A DNA stretch of 64,000 nucleotides from Candidatus Aminicenantes bacterium (GCA_046483285.1 JAWODN010000046.1:12888-76887); one strand, 5' to 3'; numbered from the stretch's first letter, positions 1-64,000 are shown. Program-made: numbers and translations. The notes: generated by a model from the sequence alone, not told the origin.

Positions 1-1
1 C

Positions 2-511
2 ACAAGAAAAAATAATTTGGAATTGATCGAGGTGGAGCGTTTTGATGAAAATTTTGACCGGCTTTTTCAGCAGATCAGCCGGTCGTTCAAGATATCCGCA
101 TTGCGGACTTCTGATATTTGCAATTGGCGGTTTTTTGGATTGAAGGAAAGAGGTTATAATGTCATCGGATTGAAGGATAAAGGGAATATTCTGGGTTACG
201 CGGTTCTCCGCCGCATGAAGATGAAGACCTATAATGTCCTGGCTGTGGTGGACTTGTTTTTTTTGCCCGGTCACCGGGAAGCGGGAAAGCGCCTGTTTTA
301 TGAGATCCACCGCCGGTCCGTTCAGAAAAAAGTGGATATGGCTGTTTGTTTACTCGGCCCGGAGAGTTATATTTCCAGGATGCTGGGAAGAGCCGGTTTC
401 ATCAAAAGCCCTGAATTCTTCACTTCCGTAATCAATACTCCCGGCGACATCAAAGACTTCACCGAACCGAAAGATTGGCATATGACCTGGTTTGACCATG
501 ACTATGTTTGA
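2..511 (+). CDS. C-terminal part of GNAT-like acetyltransferase-fold protein (5' truncated by window edge)
   Basis: Frame is open from position 2; RxSD..NWRF..YNV..GYAVLR and VVDL pattern resembles C-terminal GNAT-like domains. Confidence 0.55.
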   Translation, partial: TRKNNLELIEVERFDENFDRLFQQISRSFKISALRTSDICNWRFFGLKERGYNVIGLKDKGNILGYAVLRRMKMKTYNVLAVVDLFFLPGHREAGKRLFYEIHRRSVQKKVDMAVCLLGPESYISRMLGRAGFIKSPEFFTSVINTPGDIKDFTEPKDWHMTWFDHDYV

Positions 512-550
512 CCGTTCATCATCCGGGTTATATACAACATTGAGGTAATA

Positions 551-1975
551 ATGACTATGAAGGTTTTATTAATCAATCCCCCCACCCGGAATCTAATCAA
601 GACTTTTGCTCCTGATGAATTAACCGAAGAAATGGGACTTTATCCTCCTATGGGGCTGCTGTATATTGCGGCTTATGCCCAGAAAGCACATGGGCGGAGA
701 TTTGACATCGAAGTGCTTGACACGCAGGTCGAGAGGATGAAATCCCGTGATATTGAGCAGGCTTTAAAGGAGCGGAAACCGGATGTTGTGGGCGTATCCG
801 CAATGACTTTTCTGGTAAAAGATGCTTTAGAGGTTTGCCGGCTGGCAAAAAAAGTCAATCCGGATACTCACACCATTGTGGGGGGGACGCATCCCACTAT
901 TTATCCCAGGGAGATGCTGTCTCAATGGGAAACGGACAGTGTTGTTTATGGAGAAGGGGAGATCACCTTCAGTGAATTTCTGGATGCTCTGGAGGCGGGT
1001 CAATCCCTGGCAGGTATAAAAGGACTCGGATATAAGGAAAAGGATGAAATTATTCTGAATCCGAAGAGAGATTTTATTATCGACTTGGACTCCCTGCCTT
1101 TTCCAGACCGGTCTCTAGTGCCGCATGAAAAATATTATAATTTATTGGGCGGATCCAAAGAAATCATGACAGGACTTTTGACAACGCGCGGATGTCCTTA
1201 CCATTGTATTTTTTGCACCAAAAAGGACGGCCGTCTTTGCCGCATGAGGTCTCCGGAAAACGTTGTCACTGAAATCGAAGAATGTATGGCCGGGGGAATC
1301 ACTGATTTTGATATTATTGATGATACTTTTACAGTCAATCGAAAGCGGCTGTTAGCGATCGCCGGCTTGATAATCCAAAAAAACTTGAATATAACCATGG
1401 ATCTCCGGGCCCGGGTGAATCATGTGGATGAAGAAATGGTAGAACGGCTGGCGCAGGCCGGGTGCAACCGTATCCGCTTTGGTGTTGAAAGCGGCAATCC
1501 GAAAGTATTGGAAAATTTAAAAAAAGGAATCACCCTTGAAGAAGTCAGGCGGGCTTTTCATCTGGCGAACCGGGCCGGGGTAACGACTTTTGCCTATTTT
1601 ATGCTGGGCTCTCCCGGAGAAACGGAAGAGGAAATAAAAGACAGTGTGAAACTTGCCAAAGAAATCAATCCGGACTATGCGCAATTTTTAGTAACCACAC
1701 CTTTTCCCGCTACCGAGCTGTATCGGCTTGGAATGGAAAAGGGAATTTTAAAAGGTGATTACTGGAGGGAATTTTCAAGGAATCCGCAAAAGGATTTCAC
1801 ACCTCAATGGTGGACCGAAAATTTCACTCATCAGGAACTCGAACATCTCCAGAAAAAAGCTCATCTGAGCTTTTATTACCGCCCCCGGTACGTCTGGAGG
1901 CAATTAAAAAAGGTCAAATCATTGAAGGAATTTTTACGCAAAGCGAAAGCTGCTTTCAGATTATCCGCCGGTTGA
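551..1975 (+). CDS. B12-binding domain radical SAM protein
   Basis: N-terminal PPMGLLYIAA...GGTHPT cobalamin-binding domain; CPYHCIFC (CxxxCxxC); FGVESG; SD GAGG upstream. Confidence 0.9.
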   Translation: MTMKVLLINPPTRNLIKTFAPDELTEEMGLYPPMGLLYIAAYAQKAHGRRFDIEVLDTQVERMKSRDIEQALKERKPDVVGVSAMTFLVKDALEVCRLAKKVNPDTHTIVGGTHPTIYPREMLSQWETDSVVYGEGEITFSEFLDALEAGQSLAGIKGLGYKEKDEIILNPKRDFIIDLDSLPFPDRSLVPHEKYYNLLGGSKEIMTGLLTTRGCPYHCIFCTKKDGRLCRMRSPENVVTEIEECMAGGITDFDIIDDTFTVNRKRLLAIAGLIIQKNLNITMDLRARVNHVDEEMVERLAQAGCNRIRFGVESGNPKVLENLKKGITLEEVRRAFHLANRAGVTTFAYFMLGSPGETEEEIKDSVKLAKEINPDYAQFLVTTPFPATELYRLGMEKGILKGDYWREFSRNPQKDFTPQWWTENFTHQELEHLQKKAHLSFYYRPRYVWRQLKKVKSLKEFLRKAKAAFRLSAG

Positions 1976-2002
1976 CACGGCCAAGCGGGCGCGGAGTATA
2001 AT
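1972..2002 (+). promoter_or_regulatory. Sigma70-type promoter, perfect TTGACA/TATAAT with 19-bp spacer
   Basis: TTGACA 1972-1977, TATAAT 1997-2002. Confidence 0.5.
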
Positions 2003-2036
2003 ACACCACGAATGATAAATGTTACTTTTGAACTGT

Positions 2037-2191
2037 GGCCATGGGGGCGGGATGATGGATAAGCCGGCCCGTATGAAGGCTGAGCGGGCACGGTTCCTCT
2101 CCGAAGGAGAGGAGAGCGTAGCCGGAATCGGAGCGGATATCCTTGCTGGGGACATCCGCGTGGCGGCGATCCATCAACCGCTCCCACGGCC
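2037..2191. repeat. Multibranch structured repeat element (partial copies at ~31170-31225 and ~39561-39627)
   Basis: GGCCATGGGGGCGG/CCGCTCCCACGGCC and TGATGGAT/ATCCATCA closing stems, three internal hairpins. Confidence 0.55.
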
Positions 2192-2259
2192 GCAAGAAAA
2201 CGATTTTATGAGTAATGACCCATGGCGGCTTCGCCACCCGCAAGATATGAAAATAAAAT

Positions 2260-2384
2260 CCTGGCTTATTCACGGAGCGGAGCGACGGGAATTTTAGAGT
2301 GCATCGGCTAATGAGCCGGAACCGACTCATCAGACGAAGCCGAATAAGATCCTCACGGCCTGCTTCGCAGGCCTCAGGATGACA
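2260..2384. mobile_element. MITE-like end (CCTGGCTTATTCACGG) fused to REP-like palindrome fragment
   Basis: Same end as 10017-10032 (reverse complement) and 30592; GAGCGGAGCGACG and CTCAGGATGACA shared with 30645-30763. Confidence 0.55.
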
Positions 2385-2452
2385 GCGAAGCTGTCATTTT
2401 CAAACGTATAGGTCAGATTTTATATTTTAAGATTTTAAGGAATGGAGGCACC

Positions 2453-5400
2453 ATGAGATTCCGATTTTTGTGGAATTTTATATTGAGTTGTGTTCTGGCT
2501 GCGGGTTTCGTCATCCCCCACGCGGTTGGGGGAGGGGCTTCTCCGGCAGTTCAGGAGGAAAACGGCTGGGATGTTTCGGTATTCCGGAATTTACGGTGGA
2601 GAAACATCGGCCCGGCGAACATGATGGGACGGGTCACGGATATTGAAGGTGTCCCCGGAAATCCGAACCTTGTGTATGTGGGGACCGCTTCCGGAGGAGT
2701 TTGGAAAACCGAAAACGGAGGAATCACCTGGACTCCCATTTTTGACGGCCAGCCGGTGGCTTCTATAGGCGATATCGCCCTGGAGCCTGGAAATCCGGAG
2801 GTCATTTATGTCGGAACCGGGGAGGCTAACGTCCGCAACTCGGTATCTTTTGGACGCGGGGTCTATAAATCCACTGACGGGGGCAAAAACTGGACGTTTT
2901 TGGGATTGGAAAAGACCGAGAGAATATCCCGGATCGTGATCCATCCCCGCAATCCCCGAATCGTTTATGTGGGAGCCCTGGGAAAAGCCTTCGGCAAGAA
3001 CCCGGACCGGGGGGTCTATCGATCCGAAGACGGCGGAAAAAATTGGGAAAAGGTGCTTTATATCGATGCGGAGCACGGGGTGGCGGATATGGATATCAAT
3101 CCCGTAAATCCCAATATTGTGTTCGCGTCCATGTGGCGTTTTGAGAGGAAGCCCTGGACCTTCGTCAGCGGGAGTAGGCGGGGAGGGGTTTTTCGTTCCA
3201 TTGATGGTGGACTGACCTGGAATAGAATGACGGACGGACTTCCCAAAATGGTGGGACGGATAGGGATCAAGGTGGCCCCCAGCCGCCCTCAAATCGTCTA
3301 TGTGGTTACGGAATCTCCGGAAGGCACGCTGTACAAATCCCTGGATGGAGGGGTCCGCTTTGAAAGGGTTTCCCAAAACGTCGAGGTCGTCTCCAGAGGC
3401 TTCTATTATTCCAGTCTCAGAATTGACCCCAAGGATGAAAACAGGGTTTACGCTCTTGCCTCAAGGCTGATGCTTTCCATAGACGGAGGCAAGACATTCA
3501 GCCGGATCTCGCCGTCGACTCATGTGGATTTTCACGCTCTTTGGATCGACCCTGAAAATCCTTCCCGGATATGGCAGGGCCAGGATGGCGGGATAGGCGT
3601 TTCCTATGACCGGGGAGATAATTGGGATTATGTCAATAACTTTTCGGTGGCTCAGTTTTATCAGATTCATGCGGATAACCGGGAACCTTTTTATTATGTT
3701 TCCGGAGGATTACAGGATAACGGGACTTGGGTGGGGCCCGGCCGCACCAGGGAGCCTGCGGGGGTGCTGAAAGCGGATTGGAGAATGGTAAGTTTCGGAG
3801 ATGGATTTCATGTGATATCCCATCAGGATAACCCTGATTTGTTTATCAGTGAATCCCAGGGCGGCAATATCATGCGGACCGATATGAAAACGCGCGAACA
3901 GCAGAATATAAGCCCGCAGCCCCGCCGGGCGGACGGGGATCCGGTCTCCGCCTTGCCCTACCGGTTCAATTGGAATACTCCCATTAACCAGTCTCCCCAC
4001 GATAAAAACACGGTCTATGTGGGGGGTAACGTGGTTTTCAAATCTCAGGATTTCGGAAACACTTGGGAAATCATCAGTTCTGATCTCACAACCGATGATC
4101 CGGACAAACAGAAAACCGCCGGCGGTCCCGCCTGGCCTGAAAACACCACGGCGGAATACCATTGCACCATTATCAGCTTGTCTGAATCTCCCGTTCAGCC
4201 CGGTGTGTTATGGGCGGGCACGGATGACGGAAATCTTCAGGTGACCATGAACGGAGGAGAAGACTGGAAAAACGTGGTTAATAATATCCCTGGTCTTCCT
4301 GGGGAAAGCCCGGTTTCCCACGTGGAACCGTCCATGACCTCCGCGGGACTGGCCTATTGTTCCTTTGACCGTCATATGCTGGATGATTTCAGGCCTTATA
4401 TATACCGGACTACGGATTTCGGCCGGACCTGGACCGATATCAGCGGAAATCTTCCCGGGGAGGCCTACATTTGGGTGGTGAGGGAAGACCCCCGTGACCC
4501 CAAGGTTATTTACGCCGGGACGGAATTGGGTATCTTTGTGTCGTTTTCGCGGGGGGGGGAGTGGATCAAGCTGCACATGGGCAATCTTCCGGCGGTCGCG
4601 GTCCATGACATTTTGATTCACCCCAGGGATAACGATTTGATAATCGGGACCCACGGCCGGGGAATATGGATTTTGGATAAAATATCTTTTCTGCAAGAGA
4701 TCTCCCCGGAATTACTGGGAGCGCAGCCCTATATTTTCACCGTGGACCCGGCCATGCGTCACACCGCCAAACCGACCCGCTACGGAACCGGCGATCGTGA
4801 GTATACCGGTGAAAACCCGGAGTACGGAGCTTTGATAACCTATTATCTTCCGGATGCCGTCCCGGAATCCGCGTCGCTTCGAATGAATATTCTTGATGAA
4901 GAACGAAAAATTACCCGGACTTTGCGAGGCATTCCCGGGAAGAAAGGGTTGAACCGGACCGCTTGGAATTTGCGCGGGGAAGCTCCTTATGGAAGAGAAG
5001 ATGAGGCCGGAGGGGGATCATTTTTCGGGGGTCCGTTGGGCCCGCAGGTTTTGCCGGGAACATACACCGCGCATTTAGTGGTTGAAGAAAAAGCATTTGA
5101 AAAGCCGGTGAAGGTGTTTATAGACCCGGCCTTGAATGTGCCTTTGGAAGTACTGGAGATTCAACATGAATATGCGGTTAAACTGCGCGACATGCAGTCT
5201 ATGGTTAACCGGGGAATAGAGGCTCTCGCCGCAATCAAGGAGCAGATCCAAGACCGGGAAAAAGCTGTCAGCGCCGGGAAGAGAAGATACCCGGAATCAG
5301 TTGGTCAGTCCATTGATGAGAACTTGGAAATCATCCGGCGGATTCAGAGTGTGTTGACCCGGCCTGAAAGCGTTCCTTTTTGGAGCGTTGGACCGCGTTT

Positions 5401-5617
5401 AATCGAGAGACTGGAAGGCCTTTTCAGATCCATTGACGGCGTTAACGCCGCGCCGACGGATGCCCAGATTGACTATTTCAATCAACTTCAGAATGAATCC
5501 AAGTCCGCTATGGCGCGGCTGAATGAATATTTCAGTGGAGCCGCAGTGGAGTTGAATGAAATCCTGGAACAGAATGATGTTCCTTCCGTGTTGATTCCGG
5601 AGATGATAAAGTTTTAA
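2453..5617 (+). CDS. Secreted BNR/Asp-box repeat (VPS10/sortilin-like beta-propeller) glycosyl-hydrolase-like protein
   Basis: Signal peptide; WRNIGPANMMGR; many SxDGGxTW Asp-boxes; C-terminal GLNRTAWNLR region and helical tail. Confidence 0.85.
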   Translation: MRFRFLWNFILSCVLAAGFVIPHAVGGGASPAVQEENGWDVSVFRNLRWRNIGPANMMGRVTDIEGVPGNPNLVYVGTASGGVWKTENGGITWTPIFDGQPVASIGDIALEPGNPEVIYVGTGEANVRNSVSFGRGVYKSTDGGKNWTFLGLEKTERISRIVIHPRNPRIVYVGALGKAFGKNPDRGVYRSEDGGKNWEKVLYIDAEHGVADMDINPVNPNIVFASMWRFERKPWTFVSGSRRGGVFRSIDGGLTWNRMTDGLPKMVGRIGIKVAPSRPQIVYVVTESPEGTLYKSLDGGVRFERVSQNVEVVSRGFYYSSLRIDPKDENRVYALASRLMLSIDGGKTFSRISPSTHVDFHALWIDPENPSRIWQGQDGGIGVSYDRGDNWDYVNNFSVAQFYQIHADNREPFYYVSGGLQDNGTWVGPGRTREPAGVLKADWRMVSFGDGFHVISHQDNPDLFISESQGGNIMRTDMKTREQQNISPQPRRADGDPVSALPYRFNWNTPINQSPHDKNTVYVGGNVVFKSQDFGNTWEIISSDLTTDDPDKQKTAGGPAWPENTTAEYHCTIISLSESPVQPGVLWAGTDDGNLQVTMNGGEDWKNVVNNIPGLPGESPVSHVEPSMTSAGLAYCSFDRHMLDDFRPYIYRTTDFGRTWTDISGNLPGEAYIWVVREDPRDPKVIYAGTELGIFVSFSRGGEWIKLHMGNLPAVAVHDILIHPRDNDLIIGTHGRGIWILDKISFLQEISPELLGAQPYIFTVDPAMRHTAKPTRYGTGDREYTGENPEYGALITYYLPDAVPESASLRMNILDEERKITRTLRGIPGKKGLNRTAWNLRGEAPYGREDEAGGGSFFGGPLGPQVLPGTYTAHLVVEEKAFEKPVKVFIDPALNVPLEVLEIQHEYAVKLRDMQSMVNRGIEALAAIKEQIQDREKAVSAGKRRYPESVGQSIDENLEIIRRIQSVLTRPESVPFWSVGPRLIERLEGLFRSIDGVNAAPTDAQIDYFNQLQNESKSAMARLNEYFSGAAVELNEILEQNDVPSVLIPEMIKF

Positions 5618-5675
5618 AATAGAGACGGTTTTTTCAGAAACAGGTCATCCTGGATGAAATATTAATAAGGAGATA

Positions 5676-6668
5676 ATGAATATGGCAGATTTATCCACGA
5701 GCTATATGGGACTGAGGTTAAAGAATCCCCTGATTGTCGCCAGCAGTGATTTGGCGAGAACCGCTGAGGACATTAAAAAATGCGCCGGGGCCGGAGCGGG
5801 GGCTGTGGTCATTAAATCGATATTTGAAGAGCAGTTTTTGGTTGATGAGGATAAAAATGAAGGAACTTCCATTTATCCGGAAGCTCTTGATTATATGAGA
5901 CAGGGAGGGCTTTTAGAATATGCCCCCGAAGCATTGGTGAAGGAAATTGAAACCGCCAAAAAGGAAGTGGATATTCCCTTGATAGCCAGCATCAACTGCC
6001 GGACACCTGATTTATGGCCTGAATTCGCAGGGCAGCTTCAAACCGCCGGGGCGGATGCGTTGGAATTGAATATCTATGATCTTCCCCTGGATTTGAAAGT
6101 TCCCGGGGATGAGCATGATGACATCAACATCAGGATTCTTAAGGCGGTCAAAGAGAAGGTCGATATTCCGGTTTCCGTCAAGCTGATCAACCAGGTTTCC
6201 TCTTTGCCGTATTTAAGCCGAAAACTGGCGGAAGCCGGAGCCGGGGGGCTGGTGTTTTTCAACTGGTTTTTGCAGCCGGATATCGATATCGACAATCTGA
6301 CCACGCGCAGCCGGAAAGGAAAGGGGGATTTTTTAGAATCCTTGAAATGGACGGCGTTGCTGTCGGGACGCATCAAGTGCGATATCGCTTCTTCCGGAGG
6401 CGTGATGTCCCATAAGGAAGCGATCAAACAAATCCTGGCCGGCGCATCCGCGGTTCAAATCTGCACTCTTCTCTATCAAAAAGGCCTGCAAGAGATTCAA
6501 AATCTTATAAACGGGTTGACCGGATGGATGCAGCCGCATGGGTTCGAATCCATTTCCGATTTTAAAGGAGAAATGTCTTTTCGCAAGCAGCAATTGACGT
6601 TCCGGGATATGGGGGAGGCCAAAAGCTATTTCCGGACCCAGTATTTGAAAACTTATTCCAAGTCATGA
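5676..6668 (+). CDS. Dihydroorotate dehydrogenase-like FMN protein
   Basis: LSTSYMGLRLKNPLIVASS, KSIFEEQ, ELNIY, VSVKL, SSGGV, LAGASAVQ. Confidence 0.85.
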   Translation: MNMADLSTSYMGLRLKNPLIVASSDLARTAEDIKKCAGAGAGAVVIKSIFEEQFLVDEDKNEGTSIYPEALDYMRQGGLLEYAPEALVKEIETAKKEVDIPLIASINCRTPDLWPEFAGQLQTAGADALELNIYDLPLDLKVPGDEHDDINIRILKAVKEKVDIPVSVKLINQVSSLPYLSRKLAEAGAGGLVFFNWFLQPDIDIDNLTTRSRKGKGDFLESLKWTALLSGRIKCDIASSGGVMSHKEAIKQILAGASAVQICTLLYQKGLQEIQNLINGLTGWMQPHGFESISDFKGEMSFRKQQLTFRDMGEAKSYFRTQYLKTYSKS

Positions 6669-6781
6669 TCCGCCGTCCCGGCCCGGCGCTCCACGCCGCC
6701 GCCGCTGCTTTTTCATGAATCCGGGACAATCATTCCGGGAATCGAGACGGGAGGGATTCTGATAATCAAAGGGAGGTCAAA

Positions 6782-7201
6782 ATGAAATCTCTTACTGAAT
6801 ATTTGACATTTAAAACAGAAACACGGAGAGCGTTTATCAATATGACTTCGGAAGTGGAGTCTTTAGTCAGAAAGAGCGGAATACAGGAAGGATTCTGCCT
6901 GGTCAATGCCATGCATATTACGGCCAGTGTGTTTATCAATGATAATGAGAGAGGGCTTTTCCAGGATTTTGAAGAATTGTTAGAGAAAATAGCCCCTCAT
7001 GAACCGGTTTCCAAATACAAGCATAATTTAACCGGAGAAGACAACGCGGATGCGCATTTAAAGCGAACCATTATGGGAAGGGAAGTGGTGATTGCGGTCA
7101 CCGAAGGCAAGTTGGATTTCGGCCCTTGGGAACAGATTTTTTACGGTGAATTTGACGGGCGCAGGCCTAAACGGGTTCTGGTCAAAATCATCGGGGAATG
7201 A
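6782..7201 (+). CDS. yjbQ: YjbQ/UPF0047 family protein (secondary thiamine-phosphate synthase)
   Basis: [36 protein letters not shown]; SD GGAGG. Confidence 0.9.
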
Positions 7202-7277
7202 TCTCCGGCCGTCCGGGCCGGCTCATCATCCAGGCTGAAAAAAAAGCCGTGGGAACACCTCAATCAATGAATCCTCT

Positions 7278-9860
7278 TCAGTCCCCCTCCGGGTAAAGCA
7301 GGCCGTTTAATAGGAACTTGTAGGTTCCATGGGACTGGCCCCGGTGCTGGCAGCGGATGCCGATCATGATGATACGGCCCTCTTTGTAACGAACGTCCAC
7401 CACCGCGGCCTGCCTGGAAACGGCATCTTCTCCCAGCAGCCAGCCGCTGAGAAGAATATCATTCTTGGGAAAAGATGCCACCACTGAGCGGTCCCATTCT
7501 CCATCCGGAATGGAGGTCCGGAATGCCAGGGAGTTGGAAAACACGGCTGCGGCTTCCGGAGGCATTCCGTATCCAATGGGCCTGGAATTATCCACCTTGA
7601 TCCTGAGAATGGAAGTGGGGCAGAAGAACTGATCCCGGCCGATATTTTCCAAAGCATTCCTCACCGGCGGCGAGAATTCATTTATAACCAGGCTGTTGGC
7701 ATTATTAAGTGTGATCATGCGGCCGCCTTCAGAAACAAATTCTTTAAGCGCCTCCACTCCGTTTTTGCCGATTCCGCCTTCATATTCCGGAGGTCCCTCG
7801 GTGTAATATCGGGCATAGCGGGACCCCGGCGCGGGTTTACCGTGGATGATGATATCCGGGCTTTCATCGGCGAAAATAATGACATCAAAGCGTTCTTTAA
7901 GGCTTTTGCCTGAATTGAAATCTTTGTTGCGCAGGGTGGTATAAGAGATGTCCATGTCATCAAAGATGTAGCGAACCCAGCCTTCATCCATATTGGCTTT
8001 CCAGGATTGATAGAGGCCGATCCGGGGCAGCTTCAAAACCGATTTTTGGATGCCTGAAATATCATCCAAAGCCTGCGCTTGCAGATTGAGGGATTTGAGT
8101 TTTTCCGGGAGATGGGATTGAACCCGGGAATCGTTGACAATCAGGAAACTTCCCGTACAGGCATGGATATCATCCGCATTAACCGGTGTTTTGGCCCGGA
8201 AAACTTCGGCTCCTTTTTCAAGCAGCGAAAAAACAGCGGCATAGGAGGCATTGGCTTTGGCATCGAGCAAAATATAACCGGCGTCTTCAGGAGGAGACGT
8301 GATTTCAGGCCCCGGGATGGTTTGAAGCCGCTCCATTTCAGCCTGAAAAGGAGAATCGATGCGGTCGCAGCGGACCCCCATCTGAAGAGGCAGGGTCCAC
8401 CCGGCGTTATCATAAGGCGGGATGGGAGGTCCTCCGGGATACTGCCGCATATCCGGATATTCCTGCTTTTCCAAAAGGGCTTGGGCGTAGGGGCGGTAGG
8501 GCTGGGAAAGATCAACCACAAAGGAACCGGCAGGGTAAATTTTCCCGTCCGCCGTAAAATCCTGCTTGGCTTGATGAATTTCCACCCCGCCCATCCGCAG
8601 AATATCCAGCATGCGGAGAGTGGTGGGGTAATCGCGCTGTTTTTTGGGGATGACAAAGGCATAAGGTTTCCCTTTCGGCCTGATTTCAATTGCGTCTTTG
8701 TTCATTTTGTAGAAGTTATAAAGAAAATCCTCTTTATGAAGATAAGCGGTTTTGAGCAGGCTTTTGGAGAAAATCAATTCATATTCCACCAGATCGCGCA
8801 AACGCCACCATCCTCCCGGCCAGGGATCCGGGAACTGTATGCGTTTTTCCACGTACGAGTCGGGAAGTTCGTTGGGCTCGATGTATATCGGAGTAGCGAT
8901 TTTGACGGAGGCCATTTCACTGAGAATCCCGATGGAATTATGAAGCCAGGATGTGTCGTTGCAGGCTCCGATCCACCATCCGGTGAATGAACGGCCGTGA
9001 ACGACGCCTTTGGCATCATTTTTTTGGAGGTCATAGGCCATGTTCATGCCCATCAGTGCCACACCTCTCCAAACCAAGGGGTGAACATTGGGAATGGGCG
9101 GATTATCAAAAGGAGGCAGAAACAGACGGGCGCCGGTTGAACCCATTTGATGCTGATCGATATGAATTTGAGGAATCCAGTCATGATAAAGAACTTGAGT
9201 CACCGCACGGGTTTCCGGAAGGTTGAACATAAACCAATCGCGGTTGTTGTTATGACCTGCGTAATGATGGTAAAGCCAGGGCATCCGGCTGCCCTCATAT
9301 TTGGTTCCCGCGTATTGCCGGTACCATTCCGTGACCATCTGCACCCCGTCGGGATTAATGGTGGGAGCCAGAAGCACGATAACATCCTGAAGGACCTTAT
9401 CGCTGTCAAATGGGGTGTTCCCGGTCACCAGGTTATAGGCGAATTCCATGGACATCTGTGAGGCCGCGATTTCGGTGGCGTGAAGGCTGCAGGTTATCAT
9501 CACCATGACTTTGCCTTCCCGGGCAAGTTCTTTGGCTTCAGATTCTGTCAAACCGCGGGTGTCGCGGAGTTTTCTGGTGATTTTACGATAGCGGTCGAGC
9601 TCGGCCATATTGGCTTCGGAGGTGATAACCGCCATGACCACCGGCTTTCCGAGCGTGCTTTCTCCGATGGTGATCACCTTGATCTTTTCAGATTCCTGGT
9701 CCAGGACGGCGAAATATTTTTGGATCTGGTCGGTATCGGCCAGTTTACGGTCAGCTCCGACTTGGTGGCCTAAAAATTCATCCGGAGACGTTTGCGCGTT
9801 CGCAAAAAGCGGAAACACCCATAACATGATGATAAATCCGATCCAGGTTTTTCTTTTCAT
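7278..9860 (-). CDS. Secreted M14 zinc carboxypeptidase family protein
   Basis: Signal peptide; SLHATE zinc motif, NPDG, NRDW, DQHQM; C-terminal GATase-like domain. Confidence 0.88.
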   Translation of the reverse strand: MKRKTWIGFIIMLWVFPLFANAQTSPDEFLGHQVGADRKLADTDQIQKYFAVLDQESEKIKVITIGESTLGKPVVMAVITSEANMAELDRYRKITRKLRDTRGLTESEAKELAREGKVMVMITCSLHATEIAASQMSMEFAYNLVTGNTPFDSDKVLQDVIVLLAPTINPDGVQMVTEWYRQYAGTKYEGSRMPWLYHHYAGHNNNRDWFMFNLPETRAVTQVLYHDWIPQIHIDQHQMGSTGARLFLPPFDNPPIPNVHPLVWRGVALMGMNMAYDLQKNDAKGVVHGRSFTGWWIGACNDTSWLHNSIGILSEMASVKIATPIYIEPNELPDSYVEKRIQFPDPWPGGWWRLRDLVEYELIFSKSLLKTAYLHKEDFLYNFYKMNKDAIEIRPKGKPYAFVIPKKQRDYPTTLRMLDILRMGGVEIHQAKQDFTADGKIYPAGSFVVDLSQPYRPYAQALLEKQEYPDMRQYPGGPPIPPYDNAGWTLPLQMGVRCDRIDSPFQAEMERLQTIPGPEITSPPEDAGYILLDAKANASYAAVFSLLEKGAEVFRAKTPVNADDIHACTGSFLIVNDSRVQSHLPEKLKSLNLQAQALDDISGIQKSVLKLPRIGLYQSWKANMDEGWVRYIFDDMDISYTTLRNKDFNSGKSLKERFDVIIFADESPDIIIHGKPAPGSRYARYYTEGPPEYEGGIGKNGVEALKEFVSEGGRMITLNNANSLVINEFSPPVRNALENIGRDQFFCPTSILRIKVDNSRPIGYGMPPEAAAVFSNSLAFRTSIPDGEWDRSVVASFPKNDILLSGWLLGEDAVSRQAAVVDVRYKEGRIIMIGIRCQHRGQSHGTYKFLLNGLLYPEGD

Positions 9861-9913
9861 TTGCTCCCTCCTATTCTTGACTTCTCATTTTATTCGCCTG
9901 ATCTATTACTTAG

Positions 9914-10032
9914 CCTGATCTATTCATAAAAAAATTGCGATGTTTTTGCAATCTCTTTCTTATCAGCGACAAGCATGGTTTTTAGTGATGCGCCTCGCAT
10001 CTGCGGCAATCCCGGCCCGTGAATAAGCCAGG
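9914..10032. mobile_element. 119-bp MITE-like element with terminal inverted repeats
   Basis: Ends CCTGATCTATTCA / TGAATAAGCCAGG; both arms near-identical to the ends of 30592-30972; one arm also matches 35783-35844. Confidence 0.7.
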
Positions 10033-10074
10033 ATTCGTAATTTTTTTATCCTTCTTTGAATAATCAAAAAAAAA

Positions 10075-10352
10075 CCGGGCCGCGCACCCGCTTCGACTGG
10101 AACCGCCCCTGCGTAACATGGACAGTAAGCTCGGGTGAGGCTGTCCTGCAGCACAAGAAACGGCCTTGCTGCCGCTGCTACCTTCCGGTCCTGACGGGAT
10201 TCACAAAGCGTCCTTTGCACAGGGCCCGCACCGTCATCACCACTTATCCATGCCCAGTCCAGAAGAAGCCCAGCCTCAGCCGGGAATTCAACCTCACTGC
10301 AGCGGATTGTGAGTCACAGGGCACCGCTAACTCCCCGTCTAGCACGGCCCGG
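10075..10352 (-). ncRNA. ffs: Large bacterial SRP RNA (Alu + S domain)
   Basis: Minus strand starts CCGGGCCGTGCTAGACGGGGAGTTAGCGGTGCCCTGT...CAATCCGC (Bacillus scRNA-type Alu domain); domain IV GTGAATCCCGTCAGGACCGGAAGGTAGCAGC; 5'/3' ends pair; followed by T-tract. Confidence 0.93.
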
Positions 10353-10355
10353 AAA

Positions 10356-11198
10356 TTAAAATCTGCCGGATATTCCGGCTCGCAAAATAAGACCATCCCA
10401 AATGCCGGCTCCGGCCTTCACATAAAGATGGGGGATGATTTCAGCCCGAACTCCTAAATTCAGCTGGAACAAGGGAAGGATATTTGGAATATTTGTGTTC
10501 ATTTCCTCCTCGGCTTCTTTGAAGGTTCGGATATCGCTGTGGTCAAGGGTTTCGGTTCCACGGCTGCTGTTGTACCGGCCGGCATAATCATAGCTGATTT
10601 CTCCATTCAATTCAGCGACGCCCAATCCGAAAATCAGATACGGCGTCACTCTCCATTCCGGGAACAGGTCCCAACGGAAACTTAAATTGGTGAAAAAGGG
10701 AGCCACGGTGATTTCTCCTTGGGCTTCGGCGTCGGCAAAGCTTCCGTCAGAGAAAGTCTGCCGGACCGAGCCTTCAACCGTCATCCTCATATAAGTTTGT
10801 TCGAATGAAACCCCCAGACTGAAAGGACCCTGTCTTCCCCGCGGGTAAAAACGGAATTCGAGCCCGTAGTTGTGTCCGCCGGAATCAAAAATCATCTGCT
10901 GTTCATAGGTGGTCTGACTCACGGTGTATTGCAGGTCTTCGATTTCTCTGGTGATCTCATTGCGGAATTCTTTTCCCAATTCACCGCCGAGTTCGCTCTC
11001 CAGGATGCTTTTAATGAAATTGAGGGACCAGAAGGAATAATGAACGCCGATTTCAAACCGGTCGGAAGGTTTTTGGAGGTTCATTTCAGGGATTTCCGGT
11101 TTCGCCGGAGTTTCCTGGGCGGTCACAGGAAGGAAAAGCCATGAGAATGCGGCCAAAAAGACCGTAAACATCCGGAATGGATTTCGCATTTCATTCAT
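10356..11198 (-). CDS. Hypothetical outer-membrane beta-barrel-like protein
   Basis: Signal peptide, alternating hydrophobic strands, C-terminal ...LRAGISGRF terminal Phe; start reassigned to MNEMRNPF. Confidence 0.6.
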   Translation of the reverse strand: MNEMRNPFRMFTVFLAAFSWLFLPVTAQETPAKPEIPEMNLQKPSDRFEIGVHYSFWSLNFIKSILESELGGELGKEFRNEITREIEDLQYTVSQTTYEQQMIFDSGGHNYGLEFRFYPRGRQGPFSLGVSFEQTYMRMTVEGSVRQTFSDGSFADAEAQGEITVAPFFTNLSFRWDLFPEWRVTPYLIFGLGVAELNGEISYDYAGRYNSSRGTETLDHSDIRTFKEAEEEMNTNIPNILPLFQLNLGVRAEIIPHLYVKAGAGIWDGLILRAGISGRF

Positions 11199-11222
11199 TT
11201 TAATCAGCTGTTTTGCCGCTTC

Positions 11223-11231
11223 ATTATAGCA
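11223..11231 (-). promoter_or_regulatory. Extended -10 promoter (TGCTATAAT)
   Basis: Minus-strand TGcTATAAT 24 nt upstream of ATG at 11198. Confidence 0.5.
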
Positions 11232-11269
11232 TTTATGGATGGGAACATACAATCGCCGCCGCACTCCCG

Positions 11270-12502
11270 CTAGGAGGCAAGAACAGCATGGGCGCGGCGG
11301 AGCTTTTCCCGGACCGGGACCCGGTATGGGCAGGCAGGCTCACACTGTCCGCAGCTCCGGCAGGCTGAAGCATTTTGATGGGAAGGCAGGCGGGAATATG
11401 CCCGCCTGCTTCTCCCGATTTTTTGATAACTTTCATGATAAGCCAAATAACGGAAAATCCGGGAGATTTGCACTCCTTCCCGGCATTGAATTTGGCACCG
11501 GCCGCAAAAACGGCAGGTGTCACTGGAATTTTCCGCCACATACCGGTAGAGGCTGCGTCTTTCGGCGGGGGTCAGGGTTTGATGGACCACGGCCAGGTCT
11601 TCTTCCAATTCCTGAAAATTAAGCATTTCAGTCACCACTGAGCTTATGTTCCGGTTGGACAAAGCCCACTTCAGCATGGATTGGTAAAGCGATGCCCCGG
11701 GTGTGCGGTATTTTTCCAGATTTTGGTGGCGGCCGCCCACTTTCAGAGTCTTCATGGCAATGACTCCGATGTCTTTTCCGTAGGCTTCACGGATCAAATC
11801 CTCAAGGCCGCAGGTTTCAAGGTAATTATCATAAGTTTGGATTTGCGGGGATCCTTCATCGATATCAAAGACATTGTATCCAATCTGAATCATGTCATAC
11901 CGTTCGCAGTCCAGGGTTTTTCTGAATACGGGAAGGTGATTGGAGTGGCAGGAGAGCCCGGTGCAGCGGCATTTTCCTTCTTGTTTTAAAGTTTCGAAGG
12001 CGGACAAAACTTCTTCATGAGTGAGGTTTTCCGGTTTTTCAGCGCCGTGGATCATAAGAACATCAATGACATCTGTTCCCAATCTTTTCAAACTGCCCTC
12101 AGCTGAACGGATAATGGACCGGCGGTTCCAGTTTCCGCGCAGGTGAAATTTAGTGGCCACATGGATTTTATCCCGGCCCGCTTCGCGGAGTAAACGGCCG
12201 ATCATGCGCTCGCTGTTGCCGTTCATATAGGAATGAGAAGTGTCGATGTAATTGACCCCTTTTTCTATGGATTGGAGGAGAATGGACCAGTCCGGCAGGG
12301 GGCTTCCTCCAAGGGAAATTTCTGAAACCATCAATCCGGTCCGGCCCAGGCGGCGGTAATACATGTCTCCCTTTTTGATTCTTTTTGGATTTTGAAGCCA
12401 GCTGGAAGATGTTTTCAACAGCGGAATCGAAACCGCCCCGGAGCATATTTTTTGTAAAAATTCCCTCCGGCTGTTCATAATCTTGGGGTTTGTTCCGGAC
12501 AT
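11270..12502 (-). CDS. Aldo/keto reductase with C-terminal 4Fe-4S dicluster and Tat-like signal
   Basis: SRREFLQ; YRRLGRTGLMVSEISLG; NYIDTSHSY; CRFCGRC and CRSCGQCEPACP. Confidence 0.88.
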   Translation of the reverse strand: MSGTNPKIMNSRREFLQKICSGAVSIPLLKTSSSWLQNPKRIKKGDMYYRRLGRTGLMVSEISLGGSPLPDWSILLQSIEKGVNYIDTSHSYMNGNSERMIGRLLREAGRDKIHVATKFHLRGNWNRRSIIRSAEGSLKRLGTDVIDVLMIHGAEKPENLTHEEVLSAFETLKQEGKCRCTGLSCHSNHLPVFRKTLDCERYDMIQIGYNVFDIDEGSPQIQTYDNYLETCGLEDLIREAYGKDIGVIAMKTLKVGGRHQNLEKYRTPGASLYQSMLKWALSNRNISSVVTEMLNFQELEEDLAVVHQTLTPAERRSLYRYVAENSSDTCRFCGRCQIQCREGVQISRIFRYLAYHESYQKIGRSRRAYSRLPSHQNASACRSCGQCEPACPYRVPVREKLRRAHAVLAS

Positions 12503-12560
12503 GGCAGCCCTCCTTTCCGGCCGGAGCCGGCTGGTTGGTTATTCAGTTTCACAATGGTTT

Positions 12561-13448
12561 TCATAACAGGTCAAGCCCGCTCAGATGATTCTTAATGTCT
12601 TCCCGGCCTTTTTGCTCCAAAGGCTGCAGGGGAGACCGGACGGGCCCTCCGTAGAATCCGAGAAGGTCCAAGGCGTATTTTGCCGCCGGAATCCCGTATG
12701 TGACCGTAACCGCCTGGTTGAGAGGAACCAGGGATGATTGCAGCTCGCGGGCGTCCTCCCATTTTTGCCGCCGGAATAAAGAGAAAAGATTCAGGCAGAG
12801 TTCCGGGGCCACGGCGGCCAGCGTCAATATCCCGCCGTCCGCTCCCATCAGCCATCCGGCCAGCAGCAGGCTTCCCGCTCCCAGCAGATAGACCCGGTCT
12901 TGGGGTAAGCGGGGGCGGACCTCTTCCAAAAACGCCAAATTGCCGGAACTGTCTTTTATTCCCAGGATGTTGGGATGGCGGCAGAGTTCAATAATCAAGC
13001 CGGAGTCCGGAAAAACACCTGTATTTCTGGGAATGTTGTAAATGATAACAGGTATGCGGCTGCTGTCAGCCAGGGTTAAGTAGTGGTTTTTCAGAGCTTC
13101 GGAGGTCATGAGGGATTTGTAGTAATGTGGCAGCATAATCAGGGCGGCGTCCGCTCCGGCATCGGCGATGCGGTTTGTGAAATCGACGGTATGACAGGTG
13201 GATTCCCTGGCGGTTCCGGCGATGATTTTTTTCCCCGGAAATGCGCTTTTTTTAGCGAGGCTGACCGCCGCAGCGCATTCATAATCATTTAAGTAAACAA
13301 ATTCGCCGGTTGAGCCGCCGATCACGTAGCCGGATAGTTCATGCCGGTTGTATTTATACAGATTTTCTTCCAGTTTTTCGGGGAAAAAACGGTCTTCCTT
13401 AAAAGGAGTGGTTAAAGCCGCGAAGATGCCTTGATATTCCTGATGCAT
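12561..13448 (-). CDS. Dihydrodipicolinate synthase / class I aldolase family protein
   Basis: GSTGEF, PHYY, IYNIP, GIKDSSG Schiff-base lysine. Confidence 0.88.
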   Translation of the reverse strand: MHQEYQGIFAALTTPFKEDRFFPEKLEENLYKYNRHELSGYVIGGSTGEFVYLNDYECAAAVSLAKKSAFPGKKIIAGTARESTCHTVDFTNRIADAGADAALIMLPHYYKSLMTSEALKNHYLTLADSSRIPVIIYNIPRNTGVFPDSGLIIELCRHPNILGIKDSSGNLAFLEEVRPRLPQDRVYLLGAGSLLLAGWLMGADGGILTLAAVAPELCLNLFSLFRRQKWEDARELQSSLVPLNQAVTVTYGIPAAKYALDLLGFYGGPVRSPLQPLEQKGREDIKNHLSGLDLL

Positions 13449-13474
13449 TGTTCAGCCTCCAGATTGGTACCAGG

Positions 13475-13858
13475 TTAGTTCTTGTTCTTTATTTCGTTTT
13501 CCAGGGCGCGGAGCTCCCGGTCGGATTTTCCAAAATAATGGCCGATTTCATGCCTTACCACGTCTATGACTTTTTGCTTGATTTCTTCATCACTCGAGCA
13601 TACCTGTTCGATGGGTTCCTGATAGATGGAGATCACATCCGGAGCGACATTCCCATAATAAGGCCCCCGGTTTTTATAAGGAACTCCATGATAAAGCCCC
13701 AGGATAAGCCCGCGGGAAGAGACTCCCAGTTTTTGGTAGACGTCCCGGGGCGGCCGGTCCTCCACAATCACGGTTATATTTTCCAGGTATTTTTTGAATT
13801 CGGCATGAATTTCTTCTAAAGCCTCTCGAGCCAAATCCTCAAAGCGCTTTCTGTCCAT
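13475..13858 (-). CDS. Zincin-like metallopeptidase (DUF1025-type)
   Basis: LGLYHGVP, PDVISIYQ, HEIGHYFG (HExxH). Confidence 0.85.
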   Translation of the reverse strand: MDRKRFEDLAREALEEIHAEFKKYLENITVIVEDRPPRDVYQKLGVSSRGLILGLYHGVPYKNRGPYYGNVAPDVISIYQEPIEQVCSSDEEIKQKVIDVVRHEIGHYFGKSDRELRALENEIKNKN

Positions 13859-13871
13859 ATTGACTGAGCCT

Positions 13872-14438
13872 TCACCTTTCAATGCCGTCCCGTGCTTCGA
13901 TTCCTCCGGCATAAAAATGTTTGATTTCCTTCATTTCCGTAACCAAATCCGCTCTTTGAATGAATGATTCCGGTGCGTACCGCCCGGTTAAAACAAGCTC
14001 CACGCCTGAAGGCTTATCATCCATGAATTGGAGGACTTTTTTGGGGTGAAGAAGGTTGAAATAGACGGCCGTGTTGATTTCATCCAAAATGATCAGCCGG
14101 AAATCCTGCGACAACATGGCTTCCCGGCAAAGTTCAAGACCTTCCTCAGCCTTGGCGATATCCCGGGGGTCCGGATTTTTATCCACATGAACAAAGGCGT
14201 TACGGCCGAATTGTTTTATCACCACCAGGCCTGAAAGTTTTGCCAGGCTGTTCAGCTCCCCATACTTCCGGCCTTTCATGAACTGGCCTATATAGGAGCG
14301 GAAGCCATGTCCGGCCGCTCTCACGGCCAGTCCCAGGGCGGCGGTGGTTTTTCCCTTACCGTTTCCAGTGTAAATTTGGATGTATCCTTTCCACATTCCG
14401 GCTTTTTCTTGATTTTTTGGTTTCTGTTGACTCTTCAC
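13872..14438 (-). CDS. cobO: Cob(I)alamin adenosyltransferase CobO/BtuR
   Basis: YTGNGKGKTTAALG, QFMKG, ILDE, LTGR, ADLVTEM, GIE. Confidence 0.9.
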   Translation of the reverse strand: MKSQQKPKNQEKAGMWKGYIQIYTGNGKGKTTAALGLAVRAAGHGFRSYIGQFMKGRKYGELNSLAKLSGLVVIKQFGRNAFVHVDKNPDPRDIAKAEEGLELCREAMLSQDFRLIILDEINTAVYFNLLHPKKVLQFMDDKPSGVELVLTGRYAPESFIQRADLVTEMKEIKHFYAGGIEARDGIER

Positions 14439-14546
14439 GTTTGGATTGTCTCCATGTCCATAATAGAGAAATTTGTTATGGGAGTAAAGGGCGCAGCCGG
14501 CGCAGGGGGGGGGTGACCCGCAAGAATTTTAAAACAAATATCCATA

Positions 14547-14555
14547 TGCTATAAT
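14547..14555 (+). promoter_or_regulatory. Extended -10 promoter of serS (probably leaderless mRNA)
   Basis: TGCTATAAT ends 7 nt before ATG 14563; no SD. Confidence 0.6.
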
Positions 14556-14562
14556 CAGGCAC

Positions 14563-15840
14563 ATGCTGGATCCAAAATTCATTGAAAACCATCCGGACCT
14601 TGTGACCGAAAAAATGAAGAGCCGGGGACTGGATGTCGACCTCACCGGGTTTCTCAAAATATCCGGAGAAAAGAAGTCTTATTTATCCCGGATTGAGAAA
14701 CTCCGCCATGAATTGAACACCAATTCAAAGGAGATCGGACGTTTAAAAAAAGAAGGGGAAGACGCTTCTCAATTGATAAGCCGAATGAAAGAAGTCTCCG
14801 ATCAAATCAAAGAGCTGGAAACCGAACATAAAAATTTGGAAAATGATCTGAAAGACATTCTTTTAGGGATTCCCAATATCCCTCATGATTCGGTTCCGGA
14901 AGGACGAACTGAGGCGGATAACCCGGAGATCAGAAGAATCGGTGCCAGACCGGAATTTGATTTCAAGCCGAAACCTCATTGGGAAATCGGAACAGATTTG
15001 GGAATTCTTGATTTTGAAAAAGCCGCCAAGCTGGCCGGAGCCCGTTTTGCCGTCTATTTGGATGCCGGCGCCAAAATGGAACGGGCGTTGATCCATTTCA
15101 TGATGGATATCCATACCCGTGAAAACGGCTACCGGGAAGTCCTGCCTCCTTTTATCGCCAATCAGGAGAGCCTGACAGGGACCGGCAATCTCCCCAAGTT
15201 TGAAGACGATTTATTCAAGCTGCAGGGGACGGACTGGTATTTGATCCCCACTGCCGAAGTGCCCCTGACCAATTTGTACCGGGACGAGATCCTGGCCGGA
15301 GATGACCTTCCCCGGCGTTTTGTCGCCTACACTCCGTGTTTCCGGAGTGAAGCCGGCTCCTATGGAAAAGATATACGCGGATTGATCCGGCAGCATCAAT
15401 TCAATAAAGTGGAAATGATGTGTTTTGTCCGGCCGGAGGATTCTTATGACGAATTGGAGAGACTCACTTCCCATGCGGAAACCGTGCTGCAGCGGCTGGA
15501 GCTTCATTACCGGGTGATCGAGCTTTGCACCGCCGATTTAGGGTTTGCCGGCGCCAAAACTTATGACTTGGAAATTTGGATGCCCGCCCGCAATGGATAT
15601 GTGGAGATCTCTTCCTGCACCAATTGCGAAGACTTCCAGGCCCGCAGAGCCGGGATCCGTTTCAAACGCGGCCGGAAGTCTAAAACCGAGTATGTTCACA
15701 CCCTGAACGGCTCAGGAGTGGCCGTAGGACGGACGGTGAGCGCGATCCTGGAGTGTTTTCAACAGAAAGACGGGTCTGTGGTCATTCCCGAAGCCCTGCG
15801 CCCTTATATGCACGGCCTGGAGGTTATCCGCGCCCGGTAA
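14563..15840 (+). CDS. serS: Serine--tRNA ligase
   Basis: N-terminal coiled coil, [32 protein letters not shown]. Confidence 0.97.
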
Positions 15841-15887
15841 GTTTACTCGCGGCGAAAAAACATGTTAAAATACAGCCCTTGGCTCCA

Positions 15888-15977
15888 GGAGGGATGGCCG
15901 AGTGGCTGAAGGCGGCGGTCTTGAAAACCGCATCACGAGAAATCGTGACGGGGGTTCGAATCCCTCTCCCTCCGCCA
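15888..15977 (+). tRNA. tRNA-Ser(TGA)
   Basis: GGAGGGA acceptor stem, anticodon loop CT-TGA-AA, long variable arm, GGTTCGAATCC, encoded CCA. Confidence 0.95.
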
Positions 15978-16079
15978 GCCTTTTCTCAGTAAAGAGACAC
16001 ACATGCGGTTCATTTTGCCCCAAAAAAAGCACGGAATCTCCCCACAGCAGTGATATCAGGATAGAGAAAAAAATGTGAA

Positions 16080-16173
<94 letters not shown>

Positions 16174-16242
16174 GGCTGCTGTTATTGTAACATTTTTGGA
16201 GGCCAAATCAAGGCAGATCGTGTGACGGGGAAGGATAAGACC

Positions 16243-17382
16243 ATGAAATTAAGAACCATCACCCTGGGTATCAATTTGAATGAGTCCCGTATGGAATCCC
16301 AGGTCAAGGAGGCCGGGCGTTTTGCCGGTGATGCCAAAAGAATCTTTGAACACAACGGATATCAAGTCCAGACACTGCGATTGGCCACCCAGCCCTGGGA
16401 GGCGTATCATTCATCTCCGTCCCAGATGACATCTTTAGTCAGGAAACTGTCCGATCTCACTGTTGAAAACGGGATGGATTATTTCAATATCGGTACGGTG
16501 TCATCGCCTGAACTCATCTCTCTTTCCAGTGACCTGATTGGTGCCACCGGAAACGGCTTCTGTACCGCCACGGCCGCCGGACGCGGCCGGATCCATTACC
16601 GGGCGGCCCGGCGGGCGGCCGCCGTGATAAAAAAATTGTCGGATCTGGAAGAAAACGGATTTGCCAATTTGAGATTCGCGGTCATTTTCAATACACCCCC
16701 CGGCTGCCCGTTTTTCCCGGCGGCCTATCACCAGGGCCCGCCGGCCTTTTCCATAGGCATGGAAAACAGCAGCTTGATTTTCCAAGCTTTTAACAAAGCC
16801 GGTGACATTGAAGCGGCGGGAGAAATACTTCAGGATCTATTGGACAATGCGTTCAAGGATATAGAAAAGATCGCTTTCCAAATAGAAGATAAGGAAAAAT
16901 TTCGCTACGGCGGGTTGGATGTGTCCATTGCGCCTTCGGTCCGGAAAGAAGAAAGCCTGGCGCTGGCTTTCGAGAAACTGGGACTGGGGAAATTCGGCGG
17001 GCCGGGAACCCTGGCCGCAGCCGCTGAAATTACGGAATGCTTAAAAAAGACACCTGTGAAAAAATGCGGCTATTCCGGGCTGATGCTGCCGGTTTTAGAG
17101 GACTACGGATTGGCTTTGCGGAACACCGAAGGAACATTTGATATCATGAGGCTGCTTCAATATTCGGCTGTCTGCGGAACCGGTTTGGACACCATTCCGC
17201 TTCCCGGAGATGTGACGGAAGAAGCCCTGTATGCGCTTCTTTTGGATATCGCGTCTCTTTCGCTGAAACTCAGCAAACCTCTGTCCGCGAGGCTTATGCC
17301 GTCGCCTGGGAAAAAAGCGGGGGATATGACCGCCTATGATTTTGAGTATTTCGTCAACACCCGGATTATGTCCTTGGATTGA
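16243..17382 (+). CDS. DUF711 family protein
   Basis: Start reassigned to MKLRTIT; PFFPAAYH, GYSGLMLPVLED, YSAVCGTGLDTIPLPGD, KPLSARLMP. Confidence 0.85.
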   Translation: MKLRTITLGINLNESRMESQVKEAGRFAGDAKRIFEHNGYQVQTLRLATQPWEAYHSSPSQMTSLVRKLSDLTVENGMDYFNIGTVSSPELISLSSDLIGATGNGFCTATAAGRGRIHYRAARRAAAVIKKLSDLEENGFANLRFAVIFNTPPGCPFFPAAYHQGPPAFSIGMENSSLIFQAFNKAGDIEAAGEILQDLLDNAFKDIEKIAFQIEDKEKFRYGGLDVSIAPSVRKEESLALAFEKLGLGKFGGPGTLAAAAEITECLKKTPVKKCGYSGLMLPVLEDYGLALRNTEGTFDIMRLLQYSAVCGTGLDTIPLPGDVTEEALYALLLDIASLSLKLSKPLSARLMPSPGKKAGDMTAYDFEYFVNTRIMSLD

Positions 17383-17577
17383 TCCCCTCAATCTGGTCTT
17401 GCTTATACCTTAGAGTTTCCTTGCGGCATATGGAATTCAGGTGTGGCTTGTGCTCCCTTCAGATTTTTAACGCCATTCTTCGCCCTGTGTTTTCGGCTGC
17501 TGCGCAACTCCCTCCGTCCGTGGGTCAAACATGCTCGCAGCCCGGCTTCGCCGGGTTCCCTCAAGCACAGCCCTCAG

Positions 17578-17720
17578 CCTGACCCATTCATAAAAAAATG
17601 GCGATGGTCTTTTTATGAGCATTTTTTCAGAGAAATGCAAGGTTTTTCTGAAAATGACATATGAAACGTTTTTGTTTGCTTTGCCTTTCATCATAATCGC
17701 CATTTTTTTACCCTTCGGGA
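17578..17720 (-). mobile_element. MITE-like arm, diverged homolog of 30832-30972
   Basis: Reverse complement CCCGAAGGGTAAAAAAATGGCGA...AAAAACGTT...CATCGCCATTTTTTTATGAATGGGTCAGG aligns with 30832-30972. Confidence 0.6.
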
Positions 17721-17733
17721 AGACATGCCACTT

Positions 17734-18102
17734 TGTCATTGCGAGGCTTGCGTCAGCAAGCCGTGGCAATCCCTTTCTGCCTCGTAAAAAGGGACCACCC
17801 GTCCAGACGAAGCAGTCAGGGATCCCCCGGTGCTTCGCACCGCGGGATGACACACTCAAAGGCACTGCGTGCCCCGGAATGACACACTCAAAGTTGCTTC
17901 GCTCCCCGGGAAGACATGCCCCTTGTCATGGCGAGAGGCCGAAGGCCGTGCGGCCGTCCCTTCCTCGCCCCTTGTGTCATTGCGAGGCTTGCGTCAGCAA
18001 GCCGTGGCAATCCCTTTCTGCCTGGTGAAAGCGGAACCCGCCGCCCATACGAAGCAGTCAGGGATCCCCCGGTGCTTCGCACCGCGGGATGACACACTCA
18101 AA
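17734..18102. repeat. Tandem REP/RPE-like palindromic repeats (TGTCATTGCGAG...GGGATGACA)
   Basis: Two ~120-bp direct copies (17734-17852, 17975-18094) plus half-units; inverted homolog at ~31020-31167. Confidence 0.75.
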
Positions 18103-19036
18103 AGCGCTTCGCTCCAGAAATAATATTTAGAGCATGCCGGAGACTTTCGGCATGGGTGACGAGATAGAAAAAGCGGCCATGCTGCTGAAAGACAACCACC
18201 CCCGCTTTTTCGGTTGAAAGTTTCAGGGTGGTTTCGTCCGGGCGGTGCACAAGGGCGGGCGTTTTTGTTTCAAAATACTCCGCCAGGGATCGAAGGGATT
18301 TTGCGGCGGCGGGGGGATCTGAAAATTTAAGAATGTGCAAAGAATATCCGGATTGGTAATCGGCTTTAATCCCTTCTTCGAAAAGAACAGGAACTTCCAA
18401 GACCAAGGGAAAGCGGTTGGAAAAAGCGAGGCTGCCTGAAAAGTAAACCGGACTGCCCGGGATCCTGCCTGAATCAGGAAGAGAGGACATGATCTCAGGC
18501 CCGGGTATATGTTTCGGGGCGGCCGGCTTTATTTTGGATGTGACGGCCCGGGCCAGGTCCTGCAGTCCTCTCAGGGTTTCAGGTTCCTGATCAAATCCGG
18601 TGATGGTGAGGAGATAACGGCCTTTCCAGCAATTCAAGTAATAGTCATCCAAACGAGCCTGCCAACCGATGTCCGTCTTTTGGGAATCTGTTCCGGATTT
18701 GAAGGTGAAAATACCGAAAGCGCTGAGAGGGCCGGACATCTCGTAGATTTCAAGGGAGAGGGAGTTATCCCACCGGCTATGATAGTCCTGAACCAGAACC
18801 TGCCGGAATCCGTACTCATGATAGATTTCCGCTCCTCCGTTGATATAAAGATAAAGGTCTTCACCGGAATACACCTCAGGCTTGTTAACGGTTTTCCAGT
18901 CATCCGACCAGCTTGGATCCGGGAGCAGAAGCCGGATGTCGTTTACGCCGGCGGATATGAAGTGAAGGGCGATGAGCAGTATTCCAGACATGCCCATGGG
19001 GATTATTTTTTTCACAGCAGGTTTATTATAGCTCAT
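18098..19036 (-). CDS. DUF6599-like exported protein
   Basis: LYLYINGGAEIY, LEIYEM..AFGIF motif; paralog of 49165-50079. Confidence 0.7.
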   Translation of the reverse strand: MSYNKPAVKKIIPMGMSGILLIALHFISAGVNDIRLLLPDPSWSDDWKTVNKPEVYSGEDLYLYINGGAEIYHEYGFRQVLVQDYHSRWDNSLSLEIYEMSGPLSAFGIFTFKSGTDSQKTDIGWQARLDDYYLNCWKGRYLLTITGFDQEPETLRGLQDLARAVTSKIKPAAPKHIPGPEIMSSLPDSGRIPGSPVYFSGSLAFSNRFPLVLEVPVLFEEGIKADYQSGYSLHILKFSDPPAAAKSLRSLAEYFETKTPALVHRPDETTLKLSTEKAGVVVFQQHGRFFYLVTHAESLRHALNIISGAKRF

Positions 19037-19058
19037 TTTTGTTTATCCAAACCATTTT

Positions 19059-20171
19059 TCATTCACTTCCTTTAAGGTGGCGGATGATCTTGATGCTTCC
19101 GGAGGGGAAGGGATATGGCTCCATTTCTCCAAGGGAGACCCATTTCTGCCTGGAGCTGAGGCCGGCGGGAAAGGCGCGGACGCGGCATGTGAAGGCATGC
19201 AGGGTCACCTGAAACCGGGTGTAGGAATGCCGGACTGTTATCAAAGGCGCAGCCTGTATCACGTCCATCCCGGTTTCTTCCCGGATTTCCCGCTTCAGTG
19301 TGTCTTCAAGAGATTCTCCGGATTGCCTTTTTCCTCCTGGGAATTCCCATAAGTCGGCGAGCAGCCCGCTTTGAGGCCTTCTTTGAATGAAATAGCGGTG
19401 CCCGTTTTTTATCAGGCCCGTCACGGCTTCGATTTTATGAATGTTTCTTTTTCGGGGGGAGGGGATGATTTCCTGCACTCCGGAGGCGTAAGCGGTACAG
19501 AACACCGATACCGGGCAGAGAAGGCAAGCCGGGTTTTGAGGCCGGCAGATGAGGGCCCCCAGCTCCATGGCAGCCTGATTGAAATGTCCGGGCTGGGCCC
19601 TGTCTATGTTCAATCTGAGAAATTCTTCGATTTTTTTTTCATCATTCCGGGATGAATTGGACATCAGCTTCAGAATGCGCATCACCACCCGTTTCACGTT
19701 GGCATCAACCACAGGAAAAGGCTGCCCGAAGGCGATGCTCAGAACGGCGGCGGTGGTGTAAGGCCCGAATCCGGGAAGATTGATCAAAAGCTCATAATCC
19801 GGGGGGAGGCGTCCTTGATGCCGGCCGGCGATTATTTGTGCGGCATGACAAAGGTTTTTGGCCCTCTGGTAATACCCAAGACCTTCCCAGAGCTTGAGGA
19901 CTTTGCTAACGGGAGCGCGGCTTAAAGTCAAAACATCGGGAAATTCCCGGATCCATTTTTGATAGTAAGGCAGAACGGTCTTAACCGTTGTTTGCTGCAG
20001 CATAACTTCGGAGATCCAGATCTTGTAAGGATCGTCCGTTTCCCGCCAGGGAAGTTTTCTTTTGTGTTGCCGGTACCACCACATAAGGGAAGTACAGAAA
20101 GACGAAGGGTCCGCAGAATGATTTTTTTCAGCGGCCGGAGGTGTCTTCCGGATTGGATTCGGCTGTTTCAC
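19059..20171 (-). CDS. mutY: A/G-specific adenine glycosylase with C-terminal Nudix domain
   Basis: WISEVMLQQT, WEGLGYY, HhH LPGFGPYT, VDANV, CxPxxPxCxxCPxxxxC. Confidence 0.93.
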   Translation of the reverse strand: MKQPNPIRKTPPAAEKNHSADPSSFCTSLMWWYRQHKRKLPWRETDDPYKIWISEVMLQQTTVKTVLPYYQKWIREFPDVLTLSRAPVSKVLKLWEGLGYYQRAKNLCHAAQIIAGRHQGRLPPDYELLINLPGFGPYTTAAVLSIAFGQPFPVVDANVKRVVMRILKLMSNSSRNDEKKIEEFLRLNIDRAQPGHFNQAAMELGALICRPQNPACLLCPVSVFCTAYASGVQEIIPSPRKRNIHKIEAVTGLIKNGHRYFIQRRPQSGLLADLWEFPGGKRQSGESLEDTLKREIREETGMDVIQAAPLITVRHSYTRFQVTLHAFTCRVRAFPAGLSSRQKWVSLGEMEPYPFPSGSIKIIRHLKGSE

Positions 20172-21165
20172 TCTCTCTTTGTTCCTTCAAGTCTTCAATA
20201 ACGCGTTCTATCAAATCGCCGGTGTCCTTCTTTTCAGCGGAGTCCAAGCCGATGTGGACCGAATAAGGGTACTGCTCCCGGATTTTGTTTTTTTGGGGAA
20301 CTTCACGTAAAATCCGTTGACGCACATTTTCCGCTTCATGCTTTTTGGTGTTGGGCAGCATAATGATGAATTCATCCGGACCGTAACGGGCCACCACATC
20401 CACTTTTCTGATTTGGGTCTTAATAAGGAGAGCCAGGTCTTTCAACACCGCATCCCCGGCCAAATTACCTTTTTCTTCATTGATGTCCTTAAGATTATCG
20501 ATATCCACCAGCAGCAGGGACAGCGGAGTTCCGTAGCGGTTGCACCTTTCGATTTCCCTGGAAAAGATCCCATCGAAATTTTTCCGGTTGAGCAGCCCGG
20601 TGAGAGCATCTTCGCGGGACAAGTCTTTGATGGCGCTGAGGTAATAGATTTTTTCAATGGCGAGGGCTGCGAATCCGGATATGGTTTGCAAAACGTCCAG
20701 GTCTTTTTTTGAGTACGGTTTTTTATCCTTCCGGTCTGTCAGCTCGAAAACTCCGATAATCTCATCATTCACAATCAAGGGTGACCCCATTTGAGAATAA
20801 GCGTCTATACCGGTCAGTTTGGTGAAATTTTGATAAAACCGTTCATCCTGATGGACGTCAGGAATAAAATCCGGCTTTTCATTTGCCGCAATCCAGTGGG
20901 CCAACCCTTTGCCTTTGGGCAGGTCTTTTCCCTCTAGCGCTTCGCTTTTCTCTCCATGCACCAGTTTGAAAAAAATTTTTCCGGTGCTGCTGTTATGAAG
21001 CAAAAGAGACCAGGACACCGGAGAAAAAATTTCTCCTATTTTCAGCATAACCTGGTTCATGGCTTGGTTGATGGTGTTGGATGCGGTGGACCCTAAATCC
21101 GTATCGGCGAATAAAGACAGTTTCAGATAATCATCGATTCCTTTATAATTTTTTCTTTCTTCCAT
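20128..21165 (-). CDS. GAF + GGDEF protein (degenerate GPDEF site)
   Basis: GAF domain; DALTGLLNR, DIDNLKDIN, RKVD, RYGPDEF; alternative start 21225. Confidence 0.85.
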   Translation of the reverse strand: MEERKNYKGIDDYLKLSLFADTDLGSTASNTINQAMNQVMLKIGEIFSPVSWSLLLHNSSTGKIFFKLVHGEKSEALEGKDLPKGKGLAHWIAANEKPDFIPDVHQDERFYQNFTKLTGIDAYSQMGSPLIVNDEIIGVFELTDRKDKKPYSKKDLDVLQTISGFAALAIEKIYYLSAIKDLSREDALTGLLNRKNFDGIFSREIERCNRYGTPLSLLLVDIDNLKDINEEKGNLAGDAVLKDLALLIKTQIRKVDVVARYGPDEFIIMLPNTKKHEAENVRQRILREVPQKNKIREQYPYSVHIGLDSAEKKDTGDLIERVIEDLKEQRESETAESNPEDTSGR

Positions 21166-21340
21166 TTTAGGTCTGCTGTTCTTCTGGTTCAGCCGGAGTG
21201 AATGTGAATACTCTTGAGTTATCATATGCCCAAGGAAAAGTCAATCACCGGGCAAAAAGAGATCCCTTTTTTCCGGAATCATAATGAAAGCCGGGAGAAA
21301 GCTTCCGTCCACCGGGCTCGTATCTTGTTCCTTTTCCGGT

Positions 21341-23752
21341 TTAAGAGAAAAGAGCCTCAATATTCCTGAGCGCATCCATGGCGTCTTTTCCGTAAGCATC
21401 GGCTTTGATATGGTCGGAAAATTTCCGGGAAACGGCGGCTCCTCCCACAATCACTTTTATGTGGGGGACCTTTTGATTTTTGATTTTGATAACCTCTTCC
21501 ATGGCATCCAGGGTGGTGGTCATGAGGGCGGAAAGACCGATCACACCGGCTTCTTCTTTTTCAGCCGCGGCCACAATATCTTCAGCGGGCACGTTTTTCC
21601 CCAGGTCGATGACTTGGATTCCGGAATTTCTGAGAACCAGGGCCACGATGTTTTTCCCGATATCATGAAGATCTCCTTTGACGGTCGCCAGGATGATCTT
21701 TTTCTTTTTTTGCCCGCTTTTTTTTCTGGGAAACGCCTGTTCCAGAACAGCGGAGGCGGATTCCATAGCTTCGGCCGACATGATCAACTGGGGAAGATAA
21801 TAGATGTTTTTTTCATAGTGGTCCCCGGCTTTGCGGAGGGCGGGGGAGAGCACGTTTTCCAAAATGTCCAAACCGCTGCGTCCCGATTCAATTAACTGTT
21901 TGGTCCTGTGTTCACTTTCTTTTTTTTCTCCCTCCAGGACGGCCTGGAATAATTTCTGATCCGGGCTATCAAGAGAACGCGGGGTTTTTGTTTCAGGAGG
22001 TTTTTTCTGTATGCGGCTGAAACTTTCCGTGAAAATACGCAATCCTTTATCCCTGCCGGTTACGGCGTCGGCGGCCTTAATCAACTCCATGGTCTTTGTG
22101 TCCTGGGGATTTAAAATGGCGGCGTCCAATCCGAACGGCATGGCCATCATCAAAAAACTTTGATTGAGTCTGGACCGGAGCGGAAGACCGAAAGAAAAAT
22201 TAGACAACCCGATAATAGATGCGATTCCCAAAGAGGAAGCTCCGGCGATGGCTTGAAAAGTTTCTTGTGCGGCTTTCGGAGAAGAAGCGGATAAGGCGAG
22301 AGTCACAGGATCCATGATGAGGTCGTCTTGGGAGAGCCCTGCTTCCAGAGCTTCCCGGATGAGGTGTTCGATAATCCGGAGCCTGTCGGCGGCTGGTTCG
22401 GGGATGCCGTTTTCATCCATGGCCAGCAGCACCACTCCGGCTCCGAATTTTTTTGCCAAGGGAAAGAGGGTTTGTGTGTTTTTCTTTTCGGCGTTTACTG
22501 AATTGATGACCGGCTTTCCTCCGTAGAGAAGCAATGATTTTTCAAGGGATTCAGGATTGGAATTATCCAGGAAAAGGGCGCATTTGGTCACGGTTTGAAT
22601 ATCCCTGATTGCCGATGCGTAAAAATCAGGATCCTTTTCGCCGGCCTTCCCTAAATTGATATCCAAAGCGTCGGCGCCGGAATGCTCCTGTTTTCGGGCG
22701 AGGCTCCGGGCGCCGGCAAGCTCGCGGGATTGGAATTCCCGGTCCAGTTTTTTGGATGCGAAAGGATTGATGTTTTCTCCGACAACGGTAAAAGGACGGC
22801 CGTTTCCGGCGACAACCAGGCCGCTGCGGCTGGACATGCGGAAACCCGCATCTTTTTTGCCCGCAGGCACCGGTTTTTTTTCTTTAAGCCTCCGGGAGAT
22901 TTCCGCTATATGTGCCGGTGTGGTTCCGCAGCATCCCCCGATGATACGTACGCCTTTTTGATGAAAATCCTGAGCGAAACGGGCGTATTCTTGAGGGGTG
23001 AGCGGGAAAACAACCCGGTTCCCCTTTTTTTCAGGCTCCCCGGCGTTGGCATAGACAATAAGGGGTTTACGGCTGTGGAGAAGGGTTTGATCCAGCATGG
23101 CGGCGTATCCTTTGGGATGTCCGCCGCAGTTGATGCCGTATATATCGGCAAGACCGGCGGCAAAGGTTACGGCGGCGGCTTCGGGACCGGTGCCGGTCAC
23201 CGTCCTTTGGTTGTCCAAAGGAAAAGTCATGGAAACAGCCACAGGCAGCGGACTGACGCTGCGGCATGCCTGCGCGGCAAGCTTGGCCTCCAGAATATCA
23301 ATTTGAGTTTCAACCAGGAAGAAGTCAACGCCTCCTTCCGCCAGAAACGCCGCCTGTTCGGAAAAAGCCTCCAGAGCCTCTTCCGGCTCAATTTCGCCCA
23401 GGGGACGGATGAGCTTTCCCGTTGGTCCGATGGACCCGGCGATAAACACCTTTTGGCTTTTCCGGGCTTGTGAAGCTGCGTCCACAGCGGCCAGGTTCAG
23501 ATCACGGCTGCGGCCTGAAGACGAAAATTCCTGCAGCTTGATGCGATTAGCCCCCAGGGTATTGGTTTCAATGATGTCAGCGCCGGCTTGGATATAGGCG
23601 GCGTGGATGTCTTTGATCAAGCCGGCTTGGGACAGGTTCAATTCTTCCGGAAAGTCAAAGATTTCACCGGTTCTTTTCATAATCTCGGTGCCCATGGCAC
23701 CGTCGAGGATAAGAATCCTTTCTGAGAGAGCTGTCAGTAGATCATTCGGCAT
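21341..23752 (-). CDS. metH: B12-dependent methionine synthase lacking reactivation domain
   Basis: LDGAMGT, GINC, GGCCGT (Hcy/Zn); pterin-binding domain; GDLHDIGKN B12 motif; ends after B12 domain. Confidence 0.88.
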   Translation of the reverse strand: MPNDLLTALSERILILDGAMGTEIMKRTGEIFDFPEELNLSQAGLIKDIHAAYIQAGADIIETNTLGANRIKLQEFSSSGRSRDLNLAAVDAASQARKSQKVFIAGSIGPTGKLIRPLGEIEPEEALEAFSEQAAFLAEGGVDFFLVETQIDILEAKLAAQACRSVSPLPVAVSMTFPLDNQRTVTGTGPEAAAVTFAAGLADIYGINCGGHPKGYAAMLDQTLLHSRKPLIVYANAGEPEKKGNRVVFPLTPQEYARFAQDFHQKGVRIIGGCCGTTPAHIAEISRRLKEKKPVPAGKKDAGFRMSSRSGLVVAGNGRPFTVVGENINPFASKKLDREFQSRELAGARSLARKQEHSGADALDINLGKAGEKDPDFYASAIRDIQTVTKCALFLDNSNPESLEKSLLLYGGKPVINSVNAEKKNTQTLFPLAKKFGAGVVLLAMDENGIPEPAADRLRIIEHLIREALEAGLSQDDLIMDPVTLALSASSPKAAQETFQAIAGASSLGIASIIGLSNFSFGLPLRSRLNQSFLMMAMPFGLDAAILNPQDTKTMELIKAADAVTGRDKGLRIFTESFSRIQKKPPETKTPRSLDSPDQKLFQAVLEGEKKESEHRTKQLIESGRSGLDILENVLSPALRKAGDHYEKNIYYLPQLIMSAEAMESASAVLEQAFPRKKSGQKKKKIILATVKGDLHDIGKNIVALVLRNSGIQVIDLGKNVPAEDIVAAAEKEEAGVIGLSALMTTTLDAMEEVIKIKNQKVPHIKVIVGGAAVSRKFSDHIKADAYGKDAMDALRNIEALFS

Positions 23753-23756
23753 GAAT

Positions 23757-25130
23757 TTATTCCCTGTTAACTTCGGCGTTTTCTTCTTCTGTTATTTCAT
23801 TTTTCAGCCAATCTTTCCGCTGCAGAGGAAAAGTCTGCAGAAATTCGGAACCGGCTTTATAAAGATAATCAAAACGCTGGTTTTTTAAAACCACTTGATT
23901 GTTTTCCTTGTCTTCTTTTCCAATCAGAAGAGTGATGGTTTCAGCTTCTTGGTCTTTTTTGACGGTGATGGTGACTTTTTTGTCTTTGTCTGCGAGACCG
24001 TATTCACCGGCGTCCCAGGGAGGGTCAATAAAATCCGAAGCTTCCAGGTAGGAAATTTTCCGCAGGAAGTCTTCGATTTTTTGTATATCCGCTTCCGGTC
24101 CTTCAGCTGAATCCAGGCGCCACGTCTCTTCTTGGTCTTTAACAGCCGACAGGGTGAGCTGCCGGCTGGTGATATCCACGGCGGAGACTTCCCAAGTATA
24201 AAAGCCGGCGATACTCTTGTCGCGCAGATCCGTCAGGGATTGATCAAGTTTGGTCAAAATGGCATCCGGAACCGTCACGATTTTGAGGGAGTCATTGGTG
24301 GTGGCGTACACCGCATCATCATGCCGGTTGAAGAAAAATTCGGTTTTTTTGTTTTCTTCCGGCAGATTCATTTCAACCCGGTAGGAAGGCTGGTGCAAAC
24401 CGAATTGCCGGATTTCCGGGTCGGTTTTGTTTTCGGAAACAAATTCTTCCGCTTTCAAGGAAGACAGGGAATCCAGAATGCCCTGAATTCCGGTCTTGTC
24501 CGCCAGCGAATCCAGGGGGTCAACCAAAAACCACTCTCCATCTTTTTTTTCCGCCTGCCAGGATGTTTCAGGATTTGACACCGTTATGGACATGCTTTTT
24601 TCCGTATCAAAGCGGAAGATATCTTTTTTACGAAAGTCGCTCAGGCTTTTTTCCAGAGTGGTGCTGAGGCGGCTGGGAATGAGAACCACCCGGCTTTCAT
24701 TCTCAAGTTTAGCGAAATAGGTGTTGTCCAGGGGGTTTTTGTCACCAATCAGGATGCCGACCGGCTCCGGCTTGTCTTTATAATGCAGGATAATTTTTTG
24801 TGAAGGGATTCCATATTTAGCAAGATCGGACGGCTCAGTTTCCACGGTTTTTTCATAGGCGAGTTCCGACATATCTCTGGCCAGGTTCTCCGTCTGGATC
24901 TTATCTGCGGGGGCATTCACCGGAGAGGTGATCATCCATTCTTCTTGGTTTTGCTTGGTTATGATTATGAGGCTTTCTCCGGTGTCGAATTCGATTTTTT
25001 CGACATCGTAAGGCGGCAGATCAACCAGGAGATTCCGGCTTTCCTTTTCCCCGGGAAATTCGATAACCAATACAAAAACCAGAAGGGCGATAAAGGCCAG
25101 CAATAAATAAAAGGTGGTGCGGAATTTCAT
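23757..25130 (-). CDS. DUF4340 domain protein
   Basis: N-terminal TM, three repeated W..P...AD / YGL..P units; ATGA overlap with upstream gene. Confidence 0.75.
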   Translation of the reverse strand: MKFRTTFYLLLAFIALLVFVLVIEFPGEKESRNLLVDLPPYDVEKIEFDTGESLIIITKQNQEEWMITSPVNAPADKIQTENLARDMSELAYEKTVETEPSDLAKYGIPSQKIILHYKDKPEPVGILIGDKNPLDNTYFAKLENESRVVLIPSRLSTTLEKSLSDFRKKDIFRFDTEKSMSITVSNPETSWQAEKKDGEWFLVDPLDSLADKTGIQGILDSLSSLKAEEFVSENKTDPEIRQFGLHQPSYRVEMNLPEENKKTEFFFNRHDDAVYATTNDSLKIVTVPDAILTKLDQSLTDLRDKSIAGFYTWEVSAVDITSRQLTLSAVKDQEETWRLDSAEGPEADIQKIEDFLRKISYLEASDFIDPPWDAGEYGLADKDKKVTITVKKDQEAETITLLIGKEDKENNQVVLKNQRFDYLYKAGSEFLQTFPLQRKDWLKNEITEEENAEVNRE

Positions 25131-26704
25131 AACGACCGCCTCCTGATCCAAATGAATATTCCGGTCAACATAACGGCCAGAGGCAGAATAATCAGGGAAA
25201 CAAAAAAGATCAAGCGTCCTTGGGTGGGGGTCAGGTGAATGGTGCGGGGCTGGGATGTTTTTGATTGAATGGAAATCAAATCAGCTTCTTCAGAAAGCCA
25301 GTTGACGGCGTTGAGAAAAAGGTTTCCATTTCCTGATAAATTATAATACGCATTGGCGGCGAAATCGGCGTCACCGAAGACTGCGATTCGTGATTCATTC
25401 CGGTTCGAGTCATCCAGCGCCTCCTCATCCGGAATGGTGTCCGTTTCTGTTTCGACGGGCGGTTTTTCCTGAGGGGTTATGGTGACAGCCGCGGCCAGGG
25501 AGACCGGTCCGGGTTGGTCGAGACCTTCGTCGTAACGGACTTCCTGCTGGTCGAGTTGTCTTTCGGACCAGGAATCGGGGCTGCTTTTGGCGAGGATTTG
25601 AATGTTTATTCCATCCGGAGTCTCTTCGGCTTTGTCCACGGAACGGGCATAGGGGAAAAAGGTGGCATAGCGGAAATTCTGAGTTATGGAATGAGCCCCG
25701 TATTCGCTGATCACCGGCATGAAATAATCCCCGCCCAGCTGGCGGGAAACCGGATCAACCACCAGGTCGTCCGCTAATTTAACCCCGTACCGGGCAAGAA
25801 AAGCTTCAAGCCCGGTTTGGGTTTCCGGCTCGACCATAAACAAGACCCGGCCTCCTTTTTGAATAAAGGCGTCCAAGGCTTCCGTTTCAGCCGGAAGCAG
25901 TTCTTTTTTGGGGCCGGGGATGACCAGGACGGACACATTTTCTCCCAGATTTTCAGGTAAAGCCAGAGTTATTTTATGGACCAGATATCCTTGTTTTTCC
26001 AGCTCTTCCTTCGCCAGAGAATACCCCTGGGCTTCCATCATGTCGATTGCGGCTTCACCGTGGCCTTCCAAAAAGTAAACTGATTTTTGGGTCTCACGGG
26101 TGAGCTGAATGATAGCGTTGGTGAAATCCTCCTCCGAATAGGAGGTGATGCGCTGTTCCCGCTCGCCCCGTTCAAAAATGGTGGTGCCGTCTTCAGTCAC
26201 ATTGTAGCGTTTAACCAATCCGGGGTTGGTATCGGGTTCGATGAATTCATATTTAATTTTGTTGGAATGATAAGCATAGATCTCCAGCATGCGTTCCACT
26301 TTATTGCGGTTGAAGTTATCCTGCCGGAAAAAGCAGTTGATGAGGACCGGCTCCTCCAAATTTTTTAAAACCTTAACCGTTTGATCTGACAGACTGTGCA
26401 GTTTGGCTTCGGTGAAATCAAACCGGTAGTGATAATTGGAAAAAATATAATTGATCAAAACCACAATTCCCAGAACCAGAATAATCACCAGGAACATATT
26501 GCTGGAGTATATAAAGGCTTTTCGCTGCATGGCTTCCCGCATGCGGGAGATATTCATCGCCAGATAAGCTCCCAGGGCGAGAAGGCCCGTGATCCCCAAA
26601 ATGAGGGGAATCATTTTGCGGTAGGGCCAGATGAAGTAAGACACCAGAGACGCCAGAATCAAGACAGCGGCTATATAATTTAGATTTTTCTTAAATTGGT
26701 CCAT
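25127..26704 (-). CDS. GldG-family ABC auxiliary protein
   Basis: DFTEAKLHSLSDQT, YFLEGHGE, GDADF, NLFLNAVNWL, C-terminal TM. Confidence 0.85.
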   Translation of the reverse strand: MDQFKKNLNYIAAVLILASLVSYFIWPYRKMIPLILGITGLLALGAYLAMNISRMREAMQRKAFIYSSNMFLVIILVLGIVVLINYIFSNYHYRFDFTEAKLHSLSDQTVKVLKNLEEPVLINCFFRQDNFNRNKVERMLEIYAYHSNKIKYEFIEPDTNPGLVKRYNVTEDGTTIFERGEREQRITSYSEEDFTNAIIQLTRETQKSVYFLEGHGEAAIDMMEAQGYSLAKEELEKQGYLVHKITLALPENLGENVSVLVIPGPKKELLPAETEALDAFIQKGGRVLFMVEPETQTGLEAFLARYGVKLADDLVVDPVSRQLGGDYFMPVISEYGAHSITQNFRYATFFPYARSVDKAEETPDGINIQILAKSSPDSWSERQLDQQEVRYDEGLDQPGPVSLAAAVTITPQEKPPVETETDTIPDEEALDDSNRNESRIAVFGDADFAANAYYNLSGNGNLFLNAVNWLSEEADLISIQSKTSQPRTIHLTPTQGRLIFFVSLIILPLAVMLTGIFIWIRRRSL

Positions 26705-26707
26705 TTT

Positions 26708-27475
26708 TTATCTCCATCTCCGGGATTGAATGACCGAATGAGTTAAAAAGAGGCCCAGGAAAATAAAACTTAGATAATAAACCAGGTCGGTGGTATCAAG
26801 AATCCCTTCGGTCATGTCTCCGAAATGCTGGAAAAAAGAAATATAGTTCAATACGCTCCGCCAAATCCCGCCGGCAGAATTCGCTGCCCAGTTGAGAACC
26901 CAGAAAAGAAGCAGGGCGCCGAAGGTCAGCATGGCGGCGACGATTTGGTTTTCCGTCAGGGAAGAAAAGAAAATACCGACAGCCATGAAAGCCGCCCCCA
27001 GCAGGAACAAACCGAGATAACCGTTGAGAAGCGGTGCCGGCTCAGGGTTTCCATAAGCGAAGGTGAAGATGGACAAAACTCCGGTAAGCAGCAGCATGAT
27101 CACCAGAACGAACAATGAGGCAAAATATTTTCCCAGGATAATCTGATGAACGGATATGGGGGATGTGTACAGGAGCTCATCCGTACTTATTTTCTTTTCT
27201 TCGGCGAACAAGCGCATGGTGATCAGGGGGATCATCAGAAGCAGTATGATGCTGACATTATTAAAAAGAGGAGCATAAACCATTTGATTGATATTGAGCT
27301 GTTCAAGATATTGAGGGTATTTGGCGAGCTGCATGGACTGCATGTGGAACCAGTTGATCAAACTGGTGAAAAAGAATCCCGTTAAAACCAGAAACACCGT
27401 GATGGCGACATAAGCGATGGGTGAAGTGAAATAGGTTTTGATTTCTTTTTTGGTGATGGACCAAATGTTTTTCAT
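26708..27475 (-). CDS. ABC-2 permease (GldF-like)
   Basis: Start MKNIWSITKKE; YFTSPIAY, TMRLFAEEKK, ILGKY, LTENQIVAA. Confidence 0.88.
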   Translation of the reverse strand: MKNIWSITKKEIKTYFTSPIAYVAITVFLVLTGFFFTSLINWFHMQSMQLAKYPQYLEQLNINQMVYAPLFNNVSIILLLMIPLITMRLFAEEKKISTDELLYTSPISVHQIILGKYFASLFVLVIMLLLTGVLSIFTFAYGNPEPAPLLNGYLGLFLLGAAFMAVGIFFSSLTENQIVAAMLTFGALLLFWVLNWAANSAGGIWRSVLNYISFFQHFGDMTEGILDTTDLVYYLSFIFLGLFLTHSVIQSRRWR

Positions 27476-28401
27476 TGCTGGACTCCTCCCGAGACGGCTC
27501 TCAGATAGAGGTCTTCGATGTTCATGGCGAGCGGACGCATTTCCATCAAACCGAGATTTTTTTCCGCTATAAGATGGACCAGACGGTCCCGCAGGTCCTG
27601 ACCCGTGGACCATTCGATTTTAATGCCGTCATCCTGAAGCGAAATGTTTTTCACTCCGGGAATATTTTTCAAAAGAGATTGGACACCGGAACCGGTTTGG
27701 CGCAATTTGAGCAAAACGCCGTCTTTGCCTTTGCTGAAAGAAGCCGTCAATTCGTTCAGGGAACCCGAGCGCATCAGGCGGCCTTCATTGATAATGATCA
27801 CGCCGTCGCAGGTTTGGGTGACTTCAGCAAGAATATGAGTGGATAAAATGATGGTATGGGATTTCTTCAAGGATTTGATCAGCTCTCTGATTTCACGGAT
27901 TTGAGCGGGGTCCAGTCCGATGGTCGGCTCATCCAGAATCAAAACTTCCGGATCATGGATGAGGGCTTGTGCAATACCCACCCGCTGACGGTATCCCCGG
28001 GAGATGTTTTTGATCAGTCTTTTCCATACGGACTGAAGCGAACTCACCTCAATGGCTTTTTCCACGGCAGAGGTGCGCTGAGAAGAAGGCACCTGTTTAA
28101 TTTCCGCGACGAAATGGAGATATTCCCGTACCGTCATTTCAGGGTACAAAGGAACATTTTCAGGAAGGTAGCCCATGATTTTTTTGACGTCCTCGGGATT
28201 TTCGAAGACGTCAAATCCAGCCACCCGGGCTTTTCCATTTGTGGCGGGAAGAAATCCGGTGAGGATGCGCATGGTGGTGGTTTTTCCTGCGGCGTTGGGT
28301 CCCAGGAGTCCCCAGATTTTTCCTTTCTCAATGGTGAAGTTCAAATCGTTGACAGCGATTAAATCACCATATTTTTTGGTGAGATGCTCAACTTCGATCA
28401 T
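27472..28401 (-). CDS. ABC ATP-binding protein (GldA-like)
   Basis: GPNAAGKTT, SRGYRQ, ILDEPT, STH. Confidence 0.92.
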   Translation of the reverse strand: MIEVEHLTKKYGDLIAVNDLNFTIEKGKIWGLLGPNAAGKTTTMRILTGFLPATNGKARVAGFDVFENPEDVKKIMGYLPENVPLYPEMTVREYLHFVAEIKQVPSSQRTSAVEKAIEVSSLQSVWKRLIKNISRGYRQRVGIAQALIHDPEVLILDEPTIGLDPAQIREIRELIKSLKKSHTIILSTHILAEVTQTCDGVIIINEGRLMRSGSLNELTASFSKGKDGVLLKLRQTGSGVQSLLKNIPGVKNISLQDDGIKIEWSTGQDLRDRLVHLIAEKNLGLMEMRPLAMNIEDLYLRAVSGGVQQ

Positions 28402-28503
28402 CCGCTTCCTCCTTTTTGTTTGCTTTCCATTTCATTTTTAATCGCCCTTTTACCCCGTGGGCGGCGTGCTCATCATTCAGGCAGAATAACCGCTTGTTTT
28501 TCT

Positions 28504-30438
28504 TCACATTCGCTCGGGTTGAGGAATGCCCATGAGATTCAAGGCGGTTTCAAGTTTTTTCTGGATAAAATAGATGGTCAAAATACGAAGATCACGCAGG
28601 CCGGGGTTGTCTTCCGCCAGGATGGAATATTTATGGTAATACGCATTGAACTTTTGACATAAATTGAAAGTGAACTTGGCCAGATGAAGAAATTCAAGGG
28701 TGTTCAATGAATGGAGAACTTCCTCATCCAATTTGGAAGCATAAAGGACGGTATCCCAGAAATCACGGTATTCATTTCCCGAAAGAAGATCCCACTTAAG
28801 TGACCCGGGGTTGTTTTGGAGAAGAGTTTCCGGCTCTATTCCCAGTCTTTTTTTAAGTTTTCGTAAAATACTGTTGATGCGGACCAGAGAGTATTGAAGG
28901 TAGGGGCCCGTTTCCCCTTCGAAACTGAGCGCGTCTTCAAAATCGAAGATGATGATGGAATTGCGGGCGAACTTCAGCATGAAATAACGCAAAGCGCCGC
29001 AGGCGATTTTCCGGGACACCCGGAGTTTTTCCTCCGTGGAAAAACCGGGATTGCGTTTGTCGACTTCGTCTCTCGCTTTTTTTTCCATCCGGTCGATAAG
29101 GTCGTTGGCCTTAATGCCGAGTCCTTTTCTGCCAGAAACTTCCATGAAGTTTTTTTCCCGGTCTGCTGCGGTCACTTGCTGCCCTAATTCTTTCAGGCTT
29201 TGAGGAGATAAGGCGACCATCTCGTAGGAAAAATGAATGGAATTCCCGGCCTGTTTGGTATATTGGAGGGATTTCAGGCCCTGAGTCACCACTTTTTGGG
29301 GATAGGCCTGCCGGATATCGATCACATTATAAACCCGTCCGGCTTTTCCAAAGCCGGGATGATGCCCGGTCGGGGATGACGAGGTGATCCAAATGGTGTG
29401 ATCCGGTGTTTCCACAAAAGGTGTATAAAAAAAATCCTTATCCAGGAGTCCGAATTTCCATAATTGATAAGCGATGTCTTTCCCGACGTAGGTGACGGTT
29501 TCATCGGAACGGACGATGATTTTTTCCTGTTCCGGTCCATCCTGCAATTTCATCACCCAGCAGCCTTTATGCGCTCCGTCTCCGGCATAAACGACGGCGC
29601 CTTTTTCTTTGAGAAGACTGAAGGCGTTTTTCCAAAAATCAAGCTTTATGATATGGCTTTCACAAGCCTGAAGGTCATAGGTGATGCCTAAGCGCCCCAT
29701 GGTTTCCAGATGGGCTTTTAAAATACGCCTGGAGACATGGTGAGCGATATCATATTCCGGACCGAGGCCTTTTTCGATTTTTTTTAAAATTTCTGATTTT
29801 CTTTTTCCGGCTTCCGGATTGTTATCCAGGTGCGCCGCCACCCGCGCATAGAGATCCCAGCAATAGTCATCAAATTTTCCCGGAAGTTCGCGGATATCCT
29901 CCAGGCTTTTTTTCTCCAGTTCCATAAATCCAAAGGCCACATCCGCCACCTGGACGCCGGTGTCGTCAATATAATTTTGAATTTCGATTTGGTCTCCTTT
30001 GTATGACAGGCACCGTACCAGGGTGTCTCCGAGACAAGCGTTTCGGATATGTCCGATATGAGCGGCCTTATTCGGATTGATGGAGGTGTGTTCGACGATG
30101 GTTTTTCCGGTTTCCGGCGTCAGGGTGGAGGCGGCCGGCCGGAGGAGATGCTGTGAGAAAAACTGTTTGCGGTCAAGAAATAGATTGATATATCCGGCTC
30201 CGGCGATTTCCACTCTTTCAATGCCTTCCAGGGCATGGAGGCGGGCAGAGGCTTCCTGGGCGATTGTCCTGGGGCTGGTTTTCATCTTCTTGGCCAGCTG
30301 AAAAGGAAAGGCCAGGGCCAGGTCTCCCATTTCAATTTGAGGAGGGTAGGTCAAGTCGATATCTTGGTATTCAAGAGGGAATTCATCCTTGAGTGCCTGG
30401 TAAATGGAAGTTTTCAGTGTTTTTTTTAATTTCAGCAT
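28504..30438 (-). CDS. argS: Arginine--tRNA ligase
   Basis: EHTSINPNKAAHIGHIRN (HIGH), VSGRKG, GETGPYLQY, DALR domain; start MLKLKK with SD GGAGG. Confidence 0.95.
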   Translation of the reverse strand: MLKLKKTLKTSIYQALKDEFPLEYQDIDLTYPPQIEMGDLALAFPFQLAKKMKTSPRTIAQEASARLHALEGIERVEIAGAGYINLFLDRKQFFSQHLLRPAASTLTPETGKTIVEHTSINPNKAAHIGHIRNACLGDTLVRCLSYKGDQIEIQNYIDDTGVQVADVAFGFMELEKKSLEDIRELPGKFDDYCWDLYARVAAHLDNNPEAGKRKSEILKKIEKGLGPEYDIAHHVSRRILKAHLETMGRLGITYDLQACESHIIKLDFWKNAFSLLKEKGAVVYAGDGAHKGCWVMKLQDGPEQEKIIVRSDETVTYVGKDIAYQLWKFGLLDKDFFYTPFVETPDHTIWITSSSPTGHHPGFGKAGRVYNVIDIRQAYPQKVVTQGLKSLQYTKQAGNSIHFSYEMVALSPQSLKELGQQVTAADREKNFMEVSGRKGLGIKANDLIDRMEKKARDEVDKRNPGFSTEEKLRVSRKIACGALRYFMLKFARNSIIIFDFEDALSFEGETGPYLQYSLVRINSILRKLKKRLGIEPETLLQNNPGSLKWDLLSGNEYRDFWDTVLYASKLDEEVLHSLNTLEFLHLAKFTFNLCQKFNAYYHKYSILAEDNPGLRDLRILTIYFIQKKLETALNLMGIPQPERM

Positions 30439-30591
30439 GTTTTTACCTCCGGATATTATATCAGATTTTGCTTCGCGGACAAGACCGCGCATTTGAATAT
30501 TCGCCGCTGCCGGTCAATCCGCTTCTGCTTGATCCATTCACCTGGGTTTGGCTTGCATCCGGGGTGATTATATGGTAGTTAATTAATCTAG

Positions 30592-30972
30592 CATGGATTA
30601 TTCACGGGCCGGGATTGCCGCAGACGACGACAATTCTTTAATTCAATGTCGTCCCGAGGAGCGGAGCGACGAGGGATCTGTGAGTGCTTTCGTCAGGCCA
30701 TATGGACAATGGGTTGCAAATTAGAAGCAGTTCGGGATCCTTCGCTCCGCTCAGGATGACATTAAATTAATGAAAGGTCGTCACTTCACTGCGACGAGCC
30801 GCAACCCGGCAGATGCGGTGAGATCCGGCCCGCCCGAAGGGTAAAAAAATGGCGAATAAAATAACAATAAAAAAAATGAAAAACGTTCCATTTGATCTTT
30901 CATTAAAAACCATACTTATCGCTGATAAGAAAGAGATTGCAAAAACATCGCAATTTTTATGAATAAGTCAGG
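30592..30972. mobile_element. 381-bp MITE-like element containing a nested REP-like palindrome
   Basis: Ends CATGGATTATTCA / TGAATAAGTCAGG; arms match 9914-10032; internal AATGTCGTCCCGAGGAGCGGAGCGA...TCGCTCCGCTCAGGATGACATT at 30645-30763. Confidence 0.7.
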
Positions 30973-31019
30973 CTAGATAATGACCGGGCCCAGGGTGCCG
31001 CGGATGCGAGGCGCAGGGT

Positions 31020-31167
31020 GCCGAGGGTCCCTGGCTGCTTTGTTTTGGCGGTTGGCTTTGTTCTCACGTGGCAGAAAGGGATGGCCACGGCTTGCTGACG
31101 AAAGCCTCGCAATGACAAGGCGGCGGAAAGGGATAGCCGCACGGCCTTCGGCCGTTCGCAATGACAA
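31020..31167 (-). repeat. Inverted copy of the 17920-18075 REP-like composite
   Basis: GCAGAAAGGGATGGCCACGGCTTGCTGACGAAAGCCTCGCAATGACAA is the near reverse complement of 17975-18021. Confidence 0.7.
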
Positions 31168-31341
31168 GGCGGCCCGTACGGAGGCCGGCCGGGCATGGTT
31201 CCTCTCCGCAAGAGAGGGGAGCGAATGTCCTCGCCGGGAACAGACGAGCGGCGGCGGGATATGGCGCTTATTCATTGCCGCACGGAAACGATTCTCTAAG
31301 GCAGGGGCCGGGCTGGGTAATAAGCTGGAGAGGAAGAACTT

Positions 31342-32427
31342 ATGAAAAAAACGTCTTTGAATGACCGTCATAAAAAGAGCAGCGCCAAAATGGTGGATTT
31401 TTTTGGATGGGAAATGCCTCTTGAGTATTCCCGCATCGTCAAAGAGCATATGGCCGTTCGCAGGAATGCCGGCCTTTTTGATGTCAGTCATATGGGTGAA
31501 ATTCTTATCACAGGTCCTCAAGCGCTGGAGTATGTTCAGTACCTTACCCCCAATGACGCCTCCCGTCTGGATTCGAACAGAGCCCAGTATTCGGCTTTGA
31601 TCACGGCGGAGGGGACTTTTGTGGATGATTTGCTGGTTTATTATTTGGATAAAGACACATATCTTTTGGTGGTCAACGCGGCGAATACGGATAAGGATTA
31701 CGCATGGGTGAGGGAGCACAAGAATAAATTCAATGTCAGCATTGAAAACAAAAGTGATGATTATACTCAATTGGCCATTCAGGGCCCCATGGCCCTGGAG
31801 ATTTTAAATCCTTTAACCGGACTGGAATTGGATGACATGAAGCCGTTCCGGGTCAGGCACGGGGAGGTCGCCGGCATCGAGTCCATGGTTTCGCGAACGG
31901 GGTATACAGGTGAAGACGGATTTGAAATTTACACCTGTTCTTCGGAACCGGAAAAAATCTGGGATGCTCTGATGGAAGAAGGGGAAGGAAAAGGGCTGCT
32001 TCCGGTCGGACTGGGAGCTCGTGATACCCTCAGGCTGGAATCCGCTCTTATGCTGTACGGAAATGATATCGATGACACCACTACGGTTTTAGAAGCGGGT
32101 TTGGGGTGGCTGATCAAATTCCAAAAAGGGGATTTCATCGGAAAAGATGCTCTGTATCAACAAAAGCAAGAAGGGATTAAATGGAAACTTTCCGGATTTG
32201 AGATTTCAGGCCGGGGAATCGCCCGGCCGCATCATTCCGTTTTTGCGGACGGCATGAAAACCGGGGAAGTCCGGTCCGGCACGTATGCCCCTTACCTGAA
32301 AAAAAGCATCGGTTTGACTTACCTTCCGGTGGATCATTCTCATCCCGGAAATGAAATTGAAATTGATATCCGGGGAAAAAGAACTCAAGCCCGGGTTGTG
32401 TCACTTCCTTTTTATAAACGCAAATAA
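31342..32427 (+). CDS. gcvT: Glycine cleavage aminomethyltransferase T
   Basis: GLFDVSHMG, SRTGYTGEDGFE, GLGARDTLRLE. Confidence 0.96.
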   Translation: MKKTSLNDRHKKSSAKMVDFFGWEMPLEYSRIVKEHMAVRRNAGLFDVSHMGEILITGPQALEYVQYLTPNDASRLDSNRAQYSALITAEGTFVDDLLVYYLDKDTYLLVVNAANTDKDYAWVREHKNKFNVSIENKSDDYTQLAIQGPMALEILNPLTGLELDDMKPFRVRHGEVAGIESMVSRTGYTGEDGFEIYTCSSEPEKIWDALMEEGEGKGLLPVGLGARDTLRLESALMLYGNDIDDTTTVLEAGLGWLIKFQKGDFIGKDALYQQKQEGIKWKLSGFEISGRGIARPHHSVFADGMKTGEVRSGTYAPYLKKSIGLTYLPVDHSHPGNEIEIDIRGKRTQARVVSLPFYKRK

Positions 32428-32507
32428 CCCGGCTGATGAACAGTCCGGGGCTGGCGGTTAAGGGATAGGTAAGCGAAGATAAAGTTTCAAGTCAAAAGGA
32501 GGTTTTA

Positions 32508-32897
32508 ATGTATCCGGAAACATATCGTTATTCTAAAGATCACGAATGGGTCAAAATGGATGGCGGCCACGCCACTGTCGGAATCACCGATTTCGCCCAG
32601 CAGCAATTGGGAGATGTGGTTTATGTGGAGCTTCCAGAGGTTGGAGACAAATTTGAATTTCATCAATCCATCGGGGTTGTGGAATCGGTCAAGGCTGTTT
32701 CCGACATTTATTCACCCCTCGCCGGGGAAGTCATCGAAGTCAATGAGAAATTGAACGACAATCCGGAAATTTTAAATGATGACCCTCATGGAAAAGGCTG
32801 GATTTTTAAAATGAAAGTGGGAGACGCAGCCCCGCTGGAAAAATTGATGCCGGCGGATGATTATGAGAAATTTGTGGAAGGTCTGGAAGAAGAATAA
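32508..32897 (+). CDS. gcvH: Glycine cleavage H protein
   Basis: HEW, GITDFAQ, lipoyl-Lys VESVKA. Confidence 0.96.
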   Translation: MYPETYRYSKDHEWVKMDGGHATVGITDFAQQQLGDVVYVELPEVGDKFEFHQSIGVVESVKAVSDIYSPLAGEVIEVNEKLNDNPEILNDDPHGKGWIFKMKVGDAAPLEKLMPADDYEKFVEGLEEE

Positions 32898-32933
32898 GGA
32901 AGAAAAAACCCAGGTCAGGAAAGGACGTGCATT

Positions 32934-34289
32934 GTGAGTTATATATCTTTGAGCCGCAAAGACAAAGAGGAGATGCTGAAAGTGGTGGGGGTTTCTTCTC
33001 TGGACCAGCTTTTTGACTCCATCCCCGGCGACATCAAGCTGAAACAGCCTCTGGACCTCCCCCGCGGGATGTCTGAGCCGGAGGTGTTGAGCTGTTTCAA
33101 GGGACTGACACAGCAGAATCAATTTGGTGATTATATCTCTTTTCTGGGAGCTGGAGCTTATCCTCACTTTATTCCCGCTGTGGTGGATTCTCTCAGCAGC
33201 CGGGGTGAGCTGGTCAGTCCTTACACTCCTTATCAGCCGGAAGTCAGTCAGGGGACTCTTCAAATAACCTTTGAATTTCAGACCATGATGACCCAGTTGA
33301 CGGGATTGGATATCGCCAATGCCTCCCTCTATGACGGGGCGTCCGGAACAGCGGAAGCGGTTTTGATGGCGAACCGGTTGAACCGGAAGACAAAAGTGCT
33401 CCTGGCCGGTTCTTTGCACCCCAATTACCGCCGGGTCATTCAAACCTATACCGAAAATTTAGGGTTCGAACTGATTGAAATACCGTGGGATTCTTCCGGA
33501 AGAATAAACCGGGATGAACTCGCAAAACAATGGAGTGACAATGTGACCGCGGTAGTCTGTCAATCCCCCAATTTTTTTGGGGTCATTGAAGATTTGGAAA
33601 GCATTGCCGCTCCCGCCCATGAGAATGGAAGTTTGTTCATTGTTTCTGTGGCGGAGGCGATGTCCCTGGCCCTTCTGGAGGCTCCGGGAAAACTGGGGGC
33701 GGATATTGTCACAGGTGAAGCCCAGTCTTTCGGAATTCCCTTGAGTTTCGGGGGTCCCTTTCTTGGTTTCATGACCTGCAAAAAAGAATTTCTCCGTCAA
33801 TTCCCAGGACGGATAGCGGGACAGACCCATGATGTTGAAGGACGGCGGGGATTTGTTTTGACCCTTTCCACCCGGGAGCAGCATATCCGGCGTGAAAGGG
33901 CCACATCCAATATTTGCACCAATCAGGCTCTGTGTATGGCCCGGGCCGCGGTTTATTTGGAACTGATGGGCCGGAAGGGACTGCGGGAAATTGCCCGGCA
34001 GAATGTCCACAAATCCCGTTATGCCATGAAGGTTTTATCTGCACTGGAAGGGGTGAAGGTGAAGTTCAGCGGCGTCGCCTTCAACGAATTTGTGCTTGAA
34101 TTCGACCATTCCTGGAAGGATATCCAAAGGAATTTATATCAAAACGGCCTTTTGGGAGGGCTGGAATTGAGCCGTTTCTACCCCGGGTTGAAGAATTGCG
34201 TGCTGGTGTGTGTGACTGAGACGCATGAAAAGGATGACATCGACCGGTTTGCGGAAACTGTCGAGGCCGCTGTCAAGGCGAAAGGATGA
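32934..34289 (+). CDS. gcvPA: Glycine dehydrogenase subunit 1
   Basis: YTPYQPEVSQG, NASLYDG, REQHIRRERATSNICTNQ. Confidence 0.96.
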   Translation: MSYISLSRKDKEEMLKVVGVSSLDQLFDSIPGDIKLKQPLDLPRGMSEPEVLSCFKGLTQQNQFGDYISFLGAGAYPHFIPAVVDSLSSRGELVSPYTPYQPEVSQGTLQITFEFQTMMTQLTGLDIANASLYDGASGTAEAVLMANRLNRKTKVLLAGSLHPNYRRVIQTYTENLGFELIEIPWDSSGRINRDELAKQWSDNVTAVVCQSPNFFGVIEDLESIAAPAHENGSLFIVSVAEAMSLALLEAPGKLGADIVTGEAQSFGIPLSFGGPFLGFMTCKKEFLRQFPGRIAGQTHDVEGRRGFVLTLSTREQHIRRERATSNICTNQALCMARAAVYLELMGRKGLREIARQNVHKSRYAMKVLSALEGVKVKFSGVAFNEFVLEFDHSWKDIQRNLYQNGLLGGLELSRFYPGLKNCVLVCVTETHEKDDIDRFAETVEAAVKAKG

Positions 34290-34293
34290 TATC

Positions 34294-35751
34294 ATGATCC
34301 GAGAACCATTGATTTTTGAAATCAGCGATGACGGAAAAGCGGAGGTTCCTCTGCCTGCGCTGGATGTGCCTGAAGATAAAAGTTTTTTTGATAATCTTCC
34401 CTTAAGAAAGGATATAAAAGGTTTTCCCCAGGTGAGTGAGCCGGAAGTCGTGCGGCATTTCACCCGTCTTTCCCAGGTTAATTATTGTGTGGATAAAGGA
34501 ATTTATCCCTTGGGGTCCTGCACCATGAAATACAACCCTAAAATCAATGAAAAAGTGGCATCCATGGAAGGGTTTGCGCATGTTCATCCTCTTGCTGAAC
34601 ACAGAATGGTTCAAGGAAACCTTGAGATCATCAAAACCACGGAAAACATGCTTGCTGAAATCACGGGAATGGATGACTTTTCGCTCCAGCCTGCGGCCGG
34701 TGCTCAAGGGGAACTTCTCGGGATGATGTTGACCCGGGCTTATCTGAAAGACCAGGGGAATCCCCGGAAAATTGTGCTCATCCCGGATTCCGCGCACGGC
34801 ACCAATCCTTCTTCCGCTCATATCTGCGGGTACAGGGTGAAGGAAGTGAAATCCGATGAATCCGGCACCATCGACATTGATGATCTGAAGCGGATGATGA
34901 ATGAAGACGTGGCGGCGGTGATGATCACAAATCCCAATACCCTGGGGGTCTTTGAATGCCGGATAAAAGAAGCTGCGGAAATAGTTCACGCGAAAGGCGG
35001 GTTGGTTTATATGGACGGAGCCAACATGAACGCGCTCATGGGAGTGGCCAGGCCGGGGGACATGGATGTGGATGTGATCCACTTGAACCTGCATAAAACT
35101 TTTTCCACTCCCCATGGAGGGGGAGGGCCCGGATCCGGTCCGGTGGGAATAAAAAAGAAACTGGAACCGTTTTTGCCGGTGCCGGTACTGGAAAAAACAG
35201 AACGGGGATATGGGTGGAATTTTGACCGGCCTAAATCCATCGGCCGGGTTCATGCTTTTTACGGCAATTTTTTAGTGGCGGTCAAGGCGTTGGCATATAT
35301 TCTGACTTTGGGAGCGGACGGCATCAAAGAAGCTTGCCGGGTGGCTGTTTTGAATTCCAATTACATACGGAAAAGATTGGAAGGCACATATCATCTGAAG
35401 TATAAAACCCCCACCCTGCATGAATGCGTGTTTTCGGATAAGTATCAGAAAAAGAACGGGGTGTCCAATCTGGACATGGCGAAGCGCCTTATTGATTTAG
35501 ACGTTCATCCTCCCACCATGTCTTTTCCATTGATCGTTCATGGAGCTTTGATGACGGAACCGACCGAGACGGAAAGCCGGAGGGATTTGGATATGTTTAT
35601 CGATGCGATGAAGCAGATTGACACGGAAAGCCGGGAAAATCCGAATGTTTTGAAAAACGCCCCCCATTCCTCCTATGTCCGGAGGCTGGATGAAACCGGG
35701 GCGGCCCGGAATCCCGTTTTGAAATGGATTCCGGAATCAGGAACCGAATAA
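34294..35751 (+). CDS. gcvPB: Glycine dehydrogenase subunit 2
   Basis: YPLGSCTMKYNP, HLNLHKTFSTPHGGGGPG (PLP lysine); start reassigned to MIREPLIFE. Confidence 0.96.
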   Translation: MIREPLIFEISDDGKAEVPLPALDVPEDKSFFDNLPLRKDIKGFPQVSEPEVVRHFTRLSQVNYCVDKGIYPLGSCTMKYNPKINEKVASMEGFAHVHPLAEHRMVQGNLEIIKTTENMLAEITGMDDFSLQPAAGAQGELLGMMLTRAYLKDQGNPRKIVLIPDSAHGTNPSSAHICGYRVKEVKSDESGTIDIDDLKRMMNEDVAAVMITNPNTLGVFECRIKEAAEIVHAKGGLVYMDGANMNALMGVARPGDMDVDVIHLNLHKTFSTPHGGGGPGSGPVGIKKKLEPFLPVPVLEKTERGYGWNFDRPKSIGRVHAFYGNFLVAVKALAYILTLGADGIKEACRVAVLNSNYIRKRLEGTYHLKYKTPTLHECVFSDKYQKKNGVSNLDMAKRLIDLDVHPPTMSFPLIVHGALMTEPTETESRRDLDMFIDAMKQIDTESRENPNVLKNAPHSSYVRRLDETGAARNPVLKWIPESGTE

Positions 35752-35782
35752 AAGAATATGCCGGCTGCGGGCGGAGGCTCGC

Positions 35783-35844
35783 TGCTTATCGCTGATAAGA
35801 AAGAGATTGCAAAAACATCGCAATTTTTTTATGAATAAGTCAGG
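35783..35844. mobile_element. Isolated MITE right arm
   Basis: CTTATCGCTGATAAGAAAGAGATTGCAAAAACATCGCAATTTTTTTATGAATAAGTCAGG, near-identical to 30915-30972. Confidence 0.7.
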
Positions 35845-35878
35845 CTAAGTTAGAGGCCGGGTCAGAAAAGAGAAGAAG

Positions 35879-36730
35879 ATGAGTATTCAAAATTTGATCA
35901 TGAAACTGAACAGCTTTTGGGCGGGACAGGGATGTTATTTGGCTCCTTCCTATGATGTGGAAGTCGGCGCCGGAACCATGACTCCGGACACCTTTTTCCG
36001 GGTGCTGGATGACAAGGCGTGGAAGGTGGGATATGTCCAGCCGTCCCGCCGTCCCGCGGACGGGCGCTTTGGCGAAAATCCACACCGGGTGCAAAAACAT
36101 TTTCAATATCAGGTGATCATGAAGCCGTCGCCGGCTGACATTCAAAATAAATATTTGGACAGCTTGAAATTTTTAGGGATCAACCTTCGTGACCATGATA
36201 TCCGCTTTGATGAAGACAATTGGGAATCACCCACCATCGGTGCTTGGGGAGTGGGTTGGCAGGTCCTTTTAGACGGCCTGGAAATCACGCAGTTCACTTA
36301 TTTTCAACAGGCAGGGGGAAGAGAGGTTCATCCCATTCCGGTGGAAATCACATACGGATTGGAAAGACTGAACATGTTTTTAGAGGGAAAGAATAATTTG
36401 TATGATCTGCAGTGGTCCGATAATGTCCGATACGGCGATTTGAGGCTAAGGGAGGAGAAGGAGTTTTCCGAATACAATTTCAATCAGGCGGATATACAAA
36501 GGCTGCAGAAATTTTTTGTCTTGACGGCTGAGGAGGCCGGGGTTCTTATAGAAAAAAATCTCATTTTTCCTGCCTATGACATGTGCTTGAAATGTTCCCA
36601 CTTGTTCAACCTCTTGGATGCCAGGGGAGCGATAAGTGTGACCGAAAGGGTGAAAATGATATCCCGGATAAGAAGCTTGGTCATTGACGTGGCGGATAAA
36701 TACACCCGCAAGGAAGAGGGGGCCGGATGA
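35879..36730 (+). CDS. glyQ: Glycine--tRNA ligase alpha subunit
   Basis: GAGTM, QPSRRPADGRFGENP, EITQFTYFQQ, EITYGLER. Confidence 0.96.
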   Translation: MSIQNLIMKLNSFWAGQGCYLAPSYDVEVGAGTMTPDTFFRVLDDKAWKVGYVQPSRRPADGRFGENPHRVQKHFQYQVIMKPSPADIQNKYLDSLKFLGINLRDHDIRFDEDNWESPTIGAWGVGWQVLLDGLEITQFTYFQQAGGREVHPIPVEITYGLERLNMFLEGKNNLYDLQWSDNVRYGDLRLREEKEFSEYNFNQADIQRLQKFFVLTAEEAGVLIEKNLIFPAYDMCLKCSHLFNLLDARGAISVTERVKMISRIRSLVIDVADKYTRKEEGAG

Positions 36731-38808
36731 TGGAGTTGCTTTTAGAAATCCGCACAGAAGAAATGCCGGCTTCTCATATCAAGGCGGGTCTGCAGCAAAT
36801 AAAAGATCATCTTGTCAATGAGTTCAAGACGCATGGACTCATAGAGAAATATGAAAAGGATTCTCTGCAAACCCACGGGACCTGCCGCAGATTGATTGTT
36901 CACGGGAACATCGCTCCATCTCAACGTGACCGGGAAGATATCATTTCCGGGCCGCCCCTTAAGGCTGCGTATGATCAAGAAGGTAATCCCACCCGTGCCG
37001 CCCAGGGATTCGCCCGGTCTCAAGGGGTTTCGGTTGATGACCTGGAAGTCATAAAGGATGAGCGGGGGGAATACGCGGCTGTGAAAAAAAAGATAAAAGG
37101 CCGGCCGGCCGCGGATTTGCTGCGGGAAATTATTCCCAGAGTTATCAAGACGCTTTCCTTTCCCAAAATGATGAAGTGGGGGAATGGAAAATTCAGGTTT
37201 TCCCGGCCCATTCAGGGAATCCTGTGCCTTTGCGGCGGAAAGGTGGTTGATTTTGAGGTGGCGGATATAAAATCCTCCGGATTCACCTTCGGCCATAAGC
37301 TTTTCTCTCCTGTAAAAGTATTTCCGGGTTCATTTTCCCATTACAAGGATGAAATGGAAAAAAACCTGGTGCTGATCGATGTCGAAGACCGGCGGAAAAG
37401 AATCATGGAACAATCCAGGCTGGTCCTGAAAGATAAAAACCTCCGCATTTATCCGGACGAACCGTTGTTGGAGAAATTATCCTTTGATGTGGAATTTCCC
37501 TATGTCATCGCCGGGGAATTTCCTGAGGACTACTTGAAACTCCCTCTTGAAGTTTTGAGTACGGCCATGAAAGTGGGGCAGAGCTTATTTTCCGTGGTGA
37601 AAAATAAACGCCAGATTCCAATGTTTGTCGGGGTTACGGATGCCTGTCCGGATTCACAATCCCTGGTGAAAAAGGGAAATGAAAGGGTTTTGCAGGCGCG
37701 GCTGGAAGACGCCCGTTTTTTCTGGGAACAGGATTTGACAGTTCCTTTGAAGGACAGGGCGGCTCAATTGGAGAAAATTATATTTCAGGAAAAATTGGGA
37801 AGCTATTGGGACAAAACCGGCCGGATAAAAAATATTGTTTCATACTTAAGCCATAAGATCAGGGTAGGAGAAAAATCTCATCTCGCACAGGCCGCGGAGT
37901 TGTGCAAAGCGGACCTGCTCACGGATATGGTTCGTGAATTTCCATCTTTACAGGGGAAAGCCGGCGGTCTTTATGCCCGGGAAGAAGGTTATTCCAAAGG
38001 GATTTGGATGGCTGTCTACGAGCATTACAAGCCCGTCAATATCGAAGATTCGATGCCTTCGACTCTTAACGGCGGCCTTCTTTCTCTGGCAGATAAGATC
38101 GACTCTATCGCGGGAGTTTTCGGAATCGGAATTGAAATATCCGGATCAAAAGACCCTCTCGGTTTGAGGAGGGACGCCCAGGGGATCTGCATGATCATTT
38201 TGGAGCATGAGTTGGATTTTTCTTTTCCTTTACTGCTTAACAAAGCGATTGCTTTGCACGGTGAACATCTGATTAAGACTAAACCTGAAATTGAAGCGCT
38301 GATTTTCGAATTTTTTCGGAACAGGCTGGCCCATATCTTTGAAAAAAGAGGATACCGTTACGACCTGGTGAAAGCGGCTTTGGGAGCCGGAATGGATAAT
38401 ATTTACCATGTTCTTCTGCGGCTGGAAGCCTTGAATGATATGAAGGAAAAGCCGGAATTCATATCCCTTATTCAAACCGTCAAGCGGGTTAACAATATTC
38501 TGAAGGACCAGCCTTTCCGCCGGCTGAATCCGGATTTATTGTCAGACAAAAATGAACGGGAACTTCATACCGCCTATTCGATCATTAATGAGAATATAAC
38601 CCCGCTGATTAAGCAGGGGCAATATATGAAAGCTCAGCGGATGGTGCTGAAAATTCAGCCGGTGGTGGATGATTTTTTTGATCAGGTGATGGTCATGGAT
38701 AAAAACCGCAAAATTCGGAACAACCGGTTGGCTCTGCTGCAAAAATTAAGCCGGATGTTTTTCCGGATAGCGGACTATTCTCAGATTGTTATTGAGTCGT
38801 CTTCTTGA
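36727..38808 (+). CDS. glyS: Glycine--tRNA ligase beta subunit
   Basis: LLEIRTEEMP, RLEDARFF, KADLLT, EFPSLQG, SKDPLGLRR, C-terminal DALR domain. Confidence 0.95.
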   Translation: MMELLLEIRTEEMPASHIKAGLQQIKDHLVNEFKTHGLIEKYEKDSLQTHGTCRRLIVHGNIAPSQRDREDIISGPPLKAAYDQEGNPTRAAQGFARSQGVSVDDLEVIKDERGEYAAVKKKIKGRPAADLLREIIPRVIKTLSFPKMMKWGNGKFRFSRPIQGILCLCGGKVVDFEVADIKSSGFTFGHKLFSPVKVFPGSFSHYKDEMEKNLVLIDVEDRRKRIMEQSRLVLKDKNLRIYPDEPLLEKLSFDVEFPYVIAGEFPEDYLKLPLEVLSTAMKVGQSLFSVVKNKRQIPMFVGVTDACPDSQSLVKKGNERVLQARLEDARFFWEQDLTVPLKDRAAQLEKIIFQEKLGSYWDKTGRIKNIVSYLSHKIRVGEKSHLAQAAELCKADLLTDMVREFPSLQGKAGGLYAREEGYSKGIWMAVYEHYKPVNIEDSMPSTLNGGLLSLADKIDSIAGVFGIGIEISGSKDPLGLRRDAQGICMIILEHELDFSFPLLLNKAIALHGEHLIKTKPEIEALIFEFFRNRLAHIFEKRGYRYDLVKAALGAGMDNIYHVLLRLEALNDMKEKPEFISLIQTVKRVNNILKDQPFRRLNPDLLSDKNERELHTAYSIINENITPLIKQGQYMKAQRMVLKIQPVVDDFFDQVMVMDKNRKIRNNRLALLQKLSRMFFRIADYSQIVIESSS

Positions 38809-38886
38809 GGGAGGAGAGGAAACCGGCAATTTCTTGTTACACCTGTCAGCACAGAAACCGCACAGGATAAGCCTATTCCGCCAGGG

Positions 38887-39339
38887 TCATCCGTCGACTT
38901 CAAAATCCCCTTTGGCCGATTCGTTCATTTGGTTGTCTTCCTCGGAAGCAAACTTTTGCTCCAGGGAAATAATCTTAACCAGGTTCCCAAGGTAATTTTG
39001 ATCTTTTTTTTCACCGTACGGAAGGAATTGGATTCCGATCTGGTATTTATAGCTTTTGCCTGGATTGGGAGTGACTCTGCGAATGATTCCTTTGAGTTTA
39101 AGGGGAAAACGTTCTCCGGGGATTGAAATTTTCAGATAAAGCCGGGAATCAGGTTTTAATTTCTGCTGGCAAATAAACAGGATTCCTCCCCGGCTGATGT
39201 CAAGCAGAGGGGAAAACTCTTCTCCGTAGTCTTGGTTCTGGGCGGCGGAAAAAAATTTTTCCGTTTTATAACTGACAGTTGCTCCCGGAATTTTGAACCG
39301 GACACAGGACCGCTTCTCCACTCCTCCCTTATCGGACAT
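38887..39339 (-). CDS. PilZ domain protein
   Basis: EKRSCVRF (RxxxR) and DISRGG (DxSxxG). Confidence 0.8.
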   Translation of the reverse strand: MSDKGGVEKRSCVRFKIPGATVSYKTEKFFSAAQNQDYGEEFSPLLDISRGGILFICQQKLKPDSRLYLKISIPGERFPLKLKGIIRRVTPNPGKSYKYQIGIQFLPYGEKKDQNYLGNLVKIISLEQKFASEEDNQMNESAKGDFEVDG

Positions 39340-39628
39340 AACCCGTCTCCTTTTCTCTGATTCTCACTATAACCCGATATATATAACAGCTCCAGGTAAA
39401 AGTCAAACACCATACCGGGAGCCTGTCATTATAGAGGACGGCCCCGCCGCCGGTGCGGCCGCCCGCAGAACAAACCGCCGGCCATGAAAATGATTTATGA
39501 ACGGCATTTATGGAAAATGAGGCTTGTACCGGCTGTTCCTGCGGTTTAATTAATGATGACAGTCATTTCCGAACAGATGCCGGGAGGAAGGGATGGTGGA
39601 TGAGCCGGGCCCGTATGCAGGCTGAGCC

Positions 39629-39665
39629 AAAAAAAAAGGGTAAAGCCCGTCCGGGCTTTACCCTT
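39629..39665 (-). terminator. Intrinsic terminator of the hdr-kor-flavoprotein operon
   Basis: AAGGGTAAAGCCCG/CGGGCTTTACCCTT hairpin followed by T-tract on minus strand. Confidence 0.8.
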
Positions 39666-39680
39666 GTGATCAGCTTAAAA

Positions 39681-41348
39681 TTATCTCAGTGTGCCTTCAT
39701 ATTGAGCGGTCAGCTGACGTTTGCGGACATTTTCAGGGGTGTAGGTGGGAAGAATGACCGGCGCGATCCGGCCGGTTTTGATTCCGGCTTCTTCGATTTC
39801 CTGTTCATATCTATTGATGTGTTCCAGGGACAGTTCGCCCAAATTGACGGATTGGACATATTGGGAAGCGTTTACGCCGGCTCTCCGGCCGAACACGTTA
39901 TAGTCAAGAACCGAGTTTCCCATCAGGCGGTTGCGGCCGTGGACGCCCCCGGAGGCCTCTCCGGCCACATATAATCCCGGAATTGAGGATTCGCATTTGT
40001 CATTGATTTCGATTCCGCCGTTTTGATAATGAAGAGAAGGATAAATGAGCATAGGCTCTTTGGTGATATCAATACCGTAACGGAAGAACTGGCGGTGCAT
40101 GGCGGGGAATTCTTTTTTAATATATCCTTCCCCCAGAAGCATTTCTATAAGGGGAGAATCCAGCCATACCCCCACCCGGCCGCTGGGGGTTTTGATCCCG
40201 TTTCCTCTTTCCACGCATTCCCGGATAATGGCCGAGCTTTCCACATCCCGCGGTTCGCGCGGAAATACAAACAGCTCGCCGTCCTTGTTGAGCGGCTGCC
40301 CTCCGGCGCCCCGGATTTTTTCCGTGATCAAAAATCCGGCGATTTGTTCCGGGAAAATCGAACCGGTGGGGTGGTACTGCACCGAATCCATATACAGCAA
40401 TTTGGCTCCGGCGCGGTATGCCATGATCAGGCCGTCTCCGGTGGCCCCGTAATGATTGGTGGTGTCGAAGCCGCGGATATGAAGCCGGCCGTATCCGCCG
40501 GTGGCGATGATGGTTGATTTGGCCTTGACGGTGAAATATTCTTCCGTCTCCAGGTTGTAGAGAATTCCTCCGGCACATCGGCCCTGGTCATCCAGGATCA
40601 GCTCAATGGTGGGAGTGAATTCCAGAACCTTGATTTTATCCGGATGATTCCTGACTTCGTCCATCAAAGTGCGCATAATGATGGCCCCGGTGTAATCCCG
40701 GCAGGATAGCATGCGCTTGCGTGAAGTGCCGCCGCCGTGCAGCGCCTGGAAAGAACCGTCCTCATGCTTATCCCACACCACACCCAGGTCTTCCAGCCAT
40801 TTCACCACTTCAGGGGCATCATGGGTGAGCGCTTCAACCAGTTCAGGTTTGTTATCGAAATGGCCGCCTCCAATGGCATCCAAATAATGCCGCGGGGGGG
40901 AGTCCTGTTCTTTAACGGCGGCCTGCATGCCTCCCTGAGACATCATGGAATTGGCGTCTCCTATGCGCAGTTTGGTGGAAATAATGCTGCGGGCGCCTTT
41001 CTGCATGGCGGTGATGGCTGCGGCGCATCCGGCGCCGCCTCCGCCGATGATAAGAACGTCGGTTTCATAATCGGGAGAGGACAGATCAAACTTCTCCGGT
41101 TTGATCCGGGAATGGGATTCCAGCATGTCCGCCACTTCCGTGGTGATGATTTCCCCTTTGTTCGGGCCGATGTGAATTTTTTTCCGGGCGTCCGGCTTAT
41201 GGTCCGGATGAAATTTTTTCAATACATCTTCTCTTTCTTCCGCGCTCATGGGAGGGAATACCGGCTTTCCGGACTTGGCCAGTTCAAACCGCTTCTGACG
41301 GCCCTGGGCTAACTTATCGAGTGATTCTTTCATATATTCAGGATACAT
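39681..41348 (-). CDS. Fumarate reductase/succinate dehydrogenase-type flavoprotein subunit (soluble, non-covalent FAD)
   Basis: GGGGAG, SMMSQGG, QYHPT, ITEKIRG, PRDV, HYQNGG, HGRNRLMGNS. Confidence 0.85.
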   Translation of the reverse strand: MYPEYMKESLDKLAQGRQKRFELAKSGKPVFPPMSAEEREDVLKKFHPDHKPDARKKIHIGPNKGEIITTEVADMLESHSRIKPEKFDLSSPDYETDVLIIGGGGAGCAAAITAMQKGARSIISTKLRIGDANSMMSQGGMQAAVKEQDSPPRHYLDAIGGGHFDNKPELVEALTHDAPEVVKWLEDLGVVWDKHEDGSFQALHGGGTSRKRMLSCRDYTGAIIMRTLMDEVRNHPDKIKVLEFTPTIELILDDQGRCAGGILYNLETEEYFTVKAKSTIIATGGYGRLHIRGFDTTNHYGATGDGLIMAYRAGAKLLYMDSVQYHPTGSIFPEQIAGFLITEKIRGAGGQPLNKDGELFVFPREPRDVESSAIIRECVERGNGIKTPSGRVGVWLDSPLIEMLLGEGYIKKEFPAMHRQFFRYGIDITKEPMLIYPSLHYQNGGIEINDKCESSIPGLYVAGEASGGVHGRNRLMGNSVLDYNVFGRRAGVNASQYVQSVNLGELSLEHINRYEQEIEEAGIKTGRIAPVILPTYTPENVRKRQLTAQYEGTLR

Positions 41349-41388
41349 AAGACACTCCTTCTTGATTCAAAGTTTGATATTTCATGAT

Positions 41389-42090
41389 TTATTCTTCAGT
41401 ATCTCTTGCGTAATATTTCGTCTTCAACTTATCCTTGTCCGCCTTCATCAATTCTTCAAATTCATCTTTGAAAGCACCTTCTTCAACTTCTTTAACCCTC
41501 TGGTCTAATTCTTTGCTTTGGGGAGAAAGATACTTTCCGTACAGCCGCTTGGCCAAAATCCCCACATTGTATTGAATGATTTCTGCGGGACATCTGATCG
41601 CACATAAACCGCAGCAGAGGCAGTCGAAAGAAAGGTCCATGACCTGTTCGATATCTCCCCGCTTGGCGGCTTGGATGTAATCCATGACTTCGAGGTCCTG
41701 AGGGCATGCCTTGGTGCAGGAGTTGCAGGCCACACAGCGGAAAACTTCCGGATAATAGGTCTGAATGGTTTCCACTTCCGGTTTTATTTTGTCCATGTCA
41801 TATATGGCCTTATGCGAGGGGATCGCGGGAAGCTGTGCCAGCCACATGCCTTCTTCCACCAGGGTGGTGCAGGCCAAACCGGTGTAAATTTTATAATCGC
41901 CGGGGAGGCGGTATACCGTCGCGCACGCACCGCAAAAACCTTCCCGGCACCCGGCGCCCCGCTTGATCAGGTAACCGGCATACTCAATGGCGCCCATAAT
42001 TGTTGATTTGGAAGGCACTTTGTAAGCCGCCCCCATGATATAGACGGTGGTGAAGTCATTCTGTTCTTTATTGTTCTTTTGGGCTGTCAT
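41389..42090 (-). CDS. SdhB/FrdB-like iron-sulfur subunit (2Fe-2S + two 4Fe-4S)
   Basis: GCREGFCGAC...LAC; CVACNSCTKACP; CLCCGLCAIRCP. Confidence 0.85.
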   Translation of the reverse strand: MTAQKNNKEQNDFTTVYIMGAAYKVPSKSTIMGAIEYAGYLIKRGAGCREGFCGACATVYRLPGDYKIYTGLACTTLVEEGMWLAQLPAIPSHKAIYDMDKIKPEVETIQTYYPEVFRCVACNSCTKACPQDLEVMDYIQAAKRGDIEQVMDLSFDCLCCGLCAIRCPAEIIQYNVGILAKRLYGKYLSPQSKELDQRVKEVEEGAFKDEFEELMKADKDKLKTKYYARDTEE

Positions 42091-42101
42091 ATTTTCCTCC
42101 G

Positions 42102-42548
42102 TTAGGCCTTTATATCCAGGCCGCCCTGCGCTGATTTCTCTTCGGGCAGATTCAATGGCCCCAAATTTCTGACTTTATCGGTGAATTCGTTTATAACCGA
42201 GACGAATTTCTTCCCTTCAGCCGCGGATACCCATTCAAGCCTGAGTCTTTCCGGTTCGATACCGAAACCGGAAAGAATCTTTTCCAGCATTTTAATCCGG
42301 CGGAGAGTCTTGTAATTTCCATCAATGTAATGACAGTCACCGGGATGGCATCCGCCGATAAAAACGCCGTCTGCTCCCTGTTTGAAAGCCCACAGCACAT
42401 GCTGAGGATCCACCCGGGATGAGCACATGACCCGAATCATAACGCTGTTCGGCATATACTCCATGCGGGAAGTGCCTGCGAGGTCGGCGCCTGCGGAAGT
42501 GCACCAATTGCAGGCGAAGCTGATGATTTTAGGTTCGAATTTAGCCAT
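42102..42548 (-). CDS. mvhD: MvhD/FlpD 2Fe-2S subunit
   Basis: FACNWC..GADLAG, RVMCSSRV, GCHPGDCHY, WVSAAEG. Confidence 0.92.
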   Translation of the reverse strand: MAKFEPKIISFACNWCTSAGADLAGTSRMEYMPNSVMIRVMCSSRVDPQHVLWAFKQGADGVFIGGCHPGDCHYIDGNYKTLRRIKMLEKILSGFGIEPERLRLEWVSAAEGKKFVSVINEFTDKVRNLGPLNLPEEKSAQGGLDIKA

Positions 42549-44515
42549 TATGATTCAATTTCTCCTTTCAAAATGCTGTCGACCATGGAATAGATTTGAT
42601 CGTCGGTATAATTTTTCTGTTGGGCCGCGCCGGAAGGGCAGGCGGCGATACAGCATCCACAGCCTTCGCACAACACTTCATTGACAGTGACGATTCCTTT
42701 CTGCTCATCAAAAATCCGGGCTTCGTAGGGGCAGACCGGAATGCATAAGCGGCAGCCGCTGCAGACATCTTCATCCACAACCGCCACAATCGGGTCGTGA
42801 AAAAGTTCGTCGGAAGCGAACATGGCTTGAACCTTGCTTGCCGCTCCGCTGGCTTGAGCCACCGCCTCAGGAATATCTTTGGGGGCCTTTCCGGCTCCGG
42901 CCAGGAAAAGACCGGAAATAACACTTTCCACCGGGCGAAGCTTAGGATGGGCTTCTGATAAAAATCCGTCTTTATCCGTTCCCAATTTGAGGGTTTTTAC
43001 AATTTCTTCGGTTCCTTTGGAGGGCTTCATGGCCATGGCCAGAACCACCATATCGGCGTTGATTTCCACGTCTTTACCGGAAAGGGTATCCACTCCCCAC
43101 ACCTTCAATTTTCCGTTTTCTTCAAAGACCCTGGACACTTTCCCTCTTAAGTAGACAACATCGTCATCTTCTATGGCCCGCTGCACAAATTCTTCGTAAT
43201 TTTTTCCTCCTGAACGGATGTCAATATAAAATATATAGGCCTGGCCGTCAGGCACATGATGTTTGTAAAGCATGGCATGCTTGGAGGTGTACATGCAGCA
43301 GATTTTAGAGCAGTAGGATTTATGCATTTCCGGGTCTCTGGATCCGACACACTGAATAAAAACCACTTCCTTGGGGACTTTGTGGTCGGACGGTCTTAGA
43401 ACCTGGCCCATGGTGGGACCGGATGCCGACAGCAATCTTTCGAATTCAAGGCCGTTGAGGACATCGGGGTATTTCCCATAACCGTATTCGGCGATTTGGT
43501 CTTTCCCGTAAAGGTCGTATCCGGTGGCCACCACTAGGGCTCCCACTTCCTCCTCTATGATTTCCGGCTTCATGTCATAATCTATGGCTTTGGGCTCGCA
43601 AACATCAGCGCATTTTCCGCAGGCGATGGGAACGAACCCCGGACAATTTTCAGCGTCGATAGTAAAAGTCGCTGGTATTGCTTGAGGGAAGGGGATGTAA
43701 ATCGCTTTTCTTCCGGTCATGCTTTCATCAAATTCATTGGGAACCACCACCGGGCAGACTTCGGTGCAGTCATCGCAGAGTGTGCAAAGATTGGGATCCA
43801 CATAGGTCGGCTTTTTCAAAATTTTCACCTTGAAATTGCCCACATATCCGGAAATCTCCTTAACTTCACTGTACGTCATCAATTTGATTTTGGGGTGCTT
43901 GGAAACCTCCACCATTTTTGGGGTCATTATGCACTGCGAACAGTCAAGAGTAGGAAAAGTTTCGGATAACTGGATCATATGGCCGCCGATGGAGGGGGAT
44001 TTTTCCACCAGAATCACCTCATGGCCGGCATTGGCGATGTCCAAGGCGGCTTGAATACCGCTGATTCCGCCTCCCACCACCAGCGCTCTCTTGGTGACCG
44101 GAACGCTGATCGGCTGAAGGGATTCATTTCTGCGCACTTTTTCCACGATGCTGCGGGTGATCTTGACGGCCTTGTCGGTGGATTGTTTTTTGTCCTTGTG
44201 AACCCAGCTGCACTGTTCACGGATGTTGGCGATTTCGCACTGATAAGGGTTCAAACCGGAGGATTCCGTGACTCGACGGAAAGTGCTTTCATGAAGGTTC
44301 GGTGAGCAGCAAGCCACCACAACACTCTCCAGGTTGTGTTCTTTAATGGCTTCCTCGATGCATTTTTGGCCTGGATCGGAACACATGTACACATAATCTT
44401 CCGCATGGACCACATCTTCGTTTTTGGAGAGTTCTTCGGCCACTTTTTTCACGTCGACGGTTCCGGCAATGTTGATACCGCAATGGCAAACAAAAACTCC
44501 TGTCCTTTTTTTCAT
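42548..44515 (-). CDS. hdrA: Heterodisulfide reductase subunit A
   Basis: VFVCHCGINI, NIREQCSWVH, GGGISG, TFPTLDCSQC, CVGSRD, CSKICCMY, HPKLRP, C-terminal ferredoxin. Confidence 0.95.
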   Translation of the reverse strand: MKKRTGVFVCHCGINIAGTVDVKKVAEELSKNEDVVHAEDYVYMCSDPGQKCIEEAIKEHNLESVVVACCSPNLHESTFRRVTESSGLNPYQCEIANIREQCSWVHKDKKQSTDKAVKITRSIVEKVRRNESLQPISVPVTKRALVVGGGISGIQAALDIANAGHEVILVEKSPSIGGHMIQLSETFPTLDCSQCIMTPKMVEVSKHPKIKLMTYSEVKEISGYVGNFKVKILKKPTYVDPNLCTLCDDCTEVCPVVVPNEFDESMTGRKAIYIPFPQAIPATFTIDAENCPGFVPIACGKCADVCEPKAIDYDMKPEIIEEEVGALVVATGYDLYGKDQIAEYGYGKYPDVLNGLEFERLLSASGPTMGQVLRPSDHKVPKEVVFIQCVGSRDPEMHKSYCSKICCMYTSKHAMLYKHHVPDGQAYIFYIDIRSGGKNYEEFVQRAIEDDDVVYLRGKVSRVFEENGKLKVWGVDTLSGKDVEINADMVVLAMAMKPSKGTEEIVKTLKLGTDKDGFLSEAHPKLRPVESVISGLFLAGAGKAPKDIPEAVAQASGAASKVQAMFASDELFHDPIVAVVDEDVCSGCRLCIPVCPYEARIFDEQKGIVTVNEVLCEGCGCCIAACPSGAAQQKNYTDDQIYSMVDSILKGEIES

Positions 44516-44599
44516 AGTATTACCTTATAATAAGATTTCTTGAATTCTCCTTAAAAAAGAATCCAATAAAACAATTCCATAGGGTTTGACGGTTTGTCT

Positions 44600-45148
44600 T
44601 CACTTATTCTCATCCAGGGTTTTTAATCCGTATTCGTAACCACGGTCAAAAGCCGTTTGATTCAGCTCGAGAAACCGGTCCGGGACCAGCCCTGGAAGCG
44701 CTTTTTTCATAACATCCGGGGCGGTGATCTTTGTGACGGAGGTGAAAAACCCCATCATCACCAGGTTGGCGATAATCCGGTTTCCCAACTCTTCGGCGAT
44801 TCGGGTTGACGGAACGGCATAATGCTTGATTTGTCCCCGGACGGCTTTAAACTTCACCAAATCCTTGTCCGTGATCAGGATGCCGTCTTCCCGAAGTTCA
44901 GGTTCATACTTGTCAAAGGCTTCCTGAGACATGGACACCAGAATCTCAGGCCGTGTGATATAGGGATAGAGAACTCTTTCATCCGACACAACCAATTGGG
45001 AACTGCAGGCGCTCCCCCGGGCTTCGGGACCAAAGCTTTGGTTCATGGTGGCGAATTTGTTCCCATACAGCGAAAGAGCTTTTCCTGCAATGAGGGCACA
45101 GCGGATAATCCCCTGGCCTCCAAATCCGGAAAATCTAATCTCAGTCAT
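44600..45148 (-). CDS. korC: 2-oxoacid:ferredoxin oxidoreductase gamma subunit
   Basis: IRFSGFGGQGI, SFGPEARG; start reassigned to MTEIRF. Confidence 0.85.
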   Translation of the reverse strand: MTEIRFSGFGGQGIIRCALIAGKALSLYGNKFATMNQSFGPEARGSACSSQLVVSDERVLYPYITRPEILVSMSQEAFDKYEPELREDGILITDKDLVKFKAVRGQIKHYAVPSTRIAEELGNRIIANLVMMGFFTSVTKITAPDVMKKALPGLVPDRFLELNQTAFDRGYEYGLKTLDENK

Positions 45149-46013
45149 CGTTATCTCCGTAAGGTTGATATTTATCTCCGAGAACACGGGACATATGAGT
45201 GTTCATTGAATCAAGGAATGTCGGCTTGTCTTTATCAACGAATTTTCCGACAATGAGTTTTCCCTGATAATTGATATCGAGGGTATCTGTTGGGGCACCG
45301 TGCTGAATCTCAGAGTTATCATAATAATATTTTAAAAGATTCAAGCCGTCTCCCAAGCGGTTCCTTCTTGCATACAAGGTCACGCAGGGGGTTATGACTT
45401 CGATAAAGGAGAACCCCTTTTTATTAAGCGCTTCCTGAATGGATTTAGTCACCCGGCGCAGATGCAGTGCCGTCCAGCGGGCGATGTAAGTGGCACCAGA
45501 GGCTTCAACCAGCCGGGGGAGGTTAAAAGCATATTCGAAATTGCCGTAGGGCGCAGTCGAAGCGTTTGCCTGAAGGGGAGTGGTCGCCGCCACCTGGCCT
45601 CCTGTCATAGCGTAATTGAAATTATTGACACAGATCACCACCAAATCCATGTTGCGGCGGGCGGCGTGAATGAGATGATTTCCTCCGATTCCAGCAATAT
45701 CTCCGTCGCCGCTGAAGACAATCACTTTCATTTTGGGGGCGGCCAGCTTTAGGCCGGTGGCAAAAGGCAGAGCCCGTCCGTGGGTGGAATGGAAAGAATC
45801 CAATTTAACGTATCCGGCAACCCGGCCGGTGCATCCAATGCCGGAGACCACCGCGAGCCGGTCCAAATCGTATTGTTCTTTTCGTATGGCTTCGGCAAAA
45901 GACGTCACCACGGTTCCGATTCCGCAGCCCGGACACCAAATGTGAGGGATGCGGTCCATTCGGAGCATCTTTTCAATCGGATTTTCTTCTTTTTGAACGG
46001 GAGTGTTATTCAT
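45141..46013 (-). CDS. korB: 2-oxoacid:ferredoxin oxidoreductase beta subunit
   Basis: WCPGCG, SGIGC, HGRA, TPP motif GDGD...NN, MTGGQ. Confidence 0.88.
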   Translation of the reverse strand: MNNTPVQKEENPIEKMLRMDRIPHIWCPGCGIGTVVTSFAEAIRKEQYDLDRLAVVSGIGCTGRVAGYVKLDSFHSTHGRALPFATGLKLAAPKMKVIVFSGDGDIAGIGGNHLIHAARRNMDLVVICVNNFNYAMTGGQVAATTPLQANASTAPYGNFEYAFNLPRLVEASGATYIARWTALHLRRVTKSIQEALNKKGFSFIEVITPCVTLYARRNRLGDGLNLLKYYYDNSEIQHGAPTDTLDINYQGKLIVGKFVDKDKPTFLDSMNTHMSRVLGDKYQPYGDNDD

Positions 46014-47182
46014 TGTGCGGCCTCCTTAATGGCGTTGAGAATATCGTTGGGATCATGAACCCATCCGCCGAGATGGGGGACACCCTGCACCCGGCACTTT
46101 CCTTTGGATGCCCGGTCCACTTCCAAAACGATTTGGCCGGCGTTGATTTCCGGCACCACAAACGCGTTGATTTTTCCGGCCAGCTCGAGAATGCGCTTTT
46201 CAGGAAACGGCCATACCGTGATCAGGCGGAGGGTTCCCACCTTGATGCCCTCTCTTCTGGCATTCTGTACGGCTTTTATGGCGACACGGGAAGTGATTCC
46301 ATAGGAAATAACCACCACGTCGGCGCCATCAATCTGGTCTTCATCGTATCTGATGATTTTATCTACGTTTTTTTCAATTTTATCGATGAGGTGCTGCACA
46401 TTGACTTGTTGACATTCAGCGTTGATGACCGGATATCCTTTTTCGTCGTGAGTTAAGCCGGTGGTATGGAAACGGTATCCGTCTCCGGCCTTGATCATGA
46501 ACGGGACACCATTCTCGTCGGGCTTGTAAGGAAGATATTCCTCTTTCGGTCCTTCGTACCATTTCCTTTCCACGATTTCAATTTCCTCGGGGGGAGGAAT
46601 CACCACTTTTTCGTGCATATGCCCCACGCATTCATCCGTCATGACTAAAACCGGAACCCGGTAGGTTTCCGCCAAATTGAAGGCCTCCACAGTCAAATCA
46701 AAGCATTCCTGGGGTGAATCCGGAGAGAGCGCGATAATACGGTAATCTCCGTGCGAACCCCACCGGGCCTGCATCATGTCCTGCTGGCCGGTGAGGGTGG
46801 GAAGTCCCGTGGACGGCCCGCCCCGTTGAACGTTGGCCACGACAAGGGGGGTTTCCATCATTACGGCCAGTCCGATATTTTCCATCATTAAGGAAAATCC
46901 GGGGCCGGAAGTGACGGTCATTGGCTTTTTGCCGCCCCAGGATGCTCCGACAAGAGCCGCCATCGAAGCCAACTCATCTTCCATTTGAATGAAAACACCG
47001 CCGATAGTGGGGATCCTTTCAGCGAACCGTTCTGCGGTTTCCGTGGAGGGGGTGATGGGGTAACCGGCGAAAAACCGGCTTCCCGCAGCCAATCCGCCTT
47101 CAGCCAGGGCATAGTCGCCGTCCATGAAATGGGACCCGGTCAAAACTCCTTTAGGATCTGCTTTGCGTTTTTTCAACGTCAT
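46010..47182 (-). CDS. korA: 2-oxoacid:ferredoxin oxidoreductase alpha subunit
   Basis: FAGYPITP, QMEDE, TSGPGFSLMME, QRGGPSTGLPT. Confidence 0.88.
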   Translation of the reverse strand: MTLKKRKADPKGVLTGSHFMDGDYALAEGGLAAGSRFFAGYPITPSTETAERFAERIPTIGGVFIQMEDELASMAALVGASWGGKKPMTVTSGPGFSLMMENIGLAVMMETPLVVANVQRGGPSTGLPTLTGQQDMMQARWGSHGDYRIIALSPDSPQECFDLTVEAFNLAETYRVPVLVMTDECVGHMHEKVVIPPPEEIEIVERKWYEGPKEEYLPYKPDENGVPFMIKAGDGYRFHTTGLTHDEKGYPVINAECQQVNVQHLIDKIEKNVDKIIRYDEDQIDGADVVVISYGITSRVAIKAVQNARREGIKVGTLRLITVWPFPEKRILELAGKINAFVVPEINAGQIVLEVDRASKGKCRVQGVPHLGGWVHDPNDILNAIKEAAQ

Positions 47183-47423
47183 CCTCCTTCTTAACGGTTA
47201 CGAAAACAGCAAATTCCGGACATATTGTCTCGCAAAGCTGACAATAGCAGCAGTCAGATTCGTTTTTCACAAACGGGGGATGATATCCCTTCACGTTAAA
47301 CTCTTCCGACATTTCCAAAACATCCCTGGGACAATATTCCACACAAAAGCCACATCCTTTACAGCGGTCTATTTCGATGTGGATTTCTCCTATAATCGGT
47401 TTTAATTCGCCAAAATAAATCAT
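47151..47423 (-). CDS. korD: 2[4Fe-4S] ferredoxin-like delta subunit
   Basis: CKGCGFCVEYCP; CCYCQLCETICPEFA. Confidence 0.85.
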   Translation of the reverse strand: MIYFGELKPIIGEIHIEIDRCKGCGFCVEYCPRDVLEMSEEFNVKGYHPPFVKNESDCCYCQLCETICPEFAVFVTVKKEDDVEKTQSRS

Positions 47424-47430
47424 TTGTTCC

Positions 47431-48312
47431 TCACATCAATCCTTTTTCTTTTAATATGGGCGCGGGATCGATAAAGTGAAGGTTCAACTTCAAGCTTTCT
47501 TGATCACAGCCCAGAGCAATCGCCAGCAGCTGAGAGAAATACATGATGGGAATAGACTTGAAATCAGGATATATCTTAAGGGTCTGCTTCTGCCTGTGAT
47601 CCAGGTTGAACGCGCACAAGGGGCAGCTGACCGCCACCACATCGGCCCCTTGCCGGACAGCGGAGGTGAGAATCTGGCGGGTCCGGTCGGCTATAATTTC
47701 AGGGTTGTCTACGGTCTTGTAAGCGCCGCAGCATTCGGTTTTATGGGGAAAATCAACGGGTTCTCCTCCCAGCGCGGTGACCAGGTCGTCCATGACCACG
47801 GGATTTTCCAAATCATCGAAGCCGACTTCTTTGGGGCGCACCAGATAACAACCGTAATAACTGGCGATTTTCAGATTTTTTAAAGGCTTGGTGACTTTAC
47901 CGGCCAGCCCCTGGAAGGTGATTTCATCTCTCAGAAGTTCCAGCATATGATAAACCTTGACGTCACCTTGATATTTGACCTCTTCGCGGTACATGAGATC
48001 ATTGATGATTTCCAGGCTTTCAGAGTCGTTTTGGACTCGCTGGTTGGCCCGCTTCAATGTGTTGTAACACATAGCGCAAAGAGTTATGACGCTGTCATCG
48101 GTCTTTGCTTCTTTCACGCGGATGAGGTTTCGAATGGGAGCCAGGTGGTGGATAAGGTCATCCGTGGCCATTGAAAATACCGTTCCGCAGCAATTCCAGC
48201 GGCTGAGTTCTTTTACCTCTATTCCCAGCGTTTTCAGAGCACATAAAGCCGAATCTTCAAAGTTTTTTGCATGATTCTTTAAAGTACACCCGGGATAATA
48301 ACTTAACTTCAT
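47431..48312 (-). CDS. hdrB: Heterodisulfide reductase subunit B (two CCG domains)
   Basis: YYPGC, WNCCG, CAMCY, YYGC, ECCG, SCPLC. Confidence 0.92.
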   Translation of the reverse strand: MKLSYYPGCTLKNHAKNFEDSALCALKTLGIEVKELSRWNCCGTVFSMATDDLIHHLAPIRNLIRVKEAKTDDSVITLCAMCYNTLKRANQRVQNDSESLEIINDLMYREEVKYQGDVKVYHMLELLRDEITFQGLAGKVTKPLKNLKIASYYGCYLVRPKEVGFDDLENPVVMDDLVTALGGEPVDFPHKTECCGAYKTVDNPEIIADRTRQILTSAVRQGADVVAVSCPLCAFNLDHRQKQTLKIYPDFKSIPIMYFSQLLAIALGCDQESLKLNLHFIDPAPILKEKGLM

Positions 48313-48372
48313 TATAATTTTTCCTCACTAAAAATGAGATTAAAACTGATTGAAACCATACCAATGATAAAG

Positions 48373-48780
48373 CTAAGATGTCATTTTCCGGAAACAGCTT
48401 ATGAGGGCAATGGGGGGGACATCCATTTTTTCTTCATCGGACATTTTTTCCACCTTGACAAAATCTTCCCGTTTGCGGAGAAGAATTTGACGGATGGCCT
48501 CGATCACTTCAGCAATATTGATGCCTTTGGGACAGCGGACATTGCAGGTCATGCATGAAGCGCAGTTCCAAATGGACTGGGAATGGAACAGGTCCTCTTT
48601 CATTCCCAGTTGGGCCATCCTGATTATCTGATTGGGCAGAATGTCCATTTGGGATACGGCCGGACAGCCTGCGGAGCACTTTCCGCATTGATAACAGGTA
48701 AGGAGGTCCTGACCGCTGAGTTCTTCAACTTTCAGGATAAAAGGATCCTTCATTCGTTGGCGGGAAATATTAATTTTCAT
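48373..48780 (-). CDS. hdrC: Heterodisulfide reductase subunit C
   Basis: CYQCGKCSAGCP; IWNCASCMTCNVRCP. Confidence 0.92.
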   Translation of the reverse strand: MKINISRQRMKDPFILKVEELSGQDLLTCYQCGKCSAGCPAVSQMDILPNQIIRMAQLGMKEDLFHSQSIWNCASCMTCNVRCPKGINIAEVIEAIRQILLRKREDFVKVEKMSDEEKMDVPPIALISCFRKMTS

Positions 48781-48816
48781 ATGATACTCCCTTTTAGAAG
48801 CTGTGAATTAACAAAG

Positions 48817-48897
48817 CCTGGGTTATTCATAATAAAAAGGTGACGGCGGCTCCTGCGCCGCGCACCTGCGGCAATCACGGCCGGCTCATCATCCAGG
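48817..48897. mobile_element. 81-bp minimal MITE-like element upstream of hdrC
   Basis: Ends CCTGGGTTATTCAT / CTCATCATCCAGG; TGCGCCGCGCACCTGCGGCAATC matches ~9989-10011. Confidence 0.55.
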
Positions 48898-49055
48898 ATA
48901 GATATGATACATAATATATATAAATCCTTTGAAACAAAGATAACAGTACAGCACAATTGATATTATCTGTCAAGAAATAACCTGGGTTATTTATAAAAAA
49001 ATACTCATTCTGTCCGTGCCGGCCGGATGGCCGCAGAGGCGGTGAGGCCTTCTGC

Positions 49056-49125
49056 TTTTCTCGCCTTTCCCGCCTTTCTCGCCCTCTCCAAACCAGACAA
49101 ACCAGATAAACCAGATAGACGAAAT
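49056..49125. repeat. Two adjacent 9-bp-period tandem repeats
   Basis: (YTTTCYCGC)x3 then (AAACCAGAY)x3. Confidence 0.6.
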
Positions 49126-49164
49126 GGACATTTTTTGTTATTTTTAAATGAATAGGAGGAAAAT

Positions 49165-50079
49165 ATGTTAAAAAAATCAATAAGGAAAGTTGCGGGAACG
49201 GCCGGGGTATTTTTGTTGGCGGCTTCTTTGTCATGGGGAGGTTTTCTCCGGGATGGACAGGAGGGAGAAGATTTAAAATCCCTCTTACCGGATATCTCCG
49301 GATGGAAAATGATGGAAGAACCCCGGTATTATCTTCCGGAATCGCTTTTTGAGTACATCAACGGGGCGGCGGAAAGTTATTTATCTTATGATTTTCAAAA
49401 ATTAGTGGTTGTCCAATATGAGATTGAAGACGGAGGCAGCAATGTCTCTTTGGAAATTTATGATATGGAGAAACCCCTGAAAGCATTTGGAATATACAGT
49501 GCCGAACGGTTCCCTGATAACCGTTTTGTTGATATCGGGACCCAGGGCTATTTAGAAGAAGGGATTTTAAATTTTTTAGCCGGGCGGTATTACGTGAAAA
49601 TGCTTTGCTTCGATTGCGGCGAAGACTGGAGTGACTATCTCAAAACATTCGCAGGGCGAATTGAGGAAAAAATCGGAGGGGAGTTTGAATTTCCTGCCCC
49701 CGCAAAAGCTTTTCCGGATGAAAATTTGATTGCCAACAGTCAGAAATTCATTCTGGAAAATTTCATGGGTTACGGATATCTTCACAGCGGTTATCAAGCC
49801 GATTACGAAATCAATGGCAATGAATTCACCGCATTCATTATCCAAGGAACGGATGAGGAGGATGCCCAGCATATGCTTGAGCAGTATCTGGATTCAAAAA
49901 AAGATCAGAAGACCGGCCAGACCGATGCTGTTCATCATATCAAAGACAGATACTATCATAATATTTATATCACCCGGACGGGGTCCTATGTATGCGGGGC
50001 AATGAAAATTCAGGACGGCATGGAGGATACCGGAAAATCTTACCTGGACAGCCTGGCGGAAAATATCAAAAAATTGTGA
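49165..50079 (+). CDS. DUF6599-like exported protein
   Basis: Signal peptide; LFEYINGAAESY, LEIYDM..AFGIYS; SD AGGAGG. Confidence 0.75.
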   Translation: MLKKSIRKVAGTAGVFLLAASLSWGGFLRDGQEGEDLKSLLPDISGWKMMEEPRYYLPESLFEYINGAAESYLSYDFQKLVVVQYEIEDGGSNVSLEIYDMEKPLKAFGIYSAERFPDNRFVDIGTQGYLEEGILNFLAGRYYVKMLCFDCGEDWSDYLKTFAGRIEEKIGGEFEFPAPAKAFPDENLIANSQKFILENFMGYGYLHSGYQADYEINGNEFTAFIIQGTDEEDAQHMLEQYLDSKKDQKTGQTDAVHHIKDRYYHNIYITRTGSYVCGAMKIQDGMEDTGKSYLDSLAENIKKL

Positions 50080-50149
50080 ACACTGTTTGCTCCCTCCGGC
50101 CGGCAAGGAAAAACGTGATGTTTGTTCATTTTATAGAAATGATGAATAT

Positions 50150-50202
50150 CGCTGTTAAAAAGGTTGACAAAAACATCGCCGTTTTTTCATGAATAAGCCA
50201 GG
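50150..50202. mobile_element. Diverged MITE right arm
   Basis: CAAAAACATCGCCGTTTTTTCATGAATAAGCCAGG directly abutting stop codon at 50203. Confidence 0.55.
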
Positions 50203-51129
50203 TCAGGAAGGGAAATAGATAACAGAGGAATTCCGTCCTTTTCCCTTGGCGGCGAGCAAAGCCCGGTCGCTTAAATTTATCATTTCGTCGGCTGAAATGT
50301 GAAGATTGAATTCATTGCTGGTTCCCCCAACGCTGACAGTCACAGAAAAACCCTTGGATTCTGAGGGAAAAGACATATTTTCCACTGTTTTCCGGAGGCG
50401 CTCCGCTATTTTAGGAATAAAGCTCTTAAGACAGTCGGGAAAAACGGCTAAAAATTCATCTCCTCCATAGCGGCCGATTTTGTCATAGCTTCTCGCCGAT
50501 TGTTTCAACCGGGAAGCAATTTCCGATAAAACTTTATCACCGGTTTGATGTCCCAGGGAATCGTTTATTTTTTTGAAATTATCTATATCGCACATGATAA
50601 CACCAGTGGATTGACCGTATCTTTTTCCCCGGGACACCTCTTCTTTTAAAAAATCAAGAATTTTTTTACGGTTCCATAACTGAGTGAGGTTATCCGTGAG
50701 GGCCATTTCCAGGCGGTCATCTTCAAGTCTGATGATTCTTTCACCGTTTTTCAACCGGACTCTCAGCTCAAGGAAATCAAACGGTTTGGTGATATAGTCA
50801 TCAGCTCCTGAAGACAAACCATCGATAATGTCCTCCTGCCGGTCTTTTCCGGTCAGAAGAATAACATAGATATATTTTCCTTTGTCATTTTCTGTTTTTT
50901 GGCGTACTCGCCGGCATAATTCAATGCCATCCATATTCGGCATTTCCCAGTCAAAAACGGCTAGACGAATTTCCTTGCTAACATCGGCGTGATCCTCCGG
51001 TACCCCGGAAATGATATCCCAGGCATCTTTTCCATCATGGGTGACGATGACGTCATAACCCCAATCATGCAAATTTTCCTTCAATGCGCGGGCGGTTATG
51101 GTATCGTCTTCAGCTAATAAAACTTTCAT
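50203..51129 (-). CDS. Response regulator diguanylate cyclase (REC-GGDEF)
   Basis: AEDD, DWEMP, GADDYITKPF; RSYD I-site, RYGGDEF. Confidence 0.92.
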   Translation of the reverse strand: MKVLLAEDDTITARALKENLHDWGYDVIVTHDGKDAWDIISGVPEDHADVSKEIRLAVFDWEMPNMDGIELCRRVRQKTENDKGKYIYVILLTGKDRQEDIIDGLSSGADDYITKPFDFLELRVRLKNGERIIRLEDDRLEMALTDNLTQLWNRKKILDFLKEEVSRGKRYGQSTGVIMCDIDNFKKINDSLGHQTGDKVLSEIASRLKQSARSYDKIGRYGGDEFLAVFPDCLKSFIPKIAERLRKTVENMSFPSESKGFSVTVSVGGTSNEFNLHISADEMINLSDRALLAAKGKGRNSSVIYFPS

Positions 51130-51322
51130 GGCCGTTCTTGTCTTTTAATTTAATATTTTATCATTGTTTTTTCAATGCTTGGATTTCGTCGGGCGGGCAT
51201 GACGCCGTACCGCGGCCCTTCACCACAGGATCACCATGATTCCGAAAAAACGGGGGACTCCCGGTAAAGGCGCTGTTGAGTTTTATGTGTCAAATGGAAT
51301 ATAATTTTCTTGGATAAGTGAT

Positions 51323-52345
51323 ATGAAGGCAAATAAAATCATCACGGCATTTTTATTTATCATAGTGGTGTTTATCATCGGAGTCGTTTTGCGTCTGGCA
51401 AAACCGGTGTTATTCCCGTTTTTTTTAGCCATTTTTATTTCATTTGTATGGTATCCGGTCCTTGATTTTTTTACCAGCATAAAGGTCCCCCGTGTTATTG
51501 CTATCATCGTGATCATCCTTCTGACTTTTTTTATTCTTTATCTTCTTGGAGCCCTTTTTTATTCAGCAGGCAGAACCTTTGCGGCGGAATTTCCCCGTTA
51601 TGGAGATCGGATCAATGCGATTCTGTCAAATCTTTTGATCAAGCTGGACCTTCAGAGATTTCAGCTTGAAAATATTGATTGGATCGGCCAGCTCGATATT
51701 GATCGAATCGGAAGAATTCTGGGGTCTTCATTGGGCCCGTTCTTTTCTTTTATGTCCAATTTATTCCTGGTGTTGATTTTTTTGATTTTCATCATGTCCG
51801 GAAGAGGAAAAACCAAGGAAAAAATTCAAAAATATATGGATAAACCGCGGGCGTCCCGCGTTATACGGGTGATTAAAAATATCGACAGCCAGATTCAAAG
51901 ATATTTGGCCATAAAAACCGTGGTGAGCTTGTTCACAGGCGTGTTTGTGACCATTGTGCTTTTGTTTTTCGAAGTGGATTTTGCTGTGGTTTTCGGATTT
52001 TTTGCTTTTTTGCTGAATTATATTCCCAATATCGGTTCTTTCATCGCCACTTCTCTTCCGTTGGTTGTGGCTGTTTTCCAATTTGAATCGCTCTGGCCGG
52101 TGTTTTGGATTTTTGTCCTTTTGTTATCCATTCAAATGATTATGGCCAATGTGGTGGAGCCGCGTTTAATGGGACAGGGTTTGGGCCTCAGCCCTTTGGT
52201 GGTCTTGTTTTTTTTGTTTTTTTGGGGGTGGCTGTGGGGACTCCCAGGTATGATTCTTGCTGTTCCCATAGCCGCCATAATCAAGATTGTCTGCAGCAAT
52301 GTGCCGGAATTGGAGATCATAGCCGCCTTGATGAGCAAAGATTGA
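51323..52345 (+). CDS. AI-2E family transporter
   Basis: Multiple TMs; LLNYIPNIGS, VEPRLMG, LSPLVV, WGWLWG..GMILAVP. Confidence 0.9.
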   Translation: MKANKIITAFLFIIVVFIIGVVLRLAKPVLFPFFLAIFISFVWYPVLDFFTSIKVPRVIAIIVIILLTFFILYLLGALFYSAGRTFAAEFPRYGDRINAILSNLLIKLDLQRFQLENIDWIGQLDIDRIGRILGSSLGPFFSFMSNLFLVLIFLIFIMSGRGKTKEKIQKYMDKPRASRVIRVIKNIDSQIQRYLAIKTVVSLFTGVFVTIVLLFFEVDFAVVFGFFAFLLNYIPNIGSFIATSLPLVVAVFQFESLWPVFWIFVLLLSIQMIMANVVEPRLMGQGLGLSPLVVLFFLFFWGWLWGLPGMILAVPIAAIIKIVCSNVPELEIIAALMSKD

Positions 52346-52377
52346 GCGCTCCAGAATGCGTGCCCGGATTATTCCGG

Positions 52378-52716
52378 TCAGCAGGTGAGATGAAAAGCTC
52401 CGCATGTCTTTTTGCGGGAACAGTATTTATTAAATTCCTTCATGGCCGTTTTGGTTTTTTTTATGATTAATTCTATATCAAGCTCCCGGCATTTACGGAT
52501 CAAGTCTTCATTGACTTTCATCCGGCCGGCGTAACCTGTTCCGACAATCAGCACTTCGGGGTTTTCTTCCAGGATAGCCTGAATGTCTTCCAATTCTAAA
52601 CAGTGTCCTGATTTCCGCCGCCATGGAGAGTCAATCCGGTCCGGGAAAACGATCAAGTCTTTGGAATAGAGGTCACTGTTGATTTTCATTTTTCCAAAGG
52701 AATAGGATTCAATCAT
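52378..52716 (-). CDS. Mth938-like domain protein
   Basis: IESYSFG, PEVLIVGTG, GAFHLTC. Confidence 0.85.
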   Translation of the reverse strand: MIESYSFGKMKINSDLYSKDLIVFPDRIDSPWRRKSGHCLELEDIQAILEENPEVLIVGTGYAGRMKVNEDLIRKCRELDIELIIKKTKTAMKEFNKYCSRKKTCGAFHLTC

Positions 52717-53479
52717 TTTTTTTTCTTCTTATGAGAAAAGTATCAGAGCTTATATTCTGCAGTTTCCGGCCTATGAGATGTTTCATGGCTTTTTGGGCGG
52801 CTTTTTGCTCAGCTTCTTTCTTGGAAATTCCTTTGGCTTTAGCTAAAACTTGATCTTGACTGCTGACTTCAACAAGAAACTGTTTTTTATGATCAGGTCC
52901 CTTGGTGGTGACGGCTTGATAAACCGGCGCGGGGTAATTCTCTTTCTGCAAATGTTCTTGAAGAGCGGATTTGTAATTATTGATAAAAAAATGATTCATA
53001 TCGATTTTCTTAAAAAAAACATTCAAATATTCCAGTAAAAAACGGCTGACCGTTTTTATTCCTCCATCCAGGTACAATGCCGCTAATAAAGCCTCAAAAG
53101 CTCCGGCGAGGATGGTTTTTTTCTTCCGCCCGCCGCTTTTGATTTCTCCTTTCCCGAGACGGATGTATTTGCTCAAGGGGATTTTTTGAGCAAAAACAAC
53201 CAGTGTTCCGGTGGAAGCCGCGGCTGATTTCAATTTGGACATTTCGCCTTCATTGAGTTGAGGATAATTCCGGTAAAGATAATCAGCGATGATGAAACCG
53301 AGAACCGAATCACCGAGAAACTCCAAGACTTCATTATCGGCGGTTTCACCCCCGGCTTCATAAGCATAAGAGCTGTGGGTCAATGCCTGGAAAAGGAGAG
53401 AATCCTCAGAAAAATGATAATCGATTTTGTTTTGTAATTTTTCTAAATCAGCAGACATGTCGTGATCGATTCGAATCAA
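52709..53479 (-). CDS. rnc: Ribonuclease III
   Basis: ALTHSSY, NEVLEFLGDSVL, AFEALLAALYLD, dsRBD; alternative start 53458. Confidence 0.95.
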   Translation of the reverse strand: MIRIDHDMSADLEKLQNKIDYHFSEDSLLFQALTHSSYAYEAGGETADNEVLEFLGDSVLGFIIADYLYRNYPQLNEGEMSKLKSAAASTGTLVVFAQKIPLSKYIRLGKGEIKSGGRKKKTILAGAFEALLAALYLDGGIKTVSRFLLEYLNVFFKKIDMNHFFINNYKSALQEHLQKENYPAPVYQAVTTKGPDHKKQFLVEVSSQDQVLAKAKGISKKEAEQKAAQKAMKHLIGRKLQNISSDTFLIRRKKND

Positions 53480-54753
53480 GCCGGATAAACAATTTTTCCG
53501 CCCACAATGGTCATTTCCGGAATCCCTTTTAAATCCATGCCGTGGAAAGGATTGTTCCGGCTTTTGGACAGGAAAGAATTGACGTTGACAGTCGTTTTCT
53601 TTCTTAAGTTCAAAATGGTTAAATCGGCATCAGCGCCTGCGCTTATCCGGCCCTTGTCATTCAGCCCGAGGATTCGGGCTGGATTTGTGGAGATCAATTC
53701 CACGAACCGGAGCAATGAAATGATTTCTTTGCTGACCAGCCGGTCGAGACATAAAGAAACCGCGGTTTCCAGACCGTTTATACCGAAAGGAGCCTGGTCG
53801 AATTCAACATCTTTCTCATCCGGTGAATGAGGGGCGTGATCCGTGGCCAAAACATCGATGGTGTGGTCCTTGAGAGCCTGCCGGAGAGCTTCCTGGTCTT
53901 TTCGGCTGCGCAGCGGAGGATTGACTTTAAGACTGGTGGAGAAACTTTCCAGTGAAGAGTCATCGAGGAATAAATGATGAGGGGTCACTTCACAGGTCAC
54001 CGGAACCCCGCGTGATTTGGCTTCCCGTATTAAATTCACCGATCCGCAGGTGCTGACATGGGCGATATGCACGGGAGAACCTGTTTTTTCCGCCAGGATG
54101 ATATCCCGGGCCACTATAACGTCCTCGGAGTAATCCGGTATTCCTTTCAAGCCTAAAAGATATGAGGTGGGGCCTTCATTCATAACTCCGCGGTTACTGA
54201 GATTTAAATCCTCACAGTGATCGATAATCAAAGCCGTGATGGTTTTGCCGTACTCCAGGGCCCGCCGCATGATCTCACTGTTCCAGACAGGTTTTCCATC
54301 ATCTGAAAACGCAACGGCTCCCGCGTTTCGAAGTTCAGCCATCTCAGTGAGGGCTTCCCCCTGGAATTTTTGAGTGACGGCGGCGATGGGGAATACATTG
54401 ACGGAGGAATTTTTTCGGGCTTGAGAAAGAATAAATTCAGTGACGCCCGTGTTGTCGTTGGGAGGAGAGGTGTTGGGCATACAGGCGATGGATGTGAATC
54501 CTCCCTTGGCGGCCGCCGCTGCGCCCGTTTTTATGGTTTCTTTCTGTTCCTGGCCGGGTTCCCGGAGGTGGACATGCATATCGATAAATCCTGGAGCCAC
54601 AACTTTTCGGGACGCATCAATGACCCGGGCGGACGGATCATTAATACGCGTCTCCACCCTAATGATTTTCTTTTTTTCGATCAATATATCCAGGGTGTCG
54701 TCGGTCCCGGAAGCGGGATCGATGACGCGCCCGTTTTTAATCAGGTATCTCAC
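53476..54753 (-). CDS. pyrC: Dihydroorotase
   Basis: DMHVHLREPG, CMPNT, KVNPPLR, TDHAPH. Confidence 0.95.
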   Translation of the reverse strand: MRYLIKNGRVIDPASGTDDTLDILIEKKKIIRVETRINDPSARVIDASRKVVAPGFIDMHVHLREPGQEQKETIKTGAAAAAKGGFTSIACMPNTSPPNDNTGVTEFILSQARKNSSVNVFPIAAVTQKFQGEALTEMAELRNAGAVAFSDDGKPVWNSEIMRRALEYGKTITALIIDHCEDLNLSNRGVMNEGPTSYLLGLKGIPDYSEDVIVARDIILAEKTGSPVHIAHVSTCGSVNLIREAKSRGVPVTCEVTPHHLFLDDSSLESFSTSLKVNPPLRSRKDQEALRQALKDHTIDVLATDHAPHSPDEKDVEFDQAPFGINGLETAVSLCLDRLVSKEIISLLRFVELISTNPARILGLNDKGRISAGADADLTILNLRKKTTVNVNSFLSKSRNNPFHGMDLKGIPEMTIVGGKIVYPA

Positions 54754-55675
54754 TCTCTTTTCCTCCTAGTAATAAATAAAGAACAGCCATCCTTACGGCA
54801 ATGCCGTTTTCGACTTGTTTAAGAATAACCGATGTGTGGGAATCTGCCAGATCAGCTGAGATTTCCACTCCGCGGTTGATGGGACCGGGGTGCATGATAA
54901 TGGCGTTTTTATCCGCTTTCTGAAATCGTTCCGGAGTCAATGTGAAAAGATTCCGGTATTCGCGCAGAGAGGGGAAATATTTTTGTTTTTGCCGTTCCAT
55001 CTGAATTCTCAGCATCATTATAACGTCGGCGCCTTCAATGGCCCGGTCGAGGCTGTAATGAATTTCCCCACCCATTTGCGAAAAAAAACCCGGGACGAGG
55101 GAGGGAGGACCGGCCAGAATCACCCGGCTCCCCATTTTTTTCAGGAGGTGAAGATTGGAGCGGGCCACGCGGCTGTGCAGTATGTCTCCCACGATGACGA
55201 CTTTCAATCCTTTGAAATCATTTTTTATCTGCCGTATGGTCAAAGCATCCAGCAGGGCTTGAGTGGGATGCTCGCGGGTCCCGTCTCCGGCATTTATAAC
55301 ATGAGACCGGCAGAAAGTGGTTAAAAAATGCGGAGTTCCGGAAGCGGAATGCCTGATAATCAACGCATCTGTGTGCATGGCCTCCAAATTTAGAACCGTG
55401 TCTTTTAAGGATTCCCCCTTAACCGCGCTGCTGGTTGATTTGCTGAAGTTGGAGATGTCGGCGCTCAAGCGTTTAGCCGCTATTTCAAAAGAAGTCCGGG
55501 TTCTGGTGCTGGGTTCGAAAAACAGATTGACTATGCTTTTTCCTCTTAAAATGGGGACTTTTTTCACATCCCGCATAGATATTTCAGACAGGGATTCCGC
55601 TGTGTTAAGTATGTGGGTGATATGTTCGGGCTGCAGAGGCTGAATTCCGGTTAAATGTTTTTTATCAAAAGACAA
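54737..55675 (-). CDS. pyrB: Aspartate carbamoyltransferase catalytic subunit
   Basis: FFEPSTRTR, HPTQALLD, HSRVARS, MHPGP. Confidence 0.96.
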   Translation of the reverse strand: MSFDKKHLTGIQPLQPEHITHILNTAESLSEISMRDVKKVPILRGKSIVNLFFEPSTRTRTSFEIAAKRLSADISNFSKSTSSAVKGESLKDTVLNLEAMHTDALIIRHSASGTPHFLTTFCRSHVINAGDGTREHPTQALLDALTIRQIKNDFKGLKVVIVGDILHSRVARSNLHLLKKMGSRVILAGPPSLVPGFFSQMGGEIHYSLDRAIEGADVIMMLRIQMERQKQKYFPSLREYRNLFTLTPERFQKADKNAIIMHPGPINRGVEISADLADSHTSVILKQVENGIAVRMAVLYLLLGGKESEIPD

Positions 55676-55719
55676 TGTGATTCTCCTCTTAGGGACTTAA
55701 GATCCTGATGCCGGTGTTT

Positions 55720-56274
<555 letters not shown>

Positions 56275-56360
56275 TCACTCTCCTTGGTTTTTCCAATCAG
56301 ACTGAATCCCTTGACTTGTTTTTGTCACTCATTAAAAAATGCAATATGCGGGTCTAAAAG

Positions 56361-57311
56361 TCAAGGAGAAACGGAGGATGCTTGTTCGAAATAGGTGCGG
56401 GCGGATTGAAGGTCCTTGCGGATTTGTTTTCGCAGCGCCTCAGGGTTCTGGAAACATTTTTCATTCCTGATTTTTTTTAGGATTTCCACTGTCATGTGTT
56501 TTCCGTATAGCGGAGAATCGATATCAGTGAGATATGTTTCGACATTCAGGTGATTCTTCCTGTGATTGCCGGGATGAAAAGTAGGGCGGGTCCCGATATT
56601 GGTTAAAGAAGGATGATTTTTTCCATTGAAACGGCTGCGGGATATAAAAACCCCCGGGGGCAGGATTTCATTTTCCGGAAGAAGATTGGCTGTGGGGAAA
56701 CCAAGCATGCGGCCCCGGGAATGTCCCTTTATCACTCTGCCGCGTATGGAATACGGTTTGCCCAAAAAGAGGTTGGCCTTTTCGATTTGACCGGCGTGCA
56801 GATACCGGCGGATGGCGCTGCTGCTGACTGGCTCATCATTCAGCTTGACTGGGCCGACAGAATGAACGCAGATATTAAAAAAAGAGGCTGATTTTTTTAA
56901 AGAGTCCGTGTCTCCGCTCCGGTTTTTTCCGAATTTGAAATTGCTTCCGACAATAACATGTTGAGCCCGGAGATTTTTATGTAAAATATTTTCAACGAAA
57001 TCAGAGGGGGCGGTGGCCGCAAAATCTTTATCAAAAGGAATGACCAGAGCGATGTCGATTTGAAATGAGGCGATATCATCCAACCGCTGGTTCAAGGTTT
57101 GAATAAGCTGAATTTTTTGCGGATGAATCATTTTTCCGGGGTGGGGAAAAAAAGTGACCGCCAGGGAGGAGACCTTGTGCTTTTGAGAAATATCCAAAAG
57201 GCGTTTGAAAATGTGCTGATGTCCGGCATGGACTCCATCAAAATTGCCGATAGCCGCAGCAGTCGGTTTTTCAAAGGAAGGAAGGTCGTTTAAATTGAGA
57301 TAAATTTCCAT
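56361..57311 (-). CDS. ribF: Bifunctional riboflavin kinase/FAD synthetase
   Basis: GNFDGVHAGH, VSSSAIR, GRMLGFPTAN, NIGTRPTF. Confidence 0.95.
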   Translation of the reverse strand: MEIYLNLNDLPSFEKPTAAAIGNFDGVHAGHQHIFKRLLDISQKHKVSSLAVTFFPHPGKMIHPQKIQLIQTLNQRLDDIASFQIDIALVIPFDKDFAATAPSDFVENILHKNLRAQHVIVGSNFKFGKNRSGDTDSLKKSASFFNICVHSVGPVKLNDEPVSSSAIRRYLHAGQIEKANLFLGKPYSIRGRVIKGHSRGRMLGFPTANLLPENEILPPGVFISRSRFNGKNHPSLTNIGTRPTFHPGNHRKNHLNVETYLTDIDSPLYGKHMTVEILKKIRNEKCFQNPEALRKQIRKDLQSARTYFEQASSVSP

Positions 57312-57372
57312 TATTGGAGAGCTGCGTCCATGCAGAAATCAAAAAAAACCGGAGATTTGTCATCCGGATTCA

Positions 57373-57669
57373 TCAGGACTTGACCGAGTCGATGGTTTCA
57401 ATATAAATATTTTTGAGCTGGCTCAGAGCGTCGTTAAGCACTTTTTCTTCCTGTTCATCCAGGTTTCCTTCGGTTTTTTCTTTAAGAAGGTCCAGCAAAT
57501 CGATAAGACGTTTAGCCAGTTCAATATTGATGTCATCCTTTTTCTGAGTTACCGGATTGGAGATTTGTCCCAGCTTGACCATGGCCTGGGTATAAAAAGG
57601 AAGCATCAAGGAACCAAAATCAAGAGGGGGGATGATATCTTTTCGGGGACCTGTGTTTTTATCACTCAT
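57373..57669 (-). CDS. DUF1844 family protein
   Basis: LGQISNP, AKRLIDLLDLLKEKTEGNL. Confidence 0.8.
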   Translation of the reverse strand: MSDKNTGPRKDIIPPLDFGSLMLPFYTQAMVKLGQISNPVTQKKDDINIELAKRLIDLLDLLKEKTEGNLDEQEEKVLNDALSQLKNIYIETIDSVKS

Positions 57670-57753
57670 TTATTATCCTGCGGCATTTAAGCCGTTTGGC
57701 TATTCGGGAAGAAAATAATACAATATTGTTTTATCAAATTCAAGGAGCCTTTT

Positions 57754-58545
57754 ATGGATGATGCCCAAACAGCGGGACGGAAATTTTCTGAACTTATCCG
57801 TATTATAGACCGGCTGCGGGGAGAACAAGGATGCCCCTGGGACAGGAAACAAACCGCCCGGACTCTTGTGAATTTTTTTCTAGAGGAAGTGTATGAAGCG
57901 GTTGATGCCGTCGTCACCGAATCAACCATGGATTTGAAAGAGGAATTGGGCGACGTTTTGATGGAAATTGTTTTTTTAGCCAGGATTTATAAAGAAAAGG
58001 GACAAATGACCATGACGGAAGTGGTTGAGGGCATCAACCGGAAAATGATTCACCGGCACCCTCATGTTTTCGAAGAGCAAAAGAAATTATCCACTGCCGG
58101 AGAAGTGAGGGATGAGTGGAACCGGCGGAAAAAAAAGGATAAGTCCCGGCGTTCGCTGCTGGATGGGATCCCCCGTCATACTCCGGCTTTGCTGGAAGCC
58201 TTTCAAGTCGGTTCAAGAGCAGCTGCATATGGATTTGATTGGGAAAATGCAGAGAAGGTGTTAGAAAAAGCGAAGGAAGAGTGGCATGAAATGGAAGCCG
58301 CTGTGAAGGCGCGGGACCGGAGTAAAACGGCGGAAGAATTGGGCGACCTTTTTTTCGCATTAGCCCAAACTTCCAGGCATTTGAAAATCAATCCTGAAGT
58401 CGCATTAAAAAGAGCGAACCTGAAATTTATGAGGCGGTTTCAATATATCGAAAAAAAACTCCATGAAAAAAATAAAGACCTTGAAGAGGCCGGCCTGGAG
58501 GAAATGGAAGCATTATGGCTTGAATCAAAGTCCTGTTTAGACTAA
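57754..58545 (+). CDS. mazG: Nucleoside triphosphate pyrophosphohydrolase MazG
   Basis: GCPWDRKQT, EEVYE, EELGD (x2), RHPHVF, GFDW. Confidence 0.94.
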   Translation: MDDAQTAGRKFSELIRIIDRLRGEQGCPWDRKQTARTLVNFFLEEVYEAVDAVVTESTMDLKEELGDVLMEIVFLARIYKEKGQMTMTEVVEGINRKMIHRHPHVFEEQKKLSTAGEVRDEWNRRKKKDKSRRSLLDGIPRHTPALLEAFQVGSRAAAYGFDWENAEKVLEKAKEEWHEMEAAVKARDRSKTAEELGDLFFALAQTSRHLKINPEVALKRANLKFMRRFQYIEKKLHEKNKDLEEAGLEEMEALWLESKSCLD

Positions 58546-58550
58546 CCCGT

Positions 58551-59694
58551 TCAGCTTGAATGCGAACCATTCATCCGGCCCGGATTTTGCTTGCGCTGAA
58601 TCAGGCCGGCTTTGATAAATGGGTCCAAATCACCGTCAAGAACACGGTCCACATCGCCGGTCTCGACTCCGGTCCGGAGGTCTTTAATCATTTGATAGGG
58701 ATGAAGGACATAAGACCGGATTTGATTGCCCCAGGCGATTTCGGATTTGGCGTCTTCCAGTTTTTCCAGTTTTTCGTTTTGTTTTCTTTTTTCCAGTTCA
58801 TAAAGCCGGGATTTCAGCACTTTTAAAGCCGCAGCTTTATTTTTGTGCTGGGATCTTTCATTCTGGCATTGCACCACGATTCCGGTAGGAAGGTGGGTGA
58901 TGCGCACAGCGGAGTCCGTCACATTGACATGCTGGCCGCCGCGCCCGGACGCCCGGTAGGTGTCGATTCGAAGCTCATCCTGTGAAATTTCGAGTTGGAT
59001 ATCTTCTTCAATTTCCGGATATACGAAAACCGCCGCAAAGGAGGTGTGGCGCCTTTTATTGGCGTCGAACGGTGAGATGCGCACCAAACGGTGAACCCCG
59101 CTCTCCAGGCGTAAAGTTCCATACGCATAATCTCCGCTTATGTGCAAGGTGGCGCTTTTAATTCCGGCTTCTTCACCTGGAGAGACATCCAGGATTTTGG
59201 TTTTGAATTCCTTTCTTTCAGAGAAACGAAGATACATGCGCAGAAGCATTTCCGACCAGTCCTGGGATTCAGTGCCTCCGGCCCCCGGATGAATGGTCAG
59301 GATGGCGTTGAAGGAGTCTTCTTTTTCTGTGAAGAGTGTTTTTAATTGGGCGTCTTCTAATTTTTGTGAAAATTCCTTGAGAACCGACTCCAAATCACTG
59401 CGAACATTCTCACCTTCATCGCTGAGCTCTAAAACAACCTCCAATTCATCTTTGCTTTCCTGCAGCATATCGAATAAGGCCAGGCTGTTTTCCAGCCGCT
59501 TTTTTTTCTGTTGAAGGTGTTGAAGTTTTTTTTGATCTTCCCAGTGTTCAGGAGACGCCAGGTCAGCCTCAACTTCTTTTAAACGGGATCTTTTTTTCTC
59601 CAGGTCAAAGATAACCTCTGAGTTCTTCAAATTTATTGAATAATTCTTTCGATTGTTCTTTTAAATCCGATAAACTTTTTGACGTATCGTTCAT
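58551..59694 (-). CDS. prfB: Peptide chain release factor 2, programmed +1 frameshift
   Basis: ORF1 MNDTSK...LRGYL ends CTT-TGA-C (59610-59604) with AGAGG internal SD; +1 frame has SPF and GGQ motifs. Confidence 0.96.
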
Positions 59695-61265
59695 TTTTTC
59701 ACCTTTTTTCCGGCATTGCGGTTTGAAAAAAACAGGGAAAGAATAAGGAATAATGCGGTTATTGTCAAGCTGAGGCAGGAAAGCCAATCTCCGAAACGGA
59801 CATAGGGGGATTGATCCTTATTTATGGCTATCCGGGCGTTTAAAAAAGCTTGGGTGTTCAAACCGGTTCTGGACAGAATCCTTCCGGTGGGGGCTATAAC
59901 TCCGCTGACTCCAGTGGTGGCGGCTCTCAACAGATAACGCCGGTTTTCCACGGCCCGGATCACGGCGATGGCGAAATGCTGATAAGGAGCGGAGCTGGTG
60001 CCGTACCAGCCGTCATTGGTGATTGTGACCAGGAATCCGGCTCCCCGTTGTGTGAATTTTCTGACTAAACCCGGGAAAATGATTTCATAGCATATCGGCG
60101 AACCGAATTCATGGCCGTTGAACTTGTGAAGCCGCAGCTCTTGGCCGGGAGTGAGTTCCCCGATGGCGTGGGTGAAGGTGGAGAGGAATCCGAATATGAA
60201 TTTATAAGGCGTGTATTCGCCGAAAGGGACCAGATGCGTTTTATAATAAGAGCTGAGCGAAAGATCGGGACTCACACAGACGGCGGCATTATAATATTCC
60301 GTTTCCCCGCCGGCGGATGAGGACTCATTGCTTCCCACCAGAAGAGTGCATCCGGTTTTTTGAACAAAATCAAACAAACGGCGGGACAGCAGGGGGTAAA
60401 TTCCAAAATCGCAGGTGAAACAAAGAGGAACGGATAATTCCGGCCAGACAATTAAATCGGCGCCCTCTTCATAAGCCCGCCGGCTGAGTTCCAGGTGGCG
60501 GTTGAAAAGGCTCATGAAACGGCCGGTATCGACGGCCGAAAAATCAGTCGCAGCCGGAGTGTTGCCTTGAACAACGGCCCCGTTGAAAGTGACTTCATCG
60601 GCCTGCCTGCTGTTGATACTCAAATATCCTCCGGTATGCACGGCCAAAAGGAGCCCCAAGGGCAGGAGAAGAAGCCTGGGTTTTTTTTTTAATGCACTCA
60701 AACATATCAAGCTTTGAAAAAGAATTATGGTCAAAGATAACCCGTAAACTCCGGTGACGGAGGCCAATTGAATGAAATAAAGATTAAATGCCTGGCTGTT
60801 CCCTAAAAGTCCCCAGGGGAAGCCGGTGAATAAATGGGTGAGAATATATTCCGTGGTCACCCAAAGGAACGGTGCGAGCAGGTAGGCCTTCAGGGCGAAT
60901 TTTTTTTTCACCAGGGCGAAAGACCATGCGAATAAACCCCAAAACAGCCCTAAAAAAAGACCAAACAACAGGTAAATCATAACGCTGAAAACCGGTGACA
61001 AACCTCCGTAATAAGCTGGAACAGCGGGAATCCAATAAAGCAGGACCGCGTAAAAAAAGAATCCTGCGATCGTCCCCCGCATAAAAGCTTGACGGGAAGA
61101 CCACCGGGATAAAAGCAGCAAAAAGGGGATCAGCGCCACCCAGGCCAAAAAAAAGAGATTGAATTTGGGAAAAGCGGCCGCGGCTGCGGCTCCGCTTGCG
61201 CAGATTAAAAGCCAATCACTCAATCTGTTTTTTAAAATAATGATAGAGCGGCGGTTTTCTGTCAT
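59691..61265 (-). CDS. lnt: Apolipoprotein N-acyltransferase
   Basis: GFPWGLLG, WPE, YYKTHLVPFGEY, ICYE, TNDGW. Confidence 0.94.
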   Translation of the reverse strand: MTENRRSIIILKNRLSDWLLICASGAAAAAAFPKFNLFFLAWVALIPFLLLLSRWSSRQAFMRGTIAGFFFYAVLLYWIPAVPAYYGGLSPVFSVMIYLLFGLFLGLFWGLFAWSFALVKKKFALKAYLLAPFLWVTTEYILTHLFTGFPWGLLGNSQAFNLYFIQLASVTGVYGLSLTIILFQSLICLSALKKKPRLLLLPLGLLLAVHTGGYLSINSRQADEVTFNGAVVQGNTPAATDFSAVDTGRFMSLFNRHLELSRRAYEEGADLIVWPELSVPLCFTCDFGIYPLLSRRLFDFVQKTGCTLLVGSNESSSAGGETEYYNAAVCVSPDLSLSSYYKTHLVPFGEYTPYKFIFGFLSTFTHAIGELTPGQELRLHKFNGHEFGSPICYEIIFPGLVRKFTQRGAGFLVTITNDGWYGTSSAPYQHFAIAVIRAVENRRYLLRAATTGVSGVIAPTGRILSRTGLNTQAFLNARIAINKDQSPYVRFGDWLSCLSLTITALFLILSLFFSNRNAGKKVKK

Positions 61266-61301
61266 GAGCCAGGATGGAAATTTTAAAATTCCGGAAGATG
61301 G

Positions 61302-61859
61302 CTATTCTTGGACAATGAAATAATCCGCGCTCTTTTTATTTTGATCACGGGCCAGCCGCTGGATGATTTGTTCGGCATTTTCACGGTTTTCATAGCCGCC
61401 CACCCGGACCCGAAACAACCGGCGGTCTCCAGAAGAAGGCTCAACCACCAAAGCGGGGTAACCCAGTTGCTTGAGGGAATCCACCTCTTTTTGAGCGTTC
61501 GACCGGTCCGAGTACGCACCGACTTGTATATAATAAAGTTCGCCTCCGGATTGAACCGGAACCGGTTTTGTCTTCACGGCTTCGGGCTTTTCGGTGCGCT
61601 GTTCCTGGGCTTGCTTATGAGACTCGATTTCCTCGCTGATCGGATCCGCAGGTTCAGGGATAACCGGTTTTTTTTCGGTAACCTGTTCAATGGACTGGGT
61701 GGGGTATGGGGTGGATTCCTCGATTTCGAACTGTTTTTTTCCCACTGAAACCCCCAGCAAAAACACCACCACTCCTAAAACGAGAACCGCCATGAAAATA
61801 AAAATCAGCATGGAGCTGGATATCTGAATTTCCCGGTAATCTTTATTCCTCATCTTCAC
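61302..61859 (-). CDS. SPOR domain membrane protein
   Basis: N-terminal TM; YYIQVGAY...FRVRVGGY. Confidence 0.88.
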
Positions 61860-62616
61860 TGCCTGTGTTTGATTGTTTCTTCATAAAAGACGTTATAAAG
61901 TCAATCGGAAGCGGAAAGACAATGGTGGAATTTTTCTCCGCTGCAATTTCAGATAACGTGCCCAAAAACCTTAACTGCAGGGCCTGGGGATTTTTGGAAA
62001 GGATGGCCGCGGCTTGGGTGAGTTTTTCCGAAGCCTGGAATTCACCCTGTGCGTGAATGACCTTGCCCCGCCTTTCCCGTTCGGCTTCCGCCTGCCTGGC
62101 GATAGCCCGGATCATATTCTCCGGAAGGTCCACATGTTTAACTTCCACCAGCTGGACCTTGATTCCCCACGGGTCGGTGTGTTTATCAATGATTTCCTGC
62201 AGCTGATTGTTCAATTTTTCTCTTTCGGAAAGCAGCTCATCCAAATCCGCTTCACCCAGGACGCTTCTCAAAGTGGTTTGAGCCAGTTGGGAAGTGGCAA
62301 ACAGGTAATCCTCCACCGAGACGACGGATCTCATGGGTTCCATGACCCGGAAATAAACCACCGCGTTGACTTTAACTGTGACATTATCGCGGGTGATGAC
62401 ATCCTGCGAGGGAACGTCCATGGTGACAACCCGGAGACTGATGCGAACCATCCGGTCGATAGGGGGGAATACAAATATCAATCCCGGACCCTTGGGCTTG
62501 TCCAGAACCCGGCCCAGACGGAAAATGACGCCCCGTTCATATTCTTTCAGAATCTTAATGGCATTCAGTAGGTATAATACGACAAGACCAATGACGATCA
62601 CCGGAAAAGTTAGCAT
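61843..62616 (-). CDS. Slipin/stomatin (SPFH) family protein
   Basis: [30 protein letters not shown]. Confidence 0.92.
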
Positions 62617-62626
62617 AGTCTCCTCC

Positions 62627-63910
62627 TTAATCTAAGTTAATGACCTTTATTTTAAGGTTATCGAGCATTTCGACAACCTTGATTTTACTGCCTGCCGGGA
62701 TGTCTTCATCCGCCACCGCGTCCCAGATTTCACCAAAAACAAATACTTTTCCTTCCGGGTTCAAGTGAGTTCGCGCTGTGCCGGTCTCACCGACTAAACC
62801 TTCTCCTCCGGTTCGAACCCGTCCGGCCTGCGACCGGATGGCGATAATTATCAGGAAAATGAAAATCAGTGATAATCCCAAAGCCACCGGAATGATAAAA
62901 CTCAAGTCCGGTTTCAATTCGGGTATCGGTGCGTCGATGAGCATAATGGATCCTAGAAGCAGGGCCGCGATTCCTCCAAGAGACAGGATACCATAACTTT
63001 GTATTTTAATCTCTAAAATAAACAATCCCACCGCCATGAATATCAAAATCAGGCCGACGTAATTAATGGGCAGGATTTGAAAACTGAAAACAGCCAAAAG
63101 GATGCAGATACCACCGATGACGCCGGGGAAAATAGCGCCGGGATTGGAAAACTCAAAATATAATCCCAGCAATCCCACCATAAACAGGATGTAAGCAAGA
63201 TTGGGATTGGAAATGGTCAGTAAAAATTTTTGCCGGCGGGTCATGGCGATTTCAATAACGGGCTCGTCTTTCAACTCCAGAACTGTTTCTGTATCATTGA
63301 ATCTCAGAATGCGTTCCCCGTGTAATTTATCAATCAAAATTCCGCTGTCGGCGGCGATAAAGTCGATAAGCCCGCCGTTTAAAGCTTCTTCTTCGGTATA
63401 AGACAGGCTTTCCCTGACGGCTTTTTCCGCCATATCAATATTCCGCTGTCTTTTCTTGGCGAGGGATTTGATGTATGCGGCCGCGTCATGGGTGACTTTT
63501 TCCGCCATGGTCTCATCCATGGCCTGTCCGGTCAGGGATATGCCGACCGGATGAGCGGCTCCGGTGCTGGTCCCCGGGGCCATGACAAAAACGTCACACG
63601 CCACAGAGATGAAGAATCCGGCGGAAGCGGCCCGGGCGCCGGAGGGGCTGACATAAGACACAACCGGAACCCGGGAATCCAGAATGGATTCGATGATTTT
63701 TCGCATGGATGTGTCCAGCCCTCCGGGCGTGTTGATGTGCATGATCAGGAGTTTGGCGTCTTCCTGTTCCGCCTTTTCAATGGATTTGCGGATATATTCC
63801 GAGGTCACAGGATGAATGGGGGCGTCAAACCTGATTTCAATGATGGACGGATACGTTGAAACCGGAGTCATTCCGGCAATAATAATAAGAATTAGAAGAC
63901 GCTTTTTCAC
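62627..63910 (-). CDS. nfeD: NfeD membrane-bound serine protease
   Basis: NTPGGL, RAASAG, GAAHP, TM domain, C-terminal OB fold GEIW; adjacent to slipin. Confidence 0.9.
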
Positions 63911-63919
63911 TTTGATTTT

Positions 63920-63948
63920 ATTATAGATAGGTGTGTTTCTGAAGTCAA
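63920..63948 (-). promoter_or_regulatory. Sigma70 promoter of the nfeD operon
   Basis: Minus strand TTGACT-17 nt-TATAAT, 9 nt before GTG start. Confidence 0.7.
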
Positions 63949-64000
63949 TATTTTATCTTGACTTTTCATTGTCAATCCACTTTAATAATAATCTGGATGA

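What the first reader, a model, noticed from the sequence alone, without database searches (positions are those of the whole stretch)
39681..48780. Ten-gene Hdr-Kor-MvhD-fumarate reductase operon: candidate soluble electron-bifurcating/confurcating complex
Seen: hdrC-hdrB-korD-korA-korB-korC-hdrA-mvhD-FeS-flavoprotein, one strand, short or overlapping junctions (largest gap ~84 bp), closed by a clear intrinsic terminator at 39629-39665. Established: HdrA FAD is a bifurcating centre usually fed through MvhD by MvhAG hydrogenase, formate dehydrogenase or the NADH-linked Flx module; none of these is in this window. Inference: the donor slot next to MvhD is filled by a soluble Frd/Sdh AB pair and the ferredoxin side by a 2-oxoacid (probably 2-oxoglutarate) oxidoreductase. 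Low-potential electrons from 2-oxoglutarate could then drive endergonic succinate oxidation (+33 mV couple) onto a disulfide at HdrB, giving a membrane-independent oxidative TCA branch. In reverse, thiol electrons could be split to fumarate and ferredoxin for reductive carboxylation. I know of no biochemically characterised complex with this composition.
Basis: partly seen in the sequence, partly recalled or inferred. Interest (0 to 1): 0.85.

Follow-up and report, generated by a model that had tools for sequence, protein, structure and literature searches.

The report
Hdr-coupled soluble fumarate reductase–Kor operon
An uncultured Aminicenantes bacterium carries a ten-gene operon that joins an electron-splitting heterodisulfide-reductase module to a soluble fumarate reductase and a 2-oxoacid:ferredoxin enzyme; the same gene set recurs in many phyla and has been proposed, but never shown at the bench, to drive the reductive half of the TCA cycle.

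Summary
Ten co-directional genes lie at 48780-39681 on the minus strand: hdrC, hdrB, korDABC, hdrA, mvhD, an SdhB-like FeS protein and a Frd/Tfr-like flavoprotein, closed by a strong terminator.

- **Conservation:** the FeS-flavoprotein pair recurs in 98 loci from many bacterial and archaeal phyla. It nearly always sits with hdrCB, usually with hdrA and mvhD, and often with kor, fumarase, sucCD and mdh.
- **Donor modules:** 49 of 55 loci with hdrA and mvhD also encode a donor module: Flx-like (NAD(P)H), MvhAG hydrogenase or an FrhB-like FeS protein. This window is the rare form with none in cis. Its MvhD groups with hydrogenase-linked MvhDs, and an MvhAG hydrogenase lies elsewhere in the genome.
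- **Docking:** a complex model places the FeS protein on HdrB and HdrC, not on MvhD. Together these subunits read as a split TfrB.
- **Direction:** the flavoprotein has Asn where Sdh/Frd enzymes bind FAD covalently through His. That favours fumarate reduction over succinate oxidation.

My best reading is a donor-dependent, HdrA-bifurcating fumarate/ferredoxin reductase that feeds Kor in the reductive TCA branch. Two papers proposed this from genomes (PMC6315080, PMC7282089). My searches found no biochemical characterisation.

The parts
48373..48780 (-). hdrC-like, 135 aa, two [4Fe-4S] motifs; short form with a family-specific conserved C-terminal tail
   Evidence: P122, R131 and K132 are invariant in 37 of 37 sequences. 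Tail residues 110-134 contact the FeS protein in the model.
47431..48312 (-). hdrB-like, 293 aa, two complete CCG motifs (C9...C41C42...C79xxC82 and C155...C194C195...C230xxC233)
   Evidence: The only PDB relatives by sequence are methanogen HdrB chains. The N-terminal CCG region contacts the FeS protein in the model.
47151..47423 (-). korD, 90 aa, 2x[4Fe-4S] delta subunit
46010..47182 (-). korA, 2-oxoacid:acceptor oxidoreductase alpha subunit
   Evidence: NF006412 scores 563 bits against a cut-off of 411. The best named PDB relatives are 2-keto acid/2-oxoglutarate enzymes.
45141..46013 (-). korB, TPP-binding beta subunit
44600..45187 (-). korC, gamma subunit; the true start is probably at residue 14
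42548..44515 (-). hdrA, 655 aa, full-length
   Evidence: It aligns 3-649 to 4-650 of the 654-residue HdrA chain of entry 5ODC, at 736 bits.
42102..42548 (-). mvhD (FlpD), 148 aa, of the hydrogenase-linked lineage
   Evidence: and the trees.
41389..42090 (-). SdhB/TfrB-N-like FeS protein, 233 aa, with one [2Fe-2S] motif and two [4Fe-4S] motifs
   Evidence: A natural fusion to the flavoprotein exists (P0122). It docks on HdrB and HdrC in the model.
39681..41348 (-). Frd/Tfr-like flavoprotein, 555 aa. It has a conserved 94-aa N-terminal extension, no Succ_DH_flav_C domain, Asn133 at the covalent-FAD site, and H326, R346, H440 and R474 at the dicarboxylate site.
39626..39665 (-). intrinsic terminator closing the operon

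Best explanation
The operon encodes a soluble, Hdr-based redox complex whose high-potential end is a Tfr-like fumarate reductase.

**Shown by sequence.**
- All subunits and cofactor motifs of HdrABC-MvhD are present.
- A four-subunit 2-oxoacid:ferredoxin oxidoreductase is present.
- An SdhB-like FeS protein is present.
- A Frd-type flavoprotein with an intact dicarboxylate site is present. It lacks the histidine for covalent FAD.

**Inferred.**
- The FeS-flavoprotein pair docks on HdrB and HdrC. Together these four subunits equal a split thiol:fumarate reductase.
- Electrons then run from the HdrA flavin through HdrC and the HdrB clusters to the FeS protein, the flavoprotein FAD and fumarate.
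- A reductant enters at MvhD and is bifurcated at the HdrA flavin to fumarate (about +30 mV) and ferredoxin (about -450 to -500 mV).
- Sister operons encode that reductant module in cis: an NAD(P)H-type Flx-like module, an MvhAG hydrogenase, or an FrhB-like FeS protein. This operon encodes none. The likeliest donor here is H2, through the MvhAG hydrogenase on contig C124.
- The reduced ferredoxin is used by Kor to carboxylate succinyl-CoA. The operon would thus supply the two hard steps of the reductive TCA branch (fumarate to succinate, and succinyl-CoA to 2-oxoglutarate), with the first step paying for the second.

**Left open.**
- Whether Kor is physically bound or only shares ferredoxin.
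- Whether a diffusible thiol takes part at HdrB.
For: **Identity of the parts.** Searches give the families and motifs. HdrA aligns end to end with the HdrA chain of entry 5ODC, at 736 bits.

**Fumarate as substrate.**
- H326, R346, H440 and R474 are invariant in 48 of 48 family members. They align with the Frd/Sdh dicarboxylate site.
- The predicted fold (mean pLDDT 88.4) matches E. coli FrdA best, with E = 5e-35 and TMq 0.67.
- Fumarase genes lie within 10 kb in 16 of 98 loci, sucCD in 13 and mdh in 7. At least one of these is present in 27 of 98.
- This is the only Frd/Sdh-type flavoprotein found in the 91%-complete genome. The other FAD_binding_2 gene is nadB, next to nadC.

**Direction.** Asn133 replaces the covalent-FAD histidine in all 48 sequences.

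**Docking on HdrBC.**
- In NCBIfam the TfrB model NF004898 is hit collinearly: the FeS protein covers model positions 19-186 and HdrB covers 263-484.
- hdrC-hdrB-FeS-flavoprotein occurs without hdrA, for example in L044-46, L081, L102 and L103.
- The complex model of HdrB, HdrC, MvhD and FeS scored 0.91, against 0.00 for the best of 3 controls. That mark was reached by 58 of 80 solved complexes and 2 of 110 mismatched pairs. These counts hold only roughly here, because I used my own alignments and four chains. The runs agree in at least 83% of contacts, and the partner's pLDDT is at least 78.
- Confident contacts are only with HdrB 8-14, 38-43, 54-61 and 106-109, and with HdrC 110-134.
- No solved complex pairing an HdrB with an SdhB-like protein was detectable by sequence.

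**A donor is expected.**
- Of 55 loci with hdrA+mvhD, 28 carry Flx-like genes, 12 MvhAG, 9 the FrhB-like FeS protein and 6 none.
- The window's MvhD falls in a 20-row group with all 13 MvhAG-linked MvhDs (SH-aLRT 87).
- In the careful tree it sits in a starred 15-row clade (97/90). Of those 15 loci, 8 carry mvhG or mvhA.
- An MvhA/VhuA-like gene and a VhuG-like gene lie on C124. The MvhA-like protein is 59-69% identical to the cis-encoded MvhA of L068, L072, L069, L071, L076 and L088.

**Pathway context in the genome.** Mdh-FumB-SucCD lie on C114, FumA on C108, and a citryl-CoA synthetase-like pair plus citryl-CoA lyase on C67.

**Literature.** The same association has been read as one complex feeding OGOR and Tfr (PMC6315080, passages). 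It has also been read as ferredoxin-reducing fumarate reduction (PMC7282089, passages).

**Expression (weak).** Contigs from four RNA-library runs lie on all ten genes. One contig bridges korD and hdrB.
Against: - No donor module lies in cis.
- The C124 hydrogenase has its own MvhD, an HdrA::NuoG-like protein and a NuoF. It looks self-contained.
- MvhA orthologues occur in 5 of 5 genomes with the donor-less operon and in 4 of 5 with the Flx-type operon. There is therefore no complementary pattern pointing to a trans partnership.
- The MvhD grouping is only moderately supported in the tree that includes C124 (SH-aLRT 87, not starred).
- Every subunit scores below the NCBIfam equivalog cut-offs for TfrA and for CoB-CoM Hdr.
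- Kor's substrate is not established. The OGOR-specific models fall below their cut-offs, and a second korDABC-like set sits next to fumA on C108.
- A citrate synthase is present, so 2-oxoglutarate might also be made oxidatively. I did not test for IDH.
- The direction argument from non-covalent FAD is by analogy only.
- The complex model cannot show electron flow. An unnamed MvhD contact is not excluded.
- The RNA-library contigs do not prove transcription or a single transcript.
Confidence: 0.5

Rival explanations
1. This is a non-bifurcating electron sink. Kor oxidises 2-oxoglutarate, for example from glutamate fermentation. The ferredoxin electrons run downhill through HdrA, HdrC, HdrB, the FeS protein and the flavoprotein to fumarate. 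No third substrate is involved, and MvhD is structural or vestigial.
For: - The operon encodes no donor module.
- kor is kept in the donor-less Aminicenantia loci L032, L038, L048 and L066.
- Non-covalent FAD fits fumarate reduction.
- No new component is needed.
Against: - A full bifurcation-type HdrA and a conserved MvhD are retained.
- About 0.5 V would be wasted.
- 49 of 55 related hdrA+mvhD loci carry a donor module.
- 11 of the 28 Flx-, FrhB-like- or MvhAG-free... more plainly: many carrier loci have no kor at all. Among loci with hdrA, kor is absent in 6 Flx-type, 7 FrhB-like-type and 5 MvhAG-type loci.
Confidence: 0.17
2. A thiol/disulfide couple at HdrB is the two-electron donor, and its electrons are split between fumarate and ferredoxin.
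For: - Both CCG motifs of HdrB are complete.
- Methanogen Tfr uses thiols (Heim 1998, seen only as a citation in PMC6315080).
- Thermodynamically, a couple near -200 mV would sit midway between fumarate and ferredoxin (recalled potentials).
Against: - No thiol carrier or second Hdr that could recycle the disulfide is in the operon.
- In solved Hdr complexes the HdrBC arm is the high-potential exit, not the entry (recalled).
- The model puts the FeS protein right on HdrB's N-terminal CCG region, which suggests a direct wire.
- Related loci carry dedicated donor modules.
Confidence: 0.1
3. The genes are co-regulated but the enzymes are physically separate. A Tfr-like fumarate reductase (HdrBC, FeS protein and flavoprotein), an HdrA-MvhD unit and Kor share an operon only because they serve one pathway.
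For: - Gene order is shuffled between phyla.
- The hdrCB-FeS-flavoprotein core exists without hdrA or kor.
- kor is present in only 30 of 80 loci.
Against: - HdrA needs HdrC as its exit in all solved Hdr complexes (recalled).
- There is only one hdrCB pair, and the model commits it to the FeS protein.
- hdrA co-occurs in 51 of 80 loci.
Confidence: 0.12
4. Low-potential electrons from 2-oxoglutarate drive succinate oxidation onto a disulfide at HdrB, giving a membrane-free oxidative TCA branch.
For: - No membrane-bound Sdh was found in the genome.
- Citrate synthase is present.
Against: - Asn133 sits at the covalent-FAD site in 48 of 48 members. Non-covalent Frd-type flavoproteins do not oxidise succinate appreciably (recalled).
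- Succinate at +30 mV cannot serve as the mid-potential donor of a bifurcation.
- Related loci carry reductant-input modules and reductive-branch genes.
Confidence: 0.04

Closest known systems
MvhAGD-HdrABC of methanogens (solved, e.g. entry 5ODC)
   Same: HdrA aligns over its full length, at 736 bits. HdrB has both CCG motifs and matches only methanogen HdrB chains in the PDB. MvhD is present and belongs to the hydrogenase-linked lineage.
   Different: - No mvhAG lies in cis.
- HdrC is short: 135 aa, matching only model positions 3-79 of 144.
- All subunits score below the CoB-CoM Hdr equivalog cut-offs.
- The organism is a bacterium, and I did not look for CoM or CoB.
- An SdhB-like protein is predicted to sit on HdrB.
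Thiol:fumarate reductase TfrAB of Methanothermobacter (Heim 1998; seen only as a citation)
   Same: The best NCBIfam model for the flavoprotein is TfrA, at 357 bits. The FeS protein and HdrB together cover the TfrB model collinearly. FAD is predicted to be non-covalent.
   Different: - TfrB is split into two genes, and an HdrC is added.
- The flavoprotein has a conserved 94-aa N-terminal extension and lacks the C-terminal domain.
- Its score is below the TfrA cut-off of 718.
- The electron donor is unknown.
korABCD-tfrAB-flxABCD-hdrABC rTCA clusters of tubeworm symbionts and Thioflavicoccus mobilis (PMC6315080, passages read)
   Same: The same gene families are interspersed in one cluster, and the same idea is proposed: one complex feeding OGOR and fumarate reductase. 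Gallionella loci with FeS-flavoprotein-hdrCB-korDABC-hdrA-mvhD-flxCBA have a flavoprotein 73-75% identical to the window's.
   Different: - The window lacks flxABC.
- I did not fetch the published clusters themselves, so equivalence is inferred from the description.
- The genome carries citryl-CoA synthetase/lyase-like genes rather than an ACL in the cluster.
'Succinate operon' of Pseudoclostridium thermosuccinogenes (PMC7282089, passages read; the 2019 preprint it cites was not read)
   Same: Fumarase, Flx-Hdr and a fumarate reductase share one operon, and fumarate reduction is proposed to be coupled to ferredoxin reduction. Clostridial loci L121-L124 show hdrB-hdrC-hdrA-mvhD-flxCBA-FeS-flavoprotein.
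   Different: That operon has Flx and no kor. The window has kor and no Flx.
Type E succinate:quinone oxidoreductase / MFR (SdhABE)
   Same: The CCG-domain subunit is related: SdhE model NF042965 scores 170.9 bits. The SdhB-like protein has a second [4Fe-4S] motif in place of the 3Fe-4S motif.
   Different: The score is far below the SdhE cut-off of 500. There is no covalent-FAD histidine. HdrA, HdrC and MvhD are present. I did not check the HdrB-like protein for membrane-binding features.

Membership tests
Thiol:fumarate reductase (TfrAB) | Frd/Sdh-type flavoprotein with a dicarboxylate-binding His/Arg set | tested here: met
   H326, R346, H440 and R474 are invariant and aligned to Sdh/Frd/NadB structures. 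The fold matches FrdA.
Thiol:fumarate reductase (TfrAB) | Scores above the NCBIfam TfrA equivalog cut-off | tested here: not met
   357.4 bits against a cut-off of 718. The match covers model positions 6-427 of 546 only.
Thiol:fumarate reductase (TfrAB) | TfrB as a single polypeptide: an SdhB-like FeS domain plus two CCG domains | tested here: not met
   It is split. The FeS protein hits TfrB model positions 19-186 and HdrB hits 263-484.
Thiol:fumarate reductase (TfrAB) | CoM-SH plus CoB-SH as electron donor | not testable with these tools
   This needs an enzyme assay. I did not search for CoM or CoB biosynthesis genes.
HdrABC-MvhD flavin-based bifurcating complexes | Full-length HdrA with FAD and ferredoxin domains | tested here: met
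   It aligns 3-649 to 4-650 of 654 in 5ODC chain A.
HdrABC-MvhD flavin-based bifurcating complexes | HdrB with two complete CCG motifs, and HdrC with two [4Fe-4S] motifs | tested here: met
   The equivalog cut-offs are not reached, however: HdrB 185.7 against 345, and HdrC 77.2 against 160.
HdrABC-MvhD flavin-based bifurcating complexes | An electron-input module (MvhAG, Fdh or Flx) partnered with MvhD | tested here: not met
   No MvhAG or Flx module was found in the operon or window. No Fdh search was run. MvhAG is present in trans on C124, but partnership is untested.
Published kor-tfr-flx-hdr cluster type (PMC6315080) | korABCD and tfrAB interspersed with hdrABC and flxD | tested here: met
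Published kor-tfr-flx-hdr cluster type (PMC6315080) | flxABC NADH-dehydrogenase genes in the cluster | tested here: not met
   They are absent here. They are present in 7 of 18 same-phylum loci and in 31 of 98 loci overall.
2-oxoglutarate:ferredoxin oxidoreductase (KorABCD) | Four subunits: alpha, beta, gamma and delta | tested here: met
2-oxoglutarate:ferredoxin oxidoreductase (KorABCD) | Specificity for 2-oxoglutarate | tested here: inconclusive
   The generic 2-oxoacid alpha model is above its cut-off (563 against 411). The OGOR-specific models are below theirs: alpha 380 against 579, beta 232 against 364, delta 68 against 125. The best named PDB relatives include 2-oxoglutarate synthase.
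Type E succinate:quinone oxidoreductase | Covalent FAD histidine, and an SdhE anchor scoring above its cut-off | tested here: not met
   Asn133 sits at the His position. The SdhE model scores 170.9 against a cut-off of 500.

The most novel reading that the evidence does not exclude
In a large share of non-methanogens, the 'heterodisulfide reductase' HdrBC may not be a disulfide reductase at all. It may be a docking wire for a split Tfr-type fumarate reductase. Mvh-, Flx- or FrhB-like-Hdr complexes would then be H2- or NAD(P)H-dependent, electron-bifurcating fumarate/ferredoxin reductases with interchangeable donor cassettes. In Aminicenantia the particle would borrow a hydrogenase encoded in trans and hand its ferredoxin straight to a co-encoded 2-oxoglutarate synthase. 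That would be a bifurcation-powered reductive TCA branch.
Probability: 0.35. Interest if true: 0.8.

Novelty: new variant of a known kind. Interest (0 to 1): 0.55.

Why it matters
What Hdr, Mvh and Flx complexes reduce in bacteria and non-methanogenic archaea is an acknowledged open question. PMC6472368 (passage read) states that the role of group 3c hydrogenases outside methanogens 'remains unresolved' although they co-occur with Hdr.

The comparative picture here gives a concrete and testable answer for one large family. Fumarate would be the acceptor, reached through an FeS-flavoprotein pair docked on HdrBC, with swappable donor modules.

If that is right, fumarate reduction yields reduced ferredoxin instead of wasting the potential drop. 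That would change energy budgets for fermenters and make the reductive TCA branch cheaper. It would also add a new class to the short list of flavin-based bifurcating enzymes.

Tried and rejected
- **Literature:** 'bifurcating fumarate reductase' gave 0 papers. Aminicenantes plus Hdr plus fumarate reductase gave 2 papers, seen as listings only and apparently unrelated. HdrA, MvhD, fumarate reductase, 2-oxoglutarate and bifurcation together gave 6 papers, of which 5 were listed, none on this system. Aminicenantes plus Hdr plus 2-oxoglutarate gave 4 papers. I read passages of one (PMC6472368), and it does not mention this operon.
- **Supplements:** these are closed. [quoted passage not shown] S5 of PMC6315080 hold that paper's model of the complex, and I could not see them.
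- **Complementary hydrogenase distribution:** I looked for MvhA only in genomes with the donor-less operon. It is present in both kinds, 5 of 5 and 4 of 5, so this gives no support either way.
- **Gene adjacency as a guide to docking:** rejected. The gene upstream of FeS is fxA in 25 loci, hdrB in 18, mvhD in 10, hdrA in 7, the FrhB-like FeS gene in 7 and other or unknown in 23, out of 98.
- **RNA libraries:**
  - Only short Logan contigs were available.
  - One contig bridges a gene junction (korD/hdrB) with 31 or more letters on both sides.
  - The stretches outside the operon (39400-39680 and 48800-49300) had almost no cover, but lack of cover is not evidence.
  - The libraries may contain DNA.
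  - I therefore make no claim of a single transcript.
  - Runs with small shares say nothing about habitat.
- **L-aspartate oxidase for the flavoprotein:** considered and set aside. A bona fide nadB-nadC pair exists on C114, and the window gene always pairs with an SdhB-like FeS protein (78 of 80 loci).
- **APS-reductase-like (AprAB/Qmo) reading:** considered and set aside. AprA structures match only at E of about 1e-4.

**Rows dropped**
- Of the 21 genomes in the 401-genome phylum sample with a full-length orthologue, I fetched 18. I left out G000 itself, G374 (the gene sits at a contig end) and G074 (fragments).
- The search for related loci kept the best 80 of at least 598 confirmed stretches, so all counts describe the closest relatives only.
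- L074 was left out of the second MvhD tree because of its very long branch.

Full report
**What is there.** The minus strand between 48780 and 39681 carries ten ORFs with junctions of 60, 7, -32, -4, -47, 84, -1, 11 and 40 nt. Pfam and NCBIfam identify them as follows:
- an HdrC-like 2x[4Fe-4S] protein of 135 aa;
- an HdrB-like protein with two CCG domains, 293 aa;
- the delta, alpha, beta and gamma subunits of a 2-oxoacid:ferredoxin oxidoreductase;
- HdrA, 655 aa, scoring 846 bits to the HdrA2 model;
- MvhD/FlpD, 179 bits;
- a 233-aa FeS protein;
- a 555-aa FAD_binding_2 flavoprotein whose best model is TfrA, at 357 bits, below the cut-off of 718.

All expected cysteine motifs are intact. 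A 13-bp-stem terminator follows the last gene. The flanking genes are unrelated: glycine cleavage, glyQS, PilZ, DUF6599 and a GGDEF regulator. HdrA aligns end to end with the structurally solved HdrA of entry 5ODC.

**The organism.** The flavoprotein's nearest database relatives, at 82-100% identity, are named Candidatus Aminicenantes wherever a name is given. The window lies on contig C145 of a 2.9-Mb assembly of 149 contigs, 91% complete. It also holds a bacterial large SRP RNA.

**The flavoprotein and its FeS partner.**
- Aligned to Sdh, Frd and NadB structures, the four dicarboxylate-site residues are present: H326, R346, H440 and R474. The histidine that binds FAD covalently in Sdh/Frd is Asn133.
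- All five positions are invariant in 48 of 48 family members.
- The protein lacks the Succ_DH_flav_C domain and instead has a 94-residue N-terminal extension. That extension is conserved across the family (for example H47, P48 and D49) and is predicted with high confidence.
- The predicted fold matches E. coli FrdA best, with E = 5e-35 over about 450 columns.
- The FeS protein has a Cx4Cx2C [2Fe-2S] motif and two CxxCxxCxxxCP motifs. One database protein, P0122 (727 aa), is a natural fusion of the FeS protein and the flavoprotein.
- It is established but recalled enzymology that Frd-type flavoproteins without covalent FAD reduce fumarate but barely oxidise succinate.

**Conservation.**
- In a sample of 401 genomes of the phylum, 21 hold a full-length orthologue. 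I fetched 18 of these loci.
- Eleven of the 18 keep kor, hdr and FeS-flavoprotein in the window's order.
  - Four (L032, L037, L038, L048) match the window exactly in layout.
  - Seven have about 3 kb more between mvhD and the FeS gene. In L031 that stretch holds three genes: an FrhB-like FeS protein, a Fer4_22 protein and an NAD_binding_1/DHODB_Fe-S protein. Together these form an Flx-like NAD(P)H module. In all seven loci the gene after mvhD is the FlxC-like one.
- More distant members of the phylum show three other layouts:
  - hdrC-hdrB-hdrA-FeS-flavoprotein;
  - the same followed by mvhD-mvhG;
  - hdrC-hdrB-FeS-flavoprotein alone.
- A scan of one genome per species returned at least 598 related stretches. 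The best 80 come from Aminicenantes, Gallionella and Nitrosomonadales, Rhodomicrobiaceae, Cloacimonadota, Neomarinimicrobiota, Thermodesulfobacteriota, Clostridia, Treponema, Chloroflexota, Nitrospirales, Thermoplasmata, Bathyarchaeota and Theionarchaea.
- In those 80 loci the FeS gene accompanies the flavoprotein in 78. hdrB or hdrC is present in 60, hdrA in 51, mvhD in 45 and korA in 30.
- Gene order is shuffled between phyla. This argues for functional linkage rather than merely inherited linkage.

**Substrate and pathway.**
- Over all 98 loci, fumarase genes lie nearby in 16, sucCD in 13 and mdh in 7. At least one is present in 27.
- In the window's own genome the only other FAD_binding_2 enzyme is NadB, next to NadC. 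No canonical Sdh or Frd was found.
- Mdh-FumB-SucC-SucD form a cluster on C114. FumA sits on C108 beside a second korDABC-like set.
- C67 carries SucCD-like genes, a citryl-CoA lyase (252 bits against a cut-off of 212) and an aconitase-family gene. A citrate synthase lies on C60.
- The operon therefore supplies the fumarate-to-succinate step, and probably the succinyl-CoA-to-2-oxoglutarate step, of a TCA branch whose other enzymes are encoded elsewhere.

**Where the FeS-flavoprotein pair docks.** Four lines point to HdrBC instead.
1. The NCBIfam TfrB model is hit collinearly by the FeS protein (positions 19-186) and by HdrB (263-484). The two are a split TfrB.
2. The minimal recurring unit is hdrC-hdrB-FeS-flavoprotein.
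3. mvhD directly precedes the FeS gene in only 10 of 98 loci.
4. A four-chain complex model was run with HdrB, HdrC and MvhD, and with the FeS protein as the scored partner.
   - It scored 0.91, against 0.00 for the best of 3 controls.
   - The mark was reached by 58 of 80 solved complexes and 2 of 110 mismatched pairs. These counts hold only roughly here, because I used my own alignments and four chains.
   - The runs agree in at least 83% of contacts, and the partner's pLDDT is at least 78.
   - All confident contacts are with HdrB (8-14, 38-43, 54-61, 106-109, the N-terminal CCG region) and with the HdrC tail (110-134). No contact with MvhD is named.
   - That tail is specific to this HdrC family and contains the invariant residues P122, R131 and K132.
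   - No solved complex of an HdrB with an SdhB-like protein is detectable by sequence, so the pass is unlikely to come from memory of a solved structure.
   - The model supports binding but does not show it, and a contact with MvhD is not excluded.

**The donor.**
- Of the 55 loci that have both hdrA and mvhD, 28 carry Flx-like genes, 12 carry mvhG or mvhA, 9 carry a 362-aa FrhB-like FeS protein, and 6 carry none. The six are L032, L038, L048 and L066 (all Aminicenantia close to the window), plus L074 and L080.
- MvhD sequence tracks the donor type.
  - The 14 MvhDs followed directly by the FeS gene form one group (91/82 support).
  - That group lies inside a starred 15-row clade (97/90).
  - The 11 followed by the FrhB-like gene form a starred clade.
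- When relabelled by locus content, all 13 MvhAG-linked MvhDs, including the one on the window genome's contig C124, fall in one 20-row group with the window's MvhD (SH-aLRT 87).
- C124 encodes NuoF, an HdrA::NuoG-like protein, MvhD, a VhuG-like and a VhuA-like subunit, plus a group-3b-type hydrogenase.
- The C124 MvhA-like protein is 59-69% identical to the MvhA encoded inside the Hdr-FeS-flavoprotein clusters of L068, L072, L069, L071, L076 and L088.
- The window's complex may therefore be fed by that hydrogenase in trans. This is inference only. The hydrogenase has its own MvhD, and its orthologues occur in genomes with either operon type.

**Mechanism proposed.** The redox potentials below are recalled values.
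- A donor, H2 at -414 mV or NAD(P)H at -320 mV, delivers electrons through MvhD to the HdrA flavin.
- One electron goes downhill through HdrC, HdrB, the FeS protein and the flavoprotein FAD to fumarate, at about +30 mV.
- The other electron goes uphill to ferredoxin.
- Kor uses the reduced ferredoxin for reductive carboxylation of succinyl-CoA.
- Succinate cannot be the mid-potential donor of such a bifurcation.
- The main rival is a simple downhill 2-oxoglutarate-to-fumarate sink.

**What is known.**
- PMC6315080 (passages read) reports conserved interspersing of korABCD and tfrAB with flxABCD-hdrABC in the rTCA clusters of tubeworm symbionts and Thioflavicoccus mobilis. [quoted passage not shown]
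- PMC7282089 (passages read) describes a 'succinate operon' of fumarase, Flx-Hdr and fumarate reductase in P. thermosuccinogenes. It assumes ferredoxin-coupled fumarate reduction, citing a 2019 preprint that I did not read.
- My searches found no biochemical characterisation.

**What appears to be new here.**
- The breadth of the family.
- The three interchangeable donor cassettes, including MvhAG.
- The HdrA-free core.
- The predicted FeS-HdrB/HdrC interface.
- The donor-less Aminicenantia variant that this window represents.

**Expression.** Contigs from four metatranscriptome-type runs lie on all ten genes, many with no mismatch. One contig bridges korD and hdrB. This is weak evidence, because contigs cannot show a single transcript and RNA libraries can carry DNA.

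**Verdict.** The feature is real and conserved, and its biochemistry is uncharacterised. It is not unprecedented in print.

Noticed in passing
own genome, contig C124:9054-15631 (locus L130): A cluster of NuoF (610 aa), an HdrA C-terminal half fused to a HoxU/NuoG-like N-terminus (585 aa), MvhD, a VhuG-like and a VhuA-like [NiFe] hydrogenase subunit. It may be a NiFe hydrogenase coupled to NAD(P)H and ferredoxin. MvhA orthologues occur in 9 of 10 Aminicenantia genomes checked, including G000.
   Followed up: partly
own genome, contig C67:78445-83700 (locus L129): SucC-like (525 aa, extended) and SucD-like genes, then a citryl-CoA lyase (252 bits against a cut-off of 212) and an aconitase-family large subunit. 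This looks like a two-step citrate-cleavage (CCS/CCL) set, which hints at a reductive TCA cycle in an Aminicenantes genome.
   Followed up: partly
own genome, contig C108:10821-14555: The fumarase alpha subunit is directly followed by a second korD-korA-korB-korC-like set. Which of the two Kor enzymes is the 2-oxoglutarate enzyme remains open.
   Followed up: no
L039 (G342:C4:350794-363000): In this relative, the korA, korB and korC matches are broken into 3, 4 and 2 pieces at only 53-80% identity, and hdrA is 56% identical, while FeS and flavoprotein stay at 73-79%. The kor-hdrA part of the operon may be decaying or misassembled.
   Followed up: no
L056-L060 (Gallionella and Nitrosomonadales records): The flavoprotein is 71-75% identical to the Aminicenantes one across phyla, and the whole kor-hdr-flx set comes with it. 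This suggests horizontal transfer of the entire cluster into microaerophilic iron oxidisers.
   Followed up: no
L079, L093, L095, L116 (Thermodesulfobacteriota and 'Deltaproteobacteria' records): These large clusters run fumAB-hdrCB-hdrA-mvhD-flxCBA-FeS-flavoprotein-sucCD-korDABC, followed by a second flavoprotein copy. In L079, L095 and L116 a second hdrB follows as well.
   Followed up: no
L042 and L043 (G030, G060): The hdrA match is split into two halves about 1.4 kb apart, which may reflect an inserted domain or gene. mvhD-mvhG lies after the flavoprotein.
   Followed up: no
protein P0122 (727 aa, representative library): A natural fusion of the FeS protein (N-terminal, about 220 aa) to the flavoprotein.
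   Followed up: partly
window 10080-10347, 15888-15974 and 16083-16173: A bacterial large-type SRP RNA (172 bits) and two tRNA genes.
   Followed up: no
window 48875-49234 (minus strand): A 119-aa ORF just upstream of hdrC has no Pfam match. A weak terminator-like hairpin at 48861-48843 separates it from the operon.
   Followed up: no
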